Source of the DNA: Candidatus Latescibacterota bacterium
Lineage (GTDB): Bacteria; Latescibacterota; UBA2968; SICM01
DNA: 64,000 bases
Reading direction: 5' to 3'
Assembly: GCA_965217865.1 (NCBI GenBank)
Contig: CBDCJO010000001.1
Span: 160,001 to 224,000 of the forward strand
This document shows, in pieces, positions 1-64,000 of the stretch (the stretch's first letter is position 1; every line of letters begins with the position of its first letter). Below the pieces are notes generated by a model. That model was not told the origin of the DNA. It was given only the letters and a program-made list of their open reading frames with translations, and searched no databases. Made by a program: the position numbers and the translations under genes.

Positions 1-195
1 TTGAAAAAATATTTGATTCCGGATCTGATGATTCTTATCACCGGGCATTGTCTTCCCAGTTCCAGATATCCATTTTTCCCGAATTCACCGAAACTCTCCG
101 GCGTAAAAGAAACCGAATATGGCGACCTGTGTTTTATTAATATAATGTTCGTTACAGGAAGCAGCCACCAATTTTTTTAAAATCTTGGACAAGGC

Positions 196-224
196 TTGCC
201 CCCCCCGGTTGAAATCGTTATACT
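196..224 (+). promoter_or_regulatory. Putative sigma70 promoter for the ferritin-like gene
   Basis: TTGCCC(196-201)-17 bp-TATACT(219-224); GAGGAGG RBS before ATG 278. Confidence 0.45.
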
Positions 225-277
225 ATTGTGCTAAGGAATAGACATGAAGGATTGATCACACGTTACGAGGAGGCCCG

Positions 278-736
278 ATGGCTGTGGACAAATCACGGCA
301 GAAGATCATCGAAGGACTTACGGACCTGTATGCGATGGAGATCGAGGCGGTAGAAAATTTTATCGCCAACTCCATCATGCTGGATGGGGTTCGCGCCGAA
401 GAGATCAAAAAATCACTATCCGCTGACGTCACCGAGGAATTGAATCACGCCCAGCAAATCGCATTGCGAATCAAGCAGCTCCACGGCCACGTCCCCGGCT
501 CCCAGAGCCTTCCGAAGACCCAGAAAGCCCTCCAACCCCCAAAGGACACCACCGACGTGGTGACCGTTATTAAAGGCGTGATGAAAACGGAGCAGGCGGT
601 CATCACCCTGTATAACAAAGTCATCCGGCAATGTGAGGGAAAGGATTATGTCACCCAGGACCTACTGATCTCGCTTCTCGGGCAGGAGGAGGGTCACTTC
701 ATCGAATTTGAGGGTTTCCTAAAAGAGTATAGGTAA
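278..736 (+). CDS. Ferritin/bacterioferritin-like di-iron protein
   Basis: 152 aa; ferroxidase-type pattern E..(MEIEA), EELNH, KTE, QEEGH; strong RBS. Confidence 0.85.
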   Translation: MAVDKSRQKIIEGLTDLYAMEIEAVENFIANSIMLDGVRAEEIKKSLSADVTEELNHAQQIALRIKQLHGHVPGSQSLPKTQKALQPPKDTTDVVTVIKGVMKTEQAVITLYNKVIRQCEGKDYVTQDLLISLLGQEEGHFIEFEGFLKEYR

Positions 737-998
737 TAAGCGTTCCCGAGGGGGTTTTGCTTCACTCGGCCGCAACAAATTCGTGATTCGCACGATCGAC
801 GGCCTTTTCGATCCCCGAATCACGAACCACGATCCACGGTATCCCTGACCTCCGCTTTCCTGAGTCCGAATCCAATACTCGACTTCTTTTATCCAACTTT
901 AACTTTTACTAACCACCGAATTATCAATTAATTATCATTTTTTATTCAATTTTCCACGCGCGTGGCAAATTCGTTCGTGAAACTCGATTTGATAATCC

Positions 999-1134
999 CC
1001 CGACCCCTGACATCCGACCTCTGACCCCTTACCTCCGACCCCCGATTTTCGTTTCACGTCCCACGTCTGATGTTCTGCCCCCTGGCCTCTGGCCCCCGAC
1101 ACCTGATTTTCCATTTTGCATTTTCCACTTTGCA
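999..1134. repeat. Degenerate 7-nt tandem repeat tract (STRR-like)
   Basis: CCCGACC CCTGACA TCCGACC TCTGACC CCTTACC TCCGACC ... TTTTCCA TTTTGCA TTTTCCA CTTTGCA, between convergent genes. Confidence 0.75.
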
Positions 1135-1139
1135 ATTCC

Positions 1140-2261
1140 TCATCCCGTTTCCTCCAATACATTCATCGAGATGACGCCGTTGGTATACGGCCAAGCAGGA
1201 TGGGACCTGTCCGGATCGGGGTCCACATCGAGGAAGAAAACGATTATGCGCCCGTCCGGTAGAATGGCGTGCTCCGGCCGGGCTCCCGACTCGGGTACCC
1301 CCGTGACCGACTCCAGGTGAACGTCCTCTTGCCAAGTCACGCCCTCGTCATCGCTCGTGTAGACCCCGATTCCCATGCTCCGGTTGTCCTGGATGATCTT
1401 CTGGACCAATACCGTCCGGCCCCGAGGGGATATGAACATGTTCGGATACTTGCCGGTAATATTGGGCTGAGGCTCGGTCCACGTGCGCCCTCCATCGTCC
1501 GAAACCGTACGATACTGGGTGCGGATGTAGGAGACGCGCATCAAGGCGATGAGCCTGCCGCTGGGGAGCTCGACCACCCCCGTTTCATTAAATCGTTCCC
1601 TTGTCCCCAGCTCTTCCTCGTACCCGGGATCACTGTCGGCCACCACCTCCACGTGGCCCCACGTCCGGCCCATATCGAGGGAGCGGACGAGCCCGGAGTA
1701 GGAGTGGGCCATCTTCCGGCCGTAGAACGTGTAGACGATGACCGGGCAGATGACGGAACCGTCCTGCAGCTCGAGGATCCGCCCTTGGGGGCGAGTCAGC
1801 GTACCGGTGCGGGCTATCCAGTGAGGCGTGCTCCAGGTTTCTCCGTTGTCCGAAGACCGCATGACATACGCCCGTCCGTAGTTGCCTTCGCCCCTGAAGT
1901 CCATGTAGGTCTGGATGGGTCCGGTGATAGGAACGCCCGGGATTCGGGGGGTGGTCACGTCAACGAAGGGAAGGAGTATGGTGCCATCGGAAAGGGTAGC
2001 CATTCCAGAACCTGCGCCTGCCGCTCCAGTCTCTTTCCACTGTGATTCCACTAGATTGCCGGGGGCCGACCATGTCGTACCCCCATCCGTCGACCGCGTC
2101 ACCATCACCTTGCCTCCCCAGACGCCGTCGCTCGTGGTACCGAAGGCGACCACCAGATCGCCGTTCCGACCACACGCAACCCCTGCCCAGACCCCTCCTC
2201 GCGCGACGATCTGTTTGCCGGCGACGTTGAAGATGTTCCCCCTTGCCGTATCGCACTTCAT
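1140..2261 (-). CDS. BNR/Asp-box beta-propeller protein (sialidase family)
   Basis: Five Asp-boxes (STDGGTTW, SSDNGETW, SLDMGRTW, SDDGGRTW, SDDEGVTW). Start taken at ATG 2261, which overlaps the ggt stop (TGATG). Confidence 0.8.
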   Translation of the reverse strand: MKCDTARGNIFNVAGKQIVARGGVWAGVACGRNGDLVVAFGTTSDGVWGGKVMVTRSTDGGTTWSAPGNLVESQWKETGAAGAGSGMATLSDGTILLPFVDVTTPRIPGVPITGPIQTYMDFRGEGNYGRAYVMRSSDNGETWSTPHWIARTGTLTRPQGRILELQDGSVICPVIVYTFYGRKMAHSYSGLVRSLDMGRTWGHVEVVADSDPGYEEELGTRERFNETGVVELPSGRLIALMRVSYIRTQYRTVSDDGGRTWTEPQPNITGKYPNMFISPRGRTVLVQKIIQDNRSMGIGVYTSDDEGVTWQEDVHLESVTGVPESGARPEHAILPDGRIIVFFLDVDPDPDRSHPAWPYTNGVISMNVLEETG

Positions 2262-3889
2262 CAGTATCCCACCGCATAACCATCCCGCCTCGGATCCGCC
2301 CCGCCCATCAGGGCCTTCGACTCCGGATGGATTAGAATGGCCATGGCGCTCCCCGTAGCCGACCAACCCTCGATGAGGCTGACCGGATTCCCCTTTTCCG
2401 AGAGGCACCGACAGACCTCCTCCGGGAAACGGTCTTCGAGCCGAAGTTCGTCCGGGCATGTGTGGGGCCACGTGGATTCGGTTCCGTTCTGGAGATGGCG
2501 CCATCGCGGGGCCTCGACGGCCTCCTGAGGATTCATCCCGAAATCGATCACGTGGCTGATGATCTGCATATTGGTCTGAACTTGTGTATCGGCCCCGGGG
2601 GTACCGCAGACAAGGAAGGGATCGTCACCCTTGAAGACCATCACTGGATTCATCGTGTGGCGGACCCGCTTGCCCGGCATCAGACAATCCACGTGGTCCG
2701 GATCCAGGTGCCAGTAGGTCATTCGGTTGTTCAGGAGGATGCCCGTCCGATCCGCGATCAGCCCGGAGCCCATGGCCGACTGGATGCTCTGAAGCTGGCA
2801 GACCGCATTGCCCCAACGGTCCACGACGCAGAAACAGGTCGTGTCCTCGTGGGCCTCCGGACCTCCGGATGGAACGTCGGCCATCGCCCGGTCCGCATCA
2901 ATCCTGCGCGCCTGGGACTTTCCATACGCCTTGGACAGGAGTCCCTGGAGCGGGATGTCCGCGTGGTCAGGGTCCGCAAGGTAGCGCTCCCTGTCCGCGA
3001 AGGCCATACGCTTTGCCTCCACCATCACGTGAATACTTTCCGGCGTATTGCATCCCATTCCCACGATGTCAAACTGTTCGATCACGTTTAATTCCTGAAG
3101 GAGCACGTGTCCCGAGGAATTGGGCGGAAACTCGAAGACCTGGTAACCCCGATAACTCGTCGTGATGGGGTCATCCCACCGGGCGCGAAAACCGGATAAG
3201 TCTTCCTCTGTGAGAAGTCCCCCCATACCCTCGCTGAATTTCACGATATCCTTCGCGATCTCCCCCCGATAGAACGCATCGGAGCCCTCTGCGGCGATAC
3301 TTCGATAAGTCTGCCCAAGATCTCTCTGAATCAGGATCTCCCCGGGACGGAGCGGCCGCCCATCCCGGGTGAAGATCTTAAGGCTGGCATCTCCAAAAGT
3401 GGGCATCTCATCGTGGATACAATGCGTTAGTTTGTAGCCAACCGGAAAGCCGTTTTCACAGAGATCGTAAGCGGGTTCAAAAACTTGATCCAGCTTCAGC
3501 CGGCCATATTTCCCGTGAGCCAGGAACCATCCATCCACCAGTCCCGGGACCGAGACCGAGAAAATTCCCTTCATCGGGATGCCTTTTTTCTGGAAAATCT
3601 CTCTCCTGGCCTTTCCCGGGGCGGGTCCCGTGGCATTGATACACCGGATCTCCTTCCGGTTTGCATCGTAGATCATCAAGAACCCGTCCCCTCCGATGCC
3701 GGACGACTCGGGCTCGACCACACCTAAGGCCACCGCGACCCCGATTGCAGCATCCACGGCGTTCCCGCCTGCCAACAGGACCCGCAATCCCGCCTGCGAT
3801 GCGAGCGGATGACCCGATGCGACCATACCCCTCATGCCCATCACAGGAGGCCGATGCGCCTCAGCCACGACGCCGTGCGGGGATGTCAT
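2261..3889 (-). CDS. ggt: Gamma-glutamyltransferase family protein
   Basis: GMVASGHPLAS..GGNAVDAA, GIGGDGF, AFADR, Thr nucleophile in DTTCF, GTPGAD, terminal DPRRDG. Confidence 0.93.
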   Translation of the reverse strand: MTSPHGVVAEAHRPPVMGMRGMVASGHPLASQAGLRVLLAGGNAVDAAIGVAVALGVVEPESSGIGGDGFLMIYDANRKEIRCINATGPAPGKARREIFQKKGIPMKGIFSVSVPGLVDGWFLAHGKYGRLKLDQVFEPAYDLCENGFPVGYKLTHCIHDEMPTFGDASLKIFTRDGRPLRPGEILIQRDLGQTYRSIAAEGSDAFYRGEIAKDIVKFSEGMGGLLTEEDLSGFRARWDDPITTSYRGYQVFEFPPNSSGHVLLQELNVIEQFDIVGMGCNTPESIHVMVEAKRMAFADRERYLADPDHADIPLQGLLSKAYGKSQARRIDADRAMADVPSGGPEAHEDTTCFCVVDRWGNAVCQLQSIQSAMGSGLIADRTGILLNNRMTYWHLDPDHVDCLMPGKRVRHTMNPVMVFKGDDPFLVCGTPGADTQVQTNMQIISHVIDFGMNPQEAVEAPRWRHLQNGTESTWPHTCPDELRLEDRFPEEVCRCLSEKGNPVSLIEGWSATGSAMAILIHPESKALMGGADPRRDGYAVGY

Positions 3890-4054
3890 ACGATTCCTCA
3901 GGAGAGTTCCTCAGATTCAGGTTTTAAGCTTATGACATCGAGGTCAGCTTGGGTTTGTCAGGCGACTATCCCAAGTGCTTTGGGGTTGCGAAAGGCCCGG
4001 TTTTTAGCTTACATTAATTTATGAAACGAATCTATCGATACGCAGAGGTGCCCC

Positions 4055-4444
4055 ATGGATATATTGAATGCCGTAACGGATAAGCTGGAAGGCTTGAGCC
4101 GGCTCATCGGGAATGAGTGCGTGTTCGGAAAGCCGGAGCGGATGGAGGGAAAGGCCATCCTCCCCGTAGCCGAGGTTTCGTGGAGTGGAGGTGCGGGTTT
4201 CGGGGTGGGAGAGGAACAACCGAAGGATAACCCAGGCGCCGGGCACCGGGTAGGAAAGGGAGGCGGGGGTGGAGGAAAAGTCAAAGTACGGCCCGTGGCC
4301 CTGGTGGAGATCACCGCGGACCAGACACGGATCGTTCCCATCGTGGATCGCACAAAAGTCATCCTCGCGGGCATGTTCCTCGTGGCGTGGAACGTCTTTT
4401 GGCTGGCCTACACCATCCGAAAACTCTTGCGGAAATGGCGGTAA
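4055..4444 (+). CDS. GerW/YtfJ-family protein
   Basis: VFGKP..G..ILPVA.V...GGAG...GGGGGG.V..PVA pattern and a C-terminal hydrophobic helix. Confidence 0.75.
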   Translation: MDILNAVTDKLEGLSRLIGNECVFGKPERMEGKAILPVAEVSWSGGAGFGVGEEQPKDNPGAGHRVGKGGGGGGKVKVRPVALVEITADQTRIVPIVDRTKVILAGMFLVAWNVFWLAYTIRKLLRKWR

Positions 4445-4531
4445 CGCGAATCTTGTAGTCTCCCTGATCGGGGCGATCACCAGGATCGTCCATAAGAAAA
4501 GCTCCCCCATAAGGATGCGGGTTCAGGCATT

Positions 4532-5278
4532 ATGGATGATCTTCTTTATGGACGTCGAACCGTCTCCGAGGCCCTCAGTTCCGACAGGGGGTTCAACCGC
4601 ATCCTGATCTCCGGAGACCCTCACCATCCCCCGATCGCAGATATTATTGATAAAGCCCGAAATCGGGGAATCCCTTTCCAGCTCACAGACCGGAAGCGGC
4701 TCGATGCCCTGTGTCAGGCAACCCATCAGGGTGTGGTCGCCTTTGTCGCCGCACACGCTTACACTCCACTGGAGGATATCCTTGCGGGGGCCGGTCGGTC
4801 GGGGGATCCGCCGTTGGTCATCGTTCTCGATAGGATTCAGGACCCGAACAACCTCGGCGCCATTATCCGGACCTCAGCGGCGACCTGCGTGGACGGGGTC
4901 ATCATTCCAAAACGCAGTGCATCAGGAGTAACCCCGGCCGTAGCAAAAGCCTCAGCCGGGGCTGTTGAACGCATCCCGGTTGCCCAGGTTTCAAACATCT
5001 CCGCATCCCTCAAGATCCTTAAGGACGAAGGGTTTTGGACCGTCGGTCTCGGGCAGGATTTTCCTGTCCCCTTCACGGACATCGACTTTCGTTCACCGAC
5101 GGCTTTGGTTTTGGGGGGGGAGGAACGCGGGATCCGGCCGCTAGTTCAAAGGGGCTGTGACCACTTGATCCACATCCCAACGGCCCCCGAATCTCAATCT
5201 CTCAATGCCTCGGTGGCTGCGGCACTGGTTCTTTACGAAGCTTTTCGGCAGAGAAAAAGCCGAGATCAGGCTACGTGA
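4532..5278 (+). CDS. rlmB: 23S rRNA (guanosine-2'-O)-methyltransferase, TrmH/SpoU family
   Basis: HQGVVA, IQDPNNLGAIIRT, KASAGA, LGGEERG, SLNASVA motifs. Confidence 0.9.
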   Translation: MDDLLYGRRTVSEALSSDRGFNRILISGDPHHPPIADIIDKARNRGIPFQLTDRKRLDALCQATHQGVVAFVAAHAYTPLEDILAGAGRSGDPPLVIVLDRIQDPNNLGAIIRTSAATCVDGVIIPKRSASGVTPAVAKASAGAVERIPVAQVSNISASLKILKDEGFWTVGLGQDFPVPFTDIDFRSPTALVLGGEERGIRPLVQRGCDHLIHIPTAPESQSLNASVAAALVLYEAFRQRKSRDQAT

Positions 5279-6438
5279 TAAACCAGACACTTTAGGTACT
5301 GGGTCTCTCTTGCCCCGGGTAGAATGGGATGATCCGAGGCCTGAGTCCGGACTTCAAACAGACGGAGGGAACGCCTCGCATCCTGCGCGGCCTGGTTTAC
5401 AACCGCCCGGAAGGCCTCTTCGCTGAGATGGTAGGAACATGAACAGGTCACAAGGATTCCCCCCGGATTCAAGATCTTTAAAGCCCGCAAGTTGATCTCT
5501 TTATAACCGCGCGTCGCCCCTTCCAACCTGTGCCGGCTCTGAGTGAAGGACGGAGGATCCAGGACAATCAGGTCGAACCGTTCTCTCTTCGATTCGAAAT
5601 CACGAAGCCGGTCAAATGCGTTCCCGACCTCGAAATGACACTGGTCTTCCATCTTGTTGAGACCGGCGTTGGATCGCGCCATCGCCACAGCCTGCTCGGA
5701 GACATCAAAACCGATGGCTGACGTTGCCCCTCCTTGCACGGCGTGCAGGGCGAATGCTCCCGAATAACAGAATGCATCGAGTACCCTTGCTCCTTTAGCA
5801 AGGCGACAGACCAGATCCCAGTTTTCCCGCTGATCAAGGAAAAGGCCGGTCTTCTGCCCTTTTACCACATCGACCCGAAGACGAAGCCCACCCAGTTGGA
5901 TCTCGGGACAATCCCCCAAACACCCCCATAACACCCCTTTGGTCGCGGACAACCCCTCGTGACCCCGCACCGACATGTCGCTCCGCTCATAGATCCCCTC
6001 CGGATGGAGGATATCCTTGAGGACATCCACGATCCGATCCCGCCATCTGTCCATACCCAGCGTCAAAATCTGAAGGACAAGCAATTCCCCATAGCGGTCC
6101 ACGATCAACCCGGGAAGAAAGTCGGAGTCTGAATAGACCATCCTCCCCACCTGGAGATCGGGAACAAGTCCCTCCCGAAAGGAAACGGCAGCTGCGATTC
6201 GGTTTCTGAGAAAGGATTCATCCACGGGCCCCCGTTGGCGGGAGAGGAGGCGACCCACAATTTGTGATTTGCGATTGACGTGGGCCAAACCCAGTGGACG
6301 ATGCCGGTGATCCTTGACATCGATCACATCTCCGTCGCGGAACTCCCCCCTGAATCGTTCCACTTCGCTTGAGTATATCCACGGGTGTCCGGCCTTAAGA
6401 CGCTGGTCCCGCCCTTTTCTCAAAATCATTGACGGCAT
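5266..6438 (-). CDS. rlmI: PUA-domain class I SAM-dependent rRNA methyltransferase
   Basis: GHPWIY, DFLPGLIVDRY, GQKTGLFLDQREN, LDAFCYSGAF, LDPPSF, TCSCS. Confidence 0.88.
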   Translation of the reverse strand: MPSMILRKGRDQRLKAGHPWIYSSEVERFRGEFRDGDVIDVKDHRHRPLGLAHVNRKSQIVGRLLSRQRGPVDESFLRNRIAAAVSFREGLVPDLQVGRMVYSDSDFLPGLIVDRYGELLVLQILTLGMDRWRDRIVDVLKDILHPEGIYERSDMSVRGHEGLSATKGVLWGCLGDCPEIQLGGLRLRVDVVKGQKTGLFLDQRENWDLVCRLAKGARVLDAFCYSGAFALHAVQGGATSAIGFDVSEQAVAMARSNAGLNKMEDQCHFEVGNAFDRLRDFESKRERFDLIVLDPPSFTQSRHRLEGATRGYKEINLRALKILNPGGILVTCSCSYHLSEEAFRAVVNQAAQDARRSLRLFEVRTQASDHPILPGARETQYLKCLVYHVA

Positions 6439-6480
6439 GGATAAACAAAAAAAAGTGAGGGTGAATACGGTGCCGGTTTA

Positions 6481-6511
6481 ACGACTCACCACTCACGACT
6501 CACGATTCGCG
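6481..6511. repeat. Short 7-nt tandem repeat
   Basis: ACGACTC ACCACTC ACGACTC ACGATTC between pdaD and rlmI. Confidence 0.6.
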
Positions 6512-6513
6512 TA

Positions 6514-7059
6514 TCAAGGAAGCAGGATCGCCCCGGCCACAACGGTCGTCCACAGGCCTTCCTTATTCCCCACCGCTGTCTGCGTAATATTTCGGGTCCG
6601 GACGATCTGACCGCTGATACGCCAGACCTCCTTCCGCTCGTCATAACTCGTATCCGGATTGAAATCCACCCCAAGTGTCGTGGCCAACATCGTGGCGGCC
6701 AGATCTTCCGCATAATCTCCGGCCACCTCTTCACGCTCCCCGAAGGAGTGATGTTCCGAAAGATAGCCGTGTCGACTCGGGTCGGAAGGGATCGCCACGC
6801 CCACCGAGGCTGCTATAAGGCGATTTGGCTCGTTCGTGGACTGATCACTCGTGACCCAGAAGACGATCTGTCCGGCCGAAAGCTCCTTGAGCCCTTGCCT
6901 CCGTGAAATGATCTTGCAATCGGGCGGAAAGATACTTTTTACGCTGACCAGATTGAACTCGGCGATATCTGCATCCCGAAGCGCCATCTCAAAGCTCGTC
7001 AACTTTTCCTTATGCATCCCGACGCCTTTTGCAAGAAACATCCTCTTGGGCACAAACAT
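6514..7059 (-). CDS. pdaD: Pyruvoyl-dependent arginine decarboxylase
   Basis: SFEMALRDADIAEFNLV.V.SIFPP, IAASVGVAIP, GYLSEHH, WTTVVA. Confidence 0.88.
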   Translation of the reverse strand: MFVPKRMFLAKGVGMHKEKLTSFEMALRDADIAEFNLVSVKSIFPPDCKIISRRQGLKELSAGQIVFWVTSDQSTNEPNRLIAASVGVAIPSDPSRHGYLSEHHSFGEREEVAGDYAEDLAATMLATTLGVDFNPDTSYDERKEVWRISGQIVRTRNITQTAVGNKEGLWTTVVAGAILLP

Positions 7060-7073
7060 CCCGATCTCCTCCG

Positions 7074-7883
7074 TTAATCTCCCGATTCCGACGACTCGAT
7101 CGATTGGACGAATTCCGGTCGTAAAGCACCCTCACCGAAAACCATCGGGAAGGAAGTGCCCTTATCCGACTTTGTGGCCCCATCGATATAACAGACGCTC
7201 AAGGCCCGCCGGGGATGATCCGTCATATTGATCGCCGAGCTGTGGAGGAGCCGGTTGTGGAGCAAGACCGATTCACCGGCCTGTAGTTCAATCGGAATGG
7301 GGTCGTCGTTCGCCTTCAGGAGGGCCTTTATCTGTTCTTCCGAGGGATGGGTCGGGACATCATTATGATGCGACCCCGGAACAATATGGATGCACCCGTT
7401 CTCGACCGTAGTGCGATCCAGCGCCGTCCACACGATGATCAGCGGTTCTCGATCCAGATTGGAGAAACCGTCGTGGTGCCAGGGAAGGTATGTGCCGGCC
7501 CTCGCGGGTTTATTCATCATCATCGCCCTGTTGGTTGCGATCGGCGTGTCCGGACCATAGACCCGGGCACAAATCTCCCGAAAGATCGATTTTTGAAGAT
7601 AAGAAAGAAAGAGCGGATCCAGTTCGAGTTCCGTGATCTTGCGATAGTTCAGCGATGGCCCTTTGTGCCCTTTTGTCTGCGGAAACATATCTTTGTACAC
7701 AACGCTTTCGGCATCCATCTGCATCATGATCCGGCCGTAATCGAGGGGGGACTTGCCGAGCATAATCTCGTCGATTCGCGCCAGCAGGGCCTGGAGCTCT
7801 TCATCCTCCAGCAGTTTCCCCAGGTGTATATATCCCTTCTTACTGAAAATATCCCACTGTTTATCCCGGATTTGTGGATGCAT
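7074..7883 (-). CDS. Phytanoyl-CoA dioxygenase (PhyH) family Fe/2OG enzyme
   Basis: PWHHD (HxD), WTALD..T.ENGC...PGSH, LLHSS..N....RRA. Confidence 0.88.
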   Translation of the reverse strand: MHPQIRDKQWDIFSKKGYIHLGKLLEDEELQALLARIDEIMLGKSPLDYGRIMMQMDAESVVYKDMFPQTKGHKGPSLNYRKITELELDPLFLSYLQKSIFREICARVYGPDTPIATNRAMMMNKPARAGTYLPWHHDGFSNLDREPLIIVWTALDRTTVENGCIHIVPGSHHNDVPTHPSEEQIKALLKANDDPIPIELQAGESVLLHNRLLHSSAINMTDHPRRALSVCYIDGATKSDKGTSFPMVFGEGALRPEFVQSIESSESGD

Positions 7884-8155
7884 TGTGAGTCCTTTCGTTC
7901 TGATTTACCACCTTGAAGATCGTTCGAATTGGATATTATACCCTCCTGCACTTTTTAAGTCAAGGGATGTTTTAAGATACCCTTTTCCTCGACCTTACGG
8001 CAAAACTCACTTGGCTCACACCCATAAATGTCGGGTATTGTCCTAATTAAATAACGGATAAAATGGTTGGTGTGGACTTCAAAAATACCCTATATTTGAT
8101 CCATCTTTTCTCAATCATGGATCCGATGGATCGGCCCCTAAAATGAAGGGATTCA

Positions 8156-9322
8156 ATGCTCACCGCCACCAGGGGCAGTGTACTTCCCACCGCGATCGTG
8201 GGTTCCTATCCAAGGCCCCAATGGTATACGGAGAGCCTTCGGCGAAGGTCTTTCAAGGTCGCATTATCGGATGCCCTCTTCCGAGAGCAGTACCTGGATG
8301 CCGTGGCCTGCATCCTGAACGATCAGACCCGTGCGGGGCTTGATATCCTCACGGATGGAGACGCCCGGTTCGACCTGGACGTCGGCGGGTCCTCCTGGTT
8401 CTTCTATCCCATCGAACGAATCCACGGGGTTGAGGGTCACAGGGATAAATCCCCGGGCTGGTCGAAGCGGTTGGACCTGAGGCCTGGAAAGATATTGTGG
8501 GAGCTTCAAGAGGCCTATCAAGCCCCGGTGGCCGTTGAGAAATTACGCGGCGGCGCGCTCGATTATGCCGCGGTTTGGCAGACCGCACAGCGATTGACCG
8601 ATCGGCCGGTAAAGTTCGGGGCAATCAGTGGGCAGACCATTCCGAGCATGCTGTGGAACGAGGCCTACGAGAACGATCGGGAGATGATTTGGGACCTGGT
8701 CGGGATCATGAACGCCGAGCTAAAATCGGTTGCGGCAGCGGGCTGCAAGGTCATCCAGGTCGAGGAGCCGCTCCACCATTTTCTATCGTTGAATCCTGAA
8801 ACCACCGACGAGGAACTGGCATTCAGGACCGAGGCCTTCAACCGCGAGGTGGACGGCGTGGAGGCTGAGATCTGGGCCCATACATGCTGGGGGAACCCCA
8901 ACCAGCAGGCTATGTTCTGGGAGCGTCCGAGTTACCGACGCGCCCTTCCCCACCTCCTGCAGCTCAACGCGGATGTGATCACATTCGAATGTGCCAGTAC
9001 GGGTGGGGCTGATCTCCCTCTATTTGAAGACCACCGGACGGAAAAAAAGATCGCCATCGGGGTGGTCAGCCACACGAACACCACCGTCGAACCCCCGGAG
9101 GTGGTGGCAGAGCTGATACGCCGGGCCTTGCGCTACATTTCCCCCGAACGACTGGTGATAACGACCGACTGCGGTTTCGGGCGGGAAGGCCTTTCTCGAC
9201 GGATTGCATTCTACAAGTGTATCGCTCTGGTGGAAGGGACCAATATCGTCAGAAAAGAGCTCGGGATACCCGAGGCGGAGGTCAGAGCGTCGGACTCGAG
9301 CCTTTCATTTTCAAAACCGTAG
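8156..9322 (+). CDS. Cobalamin-independent methionine synthase II family (catalytic domain only)
   Basis: VGSYPRP, AGLDILTDG, IQVEEP; Zn ligands HTC..E..DCGF; no N-terminal barrel. Confidence 0.85.
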   Translation: MLTATRGSVLPTAIVGSYPRPQWYTESLRRRSFKVALSDALFREQYLDAVACILNDQTRAGLDILTDGDARFDLDVGGSSWFFYPIERIHGVEGHRDKSPGWSKRLDLRPGKILWELQEAYQAPVAVEKLRGGALDYAAVWQTAQRLTDRPVKFGAISGQTIPSMLWNEAYENDREMIWDLVGIMNAELKSVAAAGCKVIQVEEPLHHFLSLNPETTDEELAFRTEAFNREVDGVEAEIWAHTCWGNPNQQAMFWERPSYRRALPHLLQLNADVITFECASTGGADLPLFEDHRTEKKIAIGVVSHTNTTVEPPEVVAELIRRALRYISPERLVITTDCGFGREGLSRRIAFYKCIALVEGTNIVRKELGIPEAEVRASDSSLSFSKP

Positions 9323-9361
9323 TTTTTCTCTTACCCCTGATCCCTGGATCTTCTTTTTGAC

Positions 9362-10177
9362 ATGCCTCCGATCGTAGACAGTCATCTTCACATCTGGTCG
9401 AACGACGTTACACGATACCCCCGGGAGGAGGCACCCTACATCGGCACGGTCGAACTGTTGTGCGATTACATGGACGAAGCGCAAGTGGACCACGCCGTAA
9501 TCGTCCTGCCGCGACACTACCGTTATGATAATCGAGTCCTGGTTGATACGCTGGGGGAACATCCGGGGAAGTTCGCCGGGGTAGGGGTCGTCGACCCCCG
9601 GGGACATGGTGCAGCTGACCACCTTGCGGAACTCTCGGAGAATGGGATTCGAGGTGTTCGGATTCGGGGGATCATTGAGGAGGATTGGTTCTGCACCCCG
9701 GAAACCGAGCCTCTCTGGCGAAGAGCAGGGGAACTCGACTTGCCCCTCTGTTTGCTGGGGAATCCTGATCAGGTGGGATTGATGCGGGGAATGATCGAGC
9801 GATTTCCGGATACACCCGTCGTCATAGACCACTTCGCCTTAATCCTTGCCTCTGATGGCGCGGATTGCCCGGCCTTTCAGACTTTCCTCAGCCTGGCGGA
9901 ATTTCCGAAGGTCTTTATCAAGCTCTCGGGGCTTCACTACTGGGGAGGCGGCCGTTACCCCTATCCTTCTGCCCAGCTCAACCTGAGAGCGGCCTTACGC
10001 GCCTTTGGTGCCCGGCGGACCATGTGGGGATCCGATTGGCCTCATATCCTCTTCGGGGGAGGCTACGTGCGCAACCTGAATTTCGTCCGCCGGGAGATGA
10101 CCTGGCTTTCTGAATCGGAAAGAGATCTGGTCCTGGGAGGAACGGCGTACAGGCTGTGGTGGAAACAGGAAACCTGA
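9362..10177 (+). CDS. Amidohydrolase_2 family (sugar lactonase-like)
   Basis: DSHLH, GIRGVR, VVIDH, KLSG, WGSDWP. Confidence 0.85.
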   Translation: MPPIVDSHLHIWSNDVTRYPREEAPYIGTVELLCDYMDEAQVDHAVIVLPRHYRYDNRVLVDTLGEHPGKFAGVGVVDPRGHGAADHLAELSENGIRGVRIRGIIEEDWFCTPETEPLWRRAGELDLPLCLLGNPDQVGLMRGMIERFPDTPVVIDHFALILASDGADCPAFQTFLSLAEFPKVFIKLSGLHYWGGGRYPYPSAQLNLRAALRAFGARRTMWGSDWPHILFGGGYVRNLNFVRREMTWLSESERDLVLGGTAYRLWWKQET

Positions 10178-10223
10178 ACGCAGGTCAGGTTCTGGTTCCG
10201 CCTTCCAAGGAATCGAGTTTCAA

Positions 10224-11051
10224 ATGATACTGGGTTTTTCCTCACCGACCTTCGGTGGTGTCATCCCGGAGGGGAAACAGCTCTCATGGCTTCTCGACAG
10301 GTGTTCGGAATACGGCCTGAAGGCCCTTGAAGCAGGTTTTTCTGTATCTGAGGATTCTCGGGATGTCGGTCGGAAGGCAAAGGATCTGGGTGTCACCTGG
10401 ATAGGTTACTGGGCAAACGATTTCATTACCCCGGAGGGCGGCGGGCCGGGGCTTCGGGATCGGGCGGAACAGGCGTTCGACACAGCCGTGAATGGGGGTG
10501 TGCGGACCCTCGCGATTTTTGCCCGCAACCACGATCGGTTCACTCACGATCCCCCCCTGTCCGATCAGTTGCGATTGGCCTCGGAGCACCTGAGACTCGT
10601 GGCCGAAGCGGCATCCGACCGGGGGCTGCAGCTTGGACTCCTGCCTCACCTGGACTATCGCGGCCACGAGCTTGTGTCGGTGATGATGGCGGTGGATCAC
10701 CCCGCCTTGAAAATGGCGTTCGACACGACCAATCCGTTCCCGGTCTGCGAAGAGCCGGTGGAGGCCGCGAAGGTGGTGCTTCCGCACGCAGTTGCCGTGG
10801 CCTTCAAGGATGTTCGGATCTACCCCCAGAGATCTAACGATGTCACGATCTGGGGAACCCCTATCGGCCAGGGTTCGGTCGATTTCAAAACGATCATTCC
10901 GATGATGTCCGAACGGCTTCCCGATCCGGACCGAACCACCGTCTGTATCAAACTCCGTCTGCCGAATGACAGCATGGAGCACGCCTCCTGGATACGGCAG
11001 AGCCTGGAATTTATCAAAGCGTTCCCGGAGTTTCAGAGGGAGGGGCAATGA
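10224..11051 (+). CDS. Sugar phosphate isomerase/epimerase (xylose isomerase-like TIM barrel)
   Basis: FDTTN, FKDV, PIGQGSVDF; several metal ligands look degenerate (LLPH for LENH). Confidence 0.7.
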   Translation: MILGFSSPTFGGVIPEGKQLSWLLDRCSEYGLKALEAGFSVSEDSRDVGRKAKDLGVTWIGYWANDFITPEGGGPGLRDRAEQAFDTAVNGGVRTLAIFARNHDRFTHDPPLSDQLRLASEHLRLVAEAASDRGLQLGLLPHLDYRGHELVSVMMAVDHPALKMAFDTTNPFPVCEEPVEAAKVVLPHAVAVAFKDVRIYPQRSNDVTIWGTPIGQGSVDFKTIIPMMSERLPDPDRTTVCIKLRLPNDSMEHASWIRQSLEFIKAFPEFQREGQ

Positions 11052-12460
11052 CCTTGGCGTTGAACCCATCGACAACCCTATCGGGACAATCGGGAACCCC
11101 GGATTCTGAACTCGCCTGCCACGTCATGGCGAAACCGTCGGGGGCGATCTGCAACATCGACTGCAAATATTGCTTCTACCTCGAAAAAGAGAAGCTCTAC
11201 CCGGATATTCAAAAAAACTGGCGAATGGACGATGAGACCCTCGAACACTATGTGTCTCAGTATATCCAGGCCCAGGATGTTCCGGAAGTCAACTTTGCCT
11301 GGCAGGGGGGTGAGCCGACCCTATTGGGAGTGGAATTCTACCGAAGGGCGGTCGAACTGCAGAGGAAGTATGCCAACGGAAAAACCGTTTTTAACGCCTT
11401 TCAGACCAACGGCATTCTGCTGGATGACGAATGGGGAGAATTTCTCGCAAAGAATCGGTTTCTGATCGGCATCTCGATCGATGGTCCGCGCGAGCTTCAC
11501 GACCGGTTTCGAGTAGACAAAGGCCAAAAGCCCACCTTCGACAGGGTGATGGCCGGCCTGGAGACACTGAAGAGACACGAGGTCGAGTTCAACACCCTGA
11601 CCGTCCTCCAGAACCACAATGCAGATTTCCCCATCGAAGTCTATGGCTTCCTCAAGGAGATCGGAAGTCGGTTTATGCAGTTCATCCCGATCGTCGAAAG
11701 AATGGCTCTCCAACCCGAGTCAGACGGGCTCATCATGATCGGGCCCGATTTCGACGGGCGTGCCCAGGTATCCGATTGGTCCGTCGGCTCAGCTCAATAT
11801 GGAAAATTTCTGTGCAAGGTATTCGATGACTGGGTCCGGAACGATGTGGGACAATATTTTGTGCAGATCTTCGATGTGGCCCTCCAATCCTGGATGGGAA
11901 TGGACCCCAGCCTTTGCATTTTCGCGGAAACCTGCGGCAAGGCTCTGATCATCGAACACAACGGTGACCTTTATTCGTGCGACCATTTCGTCTATCCGGA
12001 GTACAGGCTGGGAAACGTCAGGGATATGAGTATTCGGCATATGGTGGAGAGCGCGCAGCAGACAAAATTCGGATTGGACAAGCATGACACTTTGCCCAAA
12101 TATTGTCGTGAATGCGAATTCCGATTTGCCTGCAACGGGGGTTGTCCGAAACAGCGGTTCATCACGACTCCAGACGGGGAAGAAGGCTTGAATTACCTGT
12201 GTAAAGGTTACAAGATCTTTTTCGGGCACGTCGATCCTTATATGCGATTCATGGCCGACGAGCTCCGGGGAAGACGTCCCGCGGCCAACGTTATGGACTG
12301 GGTTCGACAGCAGGATGCCGCCAAGCGCCCCCCCCCGACCCGTAACGATCCCTGTCCCTGCGGGAGCGGGAAAAAATATAAGCGCTGTTGTGGTTCGGCG
12401 GCAATGGCAGGATCGGAGGCTCCGGATCCAAAAAATCAGATGTACGCAAGCAGAGGCTGA
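11048..12460 (+). CDS. Anaerobic sulfatase maturase (radical SAM/SPASM) with C-terminal SEC-C motif
   Basis: AKPSGAICNIDCKYC, WQGGEPTL, YSCDHFV, C..C.....CNGGCPK, RNDPCPCGSGKKYKRCC. Confidence 0.93.
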   Translation: MTLALNPSTTLSGQSGTPDSELACHVMAKPSGAICNIDCKYCFYLEKEKLYPDIQKNWRMDDETLEHYVSQYIQAQDVPEVNFAWQGGEPTLLGVEFYRRAVELQRKYANGKTVFNAFQTNGILLDDEWGEFLAKNRFLIGISIDGPRELHDRFRVDKGQKPTFDRVMAGLETLKRHEVEFNTLTVLQNHNADFPIEVYGFLKEIGSRFMQFIPIVERMALQPESDGLIMIGPDFDGRAQVSDWSVGSAQYGKFLCKVFDDWVRNDVGQYFVQIFDVALQSWMGMDPSLCIFAETCGKALIIEHNGDLYSCDHFVYPEYRLGNVRDMSIRHMVESAQQTKFGLDKHDTLPKYCRECEFRFACNGGCPKQRFITTPDGEEGLNYLCKGYKIFFGHVDPYMRFMADELRGRRPAANVMDWVRQQDAAKRPPPTRNDPCPCGSGKKYKRCCGSAAMAGSEAPDPKNQMYASRG

Positions 12461-12511
12461 TACAATTCGTTTGATTTGTTTTTTTACTTTTGGCTTTCAA
12501 GGAGGTGCCGT

Positions 12512-13303
12512 TTGGCTAAGTCCGCTTCGGCAAACACGGTTCGGCTCACCGATCAACAACTCGAATCGTTCAACCGGGAGGGTTACATCGTAGTCGAGGA
12601 TCTGGTTCCCCAGGAACAGGTCGAAAATCTTCGTCGCCGCCTTCAGGATTACACCCACGGAGACCGACCACGGGGAAAAATCCGTGTTCAGGCCGAACCC
12701 CGTGTAGCCCGTGGTGAGTTCAAAGTCGACCACCCGGGCGATGGAATCCGAAAGTTGGAAGGGCTCGTGGAGGAAGACGATCTGTTTCAGCAGCTGGGCC
12801 TCAACCAGGTAATCGTCGGAATCACCGAACAGATCCTCGGTCCTGATCTCAAGATGTTTCGAAACGCCCTTATGGTCAAGCCGCCCAAGGTCGGTTCTCA
12901 GAAGGGCATGCACCAGGACTCCCCTTACTGGCCCATAGAGCCTATGGCGCTCTGCTCCTGTTGGTTTGCCCTGGACGACGCTACCGAGGAAAACGGCTGC
13001 ATGGGGGTCCTCTCAGGCTGGCACAAAAAAGCGCCTCTACCCCACACTAAGGTCACCGATGATTTTTTGATAGACGATAAATATTACGACTTCAATCAGA
13101 TGGTTATGGCCCCGGTCCGGGCTGGAGGAGGTCTGATCTTCCACTCGCTGACCCCTCATTACACCGCCCCCAATCGATCCGACAAGCCCCGTCGAGCCAT
13201 CGCCCTATCCTACATGTCTTCAAAATCACGGTATTCTAAGGACGGAGAAGGGCCCGAGTACTTCCACGTCAAAGGGGAAACCTATCCGGGCTGCGTTCGT
13301 TGA
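12512..13303 (+). CDS. PhyH family dioxygenase
   Basis: HQDSPYW, WFALDDATEENGC, FHSLTPH...PNRS. Start at TTG 12512 after AAGGAGGT. Confidence 0.87.
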   Translation: MAKSASANTVRLTDQQLESFNREGYIVVEDLVPQEQVENLRRRLQDYTHGDRPRGKIRVQAEPRVARGEFKVDHPGDGIRKLEGLVEEDDLFQQLGLNQVIVGITEQILGPDLKMFRNALMVKPPKVGSQKGMHQDSPYWPIEPMALCSCWFALDDATEENGCMGVLSGWHKKAPLPHTKVTDDFLIDDKYYDFNQMVMAPVRAGGGLIFHSLTPHYTAPNRSDKPRRAIALSYMSSKSRYSKDGEGPEYFHVKGETYPGCVR

Positions 13304-13365
13304 GAAAAAGCAGTGGCAGTGGAAGGCAACAGACCAGGAAAAAACCAAACCCAACCTAATTTTTC

Positions 13366-13597
13366 GGTGATTATATACTTGATAAAGTCATGATAGTGAT
13401 GAAGGCTCTGTCTACTCAAACAATCTGTTGGCAGTCCCCATGCCGACAAATATAGAAACAGGACATCAAAAATCAGGTAAAGAAATCGCTCGAATCGGAC
13501 GATCTCCGGCCAAAGGACGGGGCATTCTGCGAAACTTTCGCAAAAAACTCAACATTTTGGGATAAAGCAAATAGCCTTTGTCAAGTATATAATTCCC
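13366..13597. mobile_element. 232-bp MITE, IS1595-like
   Basis: TIRs GGTGATTATATACTTGATAAAG and rc GGGAATTATATACTTGACAAAG (19/22 match); perfect 8-bp TSD AATTTTTC at 13358-13365 and 13598-13605; no ORF >=60 aa in the track. Confidence 0.85.
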
Positions 13598-13638
13598 AAT
13601 TTTTCTAACCCTTCGTCTTCAGCTACATTCTCCTTTCT

Positions 13639-14943
13639 ATGTCCTTAAAATTCCTCCACTTTGCGGATGTACACCTAGGCGTTGAGAACCACGGACGGTT
13701 GGACCCCAATACCGGCCTACACACGCGCGTTCTGGATTTCATTAAGAGTCTCCGCTTCACGGTGGAAACCGCGATAAAAGAGCAGGTTGACCTGGCGATC
13801 TTTGCCGGGGATGCTTATCGGACCTGCGACCCGAACCCCACGCATCAGCGCGAATTTGCCAAGGGGATAAAGGCCCTCAGCGACGTTGGGATACCGATCG
13901 TGATGATCACGGGCAACCACGATCACCCCGTATCCTTCGGACGGGCAACCTCCATCGACATATTCAGCACCCTGGACACCCCGGAAGTCCATAACTTCAC
14001 CCGGCCGGGCATTTCAAAAGTCGAGACCAGATCAGGCCCCGTACAGATCGTATGCCTCCCATGGCCTTCTCGGAGCAATGTCCTGACAAGGGATGAATAC
14101 CGTGGCCTCTCGGACGACAAAATCACGCAGATCATTCAGGAAAAATACACCGACATCTTAAAAGGCTTTGCTGAAGAAATCCTACCAGATTATCCGGCGA
14201 TCCTGGCCGCTCACGTCGCCGCAGCGGATGCCCTCTATTCCGGATCCGAACGAACTTCGGTGATCGGCCGGGACCCGATCTTTCTGACAAGCAACCTGGC
14301 AAATCCGGCCTTTGATTATGTTGCCCTGGGCCACATTCACCGACACCAGGATCTGAACCCGATGGGAACCCCCCCGGCCGTATACAGCGGTAGCATCGAT
14401 CGGGTAAACTTCGGAGAAGAGCAGGAGGATAAAGGTTTCTGCATCGTTACCATAGAGGACGAGAAGGAGGGAAGGGGACCTGAAGCATTGCCCTTATTTT
14501 CTTCTGGAGTGAAGACTTCGCGTCCGTGGAAAACGTCCTACCGCTTCGTCCCGACCCATGCCAGGCCTTTCCGCACAATTAACGTGAAGGTCCGCCCGGG
14601 GGAGGATCCAACCCAGGCCGTCCTCCAGGAGATCAATCGTCACGACCTCGAAGACGCCGTCGTCCGCGTGATATATGACATCCAGGACGAAAACCAAGAG
14701 GATATCGATCTCAAGGCCGTTCGCTCTGAGCTCGAACCTGCTTTCCTGGTTTCATCCGTATTGAGGAAACCCCGGGAAACCGAACGCTTCAGAAGATCTT
14801 CCGTTTCAGAGGACACGGGGCTGGAGGACGCGATTATTCGTTATATCGAGAACAATCCGGAATTGACGCCCATGAAGCCCGACCTGGTCTCTTACGCAAA
14901 TCGGCTGGAGAATGAGCTGGAAGAAGGAAACGACCCGTTATAA
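13639..14943 (+). CDS. sbcD: SbcD/Mre11 nuclease
   Basis: ADVHLG, FAGD, GNHD, ALGHIH, YSGS....F.E. Confidence 0.92.
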   Translation: MSLKFLHFADVHLGVENHGRLDPNTGLHTRVLDFIKSLRFTVETAIKEQVDLAIFAGDAYRTCDPNPTHQREFAKGIKALSDVGIPIVMITGNHDHPVSFGRATSIDIFSTLDTPEVHNFTRPGISKVETRSGPVQIVCLPWPSRSNVLTRDEYRGLSDDKITQIIQEKYTDILKGFAEEILPDYPAILAAHVAAADALYSGSERTSVIGRDPIFLTSNLANPAFDYVALGHIHRHQDLNPMGTPPAVYSGSIDRVNFGEEQEDKGFCIVTIEDEKEGRGPEALPLFSSGVKTSRPWKTSYRFVPTHARPFRTINVKVRPGEDPTQAVLQEINRHDLEDAVVRVIYDIQDENQEDIDLKAVRSELEPAFLVSSVLRKPRETERFRRSSVSEDTGLEDAIIRYIENNPELTPMKPDLVSYANRLENELEEGNDPL

Positions 14944-15021
14944 AAACCCGGTCCTCCCTGATCCCCGACCGCCGGCACCCAAACCCCCTTTTCCAAGTCC
15001 CCCTTTGGAACCCGCTGCTCT

Positions 15022-18000
15022 ATGGTACCCGTCCGTCTGACCCTCCATAATTTTCTCAGCTACGGTGAGGACGTTCCCACGATCGATTTTTCAGCGTTTC
15101 GCTTGGCCTGCATCTCGGGACAAAACGGTCACGGTAAATCTGCGCTGATCGATGCCATCACGTGGGCGCTTTGGGGCGAAGCCCGGAAAGGACCGGGCGG
15201 TCGCAAACCCGATCCCGACCTGCTTCGAATCGGAGCATCCGAGATGCGTGTGGAGTTCGAATTTGACCTGGAGGGAACCCATTACAGGGTTTTGCGAAGC
15301 TTCCGAAAGACCGGCCGAGGGGGGACGGTCAATCTTGAACTTCAGGGTTTCGATTCCGAGAGGTCTTCCTACGTGGCGCTCTCTGAGGCCGGTTCGGTCA
15401 CGAAGACTCAAGAACGCGTCGAATCCCTGCTCCGGATGTCCTACAACACGTTCATCACCTCTTCCCTCGTACTTCAGGGTCGATCCGATGAATTCACGAC
15501 CCGTCCGGCAAGGGAGCGAAAGGGCGTCCTTGCAGAGATCCTTGGCCTGGACCGGTATGATCGCCTCGTCCGTCTTGCCCGACAAAAGGGGCATCAAGCC
15601 CAGCTGCAGGCGGAACTCCAGAGGTCGAAACTTACCGCAATCGACACCGCACTGAAGGACCGGCCCGAAATCGAACGGGAGATGTCGGAGATCGACGGTT
15701 TCATCGAAAATGCCGAAGCCAGAACCCGGGACGCAGAAAAAGCCCTGAACGATTTGGTGGCAAAAAGATCGGAGGCCAATGCCAGGCTCCGGGAGGCCGA
15801 CGACATCAAGGCGGCAATGGCGACCGGCCAGGCGGAATTGTCGGAGGCGCTGCAGGAAGCGGACCGAATCCAAAGCCAGATCCGGGAGGATGAAACCCTC
15901 CTTGCACGTCGAAAAGAGATTGCATCCGAGATCGAAACCCATAACCGCCTGCGCGCCCAGGAGGCCGCATTCCAGAACAAACTCAAAACGCTCCGGGAAC
16001 AGGAATCCGACAAGTCCAGGCTCGAGGTAAAAATTGTTGAGGCCCGGCACAATATCGAGCGGCGAAGGGAGAAATGGACCGCCCGGTTAAAGGCCGCTGA
16101 AGAGACCATTGAAAAATCCCAGGTATTTACCTCCAGGAGGGAGGAAATCGAGAGAACATATGACGAGCTTGAGACCGCTCGGAGGGAGTTCCGGTTGTGG
16201 GAGGAACGTCGAAGCAAGTTTGAGGAACTCGAAGTTCAGACGGGGAAACTCGAGAAACAGATAGATGAGGTCCGCTCCCGTCTCGATGCAGAAGCGAAAG
16301 TCCTCCGGGGCCAACATCAGGATCTCCTGGAAAAGGCTGGAGCGGAACAAGGCGCTCGGGCGGATCTGGCCACCGAAAAGGAAGAGTTCGAACGGCTGCG
16401 AAACCTGGAGCAGGAGGCAAATCGTCTTCGTGATCAAGAGCGTTCGCTGGCAGCCAGGGCCGATCAGGATCAACTGGTAGCTGTAGCGTTGGAAACCGAG
16501 ATAAAGGGGGCAAACGAACGGTTAGACCTCTTAAAAAAGACGGATGAAGCAAATTGTCCCCTCTGCGAATCTCCGCTCGATGCCGAGCGAAGGGAATCCC
16601 TGGTTGCCCAGCTGTCGGAGGATTTTCGACAAAAACAATCCGATTCCGAATCACTGAATCAAAATCTCCACGAGGATAGGGAGCGACTAGCACAATACCA
16701 CGAGCGCTTCGAGTGTATCAAATCCTCGACGGAAGGAATATCGGATCTTCAACGTCGCATTGTCCTTCTCGAGTCCCGGATCGCCGAAGCGATTCAGGCT
16801 GCGAAATCGGCCGATCAGCTGGCTGAACGAATATCCTCACTCGAGGTCCAGATTCAGACCGGATCCTTTGCCGAGGACCAGCGACGTCGGTTGATGGTCC
16901 TCCGGAGTTCCATCGAAGCCGTGGGTTATCAACGCGAAGCGCACAATTCGATCCGTGAGAAGATCGAAGCTCTCTCGTCCGTCGAAAGAGAAAAAGCCCG
17001 CCTGGATGCAGCTGAGGAGAGCCTGAAGGTCGCTCGAGGAAATGCCGACGAGTCACGTGAAAAAATCGACTTGGCTGACGGATATCTCAAAGAACGACGC
17101 TATGCCCGGGAAGAGCAGGCTGAACTTGGCGCGGTGGTCGACCGGATCAAAGCCCTTGGCTATGACCCCGAACGCCATCGAAGCGTTTCCGAGGACGTGG
17201 AGCGCACGTCCCAGGCACTGACCCTGAAGGAACGGTTGGAGATGGCTGAAAACCGGGTTGGGCGGGCACAGGAGGATCTCGCGCGGGTGGAACGGCGTAC
17301 GGACAACCGTCAACGGCGTGTAAAAGAGCTGAAAGACCGGTTGGAAATCCTTAATCGGGACACGCTCGACGCAGAGGACTTCGATCGATCGATTAAAACC
17401 TCAGAGACGAACCTCAGGACATTCCGGATCGAGAGAGACCGACTCCTCCAACGCAGAGGGGGCCTGGCCGACCGCATTGATCGGTGTCAAGCGCTCGCAT
17501 CCGAAAGAGATGAGGTGGAGAAAGCCGCGAAGACTTCAGAGAAAGACATGGCTGTCTACGAAGCCCTCACCACAGCCTTTGGAAAGGATGGGATTCCAGC
17601 CCTCATTATCGAAAATGCCATCCCGGAGATCGAATCGGAGGCCAACCAGATCCTGTCCCGGCTCACGGCCAACAGGACCCACGTGGCCATCGAATCCCTG
17701 CGGGACCTCAAAAAAGGCGGAACCCGGGAAACCCTGGACATCAAGATCAGCGACGAACTCGGCGAACGCCAGTACGAACTCTACTCCGGCGGAGAGGCAT
17801 TCCGCATCAACTTCGCCTTACGAATCGCCCTAGCCAAGTTGTTGGCCAAAAGGGCGGGGACGCGCCTTCGAACGCTCATCCTGGACGAAGGCTTTGGGAC
17901 GCAGGATACCGAAGGCTTGGAACATCTGATCGAGGCAATTCAGGCCATCAGCCAGGACTTCGACAAAGTCCTGATCATTACCCACGTCGATGAGATCAGG

Positions 18001-18072
18001 GACGCCTTCCCGGTCCGCATCGAAGTTACTAAATATCCCGATTTGGGCTCGAGGTTCGAGGTATTCCAATAA
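15022..18072 (+). CDS. sbcC: SbcC/Rad50 SMC-family ATPase
   Basis: Walker A GQNGHGKS, long coiled coil, CPLC Zn hook, YSGGE signature, ILDEGFG Walker B. Confidence 0.93.
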   Translation: MVPVRLTLHNFLSYGEDVPTIDFSAFRLACISGQNGHGKSALIDAITWALWGEARKGPGGRKPDPDLLRIGASEMRVEFEFDLEGTHYRVLRSFRKTGRGGTVNLELQGFDSERSSYVALSEAGSVTKTQERVESLLRMSYNTFITSSLVLQGRSDEFTTRPARERKGVLAEILGLDRYDRLVRLARQKGHQAQLQAELQRSKLTAIDTALKDRPEIEREMSEIDGFIENAEARTRDAEKALNDLVAKRSEANARLREADDIKAAMATGQAELSEALQEADRIQSQIREDETLLARRKEIASEIETHNRLRAQEAAFQNKLKTLREQESDKSRLEVKIVEARHNIERRREKWTARLKAAEETIEKSQVFTSRREEIERTYDELETARREFRLWEERRSKFEELEVQTGKLEKQIDEVRSRLDAEAKVLRGQHQDLLEKAGAEQGARADLATEKEEFERLRNLEQEANRLRDQERSLAARADQDQLVAVALETEIKGANERLDLLKKTDEANCPLCESPLDAERRESLVAQLSEDFRQKQSDSESLNQNLHEDRERLAQYHERFECIKSSTEGISDLQRRIVLLESRIAEAIQAAKSADQLAERISSLEVQIQTGSFAEDQRRRLMVLRSSIEAVGYQREAHNSIREKIEALSSVEREKARLDAAEESLKVARGNADESREKIDLADGYLKERRYAREEQAELGAVVDRIKALGYDPERHRSVSEDVERTSQALTLKERLEMAENRVGRAQEDLARVERRTDNRQRRVKELKDRLEILNRDTLDAEDFDRSIKTSETNLRTFRIERDRLLQRRGGLADRIDRCQALASERDEVEKAAKTSEKDMAVYEALTTAFGKDGIPALIIENAIPEIESEANQILSRLTANRTHVAIESLRDLKKGGTRETLDIKISDELGERQYELYSGGEAFRINFALRIALAKLLAKRAGTRLRTLILDEGFGTQDTEGLEHLIEAIQAISQDFDKVLIITHVDEIRDAFPVRIEVTKYPDLGSRFEVFQ

Positions 18073-18116
18073 TTCGTCGACCGTGATCCGTCGTTATATG
18101 CCCATCATCATACGCC

Positions 18117-19241
18117 ATGACAACCAACAGTCGCCCGTTCCGCCCGGCGTGGGTCGAAGTCGATCCTGCTGCCATTGTTCAAAACGTTAGAACGGTTCGA
18201 AAATTCGTCGGGGACCGCGTTGAAGTCTTGGCCGTCGTCAAAGCAGACGGATACGGACACGGCCTGGTCGAATCCGCAAGAGCCGCCCTCGAAGGTGGGG
18301 CGGGGACCCTTGGGGTGGCCATCCTCGATGAGGCATTGACACTCCGCGAGAACGGATTTGACGCCCCGATCATTGTGCTGGGATGCGGGCTCCCGGAACA
18401 CGCAGGGGATCTTGTCCATCATCGCATCGCCCAGGTTGTTTCCGATCTTGAAACCCCGACCGCACTGTCCCGCGAGGCCGGAAAACAAAATCGGGTTGCG
18501 GCCGTCCATCCCAAAATCGACACGGGCATGGGACGCGTCGGATGTCCCTTGGATGAAGGACGGGCTTTCATCGACCGCCTGAAATCACTCCCCCACCTGA
18601 AAATCCAGGGGGTTGCCACCCATTTTTCCCTTTCCGATCCAACACAAATCCCCTCCTTGGAGATCCAGGTCAACCGCTTCGATACCCTCCTCAGCCCGAT
18701 TCAACCGGCTTATCCCCGACACGCGGCCAGCAGTGCTGTAACGCTCCTGGATTCGCGGGCTCATCTTGACATGGTCCGGATCGGTCTGCTAATATACGGC
18801 ATCTTGCCTTATGGAGAACCCTGCCCCATCGATCTCCGGCCCGCCCTGGCGCTCAAGGCAGTGGTCACACAGGTCAAGACAGTCCCTCCAGGTTGGACCA
18901 TCAGCTATGGTGAGACATTTGTGACCCGTCGCACCACCCGACTGGCGATCATCCCGGTCGGATACGCGGACGGCTTTTCCCGCCGACTCTCCAATTCCGG
19001 CCACGTCCTGCTCCAGGGAAAACGATGTCCCATCCTTGGGCGGATCTGCATGGACCAATTCGTCGCGGATGTCACGGACCTCGATTCCGTCTCTGTGTGC
19101 GACGAGGCCGTCCTGATCGGGGAACAGGGGAGGGAAAAGATCACCGTATGGGACCTCACCCAGACCATCGACGGAACCCCCCACGAGATCGTCGCCTGTC
19201 TGGGGCCTCGATTGCCCAGGGCTTTTCGACCCTGGTCTTGA
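18117..19241 (+). CDS. alr: Alanine racemase
   Basis: AVVKADGYGHG (PLP Lys), KIDTGMGR, ISYG, GYADG, GRICMDQ. Confidence 0.95.
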   Translation: MTTNSRPFRPAWVEVDPAAIVQNVRTVRKFVGDRVEVLAVVKADGYGHGLVESARAALEGGAGTLGVAILDEALTLRENGFDAPIIVLGCGLPEHAGDLVHHRIAQVVSDLETPTALSREAGKQNRVAAVHPKIDTGMGRVGCPLDEGRAFIDRLKSLPHLKIQGVATHFSLSDPTQIPSLEIQVNRFDTLLSPIQPAYPRHAASSAVTLLDSRAHLDMVRIGLLIYGILPYGEPCPIDLRPALALKAVVTQVKTVPPGWTISYGETFVTRRTTRLAIIPVGYADGFSRRLSNSGHVLLQGKRCPILGRICMDQFVADVTDLDSVSVCDEAVLIGEQGREKITVWDLTQTIDGTPHEIVACLGPRLPRAFRPWS

Positions 19242-19270
19242 GATCTTTCATACATAGAAGGGATATCACC

Positions 19271-20302
19271 GTGGTCTGTTTTCGACGCTCGATAATAATC
19301 ATCTTCTCTGGTGTCTTCCTATTCTCCTGCACCACCCAGCCCTCCATCTATGTTCGTCCCGGTCTGCAGGCTCCTCCGGAAATTCCTGAAGAAAATATTC
19401 GCATCGAATTCGCAGCCGTAGGGGATTTCGGTACGGGGGACATTCGCGCAAAAGCCGTGGCCAGCCGGATTGCCGCTTCGATGATCAAGAGGGACATCCC
19501 CCGCTTCATCCTCTTTCTTGGCGACAATTTCTACGAACACGGAATCGGGGGGCCAGCGGATGCCGAAAAATCCTTTCAACGAGCGATCGATTTCCCGGGT
19601 TACGGACGCTTGATGTCTCGACACCGAATTCCGATCTATATCATTCCGGGCAACCACGACCACCGCGGTAGTGTCCAGACACAGCGGGAATTTGGCCGGC
19701 AACGATATGGGGATCTCTGGCGACATCCCATCGACAGTCTTGATCTCTTCTTGCCCAAACTCGTGCGCTTTCCCGAAGAGAACCCCGCCATCGATATGGT
19801 TCTGGTCGACTCTGAAGTCATGATAGATCACCCCTCCCCAAGGATGTTTCATCGCCACATCTCGGTCCTCGATTCTCTCTTGAGCCTATCCTCAGCACCC
19901 TGGCGAATCGTAGCCGCCCACCATCCTATCCGATCGGTCGGGAGGCACGCGAACTGGCCGGCCTTCTTCGCTATGTTTTCCAGGCAGGAACTGAAGAACA
20001 AACACTACAAGCGTTATGCGGTGGCGATCGATTCTGTTTTGGTCCGACGGGGTGTACACTTCTTCCTTTCGGGACACGACCATAGCCTTCAGGTTTTCCG
20101 AAGCCCCGGAAAGCCGGTCCACATCATCTCGGGGGCCGGGGGAAAAAGCTCTCCGGTAAGCCCTCTCCCCCCCGCCGGAGATCTCTACTACGCGAATCAG
20201 ATCTATGGCTTCTTCCGGTTGACCGTCGCGGACAGTTCGATCACCTATGCCGCCATTGACACCAGGGGAAAAGTAACCTTTTCGGATCGAATCATCAGAT
20301 AG
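19271..20302 (+). CDS. Metallophosphoesterase (acid phosphatase-like), probable lipoprotein
   Basis: GDFG, GDNFY, GNHD, HHP, GHDH motifs; signal peptide with FLFSC lipobox after GTG 19271. Confidence 0.82.
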   Translation: MVCFRRSIIIIFSGVFLFSCTTQPSIYVRPGLQAPPEIPEENIRIEFAAVGDFGTGDIRAKAVASRIAASMIKRDIPRFILFLGDNFYEHGIGGPADAEKSFQRAIDFPGYGRLMSRHRIPIYIIPGNHDHRGSVQTQREFGRQRYGDLWRHPIDSLDLFLPKLVRFPEENPAIDMVLVDSEVMIDHPSPRMFHRHISVLDSLLSLSSAPWRIVAAHHPIRSVGRHANWPAFFAMFSRQELKNKHYKRYAVAIDSVLVRRGVHFFLSGHDHSLQVFRSPGKPVHIISGAGGKSSPVSPLPPAGDLYYANQIYGFFRLTVADSSITYAAIDTRGKVTFSDRIIR

Positions 20303-20334
20303 GAGATCGGGGTTCCCCGATGTCGAAAATCGAG

Positions 20335-20425
20335 CGCCTGCATTTTTCGCCTTGCATTTTCTTCCCCGACACCCGACCACTGACCCCTGACTTTGCATTT
20401 TCCATTTTTTATTTTGCCTTTTCTT
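20335..20425. repeat. Degenerate 7-nt tandem repeat tract (STRR-like)
   Basis: CCCGACA CCCGACC ACTGACC CCTGACT TTGCATT TTCCATT; same unit families as 999-1134. Confidence 0.65.
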
Positions 20426-22021
20426 ATGCTCGCCCTGCTCAACGGCATCATCCACACCCTCGACCCAACCAGACCCCGTGCTTCGGCAATCCTCATTCAA
20501 GAAGACCGGATCGTCTCTTTGGGCGATGATCCGGAGATCCTCCCTTCAGCTGACCCCTCAGCCGAGAAGATCGACCTGCAGGGACGTACGGTTGTGCCGG
20601 GTTTCGTCGACGCTCACGTTCACCTCCTGAACCTCGGACTCAGCCTGCGGTCCGTCAACCTGGACGGCGTCCCATCGATCCGGAGATGCGTCGACCGGGT
20701 CAAAAATCAAGTGGACCGGGCCTCTTTCCAGTCGTGGGTGACCGGTCTGGGATGGAACTATACCATATGGGAGGAAGCTCGCTTTCCGCACCGGACCGAT
20801 CTCGACGAAATCTCTCCTTCGCATCCAGTGGTCCTCACGAGCAAAAACGGACACCAGGCCTGGTGCAACTCCGCAGCCCTCCGTCTTGCCGACATCCGTA
20901 AAAATACCTCTGATCCGCCTGGAGGAAGAATCGAGCGAGAGCCGGATGGCGAACCCACGGGGGTACTGTCCGAAGAGGCCATCCAACTGGTGACACGACA
21001 CGTCCCCGATCCTACGCCAGACTGCCTACTGGAAGCTTATCTGGATGCGCAGAGAATGGCCAACGCCAGGGGATTAACGGGATTTCACGATTGCGATGCT
21101 CACGGCTACGACGGGATCGCCATGCGGGAGATGCTTGAAGGGCTCCACCGCAATGACCGGCTCACACTTCGCGCTGTCCTGATGATCCCCGACGACCGGA
21201 TCGATGAAGCAATCGCCCGGGGCTGGAGAACCGGAGAGGGGAATAGTCACGTTCGCGTGGGTCCGGTCAAGGTCTTCGCGGACGGGGCCCTCGGCCCCCG
21301 TACAGCGGACATGCTCGACCCTTATGAGGGCGAGCCCCAAAACCGGGGCATGGTCGTCACGGAGGAAGGCCGGCTCTTCGACCTCACGGCAAAAGCCCAC
21401 GGCAACGGGCTGCAGTTGGCCGTCCACGCCATCGGTGACCGCGCAGTTCGCCGCTGCCTCGACGCGTTCGAAAGAAGCCTTCGGACGACTCCGGGGGATT
21501 TCAGACCGCGCATCGAGCACGTTCAGGTCGTGGATCCCGAGGATCTCGACAGATTCAGACCGCTCGGGGTCGTCGCCTCGATGCAGCCCATTCACGCCCC
21601 ATCTGACATGGAAATGGCCGATCGTTTCTGGGGCCCCCGTGTCCGATCGTCCTATGCCTGGCGCTCCCTCCTTGATGCGGGTGCGGAAGTGGCCTTCGGC
21701 TCCGACTGCCCGGTGGAGCCCCTCGATCCGCTTTTCGGGCTGTACGCCGCGGTGACGCGCAAACGGGGTGACGGTACCCCACCCGGAGGTTGGACACCGG
21801 AACAATGCATCACAATATCTGAGGCCCTTCACGCCTACACCCACGGATCTGCCTACGCCTCCGGTCAGGAGGCTCATCTGGGGACCCTGGCGCCCGGAAA
21901 GCTCGCAGACCTCGTCGTCCTGTCCCACGACATCCTTTCCATACCATCGGATGAGATCCCGGATGTAAAAGTGTTCATGACGATGGTTGGAGGGAGGACG
22001 GTTTTTCAGGCTGAAGAATGA
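20426..22021 (+). CDS. Amidohydrolase_3 (YtcJ-like)
   Basis: PGFVDAHVH, KVFADGALG, HAIGD, RIEH, GSDCPVE, PGKLADLVVL. Confidence 0.9.
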   Translation: MLALLNGIIHTLDPTRPRASAILIQEDRIVSLGDDPEILPSADPSAEKIDLQGRTVVPGFVDAHVHLLNLGLSLRSVNLDGVPSIRRCVDRVKNQVDRASFQSWVTGLGWNYTIWEEARFPHRTDLDEISPSHPVVLTSKNGHQAWCNSAALRLADIRKNTSDPPGGRIEREPDGEPTGVLSEEAIQLVTRHVPDPTPDCLLEAYLDAQRMANARGLTGFHDCDAHGYDGIAMREMLEGLHRNDRLTLRAVLMIPDDRIDEAIARGWRTGEGNSHVRVGPVKVFADGALGPRTADMLDPYEGEPQNRGMVVTEEGRLFDLTAKAHGNGLQLAVHAIGDRAVRRCLDAFERSLRTTPGDFRPRIEHVQVVDPEDLDRFRPLGVVASMQPIHAPSDMEMADRFWGPRVRSSYAWRSLLDAGAEVAFGSDCPVEPLDPLFGLYAAVTRKRGDGTPPGGWTPEQCITISEALHAYTHGSAYASGQEAHLGTLAPGKLADLVVLSHDILSIPSDEIPDVKVFMTMVGGRTVFQAEE

Positions 22022-22080
22022 GGGAGACATCCACCTGGTCTTATGGAACCTGGATTTATACGACATATCGTGAGTTCTCA

Positions 22081-22551
22081 ATGATTGAAATTGTTATTCC
22101 GGGTTATAAAACCCTGCGACTTGAGCATCTTGTCCTGGACTACAACGGGACCCTCGCTTGCGACGGGAAACGCCTTGACGGCGTTGAGGAACGTCTCGAA
22201 GCCCTCTCCCGTCAAGTGAGGGTTCACGTCCTGACAGCAGACACATTCGGAAAAGTAAGATCTGGAATGGAAAAAATTCCCTGCGAACTCTCCATTCTTC
22301 CCGTTGGCGATCAAGACAAAGGAAAGCTCGAATACATCCAGGGACTTGGCCCCGAGTCCACGGTATGTATCGGAAACGGACGGAATGATCGGCTCATGCT
22401 TAAGAACGCCTCCCTTGGAATAGCTGTGGTTCTTGAAGAAGGCGCTGCAATTGAAGCTCTTTCTGAAGCCGATGTTGTTTGTACGAGGATAAATGACGCT
22501 CTGGACCTGCTTCTGAACCCCCTGCGGTTGGTCGCAACCATGAGGTCTTAA
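22081..22551 (+). CDS. HAD-family soluble P-type ATPase-like protein
   Basis: LDYNGTLA, LTADTFG, IGNGRND, RLVATMR; start MIEIVIPG at 22081. Confidence 0.85.
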   Translation: MIEIVIPGYKTLRLEHLVLDYNGTLACDGKRLDGVEERLEALSRQVRVHVLTADTFGKVRSGMEKIPCELSILPVGDQDKGKLEYIQGLGPESTVCIGNGRNDRLMLKNASLGIAVVLEEGAAIEALSEADVVCTRINDALDLLLNPLRLVATMRS

Positions 22552-22607
22552 GGAAGCGGGTTTCGTTTTTTTCCCAGTGAGATCGAACGGATCGTTCTTA
22601 AATATTT

Positions 22608-23504
22608 GGTAATTAGGAAGATATTGGTACCAGATTCACCAGATATGAAGCAATAATTGGGAAGAGATCCTCGTCTTCCTGGTTGAATCTGAACTCTGTT
22701 TCCTTCAGGTATAAATGGAAATGATGTCGAGGGATTCCTCTGTATTGATATAGCCAATTTTTAGAAAAACTCCAGAAGCCTTCGATGCCATTGATGTGAT
22801 GTCGGCCTTTGCCTTTGGGCACCCCTTCTTCTTTTCGAACAACCACGTGGTCACCTTTGACTGACAGCCAAGTGTAGGCGTGCCAGTCATCGGTGTAGTA
22901 TAGACTGCCTGCTTTGGTGTGTGAGGTCACAAGCGGTGTAAGGGTGTTTCGACTTCGATCCGGAATGGGAAAGGTGAGGACTTTTCCGTTCCTCTGATAA
23001 AGCCCGAAAACCAAGTGTTTTCCGGCTGCTCCCCATCCACGCTTACCCTTATGATGACCTCCATACATCGCCTCGTCCAACTCGATCTCACCCCAAAGCA
23101 CCTGGTCCGTAAAGCTATGATCGTAGATGGCCTGGCGAAACGTGGTATAAATCCGCTGAGCCGTTTTCAGCGATACGGACAGGTAGTGCCTGGATCGGTA
23201 AGAGGGCACTCCCAATACAAACAGATAAAGTAAATGGGCAAGCTCGTCAAATGAAATTCGAAGCCTTTCAAGATAAGTGCCCGTGAAATCTTTAAACCGA
23301 TATCCACACCGTGAACACCTGAACCGATCGTCTTTTAATAAGGGCAACCTGCGCTGATAATCGCAGCTTGGACATCGCCTTTTTCCACCCCAACGGGCTG
23401 CACGAAAATAGGCCCTACTTATCTTGCAGTCATTTGCTAACTTAAGTGGATTAATTACCAGCATATTATTAATATACGCTGGTGCCAATATCTACTCAAT
23501 CACC
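22608..23504 (-). mobile_element. IS1595-family insertion sequence (897 bp)
   Basis: 26-bp TIRs GGTAATTAGGAAGATATTGGTACCAG and GGTGATTGAGTAGATATTGGCACCAG (21/26); lower GC; single transposase; no matching TSD. Confidence 0.9.
22613..23464 (-). CDS. IS1595-family DDE transposase
   Basis: Zn ribbon CPSC..CSRC, ELDEAMY, GKRGWGA, YTDDW, HINGIEGFW, YLKETEFRFN; stop codon lies inside the TIR. Confidence 0.92.
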   Translation of the reverse strand: MLVINPLKLANDCKISRAYFRAARWGGKRRCPSCDYQRRLPLLKDDRFRCSRCGYRFKDFTGTYLERLRISFDELAHLLYLFVLGVPSYRSRHYLSVSLKTAQRIYTTFRQAIYDHSFTDQVLWGEIELDEAMYGGHHKGKRGWGAAGKHLVFGLYQRNGKVLTFPIPDRSRNTLTPLVTSHTKAGSLYYTDDWHAYTWLSVKGDHVVVRKEEGVPKGKGRHHINGIEGFWSFSKNWLYQYRGIPRHHFHLYLKETEFRFNQEDEDLFPIIASYLVNLVPISS

Positions 23505-24351
23505 AACATTATAACCCCTCAAATCCTCTTCCGTGTTTGGATTCCATGCCAAAATGATCTTGCTGACATCACCGACCGCGGCCAAGCCCCCCCGGGGTGG
23601 CGATTCCGGACGTGATCAGAGACTTCACCTCAGAACGGGCGCTCTCGTTACCGGGCGGGTCCAGGGCACTCACCGCATAGAAATACTGTGTGCCCCCCTT
23701 CACATCTTTGTCGACAAAACTCGTAACAACCGATGTGGTATCCACCAGGAGAGCGAACGCGTCGGGAGTTCCCTCCGAACGGTATATGCGGAAACCGGAA
23801 AGACCGGTCAAGTCGGACCCCGTGGCGTCCGTGGAGGGTAAGGTCCAGCCCAGGGTGACTTCCCCCGTCGAGAGGTCTGTCAGGACCGACAAGTTCTGAG
23901 GGGGGGCCGGGGGAGAGGTGTCGCGGATAAGCTCCACCCCCACAGGATTCGATAAATCGCTGACCAGCCGGCCTCGGTTTACCGTGGAAATCCGGTAGTA
24001 ATAGATCACGGCTTCACCCGTGAAGGAACTGTCTACGAACGTATTCCTTCCAGTCGTAATGAGCGTGTCCCCCGCCACGTCACCCGAAAGAAAATCGAAA
24101 GTTCCGGTTGGTGACGTAGAGCGATAGACGCCGTAACCCAGCACGTTCGTGAATTCAGGCGGGGTCCAGGAAATTTGAATCCGACCAAACAATCCTGTTC
24201 CGGCGATCTCCGTCGGGGGGGCGGGTCTGCTCGCAAAGGCGCTGGACTGAGGATCAAGTGGGTTGTTGCGATCCCGGCCGCAGTGAGTGCCGATCAGCCC
24301 GAGGAAGATCGCAGCGTAAAGCCAAACCCGTGGCCATCGATCAACCCGCAT
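23505..24351 (-). pseudogene. Fibronectin type III repeat lipoprotein, frameshifted and IS-truncated
   Basis: Signal + Cys (GTHC-GRDRNNPLDP) and two FN3 repeats. A third repeat (TPGGLAAVGDVSKIILAWNPNTEEDLRGYNV) is restored by removing one base of the C7 run at 23587-23593 and then ends at the IS. Confidence 0.8.
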
Positions 24352-24445
24352 GTTAGCCCCTCCAGGGGTTCGATGCCGTTGTCGCCGCTTGTAGGATCAA
24401 AACCATATCTTCGGGACCCATTTCCCTGATTCCTCGAGAGATCGA

Positions 24446-24904
24446 TTAAAAGTTTTTCCGGATTTTTATCCCCAACCCCTTCTGCTGGTTGAACCCGGAG
24501 ATATCCAAACCCAATGTATCCGTGAATTTTAGCGACTCCTCGCCTTCCTTCTCGGAACCGTCCATAAGGAGAAGCCGGACCCCGGCCACCAGGAAAGCTG
24601 TCGAAATGACGACGCTGATCTGACTTTTCGTGTCTCGATCGCTCGTTCGTTTGAACAGGTCCGTTGCCTCGTTGGCAGTCGTGGCGCTCTTATAACGATC
24701 ATACAATTTATTCGCTTCTCGCCGGTAATCCCAAGCCCTGATGGCCAGGTAACCGCTTCCGCTCAAGAACAGGGCCGTGAACGTCCTCCGTGCCGTGAAG
24801 GTCGTTTTGGCCTCCAGAGCGGCAGGAACCACACCTGCTCCTAAGAAAAGGAGGGCAAGAAATACAGCGATAACATTCCGGCTACAGCCCGGAAATCGCA
24901 TCAC
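24446..24904 (-). CDS. Hypothetical membrane/exported protein
   Basis: Signal peptide plus two hydrophobic helices; C-terminal Phe; AAGGAG RBS. Confidence 0.7.
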   Translation of the reverse strand: MMRFPGCSRNVIAVFLALLFLGAGVVPAALEAKTTFTARRTFTALFLSGSGYLAIRAWDYRREANKLYDRYKSATTANEATDLFKRTSDRDTKSQISVVISTAFLVAGVRLLLMDGSEKEGEESLKFTDTLGLDISGFNQQKGLGIKIRKNF

Positions 24905-25231
24905 GGGCTCCTTTCATGAGCGTTCTCCTCCCCACCTACGGAACTGGGTAAAGGTCCCCCATTCCCGGGGGGTTGTGTGGAAACCCTGGTATGGACCGAT
25001 CGTCAACTTGAAAAAACAGGAAGTGTCCCGATGAAAAAAACGGGCGCGACAGGCCCTCTTCAGGCCCGAATAAGGTGGGGAGAACAACAACTGAAGCCGT
25101 CGTGGGGGGACGACCTATGGTTCTGCTATGGGGTTCTGATGTGCATATTATAAGGTAGATGGGCCAAAAAAGCAATCATAAATCTTATCTCGGTCATCTT
25201 GGAGGTATCGAGAAACCTCGATCGTGCTGCC

Positions 25232-26233
25232 TTACGGCGCTGAATGCCCTCCTTCACTCCCTGGATGCCCCTCCCCGACTTGTTGCAGCCGCCCTTTTTC
25301 ACCCGCCTTTCGAAATATGAAAATGACACCCCCCAAAAGACTGGCTGCAATCCCCGATAAATAACCCATGAACATCAGAGCCATCGAAGGGGCCGGTCCG
25401 ACCGCCACACGTTGAAGCAAAAAAGCTCCGAAGTTTTCACGCACTCCGATGCCGCCGAATGAGATCGGAATCGCAGCCACCACGGCTATGATGGGGATGA
25501 AAACCAAAAAATGGCGGAAGGAGACCCCAAGCCCGAGGGCATGCCCGACGGTATAGTATACAGCGACTCGCAGCAACTGAACGAAAGCGGAGAGGACAAG
25601 AACGATCGCAAGCGTGCCCATTCGAGATCGATACAGGATAAAACTTCCCCTGATCTTTCCGATCCGCTCTCCCAGCGGCAAGGGCAATAAACGACGACCG
25701 ACGTGTTCAATCAGACCGCTTAACCTCCTGCTAAAACCCATGGCGAGTAGCCCCGCGAGAAACAGGCAAAGCCCCGCGATCGGAATCAACAGGTCAAATC
25801 CCCACAGGGTTGGGGAGAAAATGTATGCCACCAGCGAAAAAATGATCATCGTAAACAGGCCCATGAACCTGTCTACGAAGGTTGCCGCAAATGCGGGGGA
25901 TCCCTCTCCCGTCGTCCGTTTGAGATCATAAATTCGGACTGCGTCTCCCCCGATGTTGCTGATCAGGAAATTGTTGAAAAAGACACCCACCATGTAGAGC
26001 ATCTGAACGTGCAGGTGTGATAAGGCGATCCCCTGTGCTCTTAAGAGAAGATGCCACTGGACACCCCCGAGGAGGTTGCTGATCACAAAGATGGCAACCG
26101 AAGCAGAGAGCAGGCTGACATCGGCCCCCTTGAAAGCTGTTATAACATCCGCCCAGCCGAACTTCATGAAGAATACGGTGATGAGCCCTGCGCTGACGAC
26201 GGCCTTCAACAGAAACAGCAGGAAATGCCTCAA
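25232..26233 (-). CDS. Lysylphosphatidylglycerol synthase TM-domain / flippase-like protein (UPF0104)
   Basis: FFNNFL..NIGGDAVR, DRFMG, PISFGGIGVRE; multi-TM. Confidence 0.85.
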   Translation of the reverse strand: MRHFLLFLLKAVVSAGLITVFFMKFGWADVITAFKGADVSLLSASVAIFVISNLLGGVQWHLLLRAQGIALSHLHVQMLYMVGVFFNNFLISNIGGDAVRIYDLKRTTGEGSPAFAATFVDRFMGLFTMIIFSLVAYIFSPTLWGFDLLIPIAGLCLFLAGLLAMGFSRRLSGLIEHVGRRLLPLPLGERIGKIRGSFILYRSRMGTLAIVLVLSAFVQLLRVAVYYTVGHALGLGVSFRHFLVFIPIIAVVAAIPISFGGIGVRENFGAFLLQRVAVGPAPSMALMFMGYLSGIAASLLGGVIFIFRKAGEKGRLQQVGEGHPGSEGGHSAP

Positions 26234-26287
26234 AGTTTCCCTCAGTCGATAACGAATCCGGTCATAAAATTAGATTCCGTTCCAACA

Positions 26288-27319
26288 TCAACAGCCCACA
26301 TCACTCGCCCGAACGATCCCTTTAACGAAATGTTGATAGGCGATCGAACCCATGAAGATCCGTCCATCAATTTCCCGATCCGCCACCCTCCGAATCATCT
26401 GAGATTTCCGGCGGCCTCGCAGGAGCGCCAATGGGTGAAATACCAGCCACACGAAGGCCTGCACGACAGCCAATGGACGTTTCCATTCGAGGCGGGAACA
26501 ATCCCGAAGAATCGTCAGAACCTCAAGCCCGATTCGAACGGGTAATACCCATAAGAGACGTTGGGACGAGCAATTTTTGATCAGGGTGATCAGGTTGTTT
26601 CGATGATTCAGATAGAGCTTCTTAACGTGAGCCCCGGACAGCGTCCACCCCGAATAGTGATAAATTACGGAGGTGGGTACCGAAGATATGGTTCCCCCGG
26701 ATATTTGGATTCGCCAGCAGAGATCGATTTCCTCCCAGTGCATCCATAGGTTTTCATCGAGGAACCCTGTCACATCGAGGATTTTCCTCCGAATTAAAAT
26801 CGCGGTCCCCGAAGCCCAGAAAATGGGTCTCGGCTCATCGTACTGACCCCAGTCCTCCTCTGTCACATTGAAGACGCGGCCCAAACAGAACGCATATCCA
26901 AAACAATCGATAAGACCTCCAGCCGCCCCCGAATAGTCGAACCGGTCTCGGTCTCTGGAGGAGCGGATCTTGGGTTGGCATGCGGCAAATTCCGGATGTC
27001 CTTCCATGGTTTCGACCAGGGGTTCCAGCCAGCCGTCGGTGACTTCTACATCGTTGTTCAGGAGTAAAACATACCGGCTTCTGGCTGCCCTCAACCCCCT
27101 ATTGCACGCAGCGGCAAATCCGATATTGCGTTCATTTCGGAGGACCTCGATTTGAGGAAATCTGTCCTTCGCCCGTTGGATGCTCTTGTGATCGGGATAA
27201 TCATCTATCACAAGCACGCGCGTCGGAATTCGTGTCCGGGAGAACAGGTATTCCAGACATTCCAGCAGGATTTCGCCCTCATAGTGGGGTATGACGATAG
27301 TGACGAGCGGTTCGGACAT
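26288..27319 (-). CDS. Glycosyltransferase family 2
   Basis: IVIPHY, NIGFAAACN, LLNNDVE, FWASG, EEIDLCWR. Confidence 0.9.
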   Translation of the reverse strand: MSEPLVTIVIPHYEGEILLECLEYLFSRTRIPTRVLVIDDYPDHKSIQRAKDRFPQIEVLRNERNIGFAAACNRGLRAARSRYVLLLNNDVEVTDGWLEPLVETMEGHPEFAACQPKIRSSRDRDRFDYSGAAGGLIDCFGYAFCLGRVFNVTEEDWGQYDEPRPIFWASGTAILIRRKILDVTGFLDENLWMHWEEIDLCWRIQISGGTISSVPTSVIYHYSGWTLSGAHVKKLYLNHRNNLITLIKNCSSQRLLWVLPVRIGLEVLTILRDCSRLEWKRPLAVVQAFVWLVFHPLALLRGRRKSQMIRRVADREIDGRIFMGSIAYQHFVKGIVRASDVGC

Positions 27320-27445
27320 AGGAAGAAAGTGGGAAGCCCGGAGTCGTTACCGAATCTCTTTGACGCCGGATTCCGGACAGAATGACTTCACGATTTTGAT
27401 CTTCTCCTGGTTCCCGGGATTCTGGTGCAGGGTGGGTCGGATGGG

Positions 27446-29749
27446 CTATTTTTTCAGGACTTTTCCCCGGAGATAATTTAAGGCCTCCTTGACGGACTTG
27501 TCCTCCGGATTCATCTTTCTCAACTCCTCCAGGGCTACGATCGCTTCGGGAATAGAACCTTTCCTTTCAAGGGCGACGGCTATGTTGAATTTCGCGGACT
27601 CAATGACTCGTAGCTTTTCTGACCCGCTCATGCCATCCCCCCCCCGAACACCGTCGATCGCCCTCCTGTAAAGATCGATAGCTTGATCGAAAGCCCCCAC
27701 CTCGACCATCGCATCAGCAAACCCGAGCCGCTGTCCCGGATCGGATTCCAGAATCACATTTTCCGCCCAGCGAAGGACCTCTCGTGCCTTCTCCTTTTCC
27801 CCATCCTCGTGGAAGGCCCTTGCCACACGGAGGCAGACGGATTTATAGTTCGAAAGAAGGTCTTCGGTATCCCCCTCCTTGGAGATCTCCGCGTCATTGA
27901 TCCCACGGAGTCTATAGACCTCACGAAGATTATGCCACGCCAGATCCGGATCTATCAAAACCCCTCGACGATCCCCCACCCTCGACGCCATCCCTTCCAT
28001 CACGAGAAAGGGCTCCAGGCCAACGGTGTTCTCCTGTGGAACCGTAACGGCGAAGTAGATAGGTCGCTTGCCTTCGGCCCACGCGATCGTTTTCCAGATC
28101 ATGACATCCTGGGCTCGAAGATACAGGTAGGGGGTTTTCGGGATCTCCCACGTGATCCCTCCTGCGCTGACGGCTTTTGTCTTTGGCCAGAATCGGCCGC
28201 TTCTGATCACTTCATCGGCCTCGTTGATCGTGAGCGTCTCGATCTGATCATCCGAATAAGGAATCGGTAAACGGGGTTCGGAATCCCGGAGCTGCTTGAT
28301 ATACCAAGAAGTGTTCAGAAGACTCAGATTGACCACCCGAACATCTTTGCGAACCCCCCCGACTTCCTGAAGGTACCAGAGCGGGTAGGTGTCATTGTCC
28401 CCATTCGTGAACAGAATTGCGTTTTGCCTGCACGTTTGGAGAATATTGTGGGCATAGTCCTGGGCGATAAAATTTCCAGTGCGATCGTGCCTTTCAAATC
28501 CCGATGCTGCAATCCCGGCGGGGATCAGCAAAAGGATGGCGCCAGTGGCAGCGCGTATCCACGGCCTCCTTCTAACGGCCCAAATCAAATCCGCCGCCCC
28601 CAACCCCATCCAGATGGCAAATGCCGCAAACGCCCCCACGAAAACATAATCCCGCTCTCTGGGTTCCGGATCCTCCATATTCAGGTAGACGATCAGGCCA
28701 AGGCTCATGATGATGAACAGCGTCGACATCGCCATAAAGCGCCTCGGATCCTTCCGAAAGTGGACGGTCATGCCCCAAAACCCCAAAACGTATGGAATGG
28801 GGGAAAAGATCACTCTCATCCCCTCCGGCCCCGTTGCCTTTCGGAAGGCTTCCGAAACGATACTCGGGAAATGGAGCGGGAACTGTTGAAGAAGGTATTT
28901 TACGCCCATGTTCCAGATCTGGTAGTCCCAGAATTGAGCTTTCCGATTAAACACGTTCAAAATCAGGCTTCCTTCCACGTACTGGTCCCGGGTCAAAAAC
29001 TTCCAGAAGTTAGAAAGCGTTTCAGGGTCGTTCTGGTCGATTGCCGGTTGAAGGCCGGAGCGAATGAATAACGTTAGGTAAACGGAATATCCAAGCAGGA
29101 ACAAAACGGTTGAACCCACCCATAGTTTTGGCCGTCCGAATGGTCTCGCATCCGTATAGATGATGAGAAGCAAAATTGTAGGGACCGTCAAGAGGCACAT
29201 CAGATGCACCCCACCCCCCAGGCCGAAAAGGTATGCGATGAGAAGAAGGAGACGATCGCTCCAGGGCTCGTTATGCCTTTCCACCCAGACCAGCGCCAGG
29301 TAGAGACCGAGGGAGGTAAACAGCATCGAGAAACCGTATACCTCCGCCTCTGTTGCATTGAGCCAAAAGGTGCTCGAGAAGGCCAGGCTCAGGGAACCGA
29401 CCGCCCCTCCGATATGCGCCGAAATCCTGGCCTCGCGTCCCGACCTCAAACCGATCAACCTAACGGTAACCAGATAGATCAAGCTCACAGAGAGGGCGCT
29501 CGTAAACACGGAAACCAGATTTACCCGAAAAGCAACATCCGAGGTTATCGGTATAAAGCTGAACAAACGCCCGATCAGCACAAACAGGGGTGAACCGGGG
29601 GGATGGGGCACCCCAAGCGTAGTCGCGCAAGCGATAAATTCACCACAATCCCAGAACGACACGGATGGAGCCATCGTCTTCAGGTAGATCCCCAAGGCAA
29701 TCAGGAAAACCCCTCCTGCAACGTATCGGTTCAATCCGTTTTGATCCAT
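27446..29749 (-). CDS. DUF2723 (TMEM260-like GT-C) membrane protein with C-terminal TPR
   Basis: SFWDCGEFIA..LGVPHPPG, EAEVY, PRERDY, FTNGDNDTYPLWY, VNLSLL; start MDQNG at 29749. Confidence 0.88.
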   Translation of the reverse strand: MDQNGLNRYVAGGVFLIALGIYLKTMAPSVSFWDCGEFIACATTLGVPHPPGSPLFVLIGRLFSFIPITSDVAFRVNLVSVFTSALSVSLIYLVTVRLIGLRSGREARISAHIGGAVGSLSLAFSSTFWLNATEAEVYGFSMLFTSLGLYLALVWVERHNEPWSDRLLLLIAYLFGLGGGVHLMCLLTVPTILLLIIYTDARPFGRPKLWVGSTVLFLLGYSVYLTLFIRSGLQPAIDQNDPETLSNFWKFLTRDQYVEGSLILNVFNRKAQFWDYQIWNMGVKYLLQQFPLHFPSIVSEAFRKATGPEGMRVIFSPIPYVLGFWGMTVHFRKDPRRFMAMSTLFIIMSLGLIVYLNMEDPEPRERDYVFVGAFAAFAIWMGLGAADLIWAVRRRPWIRAATGAILLLIPAGIAASGFERHDRTGNFIAQDYAHNILQTCRQNAILFTNGDNDTYPLWYLQEVGGVRKDVRVVNLSLLNTSWYIKQLRDSEPRLPIPYSDDQIETLTINEADEVIRSGRFWPKTKAVSAGGITWEIPKTPYLYLRAQDVMIWKTIAWAEGKRPIYFAVTVPQENTVGLEPFLVMEGMASRVGDRRGVLIDPDLAWHNLREVYRLRGINDAEISKEGDTEDLLSNYKSVCLRVARAFHEDGEKEKAREVLRWAENVILESDPGQRLGFADAMVEVGAFDQAIDLYRRAIDGVRGGDGMSGSEKLRVIESAKFNIAVALERKGSIPEAIVALEELRKMNPEDKSVKEALNYLRGKVLKK

Positions 29750-29840
29750 ATCGAAACGCTTGACATGACGAAGAAAATAGAGTTCAATAATAAACAACCG
29801 TCGCCCGGTAGGTGGATTTGGCTTGAGCTGGTGGGATATG

Positions 29841-29963
29841 ACCCACCCCGCCCGGGCTTAAGTCACGCCGGGGGACCCCTCCAGGGAGGGGATTTGGTGA
29901 CCGTTGTTTGGAATACGCCTTGAATATGGAAGTCCCCTCCTTGGAGGGGATTTAGGGGTGGGT
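29841..29963. repeat. Inverted pair of REP-like palindromes
   Basis: ACCCACCCC...CCCCTCCAGGGAGGGGA and TCCCCTCCTTGGAGGGGA..GGGGTGGGT. Confidence 0.65.
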
Positions 29964-29966
29964 CTG

Positions 29967-30045
29967 ATGAGGAGAAAGATCCTCAAATACAATCCAAAGC
30001 TAAAGGTGCTTGCCAGAAAGCTGAGAAAGAACATGACTCTGGCGA
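29967..30045 (+). pseudogene. N-terminal remnant of a DUF559 endonuclease-domain gene
   Basis: MRRKILKYNPKLKVLARKLRKNMTLA matches the typical DUF559 N-terminus (YNPxLxxxARxLRKNxTxAE) but breaks off, in frame with the CinA-C gene. Confidence 0.6.
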
Positions 30046-30065
30046 CCCCTAAACGGGAAGGAACT

Positions 30066-30551
30066 ATGACACCAGAAGAAAGACTCAGCAAAACCCTATT
30101 GAAAAAAGGGCTGCGCATCGCGGTGGCCGAAACCACCACGGGGGGTCTGATTTCCTACCTGATGATCAGACAACCGGGGAGTTCAAATTATTTTGAGCGG
30201 GGAATCGTCGCATACAGCCGGGAATCGAAACTGGACTTGCCAGGCATCTCCGTCGATATGCTGGATCGATTCGGTTCTGTCAGCAAAGAACTCTCGATCG
30301 CCTTGGCCGCCGGGGTTCGCCAACTCGGCGGAGCGGATATCGGAATCGCTGAAACCGGGATAGCCGGCCCCACCCGCGGGAGATCCCCAAAACCGTTGGG
30401 GACCTCGCACATCGCGCTTAGGACAACGACGATGACCCGGACGGAGGAACATCAATTCCAGGGTGACCGAATCGATGTTCAGACGCAGATCGCCGGTCGG
30501 GCCATCGAAATGGTCTTAGAATATCTCGAAGAAGATGCCGGTGAGATATAA
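30066..30551 (+). CDS. CinA C-terminal / PncC-like NMN deamidase family
   Basis: IAVAETTTGG, PGSSNYF..G..AYS..SK, GSVS, TGIAGP. Confidence 0.85.
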   Translation: MTPEERLSKTLLKKGLRIAVAETTTGGLISYLMIRQPGSSNYFERGIVAYSRESKLDLPGISVDMLDRFGSVSKELSIALAAGVRQLGGADIGIAETGIAGPTRGRSPKPLGTSHIALRTTTMTRTEEHQFQGDRIDVQTQIAGRAIEMVLEYLEEDAGEI

Positions 30552-30573
30552 AAAAGGACGAACCTTTTAAAAA

Positions 30574-31233
30574 CTATTTGACCAGCTCCGCAGTCCCCCA
30601 GAGACTGGGGTCATACGCCACGGGGAGATCCGGACCTGCCGACCACGACTGAGTGCCCAGGGATACATCGTAAAGGAGGTAGGTGAACCCGATCCGGGAA
30701 CAAACCGTCGGATCATACCCCGTTAAAGCGGTCGAAGGAAGGTCGATCTCCATAGCATAGCAGCCACTGCGGCGATCGACCCGGGATGCCGTCTGGATAC
30801 CGTCCAGATCCGCGGTCGTCGAATGGCCTCTGGCCAGGGCGATCCGCTCCTGCCCCGCAACCGGTCGGGTGCCTTTGGGTCCTCTTCCCGTTGGTGAAAA
30901 ATAAAAATGGTGACAATACCGGCTTGCCCTCCGTGCGTCCCGGACATCCCGAGTGTCGATCCACACGTGAAAACAGTCTCCGTCTGATCGTTTTTTCGAA
31001 TCCCCCTGAAATCTCCGCTTTCCCTTCACCCCCACCGCGAAGTAGAGACCCTTCTGATTCCACGCCATATAGACTTCTGCAAAAGAATCCAATCCTTCAA
31101 TCTCCATGAGGTTCGGGATTCGAAACCGTTCCTTCCAATTATCGAGTGTTCCATCTATCTTCGGCGCTTCCCTTCGGAAGCGGCAGGGAAAGGCGAACGA
31201 GAAGAAGGTTCGAGCGGGAATTTCAACTTTCAT
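30574..31233 (-). CDS. CBM9/DOMON-like sugar-binding domain protein
   Basis: PKIDGTLDNW, VYMAWNQKGLYFAV, DCFHVWIDT, YAMEIDLP, IGF; start MKVEIP at 31233. Confidence 0.65.
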   Translation of the reverse strand: MKVEIPARTFFSFAFPCRFRREAPKIDGTLDNWKERFRIPNLMEIEGLDSFAEVYMAWNQKGLYFAVGVKGKRRFQGDSKKRSDGDCFHVWIDTRDVRDARRASRYCHHFYFSPTGRGPKGTRPVAGQERIALARGHSTTADLDGIQTASRVDRRSGCYAMEIDLPSTALTGYDPTVCSRIGFTYLLYDVSLGTQSWSAGPDLPVAYDPSLWGTAELVK

Positions 31234-31301
31234 ATTTGACCTGAAGGATACAGGTTGATGGGGTTTCCGAGCAAAGGCCAGGTAGAGTCGGAGGTAACGT
31301 C

Positions 31302-32483
31302 TCATTCGCGACGATTTGGATTTACATCTAGCCTTCGAGGCTCGGACCCTAGCGGATATTGTTTCCTGAACGCGTTCCAGTTTTCAGCATGTTCGTGAAG
31401 TTTCGCCTGGTCGATATCGACGCCGATGCCTGGTTTATCCGGAACTTCAAGACATCCGTCTACAAACCTTAACCGGCCGCCCACGATGATGTCATCGCCG
31501 ATCAACTCATACTGGGTCTGATGGGGATAGCTCAAGATCGGGGAAAAGGCGGCCAGATGCACCATGACAGCCTTCGCCGGGCCCAGTTCATACGCGCTGT
31601 GAAGCACGGTCGGGATTCCGGCCGCCTCCGTAATCGCGGCAGCTTTCCTGATCCCGTGGACCCCCATGTTTCGGTGCGGGATCACGACGACATCCGCCGC
31701 TTCTTTCTTGACCACCTGGAGCGTGGCCGCAGGTGAGGCCGCCGCGGGTCCGTGGGCGCAGATGGGTGCCCCTACCTGCCTTTTGATGTCCGCCAAAAGA
31801 TCAAGGTCGGGGACGGGATCCTCCACATAAAAGGGCTGATACTTTTCCATCTTCCGAATCATCCGGAGGGCTGTCTCCTCCGACCAGTGTCCGTTCGCAT
31901 CCATCACAAGCTTGACGTCCGGTCCGACCCCCTCCCGAACCGCTTCGATGACCTCCAGATCCTCCTCCTCCGTGCCCCCCATGGCCCCGACTTTGATCTG
32001 GAAACACGTGAAACCCCTCGCGGTCAATTCCCGTGCTTCATCTACGATGGCCTCCACCTCCGGATACCTGTGGAGGACGGGCATGAAGGGGATCCGGGTT
32101 CTGACCATTCCCCCCAGGAGTTTACATAACGGCTCCCCGCACGCCTTGGCCATAGCATCCCAGAGGGCCGATTCGAGTCCGCAAAGGGTCCGGACATTTC
32201 CCGTCACGTCGTCCCACCCGATGCGATCCCGGATCCTCTCGATGTCGAACACATCCTCATCCATCACCCTGTTCACGGCTCGGTTCAATGTCTCGAGTTG
32301 ACGCTCCGGCTCCCCCACCCGGACGCTTTCTCCGACCCCAACGATCCCCCTGTCGGTCTCCAATTCAACGATGATGGTCACGTAACCTTCGGGTCTTTGG
32401 TCGATCTTCGTACCCCCGGGAAAACGCACCGCATCCGAGTAAGGAACCCTGATGATCGTGGACTTGACGTTTGAGACCTTCAT
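31302..32483 (-). CDS. Mandelate racemase/muconate lactonizing enzyme family
   Basis: ETDRGIVGVGE, ALWDAMAK, MDANGHW, VEDP, PDKPGIG. Confidence 0.88.
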   Translation of the reverse strand: MKVSNVKSTIIRVPYSDAVRFPGGTKIDQRPEGYVTIIVELETDRGIVGVGESVRVGEPERQLETLNRAVNRVMDEDVFDIERIRDRIGWDDVTGNVRTLCGLESALWDAMAKACGEPLCKLLGGMVRTRIPFMPVLHRYPEVEAIVDEARELTARGFTCFQIKVGAMGGTEEEDLEVIEAVREGVGPDVKLVMDANGHWSEETALRMIRKMEKYQPFYVEDPVPDLDLLADIKRQVGAPICAHGPAAASPAATLQVVKKEAADVVVIPHRNMGVHGIRKAAAITEAAGIPTVLHSAYELGPAKAVMVHLAAFSPILSYPHQTQYELIGDDIIVGGRLRFVDGCLEVPDKPGIGVDIDQAKLHEHAENWNAFRKQYPLGSEPRRLDVNPNRRE

Positions 32484-32596
32484 GTGAGTTAACCGCCTTT
32501 TTATAAGGGATTACACTTTATTGTCATTCGTTTACATTAAACCATCAAAAGAGTCGGAACCGGTGCAACGCGATCGAATTTATTCAATTTGGCTAT

Positions 32597-33865
32597 TCAT
32601 TTTTCTTTTTGCTCTCGAACCGTGATTCTTCCCCAGTAGGAGTAGGAGTAGACTTCCCCGTGGGGATACACGTGAGCGCCGGGGTGGATCCGGATCATAT
32701 CCATACCCTTTTTGAGAGGATTGAGCGCCCTCTCGAAGTCCCCTCCTTTTTCCCTTCGGAGTTCGTCATCGATCCATAAACGCCAGGTGCCTTTGGAATT
32801 GTCCCAGGCCATTCTGACTTTGTAAACTCGCCCGTTCTCCGCTTGAAGGGGGGGGTCGAAGCTATCGTAGTAGTACATACCGCCGGGGGGGATAAGCCCG
32901 GACTCAACCGCAGCGCTTATCTCCTCCCAGGAATCTTTTCGCTCCCCCGAGGAACACCACAACCCGTTGTATATCATAACGCTTATAGAGCCACCCCCTT
33001 CCCCTGGCCGCTGCCCCTCCTCATTCACCCCAAAGGCGATCTCCTGGCGTACGTCCGTGGTCATCATCTCAAACGTGACCGAGCCTTTTAGGACCGACGA
33101 GGGCATCCTGCACACCACATCTCCGTACTTCGTGCAGACCTCCAACCATCGATGGTCTTTCATGCTCAATTTGCTGTCGTGCCACTTTTCCTGGGGGTAA
33201 TACTTCTTCACCGCCCAGTCGTTCCAAAAATGTGGAAAATTTTCGTAATCTACCTGTTTCCCCCTGGTGGTCTGCGCATAGTGATCCAACCAGATCACGG
33301 TGCCCGGTTCCACCGTCTCCGTCTGAAGTTCCAGCTTGTCGATGGATGAAACCCCCTTCACGAGGGGGACTTCGAAGGCCTTTCCATCGAGTTTGAAGGC
33401 GAAACTTCCTTTCTGAAAATCGAAACCCCCGAATTCATACTTGTGAAGCGTGGATCTGATGGCATACAATCGCCGGTTGGACTGCCACCAGGTGGGGCCG
33501 ATCGAGTTGTCCGCCCATTCCCTTTCCCCCGTCCACTGAAAAGTCAACATCGCCCCGGAGTCCACAAAATCCCGTCCGTCGCTGAAGGCCATGAGGCCTT
33601 CCCTGTCGATCCTTAAATCCGCGGCCGGCCGATCGTCCTCCCCGTAAAGGACGACGTGGTAAACCCTACCACAGGTGACTTGCATCGAAAGTTCTACCGT
33701 GGAATCCCCCCCGGTGATCCTCTCGCCGAGAAGACGGTTACACTGTACCCGCCCCTGTGATCCGTCCATCGTGAAAAATTGGTCATCACCGATGGTGTAT
33801 TTCCCGCTTCCCAGCGGGTCGTGCCAATGCCACGCCTGATCGAATAAGATCTCTTCTTCGGACAC
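32597..33865 (-). CDS. Hypothetical protein (beta-rich, Trp-rich)
   Basis: Long ORF; AAGGAG RBS before GTG 33865; co-oriented with neighbours; no family recognised. Confidence 0.7.
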   Translation of the reverse strand: MSEEEILFDQAWHWHDPLGSGKYTIGDDQFFTMDGSQGRVQCNRLLGERITGGDSTVELSMQVTCGRVYHVVLYGEDDRPAADLRIDREGLMAFSDGRDFVDSGAMLTFQWTGEREWADNSIGPTWWQSNRRLYAIRSTLHKYEFGGFDFQKGSFAFKLDGKAFEVPLVKGVSSIDKLELQTETVEPGTVIWLDHYAQTTRGKQVDYENFPHFWNDWAVKKYYPQEKWHDSKLSMKDHRWLEVCTKYGDVVCRMPSSVLKGSVTFEMMTTDVRQEIAFGVNEEGQRPGEGGGSISVMIYNGLWCSSGERKDSWEEISAAVESGLIPPGGMYYYDSFDPPLQAENGRVYKVRMAWDNSKGTWRLWIDDELRREKGGDFERALNPLKKGMDMIRIHPGAHVYPHGEVYSYSYWGRITVREQKEK

Positions 33866-33882
33866 GCATTCTCCTTTGACTT

Positions 33883-34533
33883 TTACTGTTCTTGGCCGGG
33901 GGTTGTCGACCCCCGTCTTGCCCAAACGATAAACATGGGATCCATCGATCGGTCGGGCGTCGTGTTGCGCTTGACCACTTTCGGGGGATGGAACATTTCA
34001 GAGAGCTCAAAATATCTTTTCACGATTGCGATATGGCTGTCGTTGTCAGATTCCCGCCACATCCGAACCGCTTTTTCCCAGAAGCAACGGTCCGAAAACG
34101 CAACACAGAAAGGGCTCTCGGGTTTCAACAACCGGGCGACCTCACGAAAGACATCCAGGGGATGGGTCAGATACTGCACCGAGACGCTCATCACGGCGGC
34201 ATCGAATGAGCGCGGGGGGAACTTTGTCCGGGGATCCCGGTTGATATCCCGCACGACGAAATCGCTAAGGATCGGATTGTCCCCCATTTCCTCGGCATTT
34301 AATCCCACCCCTACGACCTCCCCCTTAAACGAGCCGGGCAGGTGAGACCTCCAGTTGCTCATCAGGTCCAGGGTTTTCCCGTCCTCCGGCAAAACCTCCG
34401 AATAGAAGGATCGAAGCGCCTCCACGGCGCCTTCGTCAATATGGACAAGCTTGCGTGCCTCCGAGTAAAAAACCGGGTCATCGGATTCATTGAGCCGCTC
34501 ATAAGCCCCCAGCTGAAACGGATCGTTTTTCAA
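33883..34533 (-). CDS. SAM-dependent methyltransferase (type 11-like)
   Basis: D..FY...LVHID, LDLMSNWRSHLP, GLNAEEM..N, VSVQYLTHP; TTG start overlaps the upstream stop. Confidence 0.85.
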   Translation of the reverse strand: MKNDPFQLGAYERLNESDDPVFYSEARKLVHIDEGAVEALRSFYSEVLPEDGKTLDLMSNWRSHLPGSFKGEVVGVGLNAEEMGDNPILSDFVVRDINRDPRTKFPPRSFDAAVMSVSVQYLTHPLDVFREVARLLKPESPFCVAFSDRCFWEKAVRMWRESDNDSHIAIVKRYFELSEMFHPPKVVKRNTTPDRSMDPMFIVWARRGSTTPGQEQ

Positions 34534-35423
34534 ATACCGTCTCCTGGACAGATCACGTTCAACGCCCTGCAAACCACCGTAATAGTCGCAGGGGTTTTAC
34601 AGAGGGGTTCCCCATCGCCGAAGATCCACATCGGTGTGGAAGATTCGATCCTCAATCGTTCCGTCCGAAGGATTTCCACGGATGCGGAATTCACGTGGGA
34701 TCCGAAGAACACCAGCGGAAACAGAAGCAGCACGCGCCATCGGGGCATGTGATGCACGATGCAGATGTCCAGGACGCCGTCATCGCAGACAGCGGAAGGC
34801 ACAATCCGCATCCCCCCGCCATACGTCGAAGTATTCCCGGCTGCAGACAGAAACACTCGCCCCGTCACAGTCCCGAAGTCCCCGGTCAACCGCATTTCGG
34901 GGCTCCGATAGGTCAAAAGCGTCTTGAGCGTCCCCAAAATATATGCCGCGGTCCCGCCCAAGGGCTTCCCGTTCTCGTGGATTGAAAGGGCGACTTCCGC
35001 GTCGAATCCGACCATCGCAACCGTGCAGAAATACCGATCCCCCACCCGGCCCAAATCGATCCGGCGCACCTGCCCTTCAACAAGGAGATCCGCCGCGTGA
35101 GCGGCCCCTTTCGGAAGGTTCAGGACGCGGGCGAGATCGTTTCCGGTCCCGCAGGGCACGATCCCCACGACGGTGTTCAACCCCGCCGCAGCCGACACCA
35201 CTTCGTGCACCGTTCCATCTCCCCCGCAGGCCACAAGCCGTTGGACGCCATCCTTTACGGCCTCCGCAGCGATGACGCGTCCGTGTCCCCTTTCTTCCGT
35301 GAACGTCAACCGGACGGAAATCCCCTTCTCCGCTAACCTTCTACGGACCTCCTCACCCACCGACCTTCCCCGTCCCCTTCCTGAGACCGGATTGGCGACT
35401 ATGAGATATTCTGGGATCGACAT
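34530..35423 (-). CDS. Diacylglycerol/lipid kinase (YegS/DAGK family)
   Basis: ANPVSG, CGGDGTVHEV, PCGTGNDLA, GFDA, YGGG, DGE. Confidence 0.92.
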   Translation of the reverse strand: MSIPEYLIVANPVSGRGRGRSVGEEVRRRLAEKGISVRLTFTEERGHGRVIAAEAVKDGVQRLVACGGDGTVHEVVSAAAGLNTVVGIVPCGTGNDLARVLNLPKGAAHAADLLVEGQVRRIDLGRVGDRYFCTVAMVGFDAEVALSIHENGKPLGGTAAYILGTLKTLLTYRSPEMRLTGDFGTVTGRVFLSAAGNTSTYGGGMRIVPSAVCDDGVLDICIVHHMPRWRVLLLFPLVFFGSHVNSASVEILRTERLRIESSTPMWIFGDGEPLCKTPATITVVCRALNVICPGDGI

Positions 35424-35442
35424 CAAAACACAGGTCCGGATA

Positions 35443-35524
35443 CCGGAAATGGAAAACCGCGAGCGTCGGGTGTTCGGAGTCGAAAGTGGGAGTCCGAGGT
35501 CCAGGAGTCGAAGTTCAAAACCGG
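35443..35524. repeat. Degenerate 7-nt tandem repeat tract
   Basis: GAGTCGA AAGTGGG AGTCCGA GGTCCAG GAGTCGA AGTTCAA; resembles the reverse complement of STRR-like units. Confidence 0.5.
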
Positions 35525-35601
35525 TATGACCTCATTGGATTTTCTTCTGGACACGGACTCCTGAATGCTGACTTCCGGCGTGGGCGGGAGCGAGGAACTT
35601 T

Positions 35602-37149
35602 TTACCCGACTTTCACGTACAGAAAGGGCGGAATGCTCAACCCGACGACGTCATCCCCGGAATTGATTTCCCTGGCAAGACCCAGCGCATGGTTTATGCT
35701 GGGTGCCCAATCAACTCCGAGTTTTTTGGCGGTCTTATCGTCCCTGGGACCGACGAGGATGACCTTTGAGAGATATTTCAGAGGATAGGTTGCCCAGTAC
35801 CAGACGGTAAACGGGTGGAAGCCGTGGTGTGCGTATTTGTTCCGGTAACAGTCTATGAGATAGGGGTCAAGTGCGAATTTCTCCTGGAACTTTTGCTGCA
35901 TTTCGAAAGGTTCCGTGGTCTCGGCTAAGACCTCTTCATAAAATTTCTTATACGCAACGTGATATTCTTCGTGAAAGATCTCAAAGGTGGGGTTGACGAT
36001 GATAATCACCCCCCCTTTTTTTACGATCGGTCTATTATAAAACCAGTTGAAAACATAACCCAGTACATCGCTGACCACCAGAACGGGGTTGATGCGCGCC
36101 CCCACCGAGTAAGGGCTCAGGTCCGGAAGCCCGAAAACAAGGGTGCCGAATTGTCTGGGCACGGGAACGGTCAACTGAGCGTTCACGGCGTTCAGGGTCT
36201 TTGCGTGGACATCATCGATGGCCCCGGCGTTGATCTCGATCGGATCGTAGGACGTGCGGATGCCTTTGAAAATTTGGAATCGGAGGGGTTCTGGAAGCAC
36301 CGCCATGCTCGCAGGGGTGAAGAACTTCAGAACGCGCTCAATGGGGTTACATCGGTCGTTCGGTTTGCTGATGTATCTCAGGTAGAACGGGTAAGTCGCG
36401 CTGTTCATCGGGGCTTCCAATACCATAATCCTACAATGTTTCTGAAGGAACCTGCTCATCCTTTCGATGGAAGCGTGCATGCACGAATTTTCCGGCTGCA
36501 TCACGTGAGGGTTCTCCGATGTCATCTGGGGAGAATGGTGAGGCGCAATCGAACGGTAGGTTCCCAAACCCACCGCGACCGATTTATGGCCCCCGTTCAG
36601 AGGTATCTGAACCGTATCGACATAGATGACCAGATCGCTTTCGACCACCGACCGGTCTACCTCCACGGCTTCCCCCGCTTCGGTCTCTCCGAGGAAAGTG
36701 ATATGATCGGGATCTTCCGCATCGAAATTTCGCAATTGTTCCGGATAAAACGCCTGCATGAGTCTTTTACCCAACATGGCGGCCAACTCGTGTCTTTTCA
36801 TTTTTCGGTGAAGCGCGACCGCACAGATCAGTCGGATATTTTCCTTCTGAACCCCGTAGGAGAACAATTTTGAGATCAGGGTTTCGATGACGATCTGCCG
36901 GATATCCGGTTTTTTTGTCGCGGGGAAGGGCTGGCAATTATCGTCGAAAGCGATGGTGATTCTGGATTGGCCGTTGACGATTTTACTTAAGGGGGGCATC
37001 CCGCAGGGATTTTCAATAGCCTCCTGGACCGACTTCGGAATATCCGGTCTTTTTATTCCAGGAACGTGTGGAGGGGAATAATAGATTTCAGAATTGTCAG
37101 GCAGGTTTGCATTAATCAGATTGTTGCCCGAGTATGTCAGATATTTCAT
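35602..37149 (-). CDS. Lactate racemase (LarA/DUF2088) domain protein
   Basis: AIENPCGMPPL, IAFDD..QP, AVALHRKM, LGET..GE.VE, GGHKS, HHS. Confidence 0.8.
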   Translation of the reverse strand: MKYLTYSGNNLINANLPDNSEIYYSPPHVPGIKRPDIPKSVQEAIENPCGMPPLSKIVNGQSRITIAFDDNCQPFPATKKPDIRQIVIETLISKLFSYGVQKENIRLICAVALHRKMKRHELAAMLGKRLMQAFYPEQLRNFDAEDPDHITFLGETEAGEAVEVDRSVVESDLVIYVDTVQIPLNGGHKSVAVGLGTYRSIAPHHSPQMTSENPHVMQPENSCMHASIERMSRFLQKHCRIMVLEAPMNSATYPFYLRYISKPNDRCNPIERVLKFFTPASMAVLPEPLRFQIFKGIRTSYDPIEINAGAIDDVHAKTLNAVNAQLTVPVPRQFGTLVFGLPDLSPYSVGARINPVLVVSDVLGYVFNWFYNRPIVKKGGVIIIVNPTFEIFHEEYHVAYKKFYEEVLAETTEPFEMQQKFQEKFALDPYLIDCYRNKYAHHGFHPFTVWYWATYPLKYLSKVILVGPRDDKTAKKLGVDWAPSINHALGLAREINSGDDVVGLSIPPFLYVKVG

Positions 37150-37203
37150 AAGGCCCCGCCCCGGTTATGAACCCGGAAGATCCGTGTCAGACTCGTCCTC
37201 CCC

Positions 37204-38397
37204 CTACCCTTCGCGTAAATCAAAAGCCGTTTTTATCGAGCCGTTGCGTCCGGTATGCATGGCCACCTCTAAGGCCTCCCGGTAATCCCGAAGGGGAAAC
37301 TTGTGGGTCACGAGCGATGTAAGCCCGTCCTTGAGCCCCTCCATGAGTCGAAGCGCCAGCTGGAAGGTGCGAATCGTCTCGCCGTCCCAGCATTCTGTAC
37401 CGTACGTGTAAGATCCGACGACCTGCAGCTCCTTATACCAGATCGAGGTCCAATCCACACCGGAGGGAATCGCAGGCATGCCCACCAGTATGGTCTTCCC
37501 CCTTGCTCGCGTAAAGCGAAGGGCGTCATCGATCGTCCGGGCGTTCCCGACGCAGTCAAAAACGACATCCGCCCCTCCCACCAGGACCGACTTCCCGAGC
37601 TCCGGCCGAAGTTGTTCCGCCCCCGTAGCTTCACATACGGACTCGTAGAGGTTCCTCCCATCCTGGATGATTTCGTTCGCTCCCAGTCCGAGGGCGGATT
37701 CTTGCTGGTGGGAGTATCGGGCAACCGCGATGATCCTGCTTTCGCTCCCGAGCGCCCTCAGGGCTGCAACGGTCAACAACCCGATGCTTCCACACCCGAT
37801 AATCAGAACAGTGGCTCCTTTTTCAGTCATACCGCGAAGGGCCCCGTGGACTGCACACGCAAAGGGTTCGATCAACACGGCCTCTTCGTCGGTCATGTCA
37901 TCCGGTACAGGATGAACCTGAAAAGGATGTGCAACAAGTGACCGACTCCAGCCGCCTCCCGTATCTCTGCAGAATCCTGTCTGAATGCCGGATGAGATGA
38001 TGCCTTTCGTTGTCTTTTCACAGTTTCCATAATCCCCGGCGGTACACCGGCGGCAGTGGTCAACCCCCCTGACCACGCAGGGTAACGCGGGTTCGAGAAC
38101 CACACGCCGCCCTTCTTCCGTCTCTCCCACCATCTCGTGACCGAGTACGAACGGGGTGGAGACAAAAGGCGAAAAATAGGGACTGCCGTTCGCCGAGACC
38201 GTCGCAAGGTCCGATCCGCAGATCCCGCTCAGTCTCGGTTTGATCCGGATCCACTCAGGGGACGGAAGCTTCGGTTCCTCGATCTCGGATAGTCGGATGC
38301 AGGAATAAACTCCGGTGCTCAACCCGGTCCAATACCCCCCCAACAATCTTACCTTCAGATAGCGCGGGATGCTCTTGATGTACTGGATGGCCTCCAT
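37204..38397 (-). CDS. Zn-dependent alcohol dehydrogenase (MDR family)
   Basis: GICGSD, GHE, structural Cys cluster, EPFACAVH, GCGSIG. Confidence 0.9.
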   Translation of the reverse strand: MEAIQYIKSIPRYLKVRLLGGYWTGLSTGVYSCIRLSEIEEPKLPSPEWIRIKPRLSGICGSDLATVSANGSPYFSPFVSTPFVLGHEMVGETEEGRRVVLEPALPCVVRGVDHCRRCTAGDYGNCEKTTKGIISSGIQTGFCRDTGGGWSRSLVAHPFQVHPVPDDMTDEEAVLIEPFACAVHGALRGMTEKGATVLIIGCGSIGLLTVAALRALGSESRIIAVARYSHQQESALGLGANEIIQDGRNLYESVCEATGAEQLRPELGKSVLVGGADVVFDCVGNARTIDDALRFTRARGKTILVGMPAIPSGVDWTSIWYKELQVVGSYTYGTECWDGETIRTFQLALRLMEGLKDGLTSLVTHKFPLRDYREALEVAMHTGRNGSIKTAFDLREG

Positions 38398-38453
38398 CTC
38401 TCAAGATAGCCTCAATATATAACGGGACAGGGTATTCGATTTCGACCTTGAAT

Positions 38454-39161
38454 TTAAACCTTCCGGCTCACGCTCCATTCAGCCACCTCCCACCCGCCTT
38501 CTTCTGCTGCCCTCCGAAGCCTCCCTTTCGGATTTACCGCCACCGGATGTCCAACACAGCGGAGCATCGGCATGTCCGCGCCGCTGTCGCCGTATGCGAA
38601 GCTTTCCGCAAGGTCGATCTGTTGGGCTTCAGCGAACTCCCGCACAAGCCGGGCTTTTTCCTCGTCTCCGACCGGAGGACCGGTCAACCTTCCGGACAAA
38701 ATTCCGTTCTCCTCAGACATCCGTACGGAGATCACATCGCCCACATCGAGCAGCCGGGCAAGAGGGGCCACGATGAAGTCCAGGGAACCCGTGATGAGCA
38801 CCACCCGCTCCCCGTTATCCTGATGTCGCTTGACTCGTGCAACCGCTTCGGAGTACAATCTCGGCCTGATTTCACGCTCAAATAGCCCACCGGTCTGTTC
38901 GCGAAGTCGTGAGCCCGGCATCCCCCGATAGCTTCGATAAAAGACCCGGTTGAATGCGCTTCTGCTGATTTTGTCGATAAGGATGAAGGAGATGATTTGA
39001 GGAATGAACCCCGTCCAGAAGAAAATTTTTTGAAGTCTGGATCGGTCATGGGTCGCGAAATAGGCGTAGTAATGAACGATCGTAGCCCGGACAATGGTCC
39101 CGTCGACGTCGAAAAAAGCAGCCCTGGACCCGATCGAATCCATCTGTCCCGCAGACCCCAT
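38454..39161 (-). CDS. HAD-IB family phosphatase
   Basis: FFDVDGT, ITGS, GDEEK, AYGDSGAD.PML..VG.PVAVNP. Confidence 0.9.
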   Translation of the reverse strand: MGSAGQMDSIGSRAAFFDVDGTIVRATIVHYYAYFATHDRSRLQKIFFWTGFIPQIISFILIDKISRSAFNRVFYRSYRGMPGSRLREQTGGLFEREIRPRLYSEAVARVKRHQDNGERVVLITGSLDFIVAPLARLLDVGDVISVRMSEENGILSGRLTGPPVGDEEKARLVREFAEAQQIDLAESFAYGDSGADMPMLRCVGHPVAVNPKGRLRRAAEEGGWEVAEWSVSRKV

Positions 39162-39173
39162 AGGTGAAAATAC

Positions 39174-41168
39174 TCACGGCCCCGATGGTTCGGGGTTCAA
39201 AAGGCTTGTGATATGAACAGCCTGGAAAAGGGACGCTGACTCCACCTGAGTACGGAGCGATCTCCGCCGTGGCAGCAGGGTCGTCTCTCCGGGCATCGGA
39301 GGAGATATCACAACCTCGACCAATCCGGGATTGATGTGGAGGTTTCCCTTCGGGCACTTGGGCCAAAGGGAATGGATGCCACGGAAGGCGAGTGGAATGA
39401 TGACAACGTCATGGGGAAGCAGTGCGAACAGGGCGTGTTGGAGGGGGGGAGATTGGAGGCCAAAGGCAGCGATGGTCCCCGCAGGATAAGTCAGCCCGGG
39501 TCTTTCCCCCAGGGCCTGAACCAGGCGCTGAGTCGTAGGGATGGCATCCCGGGATCGCTCGAGCGTTACATATCCGTCCACATCTGCGAGCAATCCGTCG
39601 AATCTCTCCGCGGACATCCCGAACATGGTCATCGACCAGGAGCCGATCTTCACACCGGCATTGGCCAGCCCTGTGCGAGCCAGGATCACGAATGGAACCG
39701 GTCGTTTCCACCCCATCGCCCCCAAAAATTCTGGACTCCCCAGAACGTGGTACATAACGGGATGGTCCAGGTAACTCTGATGCGTGGGCAGCATGAGAAT
39801 CTTCTTCTTTCCGCTTCCAAGCTCAAGCCCTTGCGCGATCGGAAGGAACTTGGGATCGATCTGGATCTTTACCTGAATGCCGAAGGTGCGAAGCGTGGCT
39901 TCCGCCCAGTCCAGGCAATACTGCCAGGCGAGTTCACTCCTTTCGGCTGAATCCAGATCGGCCTTGGTTAAATTTATTTTTCGCCGCCCCAACCTGAAGG
40001 AGGCAATCACCCAGCGTCCCAATCTCAACCCTCGGGACCAATTGGACAATACGGAACTTCGGCCGACGTGAGGATACTCGAGGAAATGACCGCTGACTTG
40101 ATCCGAAAGCAGAGGGGGTACGGACACCGGATGAAGCCCTTCAACACCCGCGCGGACTGAATCTTTAACCCGAAGAATATCCCGATTGACACGTGCGACC
40201 AGGCGTATAGCTGTGTCGGTCATATCCCGTGTCAGATAACTGTAGTGATGCCCGTACCAGTATCCGGCCGGTTTCAATTGAGCTGGATTTTCCCGGTGCG
40301 CCCCCAAAAATTCGACCATCATGCTCTGGGCACGATTGATCTCCCCCTTGAGTGACTCGGCGGCCGACCGACCCAACCCCAGATCGCCGAATTCGTAAAG
40401 CTGGTAGCGAAGCAGATCCGCTTCTGTTATGACCTTCCACACGGAACTCCCGAACCAGGCGAAATTGGTATAGGCGTTGTAGCGTGTGGTCAGAAATTCA
40501 CCGGCGGCGATATAATCCAGGGTGCTCTTGACGACCTTTCGAAGCGAGTCCAGCAGAGGAGCCTCGGTCGTATGTCCCCCAAACGTGCATGCGTAGTTGC
40601 CCCCCCATCTCGGGTCGTCGCAGACCGCAACAGCGGGCAACGCCTCGGCGACGCCCTGAGCGTGGGACATCGGAACCCGCGAAATTTTTGCCCGCTCAAG
40701 CGCAGCCTCTCCCGCGTCGGGAACCAGGAGATCCTCCTTCGCCAACACATCCACGTAGAGGCTCTGGTAAAGTTGAAGCAAGTCCTCCTCGGTTCCGATC
40801 CCCCTATCGACGAATTGCTTCTGAACCTGAATATAGATAAGGTTTGCCTCGTGATAAGCCGGACAGGCGCTTTGGAACTGTGCGTGGGATTCGGACAGCC
40901 GTTTCTCCCTCAAGGCGGGTACACGATCGAAGATGGTCCGGATGAGCTTGGCCCTTTTCAAGAGACCCGGAAGGCCGATCGAACCCTGCTCATTCCGGCT
41001 CGGGGGCCAGATGAGTTCGTCGGGATCCCAACCTTCAAGGTGCCCGTCGGAACGCGCGATTTCGACCATCTCCTGCGCGGCCTGGTCGTAGATGTTCAAC
41101 ATTCCATCCGGGTCCTTCAGCAACTCTTCATAAAGAGGGTTGGGACCTATCTCAAACTTTTTCTCCAT
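39174..41168 (-). CDS. Unknown N-terminal domain fused to a PlsC-type acyltransferase
   Basis: C-terminal ~230 aa contain PTHQSYLD (HxxxxD), YPAGT (FPEGT-like) and IIPLAFRG..LWPK; first ~420 aa not recognised. Confidence 0.75.
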   Translation of the reverse strand: MEKKFEIGPNPLYEELLKDPDGMLNIYDQAAQEMVEIARSDGHLEGWDPDELIWPPSRNEQGSIGLPGLLKRAKLIRTIFDRVPALREKRLSESHAQFQSACPAYHEANLIYIQVQKQFVDRGIGTEEDLLQLYQSLYVDVLAKEDLLVPDAGEAALERAKISRVPMSHAQGVAEALPAVAVCDDPRWGGNYACTFGGHTTEAPLLDSLRKVVKSTLDYIAAGEFLTTRYNAYTNFAWFGSSVWKVITEADLLRYQLYEFGDLGLGRSAAESLKGEINRAQSMMVEFLGAHRENPAQLKPAGYWYGHHYSYLTRDMTDTAIRLVARVNRDILRVKDSVRAGVEGLHPVSVPPLLSDQVSGHFLEYPHVGRSSVLSNWSRGLRLGRWVIASFRLGRRKINLTKADLDSAERSELAWQYCLDWAEATLRTFGIQVKIQIDPKFLPIAQGLELGSGKKKILMLPTHQSYLDHPVMYHVLGSPEFLGAMGWKRPVPFVILARTGLANAGVKIGSWSMTMFGMSAERFDGLLADVDGYVTLERSRDAIPTTQRLVQALGERPGLTYPAGTIAAFGLQSPPLQHALFALLPHDVVIIPLAFRGIHSLWPKCPKGNLHINPGLVEVVISPPMPGETTLLPRRRSLRTQVESASLFQAVHITSLLNPEPSGP

Positions 41169-41180
41169 ACATCCTTTTCC

Positions 41181-42821
41181 TTAAATCTTCTTCTTTTCGA
41201 TTTCTCCATCCGGATCCACCCCGTCCTCCGATTCTTTCAGGACGTGCCTTTTCAATCCGGGGATATGAATCTCCTGGATATACGCCTTCCAGTCGATACG
41301 TCCCACATCGAAGTTGAAGATCCTCTGCTCTTCTAAATTTAAATCCCGGTACAGGCGACGGGTGTTCTTCGTGGCAAACCGACAATCCAGATTGGTGTAG
41401 GGACTATAGATCTCGGCAAGGGACATCACTTTTTGAAGCGTGGCCTCCAGGGTGGTGACCCTTCGTCGCAGCGCCCGCGACCAGGGAATCGCCGAGACAT
41501 TATCGATCAACCATTGAAGTGTATTCAGCGGAATCTGGTATTTCAAACGACAGCGCCGCCGGAACTTCCTCGGTGAGGGAAAGGACCATCGATGTACCGG
41601 AATCGGGTCCCCTCCGCGGGTCCGCATAGGGTTCTTAAGGAAATATTCATGGACCAGTTTAAACATCTCTCCGAGTTTCAGCGGATTTTCAGTTCCCGTC
41701 GCAACTTGGTAAACCGCGACCTCTTTTCCGAAATTCGGTTTGGCCAGGGCAGCAAGCATCGCATTGACCACCATATCCACTGGCACGACATCGAGCACGA
41801 TATCGGGATTTGCAGGGAAGTCGGATATCCTCCCTTTGCTGTAATGAACGATCAACGTGTCTGCCACTTTTAATCCGTCAAGCCATCCGGGCTCAGGATC
41901 CACCAGGCTGCTCTCGATGATCGATGGACGAACGATGATGGTGGGCATATCCCCCCGTGTCTGGAGAATGGCCAGCTCCCCCATCGCCTTCGTGAGGGTA
42001 TAGCTGTCGTGCCACCCCATCCCCCTCGCCCTGCGCATCCCTTCATCGATCAACCTTCGGTTCAGCCACCGTTTTCGGGTGGCTTCGATAAGGGTCTGCA
42101 TCCGGTGCTCGGATATGGCGCGACCGTTCTGCTTTCGGATCGACCTTTGGAATTTCGCCCTCATCTCGGGAAGCCGCGATTCCTCCTGAACGCTTCGGCT
42201 GAATGTGATAATGTCCTCGATCTCCCGGTCCAGATCGAAGACATTTCCGTCTCTTCCCAGATGTGCGACGGTCTGCGAAGAAAGGATCGGTTCCTCGGGA
42301 ACCCGTCCGGTCTGCCTTCCGTTGACATATGCCGTGGAAACGTGCAGGAAAATCGGTTCGCGACACCCCGTTGCAAACTCGACCATTCGCATGGGTCCGA
42401 GGGTATTCAGCTCCAGCGCGAGATCGAGACGTTCATCAAAGACCACGGTGGCCGCGACATTAATCAGGACCTGCACCTCTTCAGCCAACCTGGCGCGCGT
42501 ATCCGGATCGAAACCCAGGCCGTCCTGGGACAGATCCCCTCCAACAGCCGACACCTTAGACCGTATAAAATCCCAGAACCCGTCGCCATACATCCTCCGC
42601 AACTTGGCGAAAGCCCTCGACTCGAACACCTCTCTCTCCAGACTTTCCTGGGCGGACAGAATCCCGCCATCCGGCCCGCGACGAGGTCTGATCATAAGAT
42701 ACAGCCGTCCCACATCCGGGATTTCCGACAGGATCTTCTCCACGAACCCCTTCCCCAGGAAACCCGTCGATCCGGTGACGAAGAGCTTTTTACCACTAAA
42801 AAAATCGGCGATAGTCGACAT
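41181..42821 (-). CDS. Fatty acyl-CoA reductase (NAD_binding_4 + male-sterility domain)
   Basis: TGSTGFLGK, AATVVFD, HVSTAYV, YTLTKAMGE (YxxxK), RPSIIES, PVDMVVNA, IDW..Y...HIPG. Confidence 0.92.
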   Translation of the reverse strand: MSTIADFFSGKKLFVTGSTGFLGKGFVEKILSEIPDVGRLYLMIRPRRGPDGGILSAQESLEREVFESRAFAKLRRMYGDGFWDFIRSKVSAVGGDLSQDGLGFDPDTRARLAEEVQVLINVAATVVFDERLDLALELNTLGPMRMVEFATGCREPIFLHVSTAYVNGRQTGRVPEEPILSSQTVAHLGRDGNVFDLDREIEDIITFSRSVQEESRLPEMRAKFQRSIRKQNGRAISEHRMQTLIEATRKRWLNRRLIDEGMRRARGMGWHDSYTLTKAMGELAILQTRGDMPTIIVRPSIIESSLVDPEPGWLDGLKVADTLIVHYSKGRISDFPANPDIVLDVVPVDMVVNAMLAALAKPNFGKEVAVYQVATGTENPLKLGEMFKLVHEYFLKNPMRTRGGDPIPVHRWSFPSPRKFRRRCRLKYQIPLNTLQWLIDNVSAIPWSRALRRRVTTLEATLQKVMSLAEIYSPYTNLDCRFATKNTRRLYRDLNLEEQRIFNFDVGRIDWKAYIQEIHIPGLKRHVLKESEDGVDPDGEIEKKKI

Positions 42822-42949
42822 GATACGAATTAAATAAGGAATTCAGCCGTGGTGGGGGCGCGACGGAGATCAAACCTCCGTGATGGCGCCAAAGGGAACA
42901 ATCGGGTTAGGATGTCTCGAAGCCGAATGTCCCCGGGGGCAGAAGAAAA

Positions 42950-44716
42950 TCAGTCAGAATCAGACTGCTGATCCACGATCGACCCGGATGGCCGACCCTT
43001 CCGAAGTTCGGGGATTGCGTGCCGCCGAACCTTTTGAGTGGAGGTCTTGGGAAGCTCTTCCTCCAGAACAGATATTCTGCGGATCCGTTTGTAATCCGCC
43101 ATCTGACTGTTCAAACGGCGAACCTCTTCACGCACGGCGGTCTCGATCTCTTCGGGGGAATAAGGGGTCCCACGCTCGTCCTCCATTTGATCGAAGCATT
43201 CCTTTTCCGAAACGACAAGGACCTCGATATCCTCCCCACCCCCGTCCCCGGTCGGAACACCGTAGACCAAGGTTTCCTTGATGAGAGGGCTTGGGTTCAG
43301 GAGTGTCTCGATCTCCTCGGGATAGACATTCTTCCCCCCAGGCGTCACGATCACGTTCTTCGAACGCCCGCAGATATGCAAATATCCATCCCGGTCAATT
43401 CTTCCCAGATCTCCCGTATAAAACCACCCATCCTTCAAGGCCCTCGCCGTCATCTCCGGATCCTTGTAATACCCTTTCATGACGATGTCTCCTGCCGCCA
43501 GGATCTCCCCCACGCCATCGGGTCCAGGGTCTCGGATCCGGACTTGGGACCCGGGCACCGGGACGCCGACCGAATCGTGGCGCGGTCTCTCGGCGGGATT
43601 CACCGTCAACACGGGAGAAGTCTCCGTCAAGCCGTAACCCTGTGCAAACGAAAATCCCAGATCCTCGAAACCCTGCGGAATCGTAATGGGCAGCGGGGCC
43701 CCACCGCAGATGAACAGCCGGACACTCCCTAAACCCGCCTTCTGCCGGAGACTTCGGAAGACCTTGCCACCCACCTTCAAGCCCAGGCCTATCCGGAGGC
43801 CCTTCACGATTCCCATCATCGCACGAAACATGGCCTTGACGGCCGCCGGTTTCTGGTTCACCCCCCGCAAAATCCCGGCGTGAAGTTTCTCGAAGAGAAG
43901 GGGCACGCCAAGCATGACAGTCACGTTCGTATTTCGCATGTCATCTAGGAGGTCCCTGGATTTCAAGCTCCGGGCGTACGTCACGGTCGCACCCACATCC
44001 ACGGGACAGATCAGGCCTCCCGTGCATTCGAACGTGTGGTGCAGGGGGAGGACAGAGAGGAATATATCTCCACTCCCGAGACGAATAATCTCCTGGGCCC
44101 CCCTTGCATCCGTCAGTATGTTCCGGTGGGAAAGCATGACCCCCTTCGGTTTTCCCGTCGTCCCTGACGTGTAGATGATCGCGGCCAAATCATCGGGGGT
44201 AACCCCTGGGGATTCCGACATCGGGGCCCCGGCCTCCAGGACATCACCCCAACCGTCCATGCATATGACCCGATCGATCCCATCCATCTCCTGAGCGGTT
44301 TCTCTAAACCGCTCGGAAACAATCATCCATCGGGTCCCTGAGTCCCTCGCAATCGCCTGGATCTCGGGCGGTTTCATCAACGAATCGAGCGGAATGGCGA
44401 TTCCGCCGCAGGCCTGCGACGCAAAGTAGGCAATAGCCCATTCCGGACGATTTTCCCCCAATATGCCGACGGTTTCACCCGGCCGAACGCCGATCGCCCG
44501 CAACCCCCCGGCCAGCGCGGCCGTCTGTTTGCCCAATTCCCGGTATGTGAGCCGATCGTAAGCACCTTTCCGCCAGGTTTGAAGCGCCACCTTTTCGTCC
44601 AGCTGGGCTGCTCTTCGGGCAACCATCGCTGGAATCGTCGACTCGTCTGCCACGGCTGAACCCCTGAATTGAAAGGGTTTGTTTTTATCTGGATCCGGTT
44701 CGGGCGTTAGGACCAT
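42950..44716 (-). CDS. Long-chain fatty acid-CoA ligase (AMP-binding)
   Basis: YTSGTTGKPKG, LPLHH, GYGLTE, TGDLG, GKNVYPEEIE, LPKTSTQK. Confidence 0.93.
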   Translation of the reverse strand: MVLTPEPDPDKNKPFQFRGSAVADESTIPAMVARRAAQLDEKVALQTWRKGAYDRLTYRELGKQTAALAGGLRAIGVRPGETVGILGENRPEWAIAYFASQACGGIAIPLDSLMKPPEIQAIARDSGTRWMIVSERFRETAQEMDGIDRVICMDGWGDVLEAGAPMSESPGVTPDDLAAIIYTSGTTGKPKGVMLSHRNILTDARGAQEIIRLGSGDIFLSVLPLHHTFECTGGLICPVDVGATVTYARSLKSRDLLDDMRNTNVTVMLGVPLLFEKLHAGILRGVNQKPAAVKAMFRAMMGIVKGLRIGLGLKVGGKVFRSLRQKAGLGSVRLFICGGAPLPITIPQGFEDLGFSFAQGYGLTETSPVLTVNPAERPRHDSVGVPVPGSQVRIRDPGPDGVGEILAAGDIVMKGYYKDPEMTARALKDGWFYTGDLGRIDRDGYLHICGRSKNVIVTPGGKNVYPEEIETLLNPSPLIKETLVYGVPTGDGGGEDIEVLVVSEKECFDQMEDERGTPYSPEEIETAVREEVRRLNSQMADYKRIRRISVLEEELPKTSTQKVRRHAIPELRKGRPSGSIVDQQSDSD

Positions 44717-44799
44717 TCCCGAGCCAGAACCTGTTAAAATTTCCGATCAAATTTACGCCCCACCCCTGGTTTTGTCAAGATCCACCCGCCCCTCCCCCA

Positions 44800-45129
44800 T
44801 CAACCCTGAAGGTGGTAAACTTCCTCCATCATCGCCCACCACTCCCCTGGACGGGCATCCGCTACCGGTTCCTGGAACCCATTCATCAACTTTTGCCACA
44901 CCGCGCACCTCGGATCTTCCATGTAGGAGGAGAAGTCGCTGTCCCAGTTGAAACTGTCTTCGGTCAGGGAATACATAAACAGTCTCCGGCCGATCAGGAA
45001 GATTGTCATTTCCTTGATGCCGATCCCCCGCAATCCGGCCTCGACTTCCGGCCAAACCCTCCGATGATGCTCCTTGTAGACCTCGACCGTTTCCGGTTTC
45101 AAATTCAACGTCAGCCCGAATCTTTTCAT
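44800..45129 (-). CDS. L-rhamnose mutarotase family
   Basis: YKEHHRRVWPEV...L...GI..M.IF, W...M, MEEVYH. Confidence 0.88.
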   Translation of the reverse strand: MKRFGLTLNLKPETVEVYKEHHRRVWPEVEAGLRGIGIKEMTIFLIGRRLFMYSLTEDSFNWDSDFSSYMEDPRCAVWQKLMNGFQEPVADARPGEWWAMMEEVYHLQG

Positions 45130-45222
45130 CCTAAAACCTCCATAAGTATCAAGATTTTTTTTAGTTATAATGATAGAAGGTCATTACAGCCCTGTCAAGC
45201 CTTTTCCTTCCCGTCTTTCTGC

Positions 45223-45251
45223 TTGACAAAACCCCTGTTCATGCGTATACT
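45223..45251 (+). promoter_or_regulatory. Near-consensus sigma70 promoter upstream of the WG-repeat gene
   Basis: TTGACA(45223-45228)-17 bp-TATACT(45246-45251). Confidence 0.7.
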
Positions 45252-45438
45252 ATTTTCTGAAACTTTGGACCAATGGACAAATATCGCCTCGTTCCGTGAT
45301 CCAGGAAGTCGGGGACGCAGAACGAATCCCCCCGGGCTTTGGGGAGTTAAACTTTATGTGAGTGGAGATCGACTTCTGCGATCCGGATATCCGGGGAGAG
45401 TCTGAACAGTTTCCCGGGTTTAATGGAGGAAAGACTTC

Positions 45439-46455
45439 ATGAAGACGCGTATACGAAAATTTATATTTATCCCGATATCCCTGCTCCTGATGGTTTCTTC
45501 GTATATCTGGGCGGCAGATAAGAAAATCATGCTTTATCCCGTTGTCCAGAACCGGAAGTACGGATACATGAATCGAAGGGGTAAAATCGTCATCGAGCCG
45601 AAGTTTGACTATGCGTGGTCCTTCTCAGAAGGCCTGGCCGGAATCGTTATAGACCGGAAGGGCGGTTATATCGACCCGAAGGGAAACATCGTCATACAGC
45701 CCCAATTCGACCGGGCATGGCCGTTCTCCGACGGATTGGCCCTGGTGACAATCAAAAGGAAGGGATCCTACATCGACAAAGCGGGACAGTACGCAATCTA
45801 TTCCCTCAAGCAGGTGATCGATGAAGATGGGGCGCTGACGGATTCCACGACCGCGATCTCCCTGTCCGATGCGAATAAATTCTATACCGAAGTCCAGGTT
45901 GGATCGAAGATCAGGGTGCCGAAACAGTTCAAAAAGGCCAGACGATTTTCCGACGGCCTTGCGCGCGTCGCGCATCAAGGCAAGGGAGGGTATATCGATA
46001 CATCAGGCGCCTTTGCGATCGAACCGAAATATTTTACCGCCCGCGACTTTTCGGAGGGGCTCGCACCCGTGAGGGTGGTGGGTGGTCTATGGGGCTATAT
46101 CGATAAGAACGAGGAGTTCGTGATAGAGCCTCGATTCTGGGATGCGGGTGATTTTTCAGAAGGTCTCGCACCAGCACAGCAGTCCTCGGCAGCACAATGG
46201 GGATACATCGATAAGAAAGGGGATTCCATCATATCGGCCAGGTACCGACGTGCGGAACCGTTCTCGGAAGGGATGGCCGCTGTCAAATTCAGCAACGACA
46301 TGTTCGGCTATATCGACCTCGCGGGTAGATTGGCCATCCCGGCCAAGTTTGACCGGGCTTATCCCTTTTTACACGGCCTGGCACGGGTGAAGGTCGGCCG
46401 CAAGTATGGCTACATCAACAACAGGGGAGCTTATGTCTGGGAACCCACTGAATAG
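45439..46455 (+). CDS. Secreted WG-repeat protein
   Basis: Signal peptide; about seven repeats of GYID..G..VI.P.F..A..FSEGLA. Confidence 0.92.
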   Translation: MKTRIRKFIFIPISLLLMVSSYIWAADKKIMLYPVVQNRKYGYMNRRGKIVIEPKFDYAWSFSEGLAGIVIDRKGGYIDPKGNIVIQPQFDRAWPFSDGLALVTIKRKGSYIDKAGQYAIYSLKQVIDEDGALTDSTTAISLSDANKFYTEVQVGSKIRVPKQFKKARRFSDGLARVAHQGKGGYIDTSGAFAIEPKYFTARDFSEGLAPVRVVGGLWGYIDKNEEFVIEPRFWDAGDFSEGLAPAQQSSAAQWGYIDKKGDSIISARYRRAEPFSEGMAAVKFSNDMFGYIDLAGRLAIPAKFDRAYPFLHGLARVKVGRKYGYINNRGAYVWEPTE

Positions 46456-46614
46456 CCACTTCTCGTCGGCATCGGATTGAAAATAGTGCTTCTCGGTCAG
46501 GCAAAATCGCTCCCTCCCCAAATCCCCTCCCATCCTCCCTGGCCAAGGGCTCACCTTTTCTCTTTCTGATTCCTGACGTCATGTAATTCTGCTTTTCTCT
46601 TCTGCCCTTCTCCT

Positions 46615-49062
46615 ATGTCCATCCCCGCGCTTCTGAACGAATGGCGAAACGACCCCGAAGTCGCCCCCAACATCGCCGCCTGGCGAACCTTCCCCGAGCG
46701 TCAAAGAACGGCCGTGCCATTCCCGGCCGGGCTCCATCCCCTTCTGAAAGGGGCGTTGCTCCGGCGCGGGATCGACGTCCTCTACACACACCAGGGCCAG
46801 GCGTTGGAACACATACTTGCCGGCCGGCACACCGTCATCGCCACGGGCACGGCCAGTGGAAAAACCCTCTGTTATAACCTTCCTGTCTTGAATCGACTCC
46901 TCGTTGATCCGTCGGCACGCGCGCTCTACATCTTCCCCACGAAAGCCCTGGCCCAGGACCAGAAGGATGAATTGAGGGGGTTTATCGGTGGTTTTGAAGA
47001 AGGTTCCGAAGAGGGAAACCCGCAGCAGCGGATTCCTGTCTCGACATACGACGGAGATACGCCAAAAGGGGTCCGGTCCCGGCCGGGGGAACGCCCGGTT
47101 GGTCATCAGCAACCCGGATATGCTTCACTCCGGAATCCTGCCCCATCATACATTGTGGTCCGAATTTTTCCGCCACTTGCATTTCGTGGTGATCGACGAG
47201 ATACACGTCCATCGAGGCGTGTTCGGCTCGCACGTTGCGAATGTCCTTCGCCGCTTGAAGAGAATCGCGGATTTCTACGGATCAGCACCCCGGTTTATCC
47301 TAACTTCCGCGACGATCGCCAATCCCGAAGAGCACGCCGAACGGCTTGTCGAAGACCACGTCTCACTCGTGGAGGTGGACGGCGCGCCACGGGGGGAGAG
47401 GCATCTCCTGATCTACAACCCGCCGATCGTAAACCGCGAACTCGGCCTTCGCCGAAGCGCCCTGTTGGAGAGCGTTCGCATGGCACGGGACCTGTACAAG
47501 CACGATGTGCAGACCATCGTTTTTGGTCGAACCCGTCGGACCGTTGAATTGATCCTCGGATATCTGCGACGCACCTCGACTCCATCTGCCCACGGGGACG
47601 ACGAAGATGATCGAATACGGGGGTATCGCAGCGGTTACCTGGTGAAGCATCGGAACGAGATCGAGCGGGGACTCCGGGAAGGGCTTGTGCGTACGGTGGT
47701 CGCAACAAATGCCCTCGAACTTGGAATCGATATCGGAGGCATGGGGGCTTCGGTGATGACCGGCTATCCGGGTTCCGTTGCAGGGACCTGGCAACAGGCT
47801 GGCCGCGCAGGCCGCAAGCGCGAATCCTCTCTTGCCGCCTTGATCTCTTCGGCCAACCCACTCGATCAATTCCTGGCGCACCATCCTGACTATTTTTTCA
47901 AAAAATCTCCTGAACAAGCCCTGATCAATCCCGATAATCTCCTGATTCTCTTACAGCATCTGCGGTGTTCGGCGTTCGAGCTCGTTATCCTTCGGGGATG
48001 GTCACCCTGCGAAGCGCCTCTTCCAACCGTGTGGATCTGGAGGCGGCTGAGGAGAATTCCTGGAAAACAATCGGTCACGTGGACATCACCAGCGCTCCCT
48101 GGATGGTCCATCCCCAGGCCATATATCTCCACGAGGGCCAGGCCTACTCCGTTGAGGATCTGGACCTCACCCGAAATGTCGCGCGATTGCGTCCGTGCCA
48201 GGTGGATTATTACACTGAGCCGCGAACCGAATCCACGGTAAGCCTCTTGGAAAAATCCCGCGAGACCCCGGCCTTCGGTGCCACGAAGCTTCACGGTGAA
48301 ATCGCTGTCACGACCCGGGTGACGGGATTTCAAAAGATCAAATGGTTTACCCACGAAATCCTTGGCGGGGGAGAACTCTCGTTGCCTCCAACCCGTCTAC
48401 AGACAACCGGGTATTGGCTCTCCCTGACCGGCCAAACCGTCGAGGGGCTTCGTATGGAGGGGTTGTGGACCAACGACCCTAACGATTACGGGCCCAACTG
48501 GGCGTTGCAACGGGAAAAAGCGATGGAACGCGACCGATTTCTATGCCAAATCTGCGGCGGAACGGAGGTTGAGGTGTCTCATCACGTTCATCACAAGATT
48601 CCGTTTCGCACCTTCGGATCATACGAGCAGGCCAACCGGTTGACCAACCTGGTGACACTTTGCTCAGTCTGCCACCGTCGCGCGGAACAGGCCGTGAAAA
48701 TCCGAAGCGGCCTGGCCGGCCTGGCATACATCCTGGGCCATCTCGCGCCCCTGTTCCTGATGTGCGATGCAAGGGATATCGGCGTTCATTTCGACCCCCA
48801 ATCCCCGCTCTGGGAGGCCCGTCCCACCGTCGTAATCTATGACCTGGTACCGGCCGGGATCGGTTTTAGCGAGCGCCTTTTTGAAAGGCACCAGGAACTG
48901 ATCGCGCGGGCCCACGATCTTGTAGGTTCCTGCGAATGTGGAGAGGGTTGCCCTTCCTGCGTAGGGCCTGCGGGTGAAAACGGAGAGAACGGGAAGCGCG
49001 AGACCCAGGGAATTCTCTGGGCCATTCTACCGCCCAGAGACCACTCTTGTAATTTGCCATGA
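46615..49062 (+). pseudogene. DEAD/DEAH DUF1998 helicase (YprA/MrfA/Hrq1-like) with HNH insert, split over three frames
   Basis: Frame 1 TGTASGKT..YDGDT; frame 2 NPDMLH, DEIH, TSAT, NALELGIDIG, QQAGRAGR; frame 3 HPQAIYLH, HNH, FLMCD, CECGEGCPSC. Breaks near 47083 and 47983. Confidence 0.82.
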
Positions 49063-50336
49063 CGACGCTTACGGATAAACTCAAGTCTCTGTCGGTTCAG
49101 GGCGTTTCGCTCGACAATCCCCGGGCCTCTTCGGCGCATCCTATCGATCAGGTTCTTCCATGCCGTAACCATGCCACCGACCGGGGGGAGGCCTTCCTCG
49201 TTGAGACAATCCACCCGCGGGATTATCGCCACGGTCGCTGCCCGATATATCCCCGGGCTTCGCTGAGGTCCTTTTTAGAGGGGTTGAAACAACCGGACCT
49301 CCCGTCGCTCGAACCCCGCCATTTCGCATATCTGGACACCGAGACCACCGGGCTTGTGGGCGGAACGGGCACATATGCCTTTCTGATCGGGGTTGGACGC
49401 TTCGATGGCCACCAGTTCCGCCTGGCGCAATTTTTTATGCGGGACCCGATCGAGGAGCCTGCGGTTTTGGCAGCGCTATCTAATTTTTTGCAGCCTTGCA
49501 GGGCCCTCGTAACCTTCAACGGAAAGGCCTTCGACCTCCCTCTCTTGAACACACGCCACATCGTAAACGGCACACATCCTTCTCTGGCCGTCTTCCCGAA
49601 CATAGACCTCCTCCCAATCGCTCGGCGAATCTGGCGCCACACCCTTTCCAACAGGTCCCTCGGAAATCTCGAGGAAAAAATCATTGGGGCAGAGCGAACA
49701 CACCTGGACGTTCCGGGTTGGATGATCCCCGGGATTTATTTCGATTACCTTAGGTCCGGCGATGGCCGACCCCTTAAAAGCGTGTTTTATCACAATGCGA
49801 TGGACATCCTCTCCCTCGCAGCCCTGTTCAATCACCTCGCGAGAATGCTCGAAGACCCCATCAATCGGGTTGTATTCGGCCCCGAACTCTACGGAATCGG
49901 AACCATTTACGAAGATCTGGGACATTTCGAGGCCGCTGCCGGGATCTACGAACAGGGGTTGAACCATCCCTTGCCGGAAGATGTTCGTGACAAGATCCTT
50001 CGGAAGTTGTCATACCTGGAACGACGTCGCGGGAATCTATCCGGAGCCGTCGATTTGTGGCTCAGATCCGCCCGTCACGGGAAGGTGTATGCCCACGTTG
50101 AATTGGCCAAATATCACGAACACAAAAGACGCGATTATCGGAGGGCAAAGCAGTGGACCCTCACGGCGATCGATCTGGTCAATCAGGGAGGACTCCCGCC
50201 ATACAACCGTGGCAGGTGGCTTCGGGATCTGGACAGAAGACTTGGACGCCTTCGGAGAAAAGCGGATAAAAGTGCGTTTGAAAACCTGAAGGACGCAGGG
50301 CCTTTCTCCCGGGACACATCGCTAAGGGTCTCTTGA
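49059..50336 (+). CDS. YprB/MrfB-like RNase H-fold (DEDD) exonuclease with TPR
   Basis: YLDTETTGL, TFNGKAFDLP, YHNAMDILSL, then TPR-like helices and ELAKYHEH; ATGA overlap with the helicase stop. Confidence 0.88.
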   Translation: MTTLTDKLKSLSVQGVSLDNPRASSAHPIDQVLPCRNHATDRGEAFLVETIHPRDYRHGRCPIYPRASLRSFLEGLKQPDLPSLEPRHFAYLDTETTGLVGGTGTYAFLIGVGRFDGHQFRLAQFFMRDPIEEPAVLAALSNFLQPCRALVTFNGKAFDLPLLNTRHIVNGTHPSLAVFPNIDLLPIARRIWRHTLSNRSLGNLEEKIIGAERTHLDVPGWMIPGIYFDYLRSGDGRPLKSVFYHNAMDILSLAALFNHLARMLEDPINRVVFGPELYGIGTIYEDLGHFEAAAGIYEQGLNHPLPEDVRDKILRKLSYLERRRGNLSGAVDLWLRSARHGKVYAHVELAKYHEHKRRDYRRAKQWTLTAIDLVNQGGLPPYNRGRWLRDLDRRLGRLRRKADKSAFENLKDAGPFSRDTSLRVS

Positions 50337-51607
50337 GCAACCGGAACGCTTCGGATCACCAGGACATCCAGGGGCAGATCGACCGCGCCCTGAGGCGTAA
50401 CTTCTCCGTACTCGCCTTAAACCAGATCACGTTGCGGATGGGGTGGATCTTACGCACAGAATCGGTCATCATCCCGGGATTTCTCGATCACCTGGGTGCC
50501 TCCGGCCTCCTGCGGGGACTCCTTCCCACGGTCAGCCGAATCGGCTCAAGCTTCTCGCAACTGCTTGTCACCCCCTCCTTATCCCAACTCCACCGCCAGA
50601 AGTGGGCATATATTACAGCCAGCGGCCTGCTTGGCCTCCCTTGGATCTTCATCGGTCTCCTCCTGTTGTTCACCTCCCTTCCTCCCGCCACGATGCTCTC
50701 TATCTTCATGGTGCTTTACTCGATCAGCGCCGTTGGGTACGGCCTTTCCACCCTCACCTTCGGGACCATCCAGGGTAAACTCATTCCGCCTCGCAGAAGG
50801 GGAAGGCTTCTGGCGGTTTTCGGCGTGAGGGGAGGCCTGCTCTCCCTCGGCATCGCGGCCATTCTCCTCCCCCTCTACCTGACGGATCTAAAGGCTTCAT
50901 ACGGCCCGATTTTTCTCCTGTGCGGCTCGTTCTTTGTCTGTGCCACCCTGATTCTCCTCGGGATACGCGAACCCCCACGGCCGCAACGGGGCGTTCCGCC
51001 GAAACTTCACGGGTTCATCGAGGATTCGCTCAGAATCATACGAAAAGACAAGAACTTCCGCGTTCTGATTCTGGTTGTAATGCTGATGTACCTCACGCTT
51101 CTCCTGTTCCCGCACTACACCGTTTTCGGCATGAGGCGGGTCGGGGTAGAACCTCACGGCTTTGTGACCCTCGTCATCGCGCAAAACAGTGTTTTTGCCT
51201 TGGCCTCATTCTTCATGGGGAACCTCGCTGACCGACGGGGAAATCGGGCGATGCTCAGACTCGTGGCCTGGGTTGCCGCGCTGGTGCCCCTCCTGGCCGT
51301 GATCATCTCCCTTTTACCGCCCGGGATCGGCAAAAGCCTCTATCCTCTCGTCTACGCCTGTATCGGATTTACGCCGGTATCCCAGCGCATTGTCACAAAC
51401 TACACCCTGGAGATCGCCCCCAAAGAACGGCACACCCAGTACCTGGGGATCCTGAATGTCCTGCAGAACATCCCAATTTTTTTCGCCCCACTGGTGGGCT
51501 GGACAATCGACGTGGTCTCTTTCGAGCCTGTCTTCATTTGTTTCACCGTCCTGATGTTGTTCGGAGCCCTGTTGTCCGTCTGGTTGAAAGAACCCCGAAA
51601 CGGCTGA
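50333..51607 (+). CDS. MFS transporter
   Basis: About 12 TM helices; IPPRRRGR and GNLADRRG loop motifs. Confidence 0.88.
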   Translation: MSNRNASDHQDIQGQIDRALRRNFSVLALNQITLRMGWILRTESVIIPGFLDHLGASGLLRGLLPTVSRIGSSFSQLLVTPSLSQLHRQKWAYITASGLLGLPWIFIGLLLLFTSLPPATMLSIFMVLYSISAVGYGLSTLTFGTIQGKLIPPRRRGRLLAVFGVRGGLLSLGIAAILLPLYLTDLKASYGPIFLLCGSFFVCATLILLGIREPPRPQRGVPPKLHGFIEDSLRIIRKDKNFRVLILVVMLMYLTLLLFPHYTVFGMRRVGVEPHGFVTLVIAQNSVFALASFFMGNLADRRGNRAMLRLVAWVAALVPLLAVIISLLPPGIGKSLYPLVYACIGFTPVSQRIVTNYTLEIAPKERHTQYLGILNVLQNIPIFFAPLVGWTIDVVSFEPVFICFTVLMLFGALLSVWLKEPRNG

Positions 51608-51717
51608 AAACCGGATAGCTCCTCTAAAGATCCCTTGCAGCCGTGGCGCAACTTTCCTATATTCAGAAAGTACTGGTATCCTGCTTCATTCACCCAAGTC
51701 CGTACTCGGAGGTCACC

Positions 51718-52320
51718 ATGCGAAAACTGACCCTCTCAATTTCGATCGTTTCCTTCTGTATCGGTTCTGTTCTCCATGCCGAGGAGGAAGGGATCATGCA
51801 CTTCCTTTCCGGGAACGTTCGGGTGAATGGAGAGAAGGCCACCGTCGGCATGGTAATCCATAAAGGCGTAACCGTTGAGACCGGTCCTGAATCCGTAGCT
51901 GAAATCCGTTATGGTCACGAGACAAGCCTCCGCATCCGGGAGAAAAGCAGCGTAAAGATCGACCGGACCGCCAAAGCTTATCGCATCCTGCTTGCACACG
52001 GCACAATCCTCAACCTGGTAAAGCGAAATTCCGAGTTTGAAGTTCGGACCCCCAACACCGTTGCCGGGGCCCGTGGAACCATCTTTTTTGTGCACGTGTT
52101 AGACGATACATCCGCCTATATCTGTACCTGTAACGGGACGGTGGACCTCCGGGATGGGGAGAGGGTGTTAAAAACCGTGAGCGCCTCCCACCATCGGCCT
52201 TATCGCATCTACGGCAAACCGGGGCAAATCGCTATGGAGGATCAGGGGATGATGATGCACACGGATGTCGAGATCTTCGAAATGCGTTACCGGATGGAAC
52301 AGGAACCCGTCAAAGAGTGA
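51718..52320 (+). CDS. FecR-domain exported protein
   Basis: Signal peptide; VETGPES.AEI, FEVRTPNTVAGARGT.F. Confidence 0.82.
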   Translation: MRKLTLSISIVSFCIGSVLHAEEEGIMHFLSGNVRVNGEKATVGMVIHKGVTVETGPESVAEIRYGHETSLRIREKSSVKIDRTAKAYRILLAHGTILNLVKRNSEFEVRTPNTVAGARGTIFFVHVLDDTSAYICTCNGTVDLRDGERVLKTVSASHHRPYRIYGKPGQIAMEDQGMMMHTDVEIFEMRYRMEQEPVKE

Positions 52321-52568
52321 CCCCTTAATTCATTATTCAATCGCTTCGCCCCCAGGGCAACCCCTCGAACATTCCCCCCATCCCACCCTCCGTTTAAATA
52401 GAATCGCCCCTCTCCCATATCGGTCACCACGAGGGCTCCTACTGGAAGAAGGGCGCGAACTTCGGCTCACCCCAGAACCGAGTTCTTCCATAAAATATCG
52501 TCATGCCCGAAATTAAAACCGTGTGAAGCGTCACGGGTTTGGGGTGATATGAATCACACATACCCATT

Positions 52569-53198
52569 ATGCGTCTGATCATCATTCGTCACGGCGAAGT
52601 CTCCTGGAACTACGCGGTCGACAACGACCCTTCTCTGAATGAAAACGGTCATGAACAGGCCCGGCGCCTGGGGATGCGATTCGAGAACCTGCGGATCGAC
52701 CGGCTCTATTCGAGTCCCATGGTGCGGGCGAAGCAGACAACGGGCTACATCTCAAAGACCGTGGGCCTTGAGCCGGAGATCCTTCCCTGGCTTCGAGAGA
52801 TCCGATCTCCACTTCTGACCGAGGCAGAGATGGCGCAGGTGGAAGCCAGGCCCCTGGAGCAATGGTGGGACGGTTTTCCGGGGGAGGAAGAGACCTTTCG
52901 AACGTTTCAGGAGCGTGTTGCGACAGGGACCGATGCACTCCTGGATCGGCTCGGAGTAAGACTGGGAAGGGTATCGGAAGGGGCCCGGACGGGTCCCGAA
53001 AAACAGGTTTGCATCGTTTGCCACGCGGGTGTCGCCGCGACGATGGTGTGTCACCTGACCGGAATAGAGACCGTGCCGTGGGAGTGGTACCGCTTCGGGA
53101 TGGGCTACACCGGGGTGTCCCACGCTCGAATCAGGCCATTGTGCGACGCCGTCATCAGCACACTGACCCTGTTCAACTGCCGAAAACATCTCGACTAG
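52569..53198 (+). CDS. Histidine phosphatase family
   Basis: IRHGE, SSPMVRAKQT, LREI, VCHAG. Confidence 0.9.
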   Translation: MRLIIIRHGEVSWNYAVDNDPSLNENGHEQARRLGMRFENLRIDRLYSSPMVRAKQTTGYISKTVGLEPEILPWLREIRSPLLTEAEMAQVEARPLEQWWDGFPGEEETFRTFQERVATGTDALLDRLGVRLGRVSEGARTGPEKQVCIVCHAGVAATMVCHLTGIETVPWEWYRFGMGYTGVSHARIRPLCDAVISTLTLFNCRKHLD

Positions 53199-53204
53199 GC
53201 ATTG

Positions 53205-53289
53205 ATTTTTATGGGCTTTACGTTATTTTTTATGGGCTCTTGGGCACGATGAGAATCGTCTTGACTTGATTGGGGCTTATCTATATCTT
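53205..53289 (+). promoter_or_regulatory. Direct repeat plus sigma70 promoter upstream of the cyclase-caspase gene
   Basis: TTTTTATGGGCT at 53206-53217 and 53227-53238; TTGACT(53261-53266)-17 bp-TATCTT(53284-53289). Confidence 0.5.
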
Positions 53290-53407
53290 TTTCATATGCC
53301 GGGGGGTCCATTTCCCGGAATTTTCTTTTTTAACAATTGTCTTTATTCAATGTCCAGACGGTGGTCTTTGCCATCATCTGGCATAATAAGGGATCAAGGG
53401 GAAAGAT

Positions 53408-56400
53408 ATGGCCGGCACTGATGCGTGGTCCGATCTGAGAGAAGGGGCCATTCGGAAGTTCTGTTTCGTCGAGGTGGACCTGGCTGGACACTCGCTGATC
53501 GCCGCGAATAACTCCACGCGGGACGCCGAGGATACCTTCAGCAACTTCCTCGATTTCATCATAGAATGCGCCGAAAGCCATATGGGAAGGCCCTGGGGTA
53601 TCGCCGGGGACGGAGGGCTCTTTGCATTTTACGACGATGATGTAACGACGATGGCCGAGGAGGCGACAAAGAGCGCCCTTGAGATCATCGACAATCTGGA
53701 CGGATTCAACGAAACCAAGAGCAAGGTCAAAGAGGAGGTGCGGGCACGCATCGCGGTTCACCTTGGGGACGCCAAGTACCGCGAACAAACAGGCCGGATT
53801 CAGAGCGACGACATCAACTTCGTCGCCCATCTCGAAAAGGGTAAAACCAAACCCAATTCCGTTTCAATCTCCTCAGGCGTCTACAGGGAACTTGTACAAG
53901 ATGAACTTCGGACCCGGTTCCGCGACAATGGGATTTTCGAGGAGCGGTCCGTCTACACCTCCGCGCCCCCTTCTGAAGAGGATGAGGCCGAAGGCCCTGA
54001 ACCCGAATCCAAGCCGCCCGATGAACCCGGAGCCCCGCTCACGCTCGCAGAGATCAAAGACCGCTACGCCCTGGTCATCGGAATCAGCGATTACAGCGAC
54101 GAGTCCATCCCGAAACTGAAATACGCCGCCCAGGATGCCCAGGCTGTCCACGATACGCTGATTCAGTACAGCGACTTTAAAGAGGAGAATATCAAGCTTC
54201 TCTTGAACGAGCAGGCAACATACCGGGAGATCAAGTCCGCCCTCGGGACCTTCCTTCCGCGAAACGCGGAGGAAAACGATTCGGTTTTCATCTATTTTGC
54301 GGGGCACGGTTGCCCCGACGTGGACCATTCAGGGCACAACACAGAAGATAACATCGCAAAATATCTCGCCCCCTACGACGCGGTTCGGGATGATCTTTAC
54401 GCAACGGCCTTCCCCCTGGACGACATGAGCGCGATGCTTCAGCGAATCGCTTCCAAATATGTAGTCCTCGCCCTCGACACGTGTTATAGCGGTCAGGCCG
54501 GAAATGGACGGACCTTCGAGACCGTGAATACGCGTGCCGTCCTGAATAACGCCTTCCTGAACAGGATCTCCGGGGAGGGCCGTGTGATCCTCACAGCATC
54601 CGACGTGAATGAACTGTCGATGGAGCTCGACCAGTTCGGGCACGGCATCTTCACCCATCACCTCCTGGCCGGCCTTACGGGTGAGGCGGACACGGACAAC
54701 GATGGGGCCGTGAGTCTACAGGAGCTTTACGAATACATTTCCGAGAGGGTGACGAGAGACGCCATGTCGGCCGGAGGAAGGCAGCATCCCCTCCTGCGGG
54801 GTTCCATGCCGCTGAGGCTCCCGCTGACCATGGCGCAGTTCTCGAAGCCTGAAGCCAAAGTTATCGATCCTGTGAGCCGTGACCTTGAGGAAGCCATCCG
54901 TCTTCAGAGCGTCGGCCAGTTCGATGAAGCCGTGGAGCTCCTCTCCGGAGTCCTGCCAAACGCCGGCGATCGAGCGACCGAGGTCATGAGGGCCATTGCC
55001 AAGACCCGCCTCCTTAAAGGCGATGTGGAGGGTGCGCTCTCAGAATACCTGCGGGCAATTGAAGCCGACCCTTTATCTGCGGTCAGCCACGCGGATTATA
55101 GCGGGGCCCTGCTGAAAGCAGGGGATTACGTTGCCGCGATCGAAGCCCTTCGAAGGGCCGTTAAAATCGACCCGGAACTTCGGGACCAGGGCGTCCTGAT
55201 CGAGATGGATCTCGAGGCGAAAATTCGCGAAAATCCGTCCGATTGGAAATTGAGATTTGCCCTGGCCGGCACCCTGGTCCTGCAGGGAAATCTGGATGCC
55301 TCCGTCGAACAGATTCAACGCGCATCCGATGCCGTCACCGATGAGGACCTGGATACCCTGGCAAACGATTTTGCAGAAAATCCTGCCTTCGTTGATCTGC
55401 GTGCCACGGAGAAGGCATCGGAAGCTCTGACCCTGCTGAAATCCAGGCAGGAAGCGCTGGAGGGTTTCAGAGCCTGCCTGAAGGAGGGGGAGCAGCTTCG
55501 AAAAGACGGCAAAGTGGCCGCCGCCCGGAAGCGTTTTGCCGAAGGGGCGCAGAAATGGCCCCGGTATCAGGAGGTCCTGTCCAAGAAGGCCGCCGAAGTT
55601 GCTGCGGTGGAAGAAACCCTTAAGCAGTCCAACCTCGATCGGCTTACGAAGGAGCCATACCTGGACGATCTGGCCGAAAAGACCCTGGCTGCCAAGGATC
55701 GTTCGAAGGCAGGCGGGGGTGACCGCGAGGCCACGATGAACAAAGCCCGGTTAGAGGAGGCCCTTACATCCTCCGGCTACCTTCCCATCGACATGGATTC
55801 CGCCTTTAAGCTTTTTCTTAAGAAATACATTTCCCGTTCGGAGAAAGTGGTCGCGGAGAAGGCCGAGCACGCCAAGCGGCTGATCCAGGCTGATTTTCTG
55901 GACCGGGCGAAAGACGTGGTCGACACGATTCTGAGCATCAACCCTGCCCACCCGATGGGCAAAGCCCTTGCAAAGAGGCTTTCGAGCCTCAAACAGCAAC
56001 AGGCCGAGAGCACCAAGGCCATCACGATGGTTCAGAAACTGATCCGTGAACACGAATATGAGAAGGCCGTTTCTCTCCTCAAGGGCCAGGCAAAACTCCT
56101 CAGCAGTCGGAGGGAGTACGCTCAACTGCTGAAAATCGCCGAGGAGGGAAAGAGCCGGGAAGCCGCCGTGAAGTCCTTCTTCGCGGTGGCCGATCAGAAA
56201 GAGGCGCAAAAGAAGTGGATGGAGAGCTTTACCATCCTGACGCAGATCCGCCTGGCGCAACCGGATGACCCCAGGGTGGAGAAGCGTTACCAGCAGATCA
56301 AACGCAGGGTGCGGGAGTGGGAGAAGGGGAAGACGACGCAGGTCCCAGAGGGTATGCTCTTTGTACCCGCTGGGTATTTCGTCATGGGCGAGGCCGCAGA

Positions 56401-56644
56401 TGGAAAAAGGATTCGATCGCCTCGCCTGCCGGTGTTCGTGGACGGCTTCTACATCGATCGATGCCCGGTAACGATGGAACGCTATCGCGAATTTCTCGAT
56501 AAGATCGAGAAGTCAGATGACCACAGTCGGTGTCATCCCGACGAACCGAGGGGAAAGTCCCTCGCAGAGATAATCTTGGCGAATTTATGGATGCCATTCC
56601 CCTTTAGCCCCTGGGGGTATCCCGTACCGTCCAGCCGCTCGTGA
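53408..56644 (+). CDS. Class III nucleotide cyclase-like + caspase (C14) + TPR + truncated FGE-sulfatase multidomain protein
   Basis: VDLAGHS, AGDGG, RIAVHLG, INFVAHLE; ALVIGISDY, FAGHG, DTCYSG, HGIFT; TPRs; GMLFVPAGYFVMG..FYIDRCPVT..Y..F breaking off near 56560. Confidence 0.85.
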   Translation: MAGTDAWSDLREGAIRKFCFVEVDLAGHSLIAANNSTRDAEDTFSNFLDFIIECAESHMGRPWGIAGDGGLFAFYDDDVTTMAEEATKSALEIIDNLDGFNETKSKVKEEVRARIAVHLGDAKYREQTGRIQSDDINFVAHLEKGKTKPNSVSISSGVYRELVQDELRTRFRDNGIFEERSVYTSAPPSEEDEAEGPEPESKPPDEPGAPLTLAEIKDRYALVIGISDYSDESIPKLKYAAQDAQAVHDTLIQYSDFKEENIKLLLNEQATYREIKSALGTFLPRNAEENDSVFIYFAGHGCPDVDHSGHNTEDNIAKYLAPYDAVRDDLYATAFPLDDMSAMLQRIASKYVVLALDTCYSGQAGNGRTFETVNTRAVLNNAFLNRISGEGRVILTASDVNELSMELDQFGHGIFTHHLLAGLTGEADTDNDGAVSLQELYEYISERVTRDAMSAGGRQHPLLRGSMPLRLPLTMAQFSKPEAKVIDPVSRDLEEAIRLQSVGQFDEAVELLSGVLPNAGDRATEVMRAIAKTRLLKGDVEGALSEYLRAIEADPLSAVSHADYSGALLKAGDYVAAIEALRRAVKIDPELRDQGVLIEMDLEAKIRENPSDWKLRFALAGTLVLQGNLDASVEQIQRASDAVTDEDLDTLANDFAENPAFVDLRATEKASEALTLLKSRQEALEGFRACLKEGEQLRKDGKVAAARKRFAEGAQKWPRYQEVLSKKAAEVAAVEETLKQSNLDRLTKEPYLDDLAEKTLAAKDRSKAGGGDREATMNKARLEEALTSSGYLPIDMDSAFKLFLKKYISRSEKVVAEKAEHAKRLIQADFLDRAKDVVDTILSINPAHPMGKALAKRLSSLKQQQAESTKAITMVQKLIREHEYEKAVSLLKGQAKLLSSRREYAQLLKIAEEGKSREAAVKSFFAVADQKEAQKKWMESFTILTQIRLAQPDDPRVEKRYQQIKRRVREWEKGKTTQVPEGMLFVPAGYFVMGEAADGKRIRSPRLPVFVDGFYIDRCPVTMERYREFLDKIEKSDDHSRCHPDEPRGKSLAEIILANLWMPFPFSPWGYPVPSSRS

Positions 56645-57804
56645 ATCTGCCCGATGACCTCGGGGATAATCCGAGGCATGCTGCTTTGGGTGCTGACCAT
56701 CTCCGTACTATAAAGGGGGTGCTTTCGAATCTCTACAAACTCCTGAGGAGACAGTGGGGAGGTCTTGGTGACAATGGCCTCGGGAACCCGTACCATGCCC
56801 ACATCCTGGAGGAGGGCGATGACTCCCACGTCGAGCACATCCTGTTTGACCAGGTTCATCGCGACCGCCACTTCGGTGGCCAGGATAGAAACTTTGCACC
56901 CCTGGGCGAAAACGGGTGAGTTTTCATCATTCTTGTTCAGAACACCGAGCATGACATTTCCATCATTCATCAGGACGCTGAGGTTCTCGGCAACGATTTG
57001 GCGATGGTTTCGCAGCGCCCCGGTGCCCAGGCGAGGAGCCCCGGTCTGCTGATCCGAGGACAAGGTCTGCTCAAACTGATCCGCAGATTCGTCCATCACT
57101 TTCTTCACCTGCGAGACCCGCTGGGGCGTCCAGGGTGTCGGGGTCCTCTTGAAATGAACACCCAGCGCGGAATCCGCTGGGACTTTTTCGAGCTTCTGCC
57201 GGGTTTCGGTCCTTTCGGACTCAAACGTCTTCCGCACCACCCGGGGGGTCCTGGCCGGCCGCTGCCCCTTGACGCGGCCGATAAAGTTCCCCACGGCCAC
57301 AGTGACAAAGTCCCTGGGGTCCAGCAACTGATCCCCTTCCAACTGATATATCTTGTCGGGTTGCTCATTTGTGATCTTCTTCAACTCTCCGATATGATCG
57401 CCAGTCAGGGTTTTGTCCTCCTGCACCCAGAGGTAGGCATTCAACACTTTGTAGGTATCCGGCTCAATCCGATCCCCCTCTTGGAGCCCGTCCACTCTGA
57501 GGACCTTGTGATCCTTGGAAGGATCGTAGGATACCCCCTCCCGTCTGGCCAATAATACCGCTTTATGCTCCTCGGCTGTTAGGCTGTAGACGCCTGTTTT
57601 TGACCAGACCTTCAGGTTGGGGATATCCTCAGCCGATATCGGGACACCTGCGGTCAGCAGCAGCCTTCCGCTGCTGGCGTAGATAAAATGGCTGAGGGTC
57701 TGACCTGGCTTCACATTTTCGAAATTGAGGAAATCCATCAGGCTCCACCTGTTCGGGGGGACGAATGCTTGATTTCTTTCGAAAAATAGCGTGTTGTACG
57801 TCAT
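56533..57804 (-). CDS. Degenerate HD-GYP domain protein, C-terminally truncated
   Basis: LLQDVGM..VP..I..K...L...E...IRKHP, HERLDGTGYPQGLKG..I...AKII; the expected VAD.YDA..RPY segment is missing. Confidence 0.8.
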   Translation of the reverse strand: MTYNTLFFERNQAFVPPNRWSLMDFLNFENVKPGQTLSHFIYASSGRLLLTAGVPISAEDIPNLKVWSKTGVYSLTAEEHKAVLLARREGVSYDPSKDHKVLRVDGLQEGDRIEPDTYKVLNAYLWVQEDKTLTGDHIGELKKITNEQPDKIYQLEGDQLLDPRDFVTVAVGNFIGRVKGQRPARTPRVVRKTFESERTETRQKLEKVPADSALGVHFKRTPTPWTPQRVSQVKKVMDESADQFEQTLSSDQQTGAPRLGTGALRNHRQIVAENLSVLMNDGNVMLGVLNKNDENSPVFAQGCKVSILATEVAVAMNLVKQDVLDVGVIALLQDVGMVRVPEAIVTKTSPLSPQEFVEIRKHPLYSTEMVSTQSSMPRIIPEVIGQIHERLDGTGYPQGLKGNGIHKFAKIISARDFPLGSSG

Positions 57805-57862
57805 GAGTCAAGGCCAAAATTCAAGGTTTACACCCGGCAAAGGCCTCTGGACCCGTGACCCT

Positions 57863-58240
57863 TCACGACTTTCCCAGATAGGCGATGGCGTCCATAGCGA
57901 TTAACCATCGGTTCAGGACCACCTGAAAAGTAGATCGCGTCGGCAGGGGGGGGGTAAAATAGGTTTTGTAAACCTCGTTGAACTGTTGAAAATGACCCAA
58001 ATCTGATAAATACGCGGTGACTTTTACGACTTCTCCCAGGGTCCCCTCCCCCGCCTCCACGATGGCCTGTACGTTCTTAATGGTACGGGCGGTTTGCTCT
58101 TCTATCCCATCCCCTACAACCTCTCCAGTCTCAGGATCGACAGGTCCAACCAAAGAGACAAACAGGTAATCCCCGGCCCGCATGCCCTGAGAATATGGAC
58201 CCGGTTTGGGGGCGCGATCCGTGGATATCGGCTTATTCAT
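57863..58240 (-). CDS. RidA/YjgF family protein
   Basis: AP.PGPYSQ, VKVTAYL, FNEVY..YF..P.PTRS. Confidence 0.9.
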   Translation of the reverse strand: MNKPISTDRAPKPGPYSQGMRAGDYLFVSLVGPVDPETGEVVGDGIEEQTARTIKNVQAIVEAGEGTLGEVVKVTAYLSDLGHFQQFNEVYKTYFTPPLPTRSTFQVVLNRWLIAMDAIAYLGKS

Positions 58241-58458
58241 CTGGAGCCTCCTGTTTAAGAGTTGAGGATAAAGAGGAATTCGATGGGATCGGCCAGCCGC
58301 GGGGGGAAACCTGAACGTGTGGATAAAACCGATCCGGATCTGCGGGCTCTAATTCCGATGCGGACGAGGAAGCCGTGCGGTGGATGAGATCGACGCTTCG
58401 TTTCAACCCGATGAATATGAACCAATGGCGGACAGATGACGACAATCGTTTCCGTGAT

Positions 58459-60786
58459 CTAGTAGATCTTCTCCCCTTTTTCATTAAGCCGGGTCACCTC
58501 GGAAACGCCTTTTACCTTTCCGATTTTTTGAATCAGGTCCTGAAGCCGCTGAACATTGGGGACGTGGATCACAAACCTGTTCAAGATCTGACCTCTCTCG
58601 GTCTTCAAATCTCCCCCGCTTACGTTTGTCCCGGTCTCGGCAATCGCCTTGGTGATGTCGTGCAACAGGTTCTTCCTGTCCGACCCTTTCACCAGGACTT
58701 GAGTGGTAAAGGCCTGGTCTAGCTCCGCATCCCAATGCACTTCTACGATTCGCTCCTGATCATCCATTAAAGTTGAGACGTTAGAGCAATCCGTGCGATG
58801 GACCGATAAACCCCTACCCCGTGTAATCATGCCGACGATCTTGTCCCCAGGGATTGGATGGCAACATTTGGAAAGCTGAATCATCAGATTGTCCATTCCC
58901 TGGATCCGCACCCCACCGGTGGGTTTGGCCCTTTGGGTTGTCTCACTCGCGGGTGATCCGGCTTCCCCTTCTTTGATCTCCGGAAAAAGCCTCCTTACCA
59001 CTTTTGCGACCGATAGCTCTCCGAAGCCGATTTGAGCGTGAAGATGTTCCTCATCGGAGACGCCGAAGCTGAGCACTGCCGGCTGGAGATCCAGTCCCTT
59101 TGGTTTTTTGCCTAATTTTTTTATTTCTCTCTCCAACATTTCCTGACCAAGACGTACGCTGTCGGAAAACTCCTCATCCTTCAAGAACCGTTTGATCCGG
59201 CTCCGGGCCTTGGAGGTCTTCACCAAAGCCAACCAATCCCTCGACGGTTTCTGGTGGGGTGAGACGATCACTTCCACCGTCTCCCCGGTTATCAGGACCC
59301 TCGAGAGCCCCACCATCGCCCCGTCCACTTTTGCGCCGATGCAGTGAAGCCCGATGTCGGTATGGACGGCGAAGGCAAAGTCGATCGGGGAGGCACCTTC
59401 TGGAAGCTGGATCAGATCTCCGTTGGGGGTGAAGACAAAGATCTCGTGGGGAAAGAGATCGATCTTCAGTTCCTCCATGAACTCCTTCGGATCGGCCGTA
59501 TCGGCCTGCGAGTCCATGAGCTGTCTGAGCCAGGTCACATGACGGTCCAACGGGGTTTCCTCGCTTCGGTCCTCCTTGTACCTCCAATGCGCAGCTATGC
59601 CCGTCTCGGCGATCTGATGCATCTCCAATGTCCGGATCTGCACTTCAACCATCTGGCCGTCCGGTCCGATCACAGTCGTGTGCAGGGACTGGTAAAGGTT
59701 CGACTTCGGGGTTGCGATAAAATCCTTGAACCGGGCCATCACCGGCGTGAACATGGTATGGACAAGACCCAGGGCGTGATAACACTCCCGGACTGAGCTT
59801 ACCACAATTCTCATAGCAAAAAGATCGTAGATGTCTTCAAATTTTTTATTACGGTTTCGAACCTTTCCGTAGATGCTGTGAAAATTTTTGGGCCTACCTT
59901 GGATCTGGGCCTTCACCCCGGCCTCTTTCAAGGCTTTTTTGAGATGTTTCTGGATCTGTGAGATGTACGCCTCCCGTTCTTTCCGTTTCAGAGTGATCTT
60001 TTCCTGGATGTTACGGTAGACATCCGGCTCCAAAACTTTCAGGCTAAGGTCCTCCAATTCCCATCGGATTCGGGCGATCCCGAGTCGATGCGCCAGCGGG
60101 GCATAGACGTCGCGGCTCTCGATGGCCTTCTGTCTCCGTTTCTCCTCGTCTTCAAGATGTTGAAGCGTTCTCATGTTGTGGAGCCTGTCGGCCAGCTTGA
60201 CCAGGATCACCCGGATGTCCTTCGACATCGACAGAAGCATTTTTCGGAAGGTTTCAGCCTGTTCGGTTTCCTGACTGAGGGCCCCCTCTCTCAACCCCGG
60301 GGACTCGGAGGCCTGGTCCGGGGACGGAAGGGGTTCAAGGCCATCCTCCGCATGTTGGGTGAGCTCCGTACCCCCATCCACCTCGTCGGACTCATCGTCT
60401 CCCTTGATGTGACGAATCTTTGTGACACCATCCACGAGTGTGGCTATCTCCTCTCCAAACTCGTCCCGCACCCGATCGAGTGTGACTCCGGTATCCTCGA
60501 TCACGTCGTGCAAGAGGCCAGCGGCAACGGTGATGACATCGGGATTCAGATCGTTCAGGATCCGGGCGACCTCCAGACAATGGTTTAAATACGGTTCGCC
60601 CGACTTGCGTTTTTGGTCTCTGTGGGCGTACGCCGCCAGATGAAATGCCCGCGAAATCAAATCGAGGTCATTTCTCCGGCTTTTGGCGTAAACCTCCTGA
60701 AGCAGGCTTGAAAGCGCAGGATCTCCCTTTTCCCGCTCCAGGACCGCCTTCGCCGAAGGGGCTTTTTGTTGGGTCGATTTAGGCAT
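58459..60786 (-). CDS. rel: Bifunctional (p)ppGpp synthetase/hydrolase
   Basis: HRDQKRKSGEPY, LLHDVIED, KLADRLHNMRT, RFKD, YQSLHT, EVQIRT; TGS, CC-PIPGD and ACT domains. Confidence 0.95.
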   Translation of the reverse strand: MPKSTQQKAPSAKAVLEREKGDPALSSLLQEVYAKSRRNDLDLISRAFHLAAYAHRDQKRKSGEPYLNHCLEVARILNDLNPDVITVAAGLLHDVIEDTGVTLDRVRDEFGEEIATLVDGVTKIRHIKGDDESDEVDGGTELTQHAEDGLEPLPSPDQASESPGLREGALSQETEQAETFRKMLLSMSKDIRVILVKLADRLHNMRTLQHLEDEEKRRQKAIESRDVYAPLAHRLGIARIRWELEDLSLKVLEPDVYRNIQEKITLKRKEREAYISQIQKHLKKALKEAGVKAQIQGRPKNFHSIYGKVRNRNKKFEDIYDLFAMRIVVSSVRECYHALGLVHTMFTPVMARFKDFIATPKSNLYQSLHTTVIGPDGQMVEVQIRTLEMHQIAETGIAAHWRYKEDRSEETPLDRHVTWLRQLMDSQADTADPKEFMEELKIDLFPHEIFVFTPNGDLIQLPEGASPIDFAFAVHTDIGLHCIGAKVDGAMVGLSRVLITGETVEVIVSPHQKPSRDWLALVKTSKARSRIKRFLKDEEFSDSVRLGQEMLEREIKKLGKKPKGLDLQPAVLSFGVSDEEHLHAQIGFGELSVAKVVRRLFPEIKEGEAGSPASETTQRAKPTGGVRIQGMDNLMIQLSKCCHPIPGDKIVGMITRGRGLSVHRTDCSNVSTLMDDQERIVEVHWDAELDQAFTTQVLVKGSDRKNLLHDITKAIAETGTNVSGGDLKTERGQILNRFVIHVPNVQRLQDLIQKIGKVKGVSEVTRLNEKGEKIY

Positions 60787-60900
60787 ATCCAGGAATCAAG
60801 GATGGTTGAACACGATGTCGTCCGTCCCCTATTAGAAATTTAATATATCCACGAAGGCCTCTTTTGCCAAGCCGCAACTTCGGGGGGAATCACGCAATAC

Positions 60901-61257
60901 CTATCTTCCCCAGAATTTCCAGAACGGCTTTCTTCTCGACTTGGGCCTTGGGGTATCGTTCGCCACCGCTGCCAACCGATTCAGTACCTGATCCAGAGCG
61001 GCCTTAAACAATGAAGAGGATTTCTCCTTGTCGGTTTCCACCACACGCAAACTCAACCGGACAATCTGTTCAACGTCCGAAGGGAAGACGTGATGAGCGA
61101 TCTCCTCATCCTCTCTTCCCGCCTGCCCTCCCACACGGGTGCGATACGCCGCGATCGCCGCCTGCTTGAACGGCTCCACATCACGATGCTCGATGGCCTC
61201 CCGTATCCCGTTCTCCAGGGAAAGGGTGATCCGTTCGGTCAATTTATCCTTGTCCAA
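60901..61257 (-). CDS. Hypothetical protein
   Basis: 118 aa; GGAGG RBS before the TTG start; C-terminal KPFWKFW tail. Confidence 0.7.
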   Translation of the reverse strand: MDKDKLTERITLSLENGIREAIEHRDVEPFKQAAIAAYRTRVGGQAGREDEEIAHHVFPSDVEQIVRLSLRVVETDKEKSSSLFKAALDQVLNRLAAVANDTPRPKSRRKPFWKFWGR

Positions 61258-61503
61258 TGACTTTCCTCCGAAGGGACTCCTTAAATGTTATATACGGTTC
61301 ACGCCGTAAAAAGTCAAGGGGCCGTGTCCGGTGGTGGTCTCTTTTTTGGCTTGACTTTCTCAGCACAACACTTAAATATATCGATAAAGTAAGTTGCCGA
61401 GGCAAACCAGAGCACCGGAACTTCAAGATCCCCCGACGGTAGAGGATATCATCTCAAACCACGGATATTTCCTTTCGCTTTCCATTCTGTTCCTCACCCC
61501 ACG

Positions 61504-62211
61504 ATGCCTTTTCCCTCCCTCTCACACAATTTGAATGAATTGCCCTACCCCACTCGGGAGAGGCGTGTGGATCTTGGCATCCTATCTATAAAACTGCTCT
61601 TGGTCGCCGACATGAACCAGATCAACCGGACAGGCCTGAACCTTGACGACCCGCCTTATTGGGCTGAGCTCTGGCCTTCAGCGGTGGGATTGGCCCGATC
61701 CTTGATCGAGCGCCAAGACCTTTCCGGTATGCGGGTGCTGGAGGTGGGATGCGGTCTGGGCCTGCCGGGTATCGCTGCTGCAAAGGCCGGTGCGTCGGTC
61801 CTTTTGACCGATGCGAATCCCGATGCGCTTGCATTCGCCCTGCTGAACGCTCAACGAAACGGCTGTCGAAACATTGCGACCCATCGGTTTAACTGGCGCT
61901 ACGCCTCCCTTGACGACTCCTTCGATATGATCATCGGATCGGAAGTCGTCTACGACATCGACGACTTCGAACCGATCTCTCGCCTGGTCGCGAAGAACCT
62001 CCACGATTCGGGTCGCGCGGTATTCGCCGAACCTCAGCGGGATATCGCCCGTGATTTTTTCGATGCCATGACGGCAAAGGGCTTCGTCCGGTTTCGATCT
62101 TTCCAACAGGTGGAGATGTGGGGCCAGTCACATCGGATCGGGATTGCAGATTTCGAACGAAAAGACTGCACAAAATCCGAAAAACCGAAATCCTTCGCGG
62201 AGCTGCCCTGA
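61504..62211 (+). CDS. Methyltransf_16 (METTL21/lysine methyltransferase-like)
   Basis: PYWAELWPSA, VLEVGCGLGLPG, LTD, IIGSEVVY. Confidence 0.85.
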   Translation: MPFPSLSHNLNELPYPTRERRVDLGILSIKLLLVADMNQINRTGLNLDDPPYWAELWPSAVGLARSLIERQDLSGMRVLEVGCGLGLPGIAAAKAGASVLLTDANPDALAFALLNAQRNGCRNIATHRFNWRYASLDDSFDMIIGSEVVYDIDDFEPISRLVAKNLHDSGRAVFAEPQRDIARDFFDAMTAKGFVRFRSFQQVEMWGQSHRIGIADFERKDCTKSEKPKSFAELP

Positions 62212-62363
62212 GCGAACGAAGTGAGCCAAAGCCCCAGCCATGAGCGGAACGAAGTGGAGTCGGAGGAGGGCCCATGAATTAGGTTGATTTGAAATCGACC
62301 CAATATCACGTGACCTGAAAGCCATCCTGAGCGGAGGCCCCTTCAGGGGCCGAAGTCGAAGGA
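62206..62363. repeat. Three degenerate REP-like CCTGAGCG..GTCGAAGG units
   Basis: CCCTGAGCGAACGAAGTGAGCCAAAG; CATGAGCGGAACGAAGTGGAGTCGGAGG; GCCATCCTGAGCGGAGGCCCCTTCAGGGGCCGAAGTCGAAGGA. Confidence 0.6.
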
Positions 62364-62408
62364 TGGTGATTTAAGGCGATGAATTACACGCGCGAGAGGA
62401 GACGGCAA

Positions 62409-63599
62409 GTGCCCTACGCAAGGTTGAAAGACCACCTTCGTCAGGAGTTAAAGGAGATCGAGGAGGCAGGTCTATTCAAAGAGGAGCGAGAAATCACCTC
62501 CCCTCAGGGGGCGGCCGTTACGTCGTCATGTGGTGAAATGGTCAATTTCTGCGCCAACAACTATCTGGGTTTGGCCAACCATCCCGAAATACTCTCGGCC
62601 GCTTCCGAAGGCCTTATGGCGCACGGATTCGGGGTGGCCTCCGTTCGATTCATCTGCGGAACCCAGGACGTTCATCGTCAACTGGAGAACCGGATCTCAG
62701 AATTCCTCGGCACTGAGGAGACCATCCTCTACACCTCGTGCTTCGACGCGAACACCGGTCTGTTCGAGACAGTTCTGGGGCCTGAGGATGCCATCATCAG
62801 CGACGCGCTGAACCACGCCAGCATCATCGACGGCATCCGGCTCTGTAAAGCCACTCGTTACATATACCGCCATTCGGACATGGCCGTTCTGGAGGAGAAG
62901 TTGAAGACCTCCCGCTCGGAACGATTCCGGATGATCGCAACCGACGGTGTCTTCAGCATGCAGGGAGACCTTGCCCGGCTCTCGGACATCTGTGAACTCG
63001 CCGACAAATACGACGCCCTCGTGATGGTCGACGACTCCCATGCCACGGGCTTCTTCGGCCCCGGTGGACGGGGAACACCGGGGCACTTCGGTGTGACGGA
63101 TCGGATCGACGCGCTCACGAGTACGCTCGGCAAGGCCATGGGAGGTGCCTCCGGCGGATTCACAACGGGTCGCGCGGAGATCGTCGACCTCCTTCGCCAG
63201 CGTTCACGTCCCTATCTTTTCTCGAACGCGTTGGCGCCCCCGATCGTTTGTGGCGCCCTGCGGGGGCTCGAACTCGTCTCCGAGCATCCCGAGCTTCTCC
63301 AACGGCTTTTCGAAAACACCCGCCGTTTTCGGCGTGAATTGACGAAGATGGGCATGCCCATCCGGGAGGGGATCCATCCCATCGTACCGATTATGATCGG
63401 TGACGAACCGCGGTGCGTGGAGATGGCACGGGCCTTGAACGCCCGCGGGATCCTGGTGGTTGGTTTCAGCTATCCCGTGGTCCCCAAAGGCGAAGCCCGC
63501 ATCCGCGTCCAGATCTCGGCCGCCCACACCCCCTCGCAGATCGATCATGCCGTCCAATCGTTCGCGGAGATCGGAAAAGACCTCGGCCTGATCGGATGA
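62409..63599 (+). CDS. kbl: Glycine C-acetyltransferase (2-amino-3-ketobutyrate CoA ligase)
   Basis: [56 protein letters not shown]; GTG start after GAGGAG. Confidence 0.94.
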
Positions 63600-63649
63600 A
63601 CGGATCGGACAGGCGTGGTGAGACGCCATCCGGTCGATCGGAGAACAGA

Positions 63650-64000
63650 ATGCCTCGGATCGCGATAGGAGAAATCAAACAAGAGTCCAATTCCTTCTCC
63701 CCTGTCAACGGAGACTGGCCTCATTTTCGGGACGGGGGATACCTGCTCAGGGGACGAGAGATGATCGATCGGCTTCGAGGGACGGCTTGTGAGATAGGAG
63801 GTGCCTTGGAGATTTCGGACCGGAATCCGGGGTTTGAACTCGTTCCGCTTCTGGCCGCTCACGCAGGTGCCTCCGCAGGGCCGTTAAAACGCTCGGTTTT
63901 CGACGCGATGCTTTCCGAACTGCTCCATGGGCTTCACCACGCGCCTCCCCTGGACGGAGTCTACGTGTGCTTGCACGGGGCCACGATCGTGGAAGACCTC
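63650..64000 (+). CDS. M81 family metallopeptidase (MlrC-like), 5' part; runs off the window
   Basis: Manual translation (not in the ORF track): MPRIAIGEIKQESNSFSP...ASAGP...LDGVYVCLHGATIVED. Confidence 0.82.
   Translation, partial: MPRIAIGEIKQESNSFSPVNGDWPHFRDGGYLLRGREMIDRLRGTACEIGGALEISDRNPGFELVPLLAAHAGASAGPLKRSVFDAMLSELLHGLHHAPPLDGVYVCLHGATIVEDL

What the first reader, a model, noticed from the sequence alone, without database searches (positions are those of the whole stretch)
34530..44716. Split-gene candidate ether/alkyl-lipid biosynthesis system
Seen: seven co-oriented minus-strand genes encoding an acyl-CoA ligase, fatty acyl-CoA reductase, unknown-domain+PlsC acyltransferase, HAD-IB phosphatase, Zn-dehydrogenase, LarA-like protein and lipid kinase. 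The FAR, acyltransferase and HAD genes are only about 12 bp apart. Known: in Myxococcus xanthus the elb cluster makes ether lipids using ElbD, a fusion of FAR, acyl-CoA synthetase, ACP and acyltransferase. From memory (to be verified), its neighbours include HAD and DUF2088 genes. Inference: the ElbD activities are encoded here as separate proteins, with no ACP in the cluster and an added MDR dehydrogenase and lipid kinase. The route could be fatty acid to acyl-CoA to fatty alcohol to alkyl-glycerol(phosphate), a possibly undescribed ether-lipid route outside myxobacteria.
Basis: partly seen in the sequence, partly recalled or inferred. Interest (0 to 1): 0.8.

Follow-up and report, generated by a model that had tools for sequence, protein, structure and literature searches.

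The report
Nickel-type enzyme replaces ether-lipid synthase
This seven-gene bacterial operon likely makes ether-linked membrane lipids; where its relatives carry the animal-type ether-bond enzyme (AGPS), it carries a lactate-racemase-like protein (ElbC) plus a dehydrogenase instead, so ElbC is likely the still-unidentified enzyme that forms the ether bond in the bacterial elb pathway.

Summary
All seven genes are confirmed. The ether-lipid reading holds, but this is not a split ElbD. The FAR and the orphan acyltransferase belong to a FAR-acyltransferase-AGPS-SDR operon found across this class (likely Latescibacterota). Here AGPS+SDR are missing and an MDR dehydrogenase plus a LarA-like protein are present; that protein belongs to the ElbC family (M. 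xanthus MXAN_1529, function unknown). Two genomes of one genus share the operon backbone, one with AGPS+SDR, the other with MDR+ElbC. Of 116 class genomes, 110 have AGPS, 5 ElbC, 0 both, 1 neither (contig cut). The MDR follows ElbC (20 of 20 versus 0 of 24). Best model: ElbC exchanges acyl for alkyl on acyl-DHAP, probably with a nickel-pincer cofactor, and the MDR reduces alkyl-DHAP. No chemistry was tested, and independent swaps are few. Earlier notes of this scan, on other DNA, already linked ElbC to LarA and described the AGPS operon separately; the swap between them was not found in those notes or in the papers searched.

The parts
42950..44716 (-). Long-chain acyl-CoA ligase, stand-alone, no ACP; likely activates fatty acid and recycles the acid released in the exchange step
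   Evidence: PF00501 E 6e-87; 35% to the ACS domain of a fused ElbD-like protein; 72% in G001 and G002 at the same position
41181..42821 (-). Fatty acyl-CoA reductase (FAR); likely makes the fatty alcohol
   Evidence: PF07993 + PF03015; groups with stand-alone FARs of AGPS operons, support 98
39174..41168 (-). Orphan-family acyltransferase: helical N-terminal region of unknown function plus PlsC/GPAT-fold domain (H463-x4-D468); inferred DHAP acyltransferase (GNPAT role)
   Evidence: AF2 pLDDT 88.8; best Foldseek hit PlsC 5kym, E 4e-4; present in 59 of 61 genomes; followed directly by AGPS in 8 of the 9 loci where it follows a FAR among 20 fetched, counting L104 as the exception with HAD-MDR-ElbC would make it 7 of 9 with L110 also lacking an adjacent AGPS
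38454..39161 (-). HAD-IB phosphatase, ElbB counterpart; likely removes the phosphate from alkyl(acyl)glycerophosphate
   Evidence: TIGR01490 149 bits; kept in both the AGPS version (G002) and the ElbC version (G001)
37204..38397 (-). Zn-dependent MDR of the polyol/ketose-reductase type; inferred alkyl-DHAP reductase replacing the SDR
   Evidence: PF08240 + PF00107; best PDB hit NADP(H) ketose reductase 1e3j, E 2e-24; orthologue in 20 of 20 ElbC genomes and 0 of 24 others
35602..37149 (-). ElbC-family LarA homologue (LarAH14/15 type); candidate ether-bond-forming enzyme. Keeps D70, H114, K189, H205; lacks the R75 and H174 equivalents of LarA
   Evidence: NF052592 E 4e-153; invariant residues in 102 sequences; AF2 pLDDT 93.9, TM 0.81/0.87 to holo LarA-like 9q3k; never found with AGPS in 140 genomes
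34530..35426 (-). DAGK/YegS-type lipid kinase; accessory, likely re-phosphorylates alkyl(acyl)glycerol
   Evidence: PF00781 + PF19279; follows ElbC in G070, G085, G144, G146, G203, L074, L188 but is not at that position in G001
33883..34572 (-). Small SAM methyltransferase overlapping the kinase by 43 bp; conserved flank, role unknown
   Evidence: PF08241 E 1e-6; ends the cluster in G001 and G002
44750..44778 (-). Sigma-70-like promoter match (10 of 12) 34 nt upstream of the ligase start; weak evidence
   Evidence: 9 sites found in the region against 6.7 expected
44800..45129 (-). L-rhamnose mutarotase-family gene; conserved upstream flank marking the orthologous locus, probably unrelated in function
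   Evidence: PF05336; same position in G001 and G002

Best explanation
The operon likely makes 1-O-alkyl glycerolipids by the animal-type route, with the ElbC-family LarA homologue and the MDR likely standing in for the AGPS and the SDR that relatives carry in the same operon. Proposed steps: (1) the ligase makes acyl-CoA (family-level); (2) FAR reduces it to fatty alcohol (family-level); (3) the orphan acyltransferase makes 1-acyl-DHAP (inferred from its fold and its pairing with AGPS); (4) ElbC exchanges the acyl chain for the fatty alcohol to give alkyl-DHAP (inferred from the swap), probably using a nickel-pincer cofactor as a redox-neutral electrophile or transient hydride acceptor, in the role FAD plays in AGPS (speculative); (5) the MDR reduces alkyl-DHAP to alkyl-glycerol phosphate (inferred); (6) sn-2 acylation comes from acyltransferases elsewhere, and the HAD and kinase move the product between phosphorylated and neutral forms (inferred). 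Shown: gene identities, synteny, the swap, mutual exclusion and retained cofactor-binding residues. No reaction is shown.
For: Genomes G001 and G002 (one genus; shared genes 77-90% identical in DNA) read ligase-FAR-AT-HAD-MDR-ElbC-MT and ligase-FAR-AT-AGPS-SDR-HAD-MT. The G002 oxidase is a true AGPS (E 5e-162 to PDB 4bby). In 140 phylum genomes: AGPS 111, ElbC family 7, both 0; in the 116 of the class: 110, 5, 0 both, 1 neither. The same contrast occurs in genus g15: G033 has AGPS+SDR, G144-G146 have HAD-MDR-ElbC, and G033, G144 and G146 share an ElbD-like fusion and the acyltransferase. The phylum's ElbC genes fall in at least three separate lineages (quick tree). No AGPS orthologue in 35 further ElbC genomes. 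FAR in 28 of 30 ElbC genomes, 8 of 8 AGPS genomes, 0 of 4 with neither. MDR 20 of 20 versus 0 of 24. elbC = MXAN_1529 is LarAH group 15, and groups 14-16 sit beside acyltransferase, HAD, MDR, FAR-like and ACS genes. No AGPS and no Ger/PlsA domain were found in this genome; larB, larC and larE are present.
Against: No lipid or enzyme data exist for this organism. The review read reports no elbC mutant, and FAR and acyltransferase activities of ElbD were not detected in vitro. M. xanthus has both elb and AGPS operons, so exclusion is not universal. A sponge preprint reports agps hits in Poribacteria MAGs that hold elbD; my Poribacteria genomes showed none, and its supplements were not seen. Kin are not independent: the Fisher p of 4e-8 overstates, and there are only about three or four independent swaps. 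FAR was not found in 2 of 30 ElbC genomes (G145, G168). Two planctomycete loci have HAD-ElbC with no MDR or FAR nearby, and a second G145 copy lies beside an NRPS-like gene. LarC occurs in 43 of 44 genomes regardless of pathway, so it does not show cofactor dependence; an earlier scan note says some actinobacteria keep elbC without the cofactor genes (not tested here). The window protein scores below the NF052592 cut-off.
Confidence: 0.62

Rival explanations
1. Ether lipids are made, but by chemistry unlike AGPS: the MDR or FAR supplies a fatty aldehyde that forms a hemiacetal with glycerol phosphate, and ElbC (or the MDR) reduces it to the ether; or ElbC works without the nickel cofactor.
For: An i15:0 aldehyde, not the alcohol, was detected in M. 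xanthus. LarA cofactors transfer hydride, and one-histidine LarAHs were predicted to do other hydride chemistry. The R75 equivalent that binds the cofactor in LarA is lost.
Against: The acyltransferase that pairs with AGPS is kept at 62-68% identity in the ElbC versions, which suggests the same acyl-DHAP substrate. The MDR resembles ketose reductases more than aldehyde reductases. K189 and H205 are invariant.
Confidence: 0.18
2. The MDR-ElbC module makes a different, non-ether lipid from the same precursors (for example an epimerised backbone, a diol lipid or a wax ester), and AGPS is lost because it competes for fatty alcohol.
For: All characterised LarA enzymes are racemases or epimerases. 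ElbC occurs in a few other contexts. A species with an ElbD homologue was reported to lack ether lipids (Pontiella).
Against: The elb operon that holds elbC is the main ether-lipid route of M. xanthus. Frankia LarAH14 was inactive on all hydroxy acids in the assay table. The second catalytic histidine needed for racemisation is missing. P. propionicum, which has a group-16 gene, has ether glycolipids.
Confidence: 0.14
3. One reading: a fissioned ElbD cluster in which FAR, ligase and acyltransferase make the ether and the LarA-like and MDR genes are accessory.
For: FAR and ligase are 45% and 35% identical to domains of a fused ElbD-like protein; split elbD variants are reported.
Against: FAR tree; acyltransferase of another family; ElbD-like fusions occur with AGPS and without ElbC in 5 genomes (G007, G013, G033, G035, G047), which suggests they need a separate ether synthase.
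Confidence: 0.06

Closest known systems
Myxococcus xanthus elbABCDE operon (MXAN_1531-1527; MIBiG BGC0000871)
   Same: FAR, acyl-CoA ligase, a PlsC-fold acyltransferase, HAD (ElbB) and an ElbC-family LarA homologue
   Different: No FAR-ACS-ACP-AT fusion and no ACP in the cluster; acyltransferase of another family; MDR instead of the ElbA/ElbE epimerase-type reductases; a lipid kinase
AGPS route (M. xanthus MXAN_1676-1674; animal FAR/GNPAT/AGPS) and the FAR-AT-AGPS-SDR operon of this class
   Same: Orthologous FAR and acyltransferase in the same order; same flanking genes as the AGPS version in G002
   Different: AGPS and its SDR were not found; MDR and ElbC are present instead
LarAH groups 14/15/16 (Desguin 2020, PMC7583248; NCBIfam NF052592)
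   Same: Fold, D72/H108/K184/H200 equivalents, missing H174, and lipid-gene context (group 14 includes the MDR)
   Different: Divergent subclade (32-41% to canonical members, below the model's cut-off) shared with Poribacteria and Phycisphaerae; that paper assigns no function to these groups
One-histidine LarAH group 17 (PDB 9q3k, 9q3j; PMC12611868)
   Same: Closest solved structure (TM 0.81/0.87); one member shown to load the nickel-pincer cofactor
   Different: 23% identity; asparagine rather than a deletion at H174; carbohydrate context

Membership tests
elb ether-lipid cluster | ElbD fusion FAR-ACS-ACP-AT | tested here: not met
   Separate ORFs, no PP-binding domain in the cluster; FAR-less ACS-ACP-AT fusions elsewhere in the genome
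elb ether-lipid cluster | ElbB HAD phosphatase | tested here: met
   TIGR01490 above cut-off; family level only, no direct alignment to ElbB
elb ether-lipid cluster | ElbC homologue | tested here: met
   NF052592 E 4e-153 over 4-514 but below cut-off; MXAN_1529 is group 15; motifs compared by eye only, no computed alignment to MXAN_1529
elb ether-lipid cluster | ElbE NAD-dependent epimerase/dehydratase | tested here: not met
   No such gene in the cluster; an MDR is present
elb ether-lipid cluster | Produces alkyl ether lipids | not testable with these tools
   Needs lipid analysis
AGPS ether-lipid route | FAD-dependent AGPS | tested here: not met
   No orthologue in this genome, best hit 27% partial; genome 96% complete
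AGPS ether-lipid route | FAR plus DHAP acyltransferase | tested here: inconclusive
   FAR met; acyltransferase fold met; DHAP specificity only inferred; H463 is invariant but D468 is below 90% conserved
Nickel-pincer LarA racemases | Cofactor-binding Lys184 and His200 | tested here: met
   K189 and H205 invariant in 102 sequences
Nickel-pincer LarA racemases | Two catalytic histidines and Arg75 | tested here: not met
   H114 kept; H174 loop deleted; Arg75 replaced by Gln73
Nickel-pincer LarA racemases | larB, larC, larE in the genome | tested here: met
   (larC in two pieces at separate places); uninformative because LarC is nearly universal in these lineages
Ger/PlsA anaerobic ether route | DUF2229 (PF09989) reductase domain | tested here: not met
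   No match in this genome; rang in 4 of 14 controls

The most novel reading that the evidence does not exclude
ElbC-family proteins are nickel-pincer-dependent alkyl-DHAP synthases: a non-homologous equivalent of FAD-dependent AGPS, and the first nickel-pincer enzymes that form a C-O bond on a lipid rather than racemise a hydroxy acid. With the MDR they form a portable two-gene module that repeatedly trades places with AGPS+SDR, which would identify the missing ether-forming step of the elb pathway.
Probability: 0.42. Interest if true: 0.9.

Novelty: new variant of a known kind. Interest (0 to 1): 0.72.

Why it matters
How the elb pathway forms its ether bond is unresolved: the review read lists these steps as unknown and ElbC as of unknown function. 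A natural exchange of a true AGPS for ElbC on an otherwise shared operon points to one gene and gives a direct test: swap the two modules on one FAR+acyltransferase chassis. If right, it adds new chemistry for the nickel-pincer cofactor. It would also mean that surveys using elbD as the marker for ether-lipid producers should look for ElbC or AGPS, since ElbD-like fusions occur with either.

Tried and rejected
Split-ElbD origin: rejected. Lactate or hydroxy-acid racemase role: rejected on the missing histidine. LarC co-occurrence as a test of cofactor dependence: uninformative, 43 of 44. Planctomycetota as an independent exclusion test: 4 ElbC, 1 AGPS-like, no overlap in 61 genomes, too little power. 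The best 80 genome loci of the LarA-like protein first suggested no lipid context (MDR hit in 40 of 80, one of them a weak paralogue; FAR in 0 of 80); whole-genome searches then found FAR elsewhere. The N-terminal region of the acyltransferase stayed unassigned: no PDB sequence hit, no Atlas hit, no Foldseek hit for that part; the wider structural search did not run. Fusions of ElbC with an acyltransferase (3) or FAR-HAD (1) among 7 long proteins are single sequences and may be assembly errors, so they carry little weight. No Rfam match in the window. Positional synteny of the g15 swap: no DNA similarity between the two loci, so only the G001/G002 pair is a same-operon swap. No complex prediction or read mapping was run. 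The M. xanthus Elb proteins were not available as stored sequences, so no direct alignment to them was computed.
Full report
Observation. The seven minus-strand genes are present as described, with gaps of 128, 12, 12, 56, 54 and 175 bp. Pfam and NCBIfam give an acyl-CoA ligase without carrier domain, a FAR, a 664-aa protein with only a weak PlsC match, a HAD-IB phosphatase, a Zn-dependent MDR, a LarA-like protein and a DAGK/YegS kinase. The 664-aa protein folds confidently (pLDDT 88.8), and its C-terminal domain matches PlsC and GPAT structures. Named relatives of this protein are mostly labelled Latescibacteria, Handelsmanbacteria or Gemmatimonadetes, so Latescibacterota is my inference.

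The LarA-like gene belongs to the ElbC family. Its best model is NF052592, LarAH14/15/16 (E 4e-153, 511 bits, cut-off 740). The elb locus tags run MXAN_1531 (elbA) to MXAN_1527 (elbE) (PMC13012113, passages), so elbC is MXAN_1529, which the supplement of PMC7583248 lists in LarAH group 15. Its Table S1 shows groups 14-16 beside acyltransferase, HAD, MDR, FAR-like and ACS genes, without lar genes and without comment. The window protein keeps the equivalents of D72, H108, K184 and H200 (D70, H114, K189, H205; invariant in 102 sequences) and lacks R75 and the H174 loop. Its model superposes on the cofactor-loaded one-histidine LarA homologue 9q3k (TM 0.81/0.87). In the best 80 of 588 metagenome loci, neighbours were MDR 58, ElbD-type acyltransferase 56, window-type acyltransferase 2, HAD 54, FAR 42, ligase 10, kinase 5, and two weak 28-29% AGPS hits that I did not examine. 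Genome G085 has a fused FAR-ACS-ACP-AT followed by HAD-MDR-ElbC-kinase, the same tail as the window.

The backbone comes from an AGPS operon, not from ElbD. The acyltransferase occurs in 59 of 61 genomes searched. Of 20 loci fetched around it, 9 have the FAR directly upstream; 7 of these 9 continue into a FAD oxidase and an SDR, one (G004) has no adjacent oxidase, and one (G001) continues as in the window. The oxidase is a true AGPS (E 5e-162 to guinea-pig ADPS, histidine triad kept). The window FAR lies in a clade of 13 stand-alone FARs of these operons (support 98, FastTree, 37 rows), apart from fused ElbD FARs. The acyltransferase has no significant similarity to an ElbD-type one. Two FAR-less ACS-ACP-AT fusions lie elsewhere in this genome.

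The swap. G001 and G002, one genus in the window's family, share rhaM, ligase, FAR, acyltransferase, HAD and methyltransferase at 77-90% DNA identity. G002 has AGPS+SDR between acyltransferase and HAD; G001 has MDR+ElbC after the HAD. Among 140 phylum genomes at least 85% complete, AGPS was found in 111 and the ElbC family in 7, never together. Within the class (116 genomes) the counts are 110, 5, 0 both and 1 neither; in that one (G024) the contig ends right after the acyltransferase. Genus g15 repeats the contrast, though not at the same locus. The phylum's ElbC genes belong to at least three lineages (quick tree, long branches flagged). I searched 35 of the 80 genomes reached through ElbC loci (mostly Poribacteria, also Phycisphaerae, Eisenbacteria, Gemmatimonadota) and found no AGPS orthologue (one search had no internal positive control, but the same query rang). 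FAR was found in 28 of 30 ElbC genomes, 8 of 8 AGPS genomes and 0 of 4 with neither. The MDR orthologue was found in 20 of 20 ElbC genomes and 0 of 24 others. The Fisher p of 4e-8 overstates, because kin are not independent and the number of separate events is about three or four.

Mechanism. AGPS exchanges the acyl chain of acyl-DHAP for a fatty alcohol without net redox change, with oxidised flavin as electrophile (PMC3509576, passages); a reductase then gives alkyl-glycerol phosphate (my own knowledge). Since FAR and acyltransferase are kept when AGPS+SDR give way to ElbC+MDR, I infer that ElbC performs the exchange and the MDR, which resembles ketose reductases, performs the reduction. The nickel-pincer cofactor accepts hydride and forms a covalent sulfite adduct (PMC12611868, parts 1-2 of 5), so an electrophilic role is plausible but speculative. 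larB, larC and larE are present, but LarC is in 43 of 44 genomes tested whatever their pathway. Neither AGPS nor Ger was found in this genome.

Against. Nothing is shown biochemically. M. xanthus has both routes, no elbC mutant is described in the review, and an aldehyde rather than an alcohol was detected (PMC9131029, passages and section 6 part 1; the 2014 primary paper was not read). The sponge preprint reports agps hits in Poribacteria with elbD (10.64898/2026.06.23.733905, parts 1-3 of 6 and passages; supplements not seen, and they may bear on the exclusion claim). FAR was not found in G145 and G168. A few ElbC copies lie in other contexts. An earlier scan note says some actinobacteria lack the cofactor genes (untested here).

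What is known. elb-like clusters outside myxobacteria, split elbD variants, and elbD and agps hits in Latescibacterota are reported (passages of PMC9426513, PMC11868695, PMC13159169). P. propionicum has ether glycolipids (PMC11237483, passages) and a group-16 gene. PMC11770544 and PMC11980068 were seen as passages only. No paper linking ElbC or LarA homologues to ether-bond formation was found in searches (the one hit, on Haloferax annotation, was not read); subscription papers are mostly not covered. Earlier notes of this scan proposed ElbC as a LarA-type candidate for the ether step on other DNA and described the Latescibacterota AGPS operon with its orphan acyltransferase; none of the notes shown mentions the swap.

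Verdict. Observation confirmed; interpretation partly supported. A new variant of known ether-lipid systems whose value lies in comparative evidence on the unknown ether-forming step. My estimates: ether lipid product about 0.85; ElbC+MDR as stand-ins for AGPS+SDR about 0.62; nickel-pincer-dependent synthase about 0.42. Interest 0.72.

Noticed in passing
window 46615-49062 (+): A DEAD-box/MrfA-type helicase gene (with HNH insert) lies in three overlapping frames, so it is frameshifted twice or mis-assembled; an RNase H-like gene follows.
   Followed up: partly
L281 5345-8035 and L282 5705-8284 (G000:C2): Two FAR-less ACS-ACP-acyltransferase fusions; one lies near a second DAGK gene, the other beside a Zn-dehydrogenase. 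They could supply sn-2 acylation.
   Followed up: partly
G000:C2:4853382 and G000:C1:130877: larC is in two pieces at separate places; G001 and G002 show the same split.
   Followed up: no
L141 682-8301 (G145): A second ElbC-family gene follows an NRPS-like protein (adenylation, luciferase-like, methyltransferase, reductase domains) and precedes a cytidylyltransferase and an octopine-dehydrogenase-like gene: possibly an ether-linked specialised lipid.
   Followed up: partly
L001-L080 (Poribacteria loci): Poribacteria carry the ElbC-like gene and MDR away from their elbD-elbB locus, which may explain reported clusters with only elbD and elbB.
   Followed up: partly
window 39174-41168, residues about 8-400: The helical N-terminal region of the acyltransferase has many invariant residues but no match in Pfam, PDB or the Atlas.
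   Followed up: partly
L162, L165, L161, L178, L180 (family f2): ElbD-like fusions of about 1400-1470 aa occur in genomes with AGPS and without ElbC, so elbD alone does not mark the elb route.
   Followed up: partly
L145 3793-4716 (G070): A streptomycin adenylyltransferase-family gene and an unknown gene are inserted between the acyltransferase and the HAD.
   Followed up: no
L145 region, G070:C2:2138766-2142175: Three tandem LarA homologues of about 470-490 aa in a 3.1-Mb genome with seven in all.
   Followed up: no
window 32597-33925 (-): A 442-aa ORF with no Pfam match lies between the methyltransferase and a mandelate-racemase-family gene.
   Followed up: no
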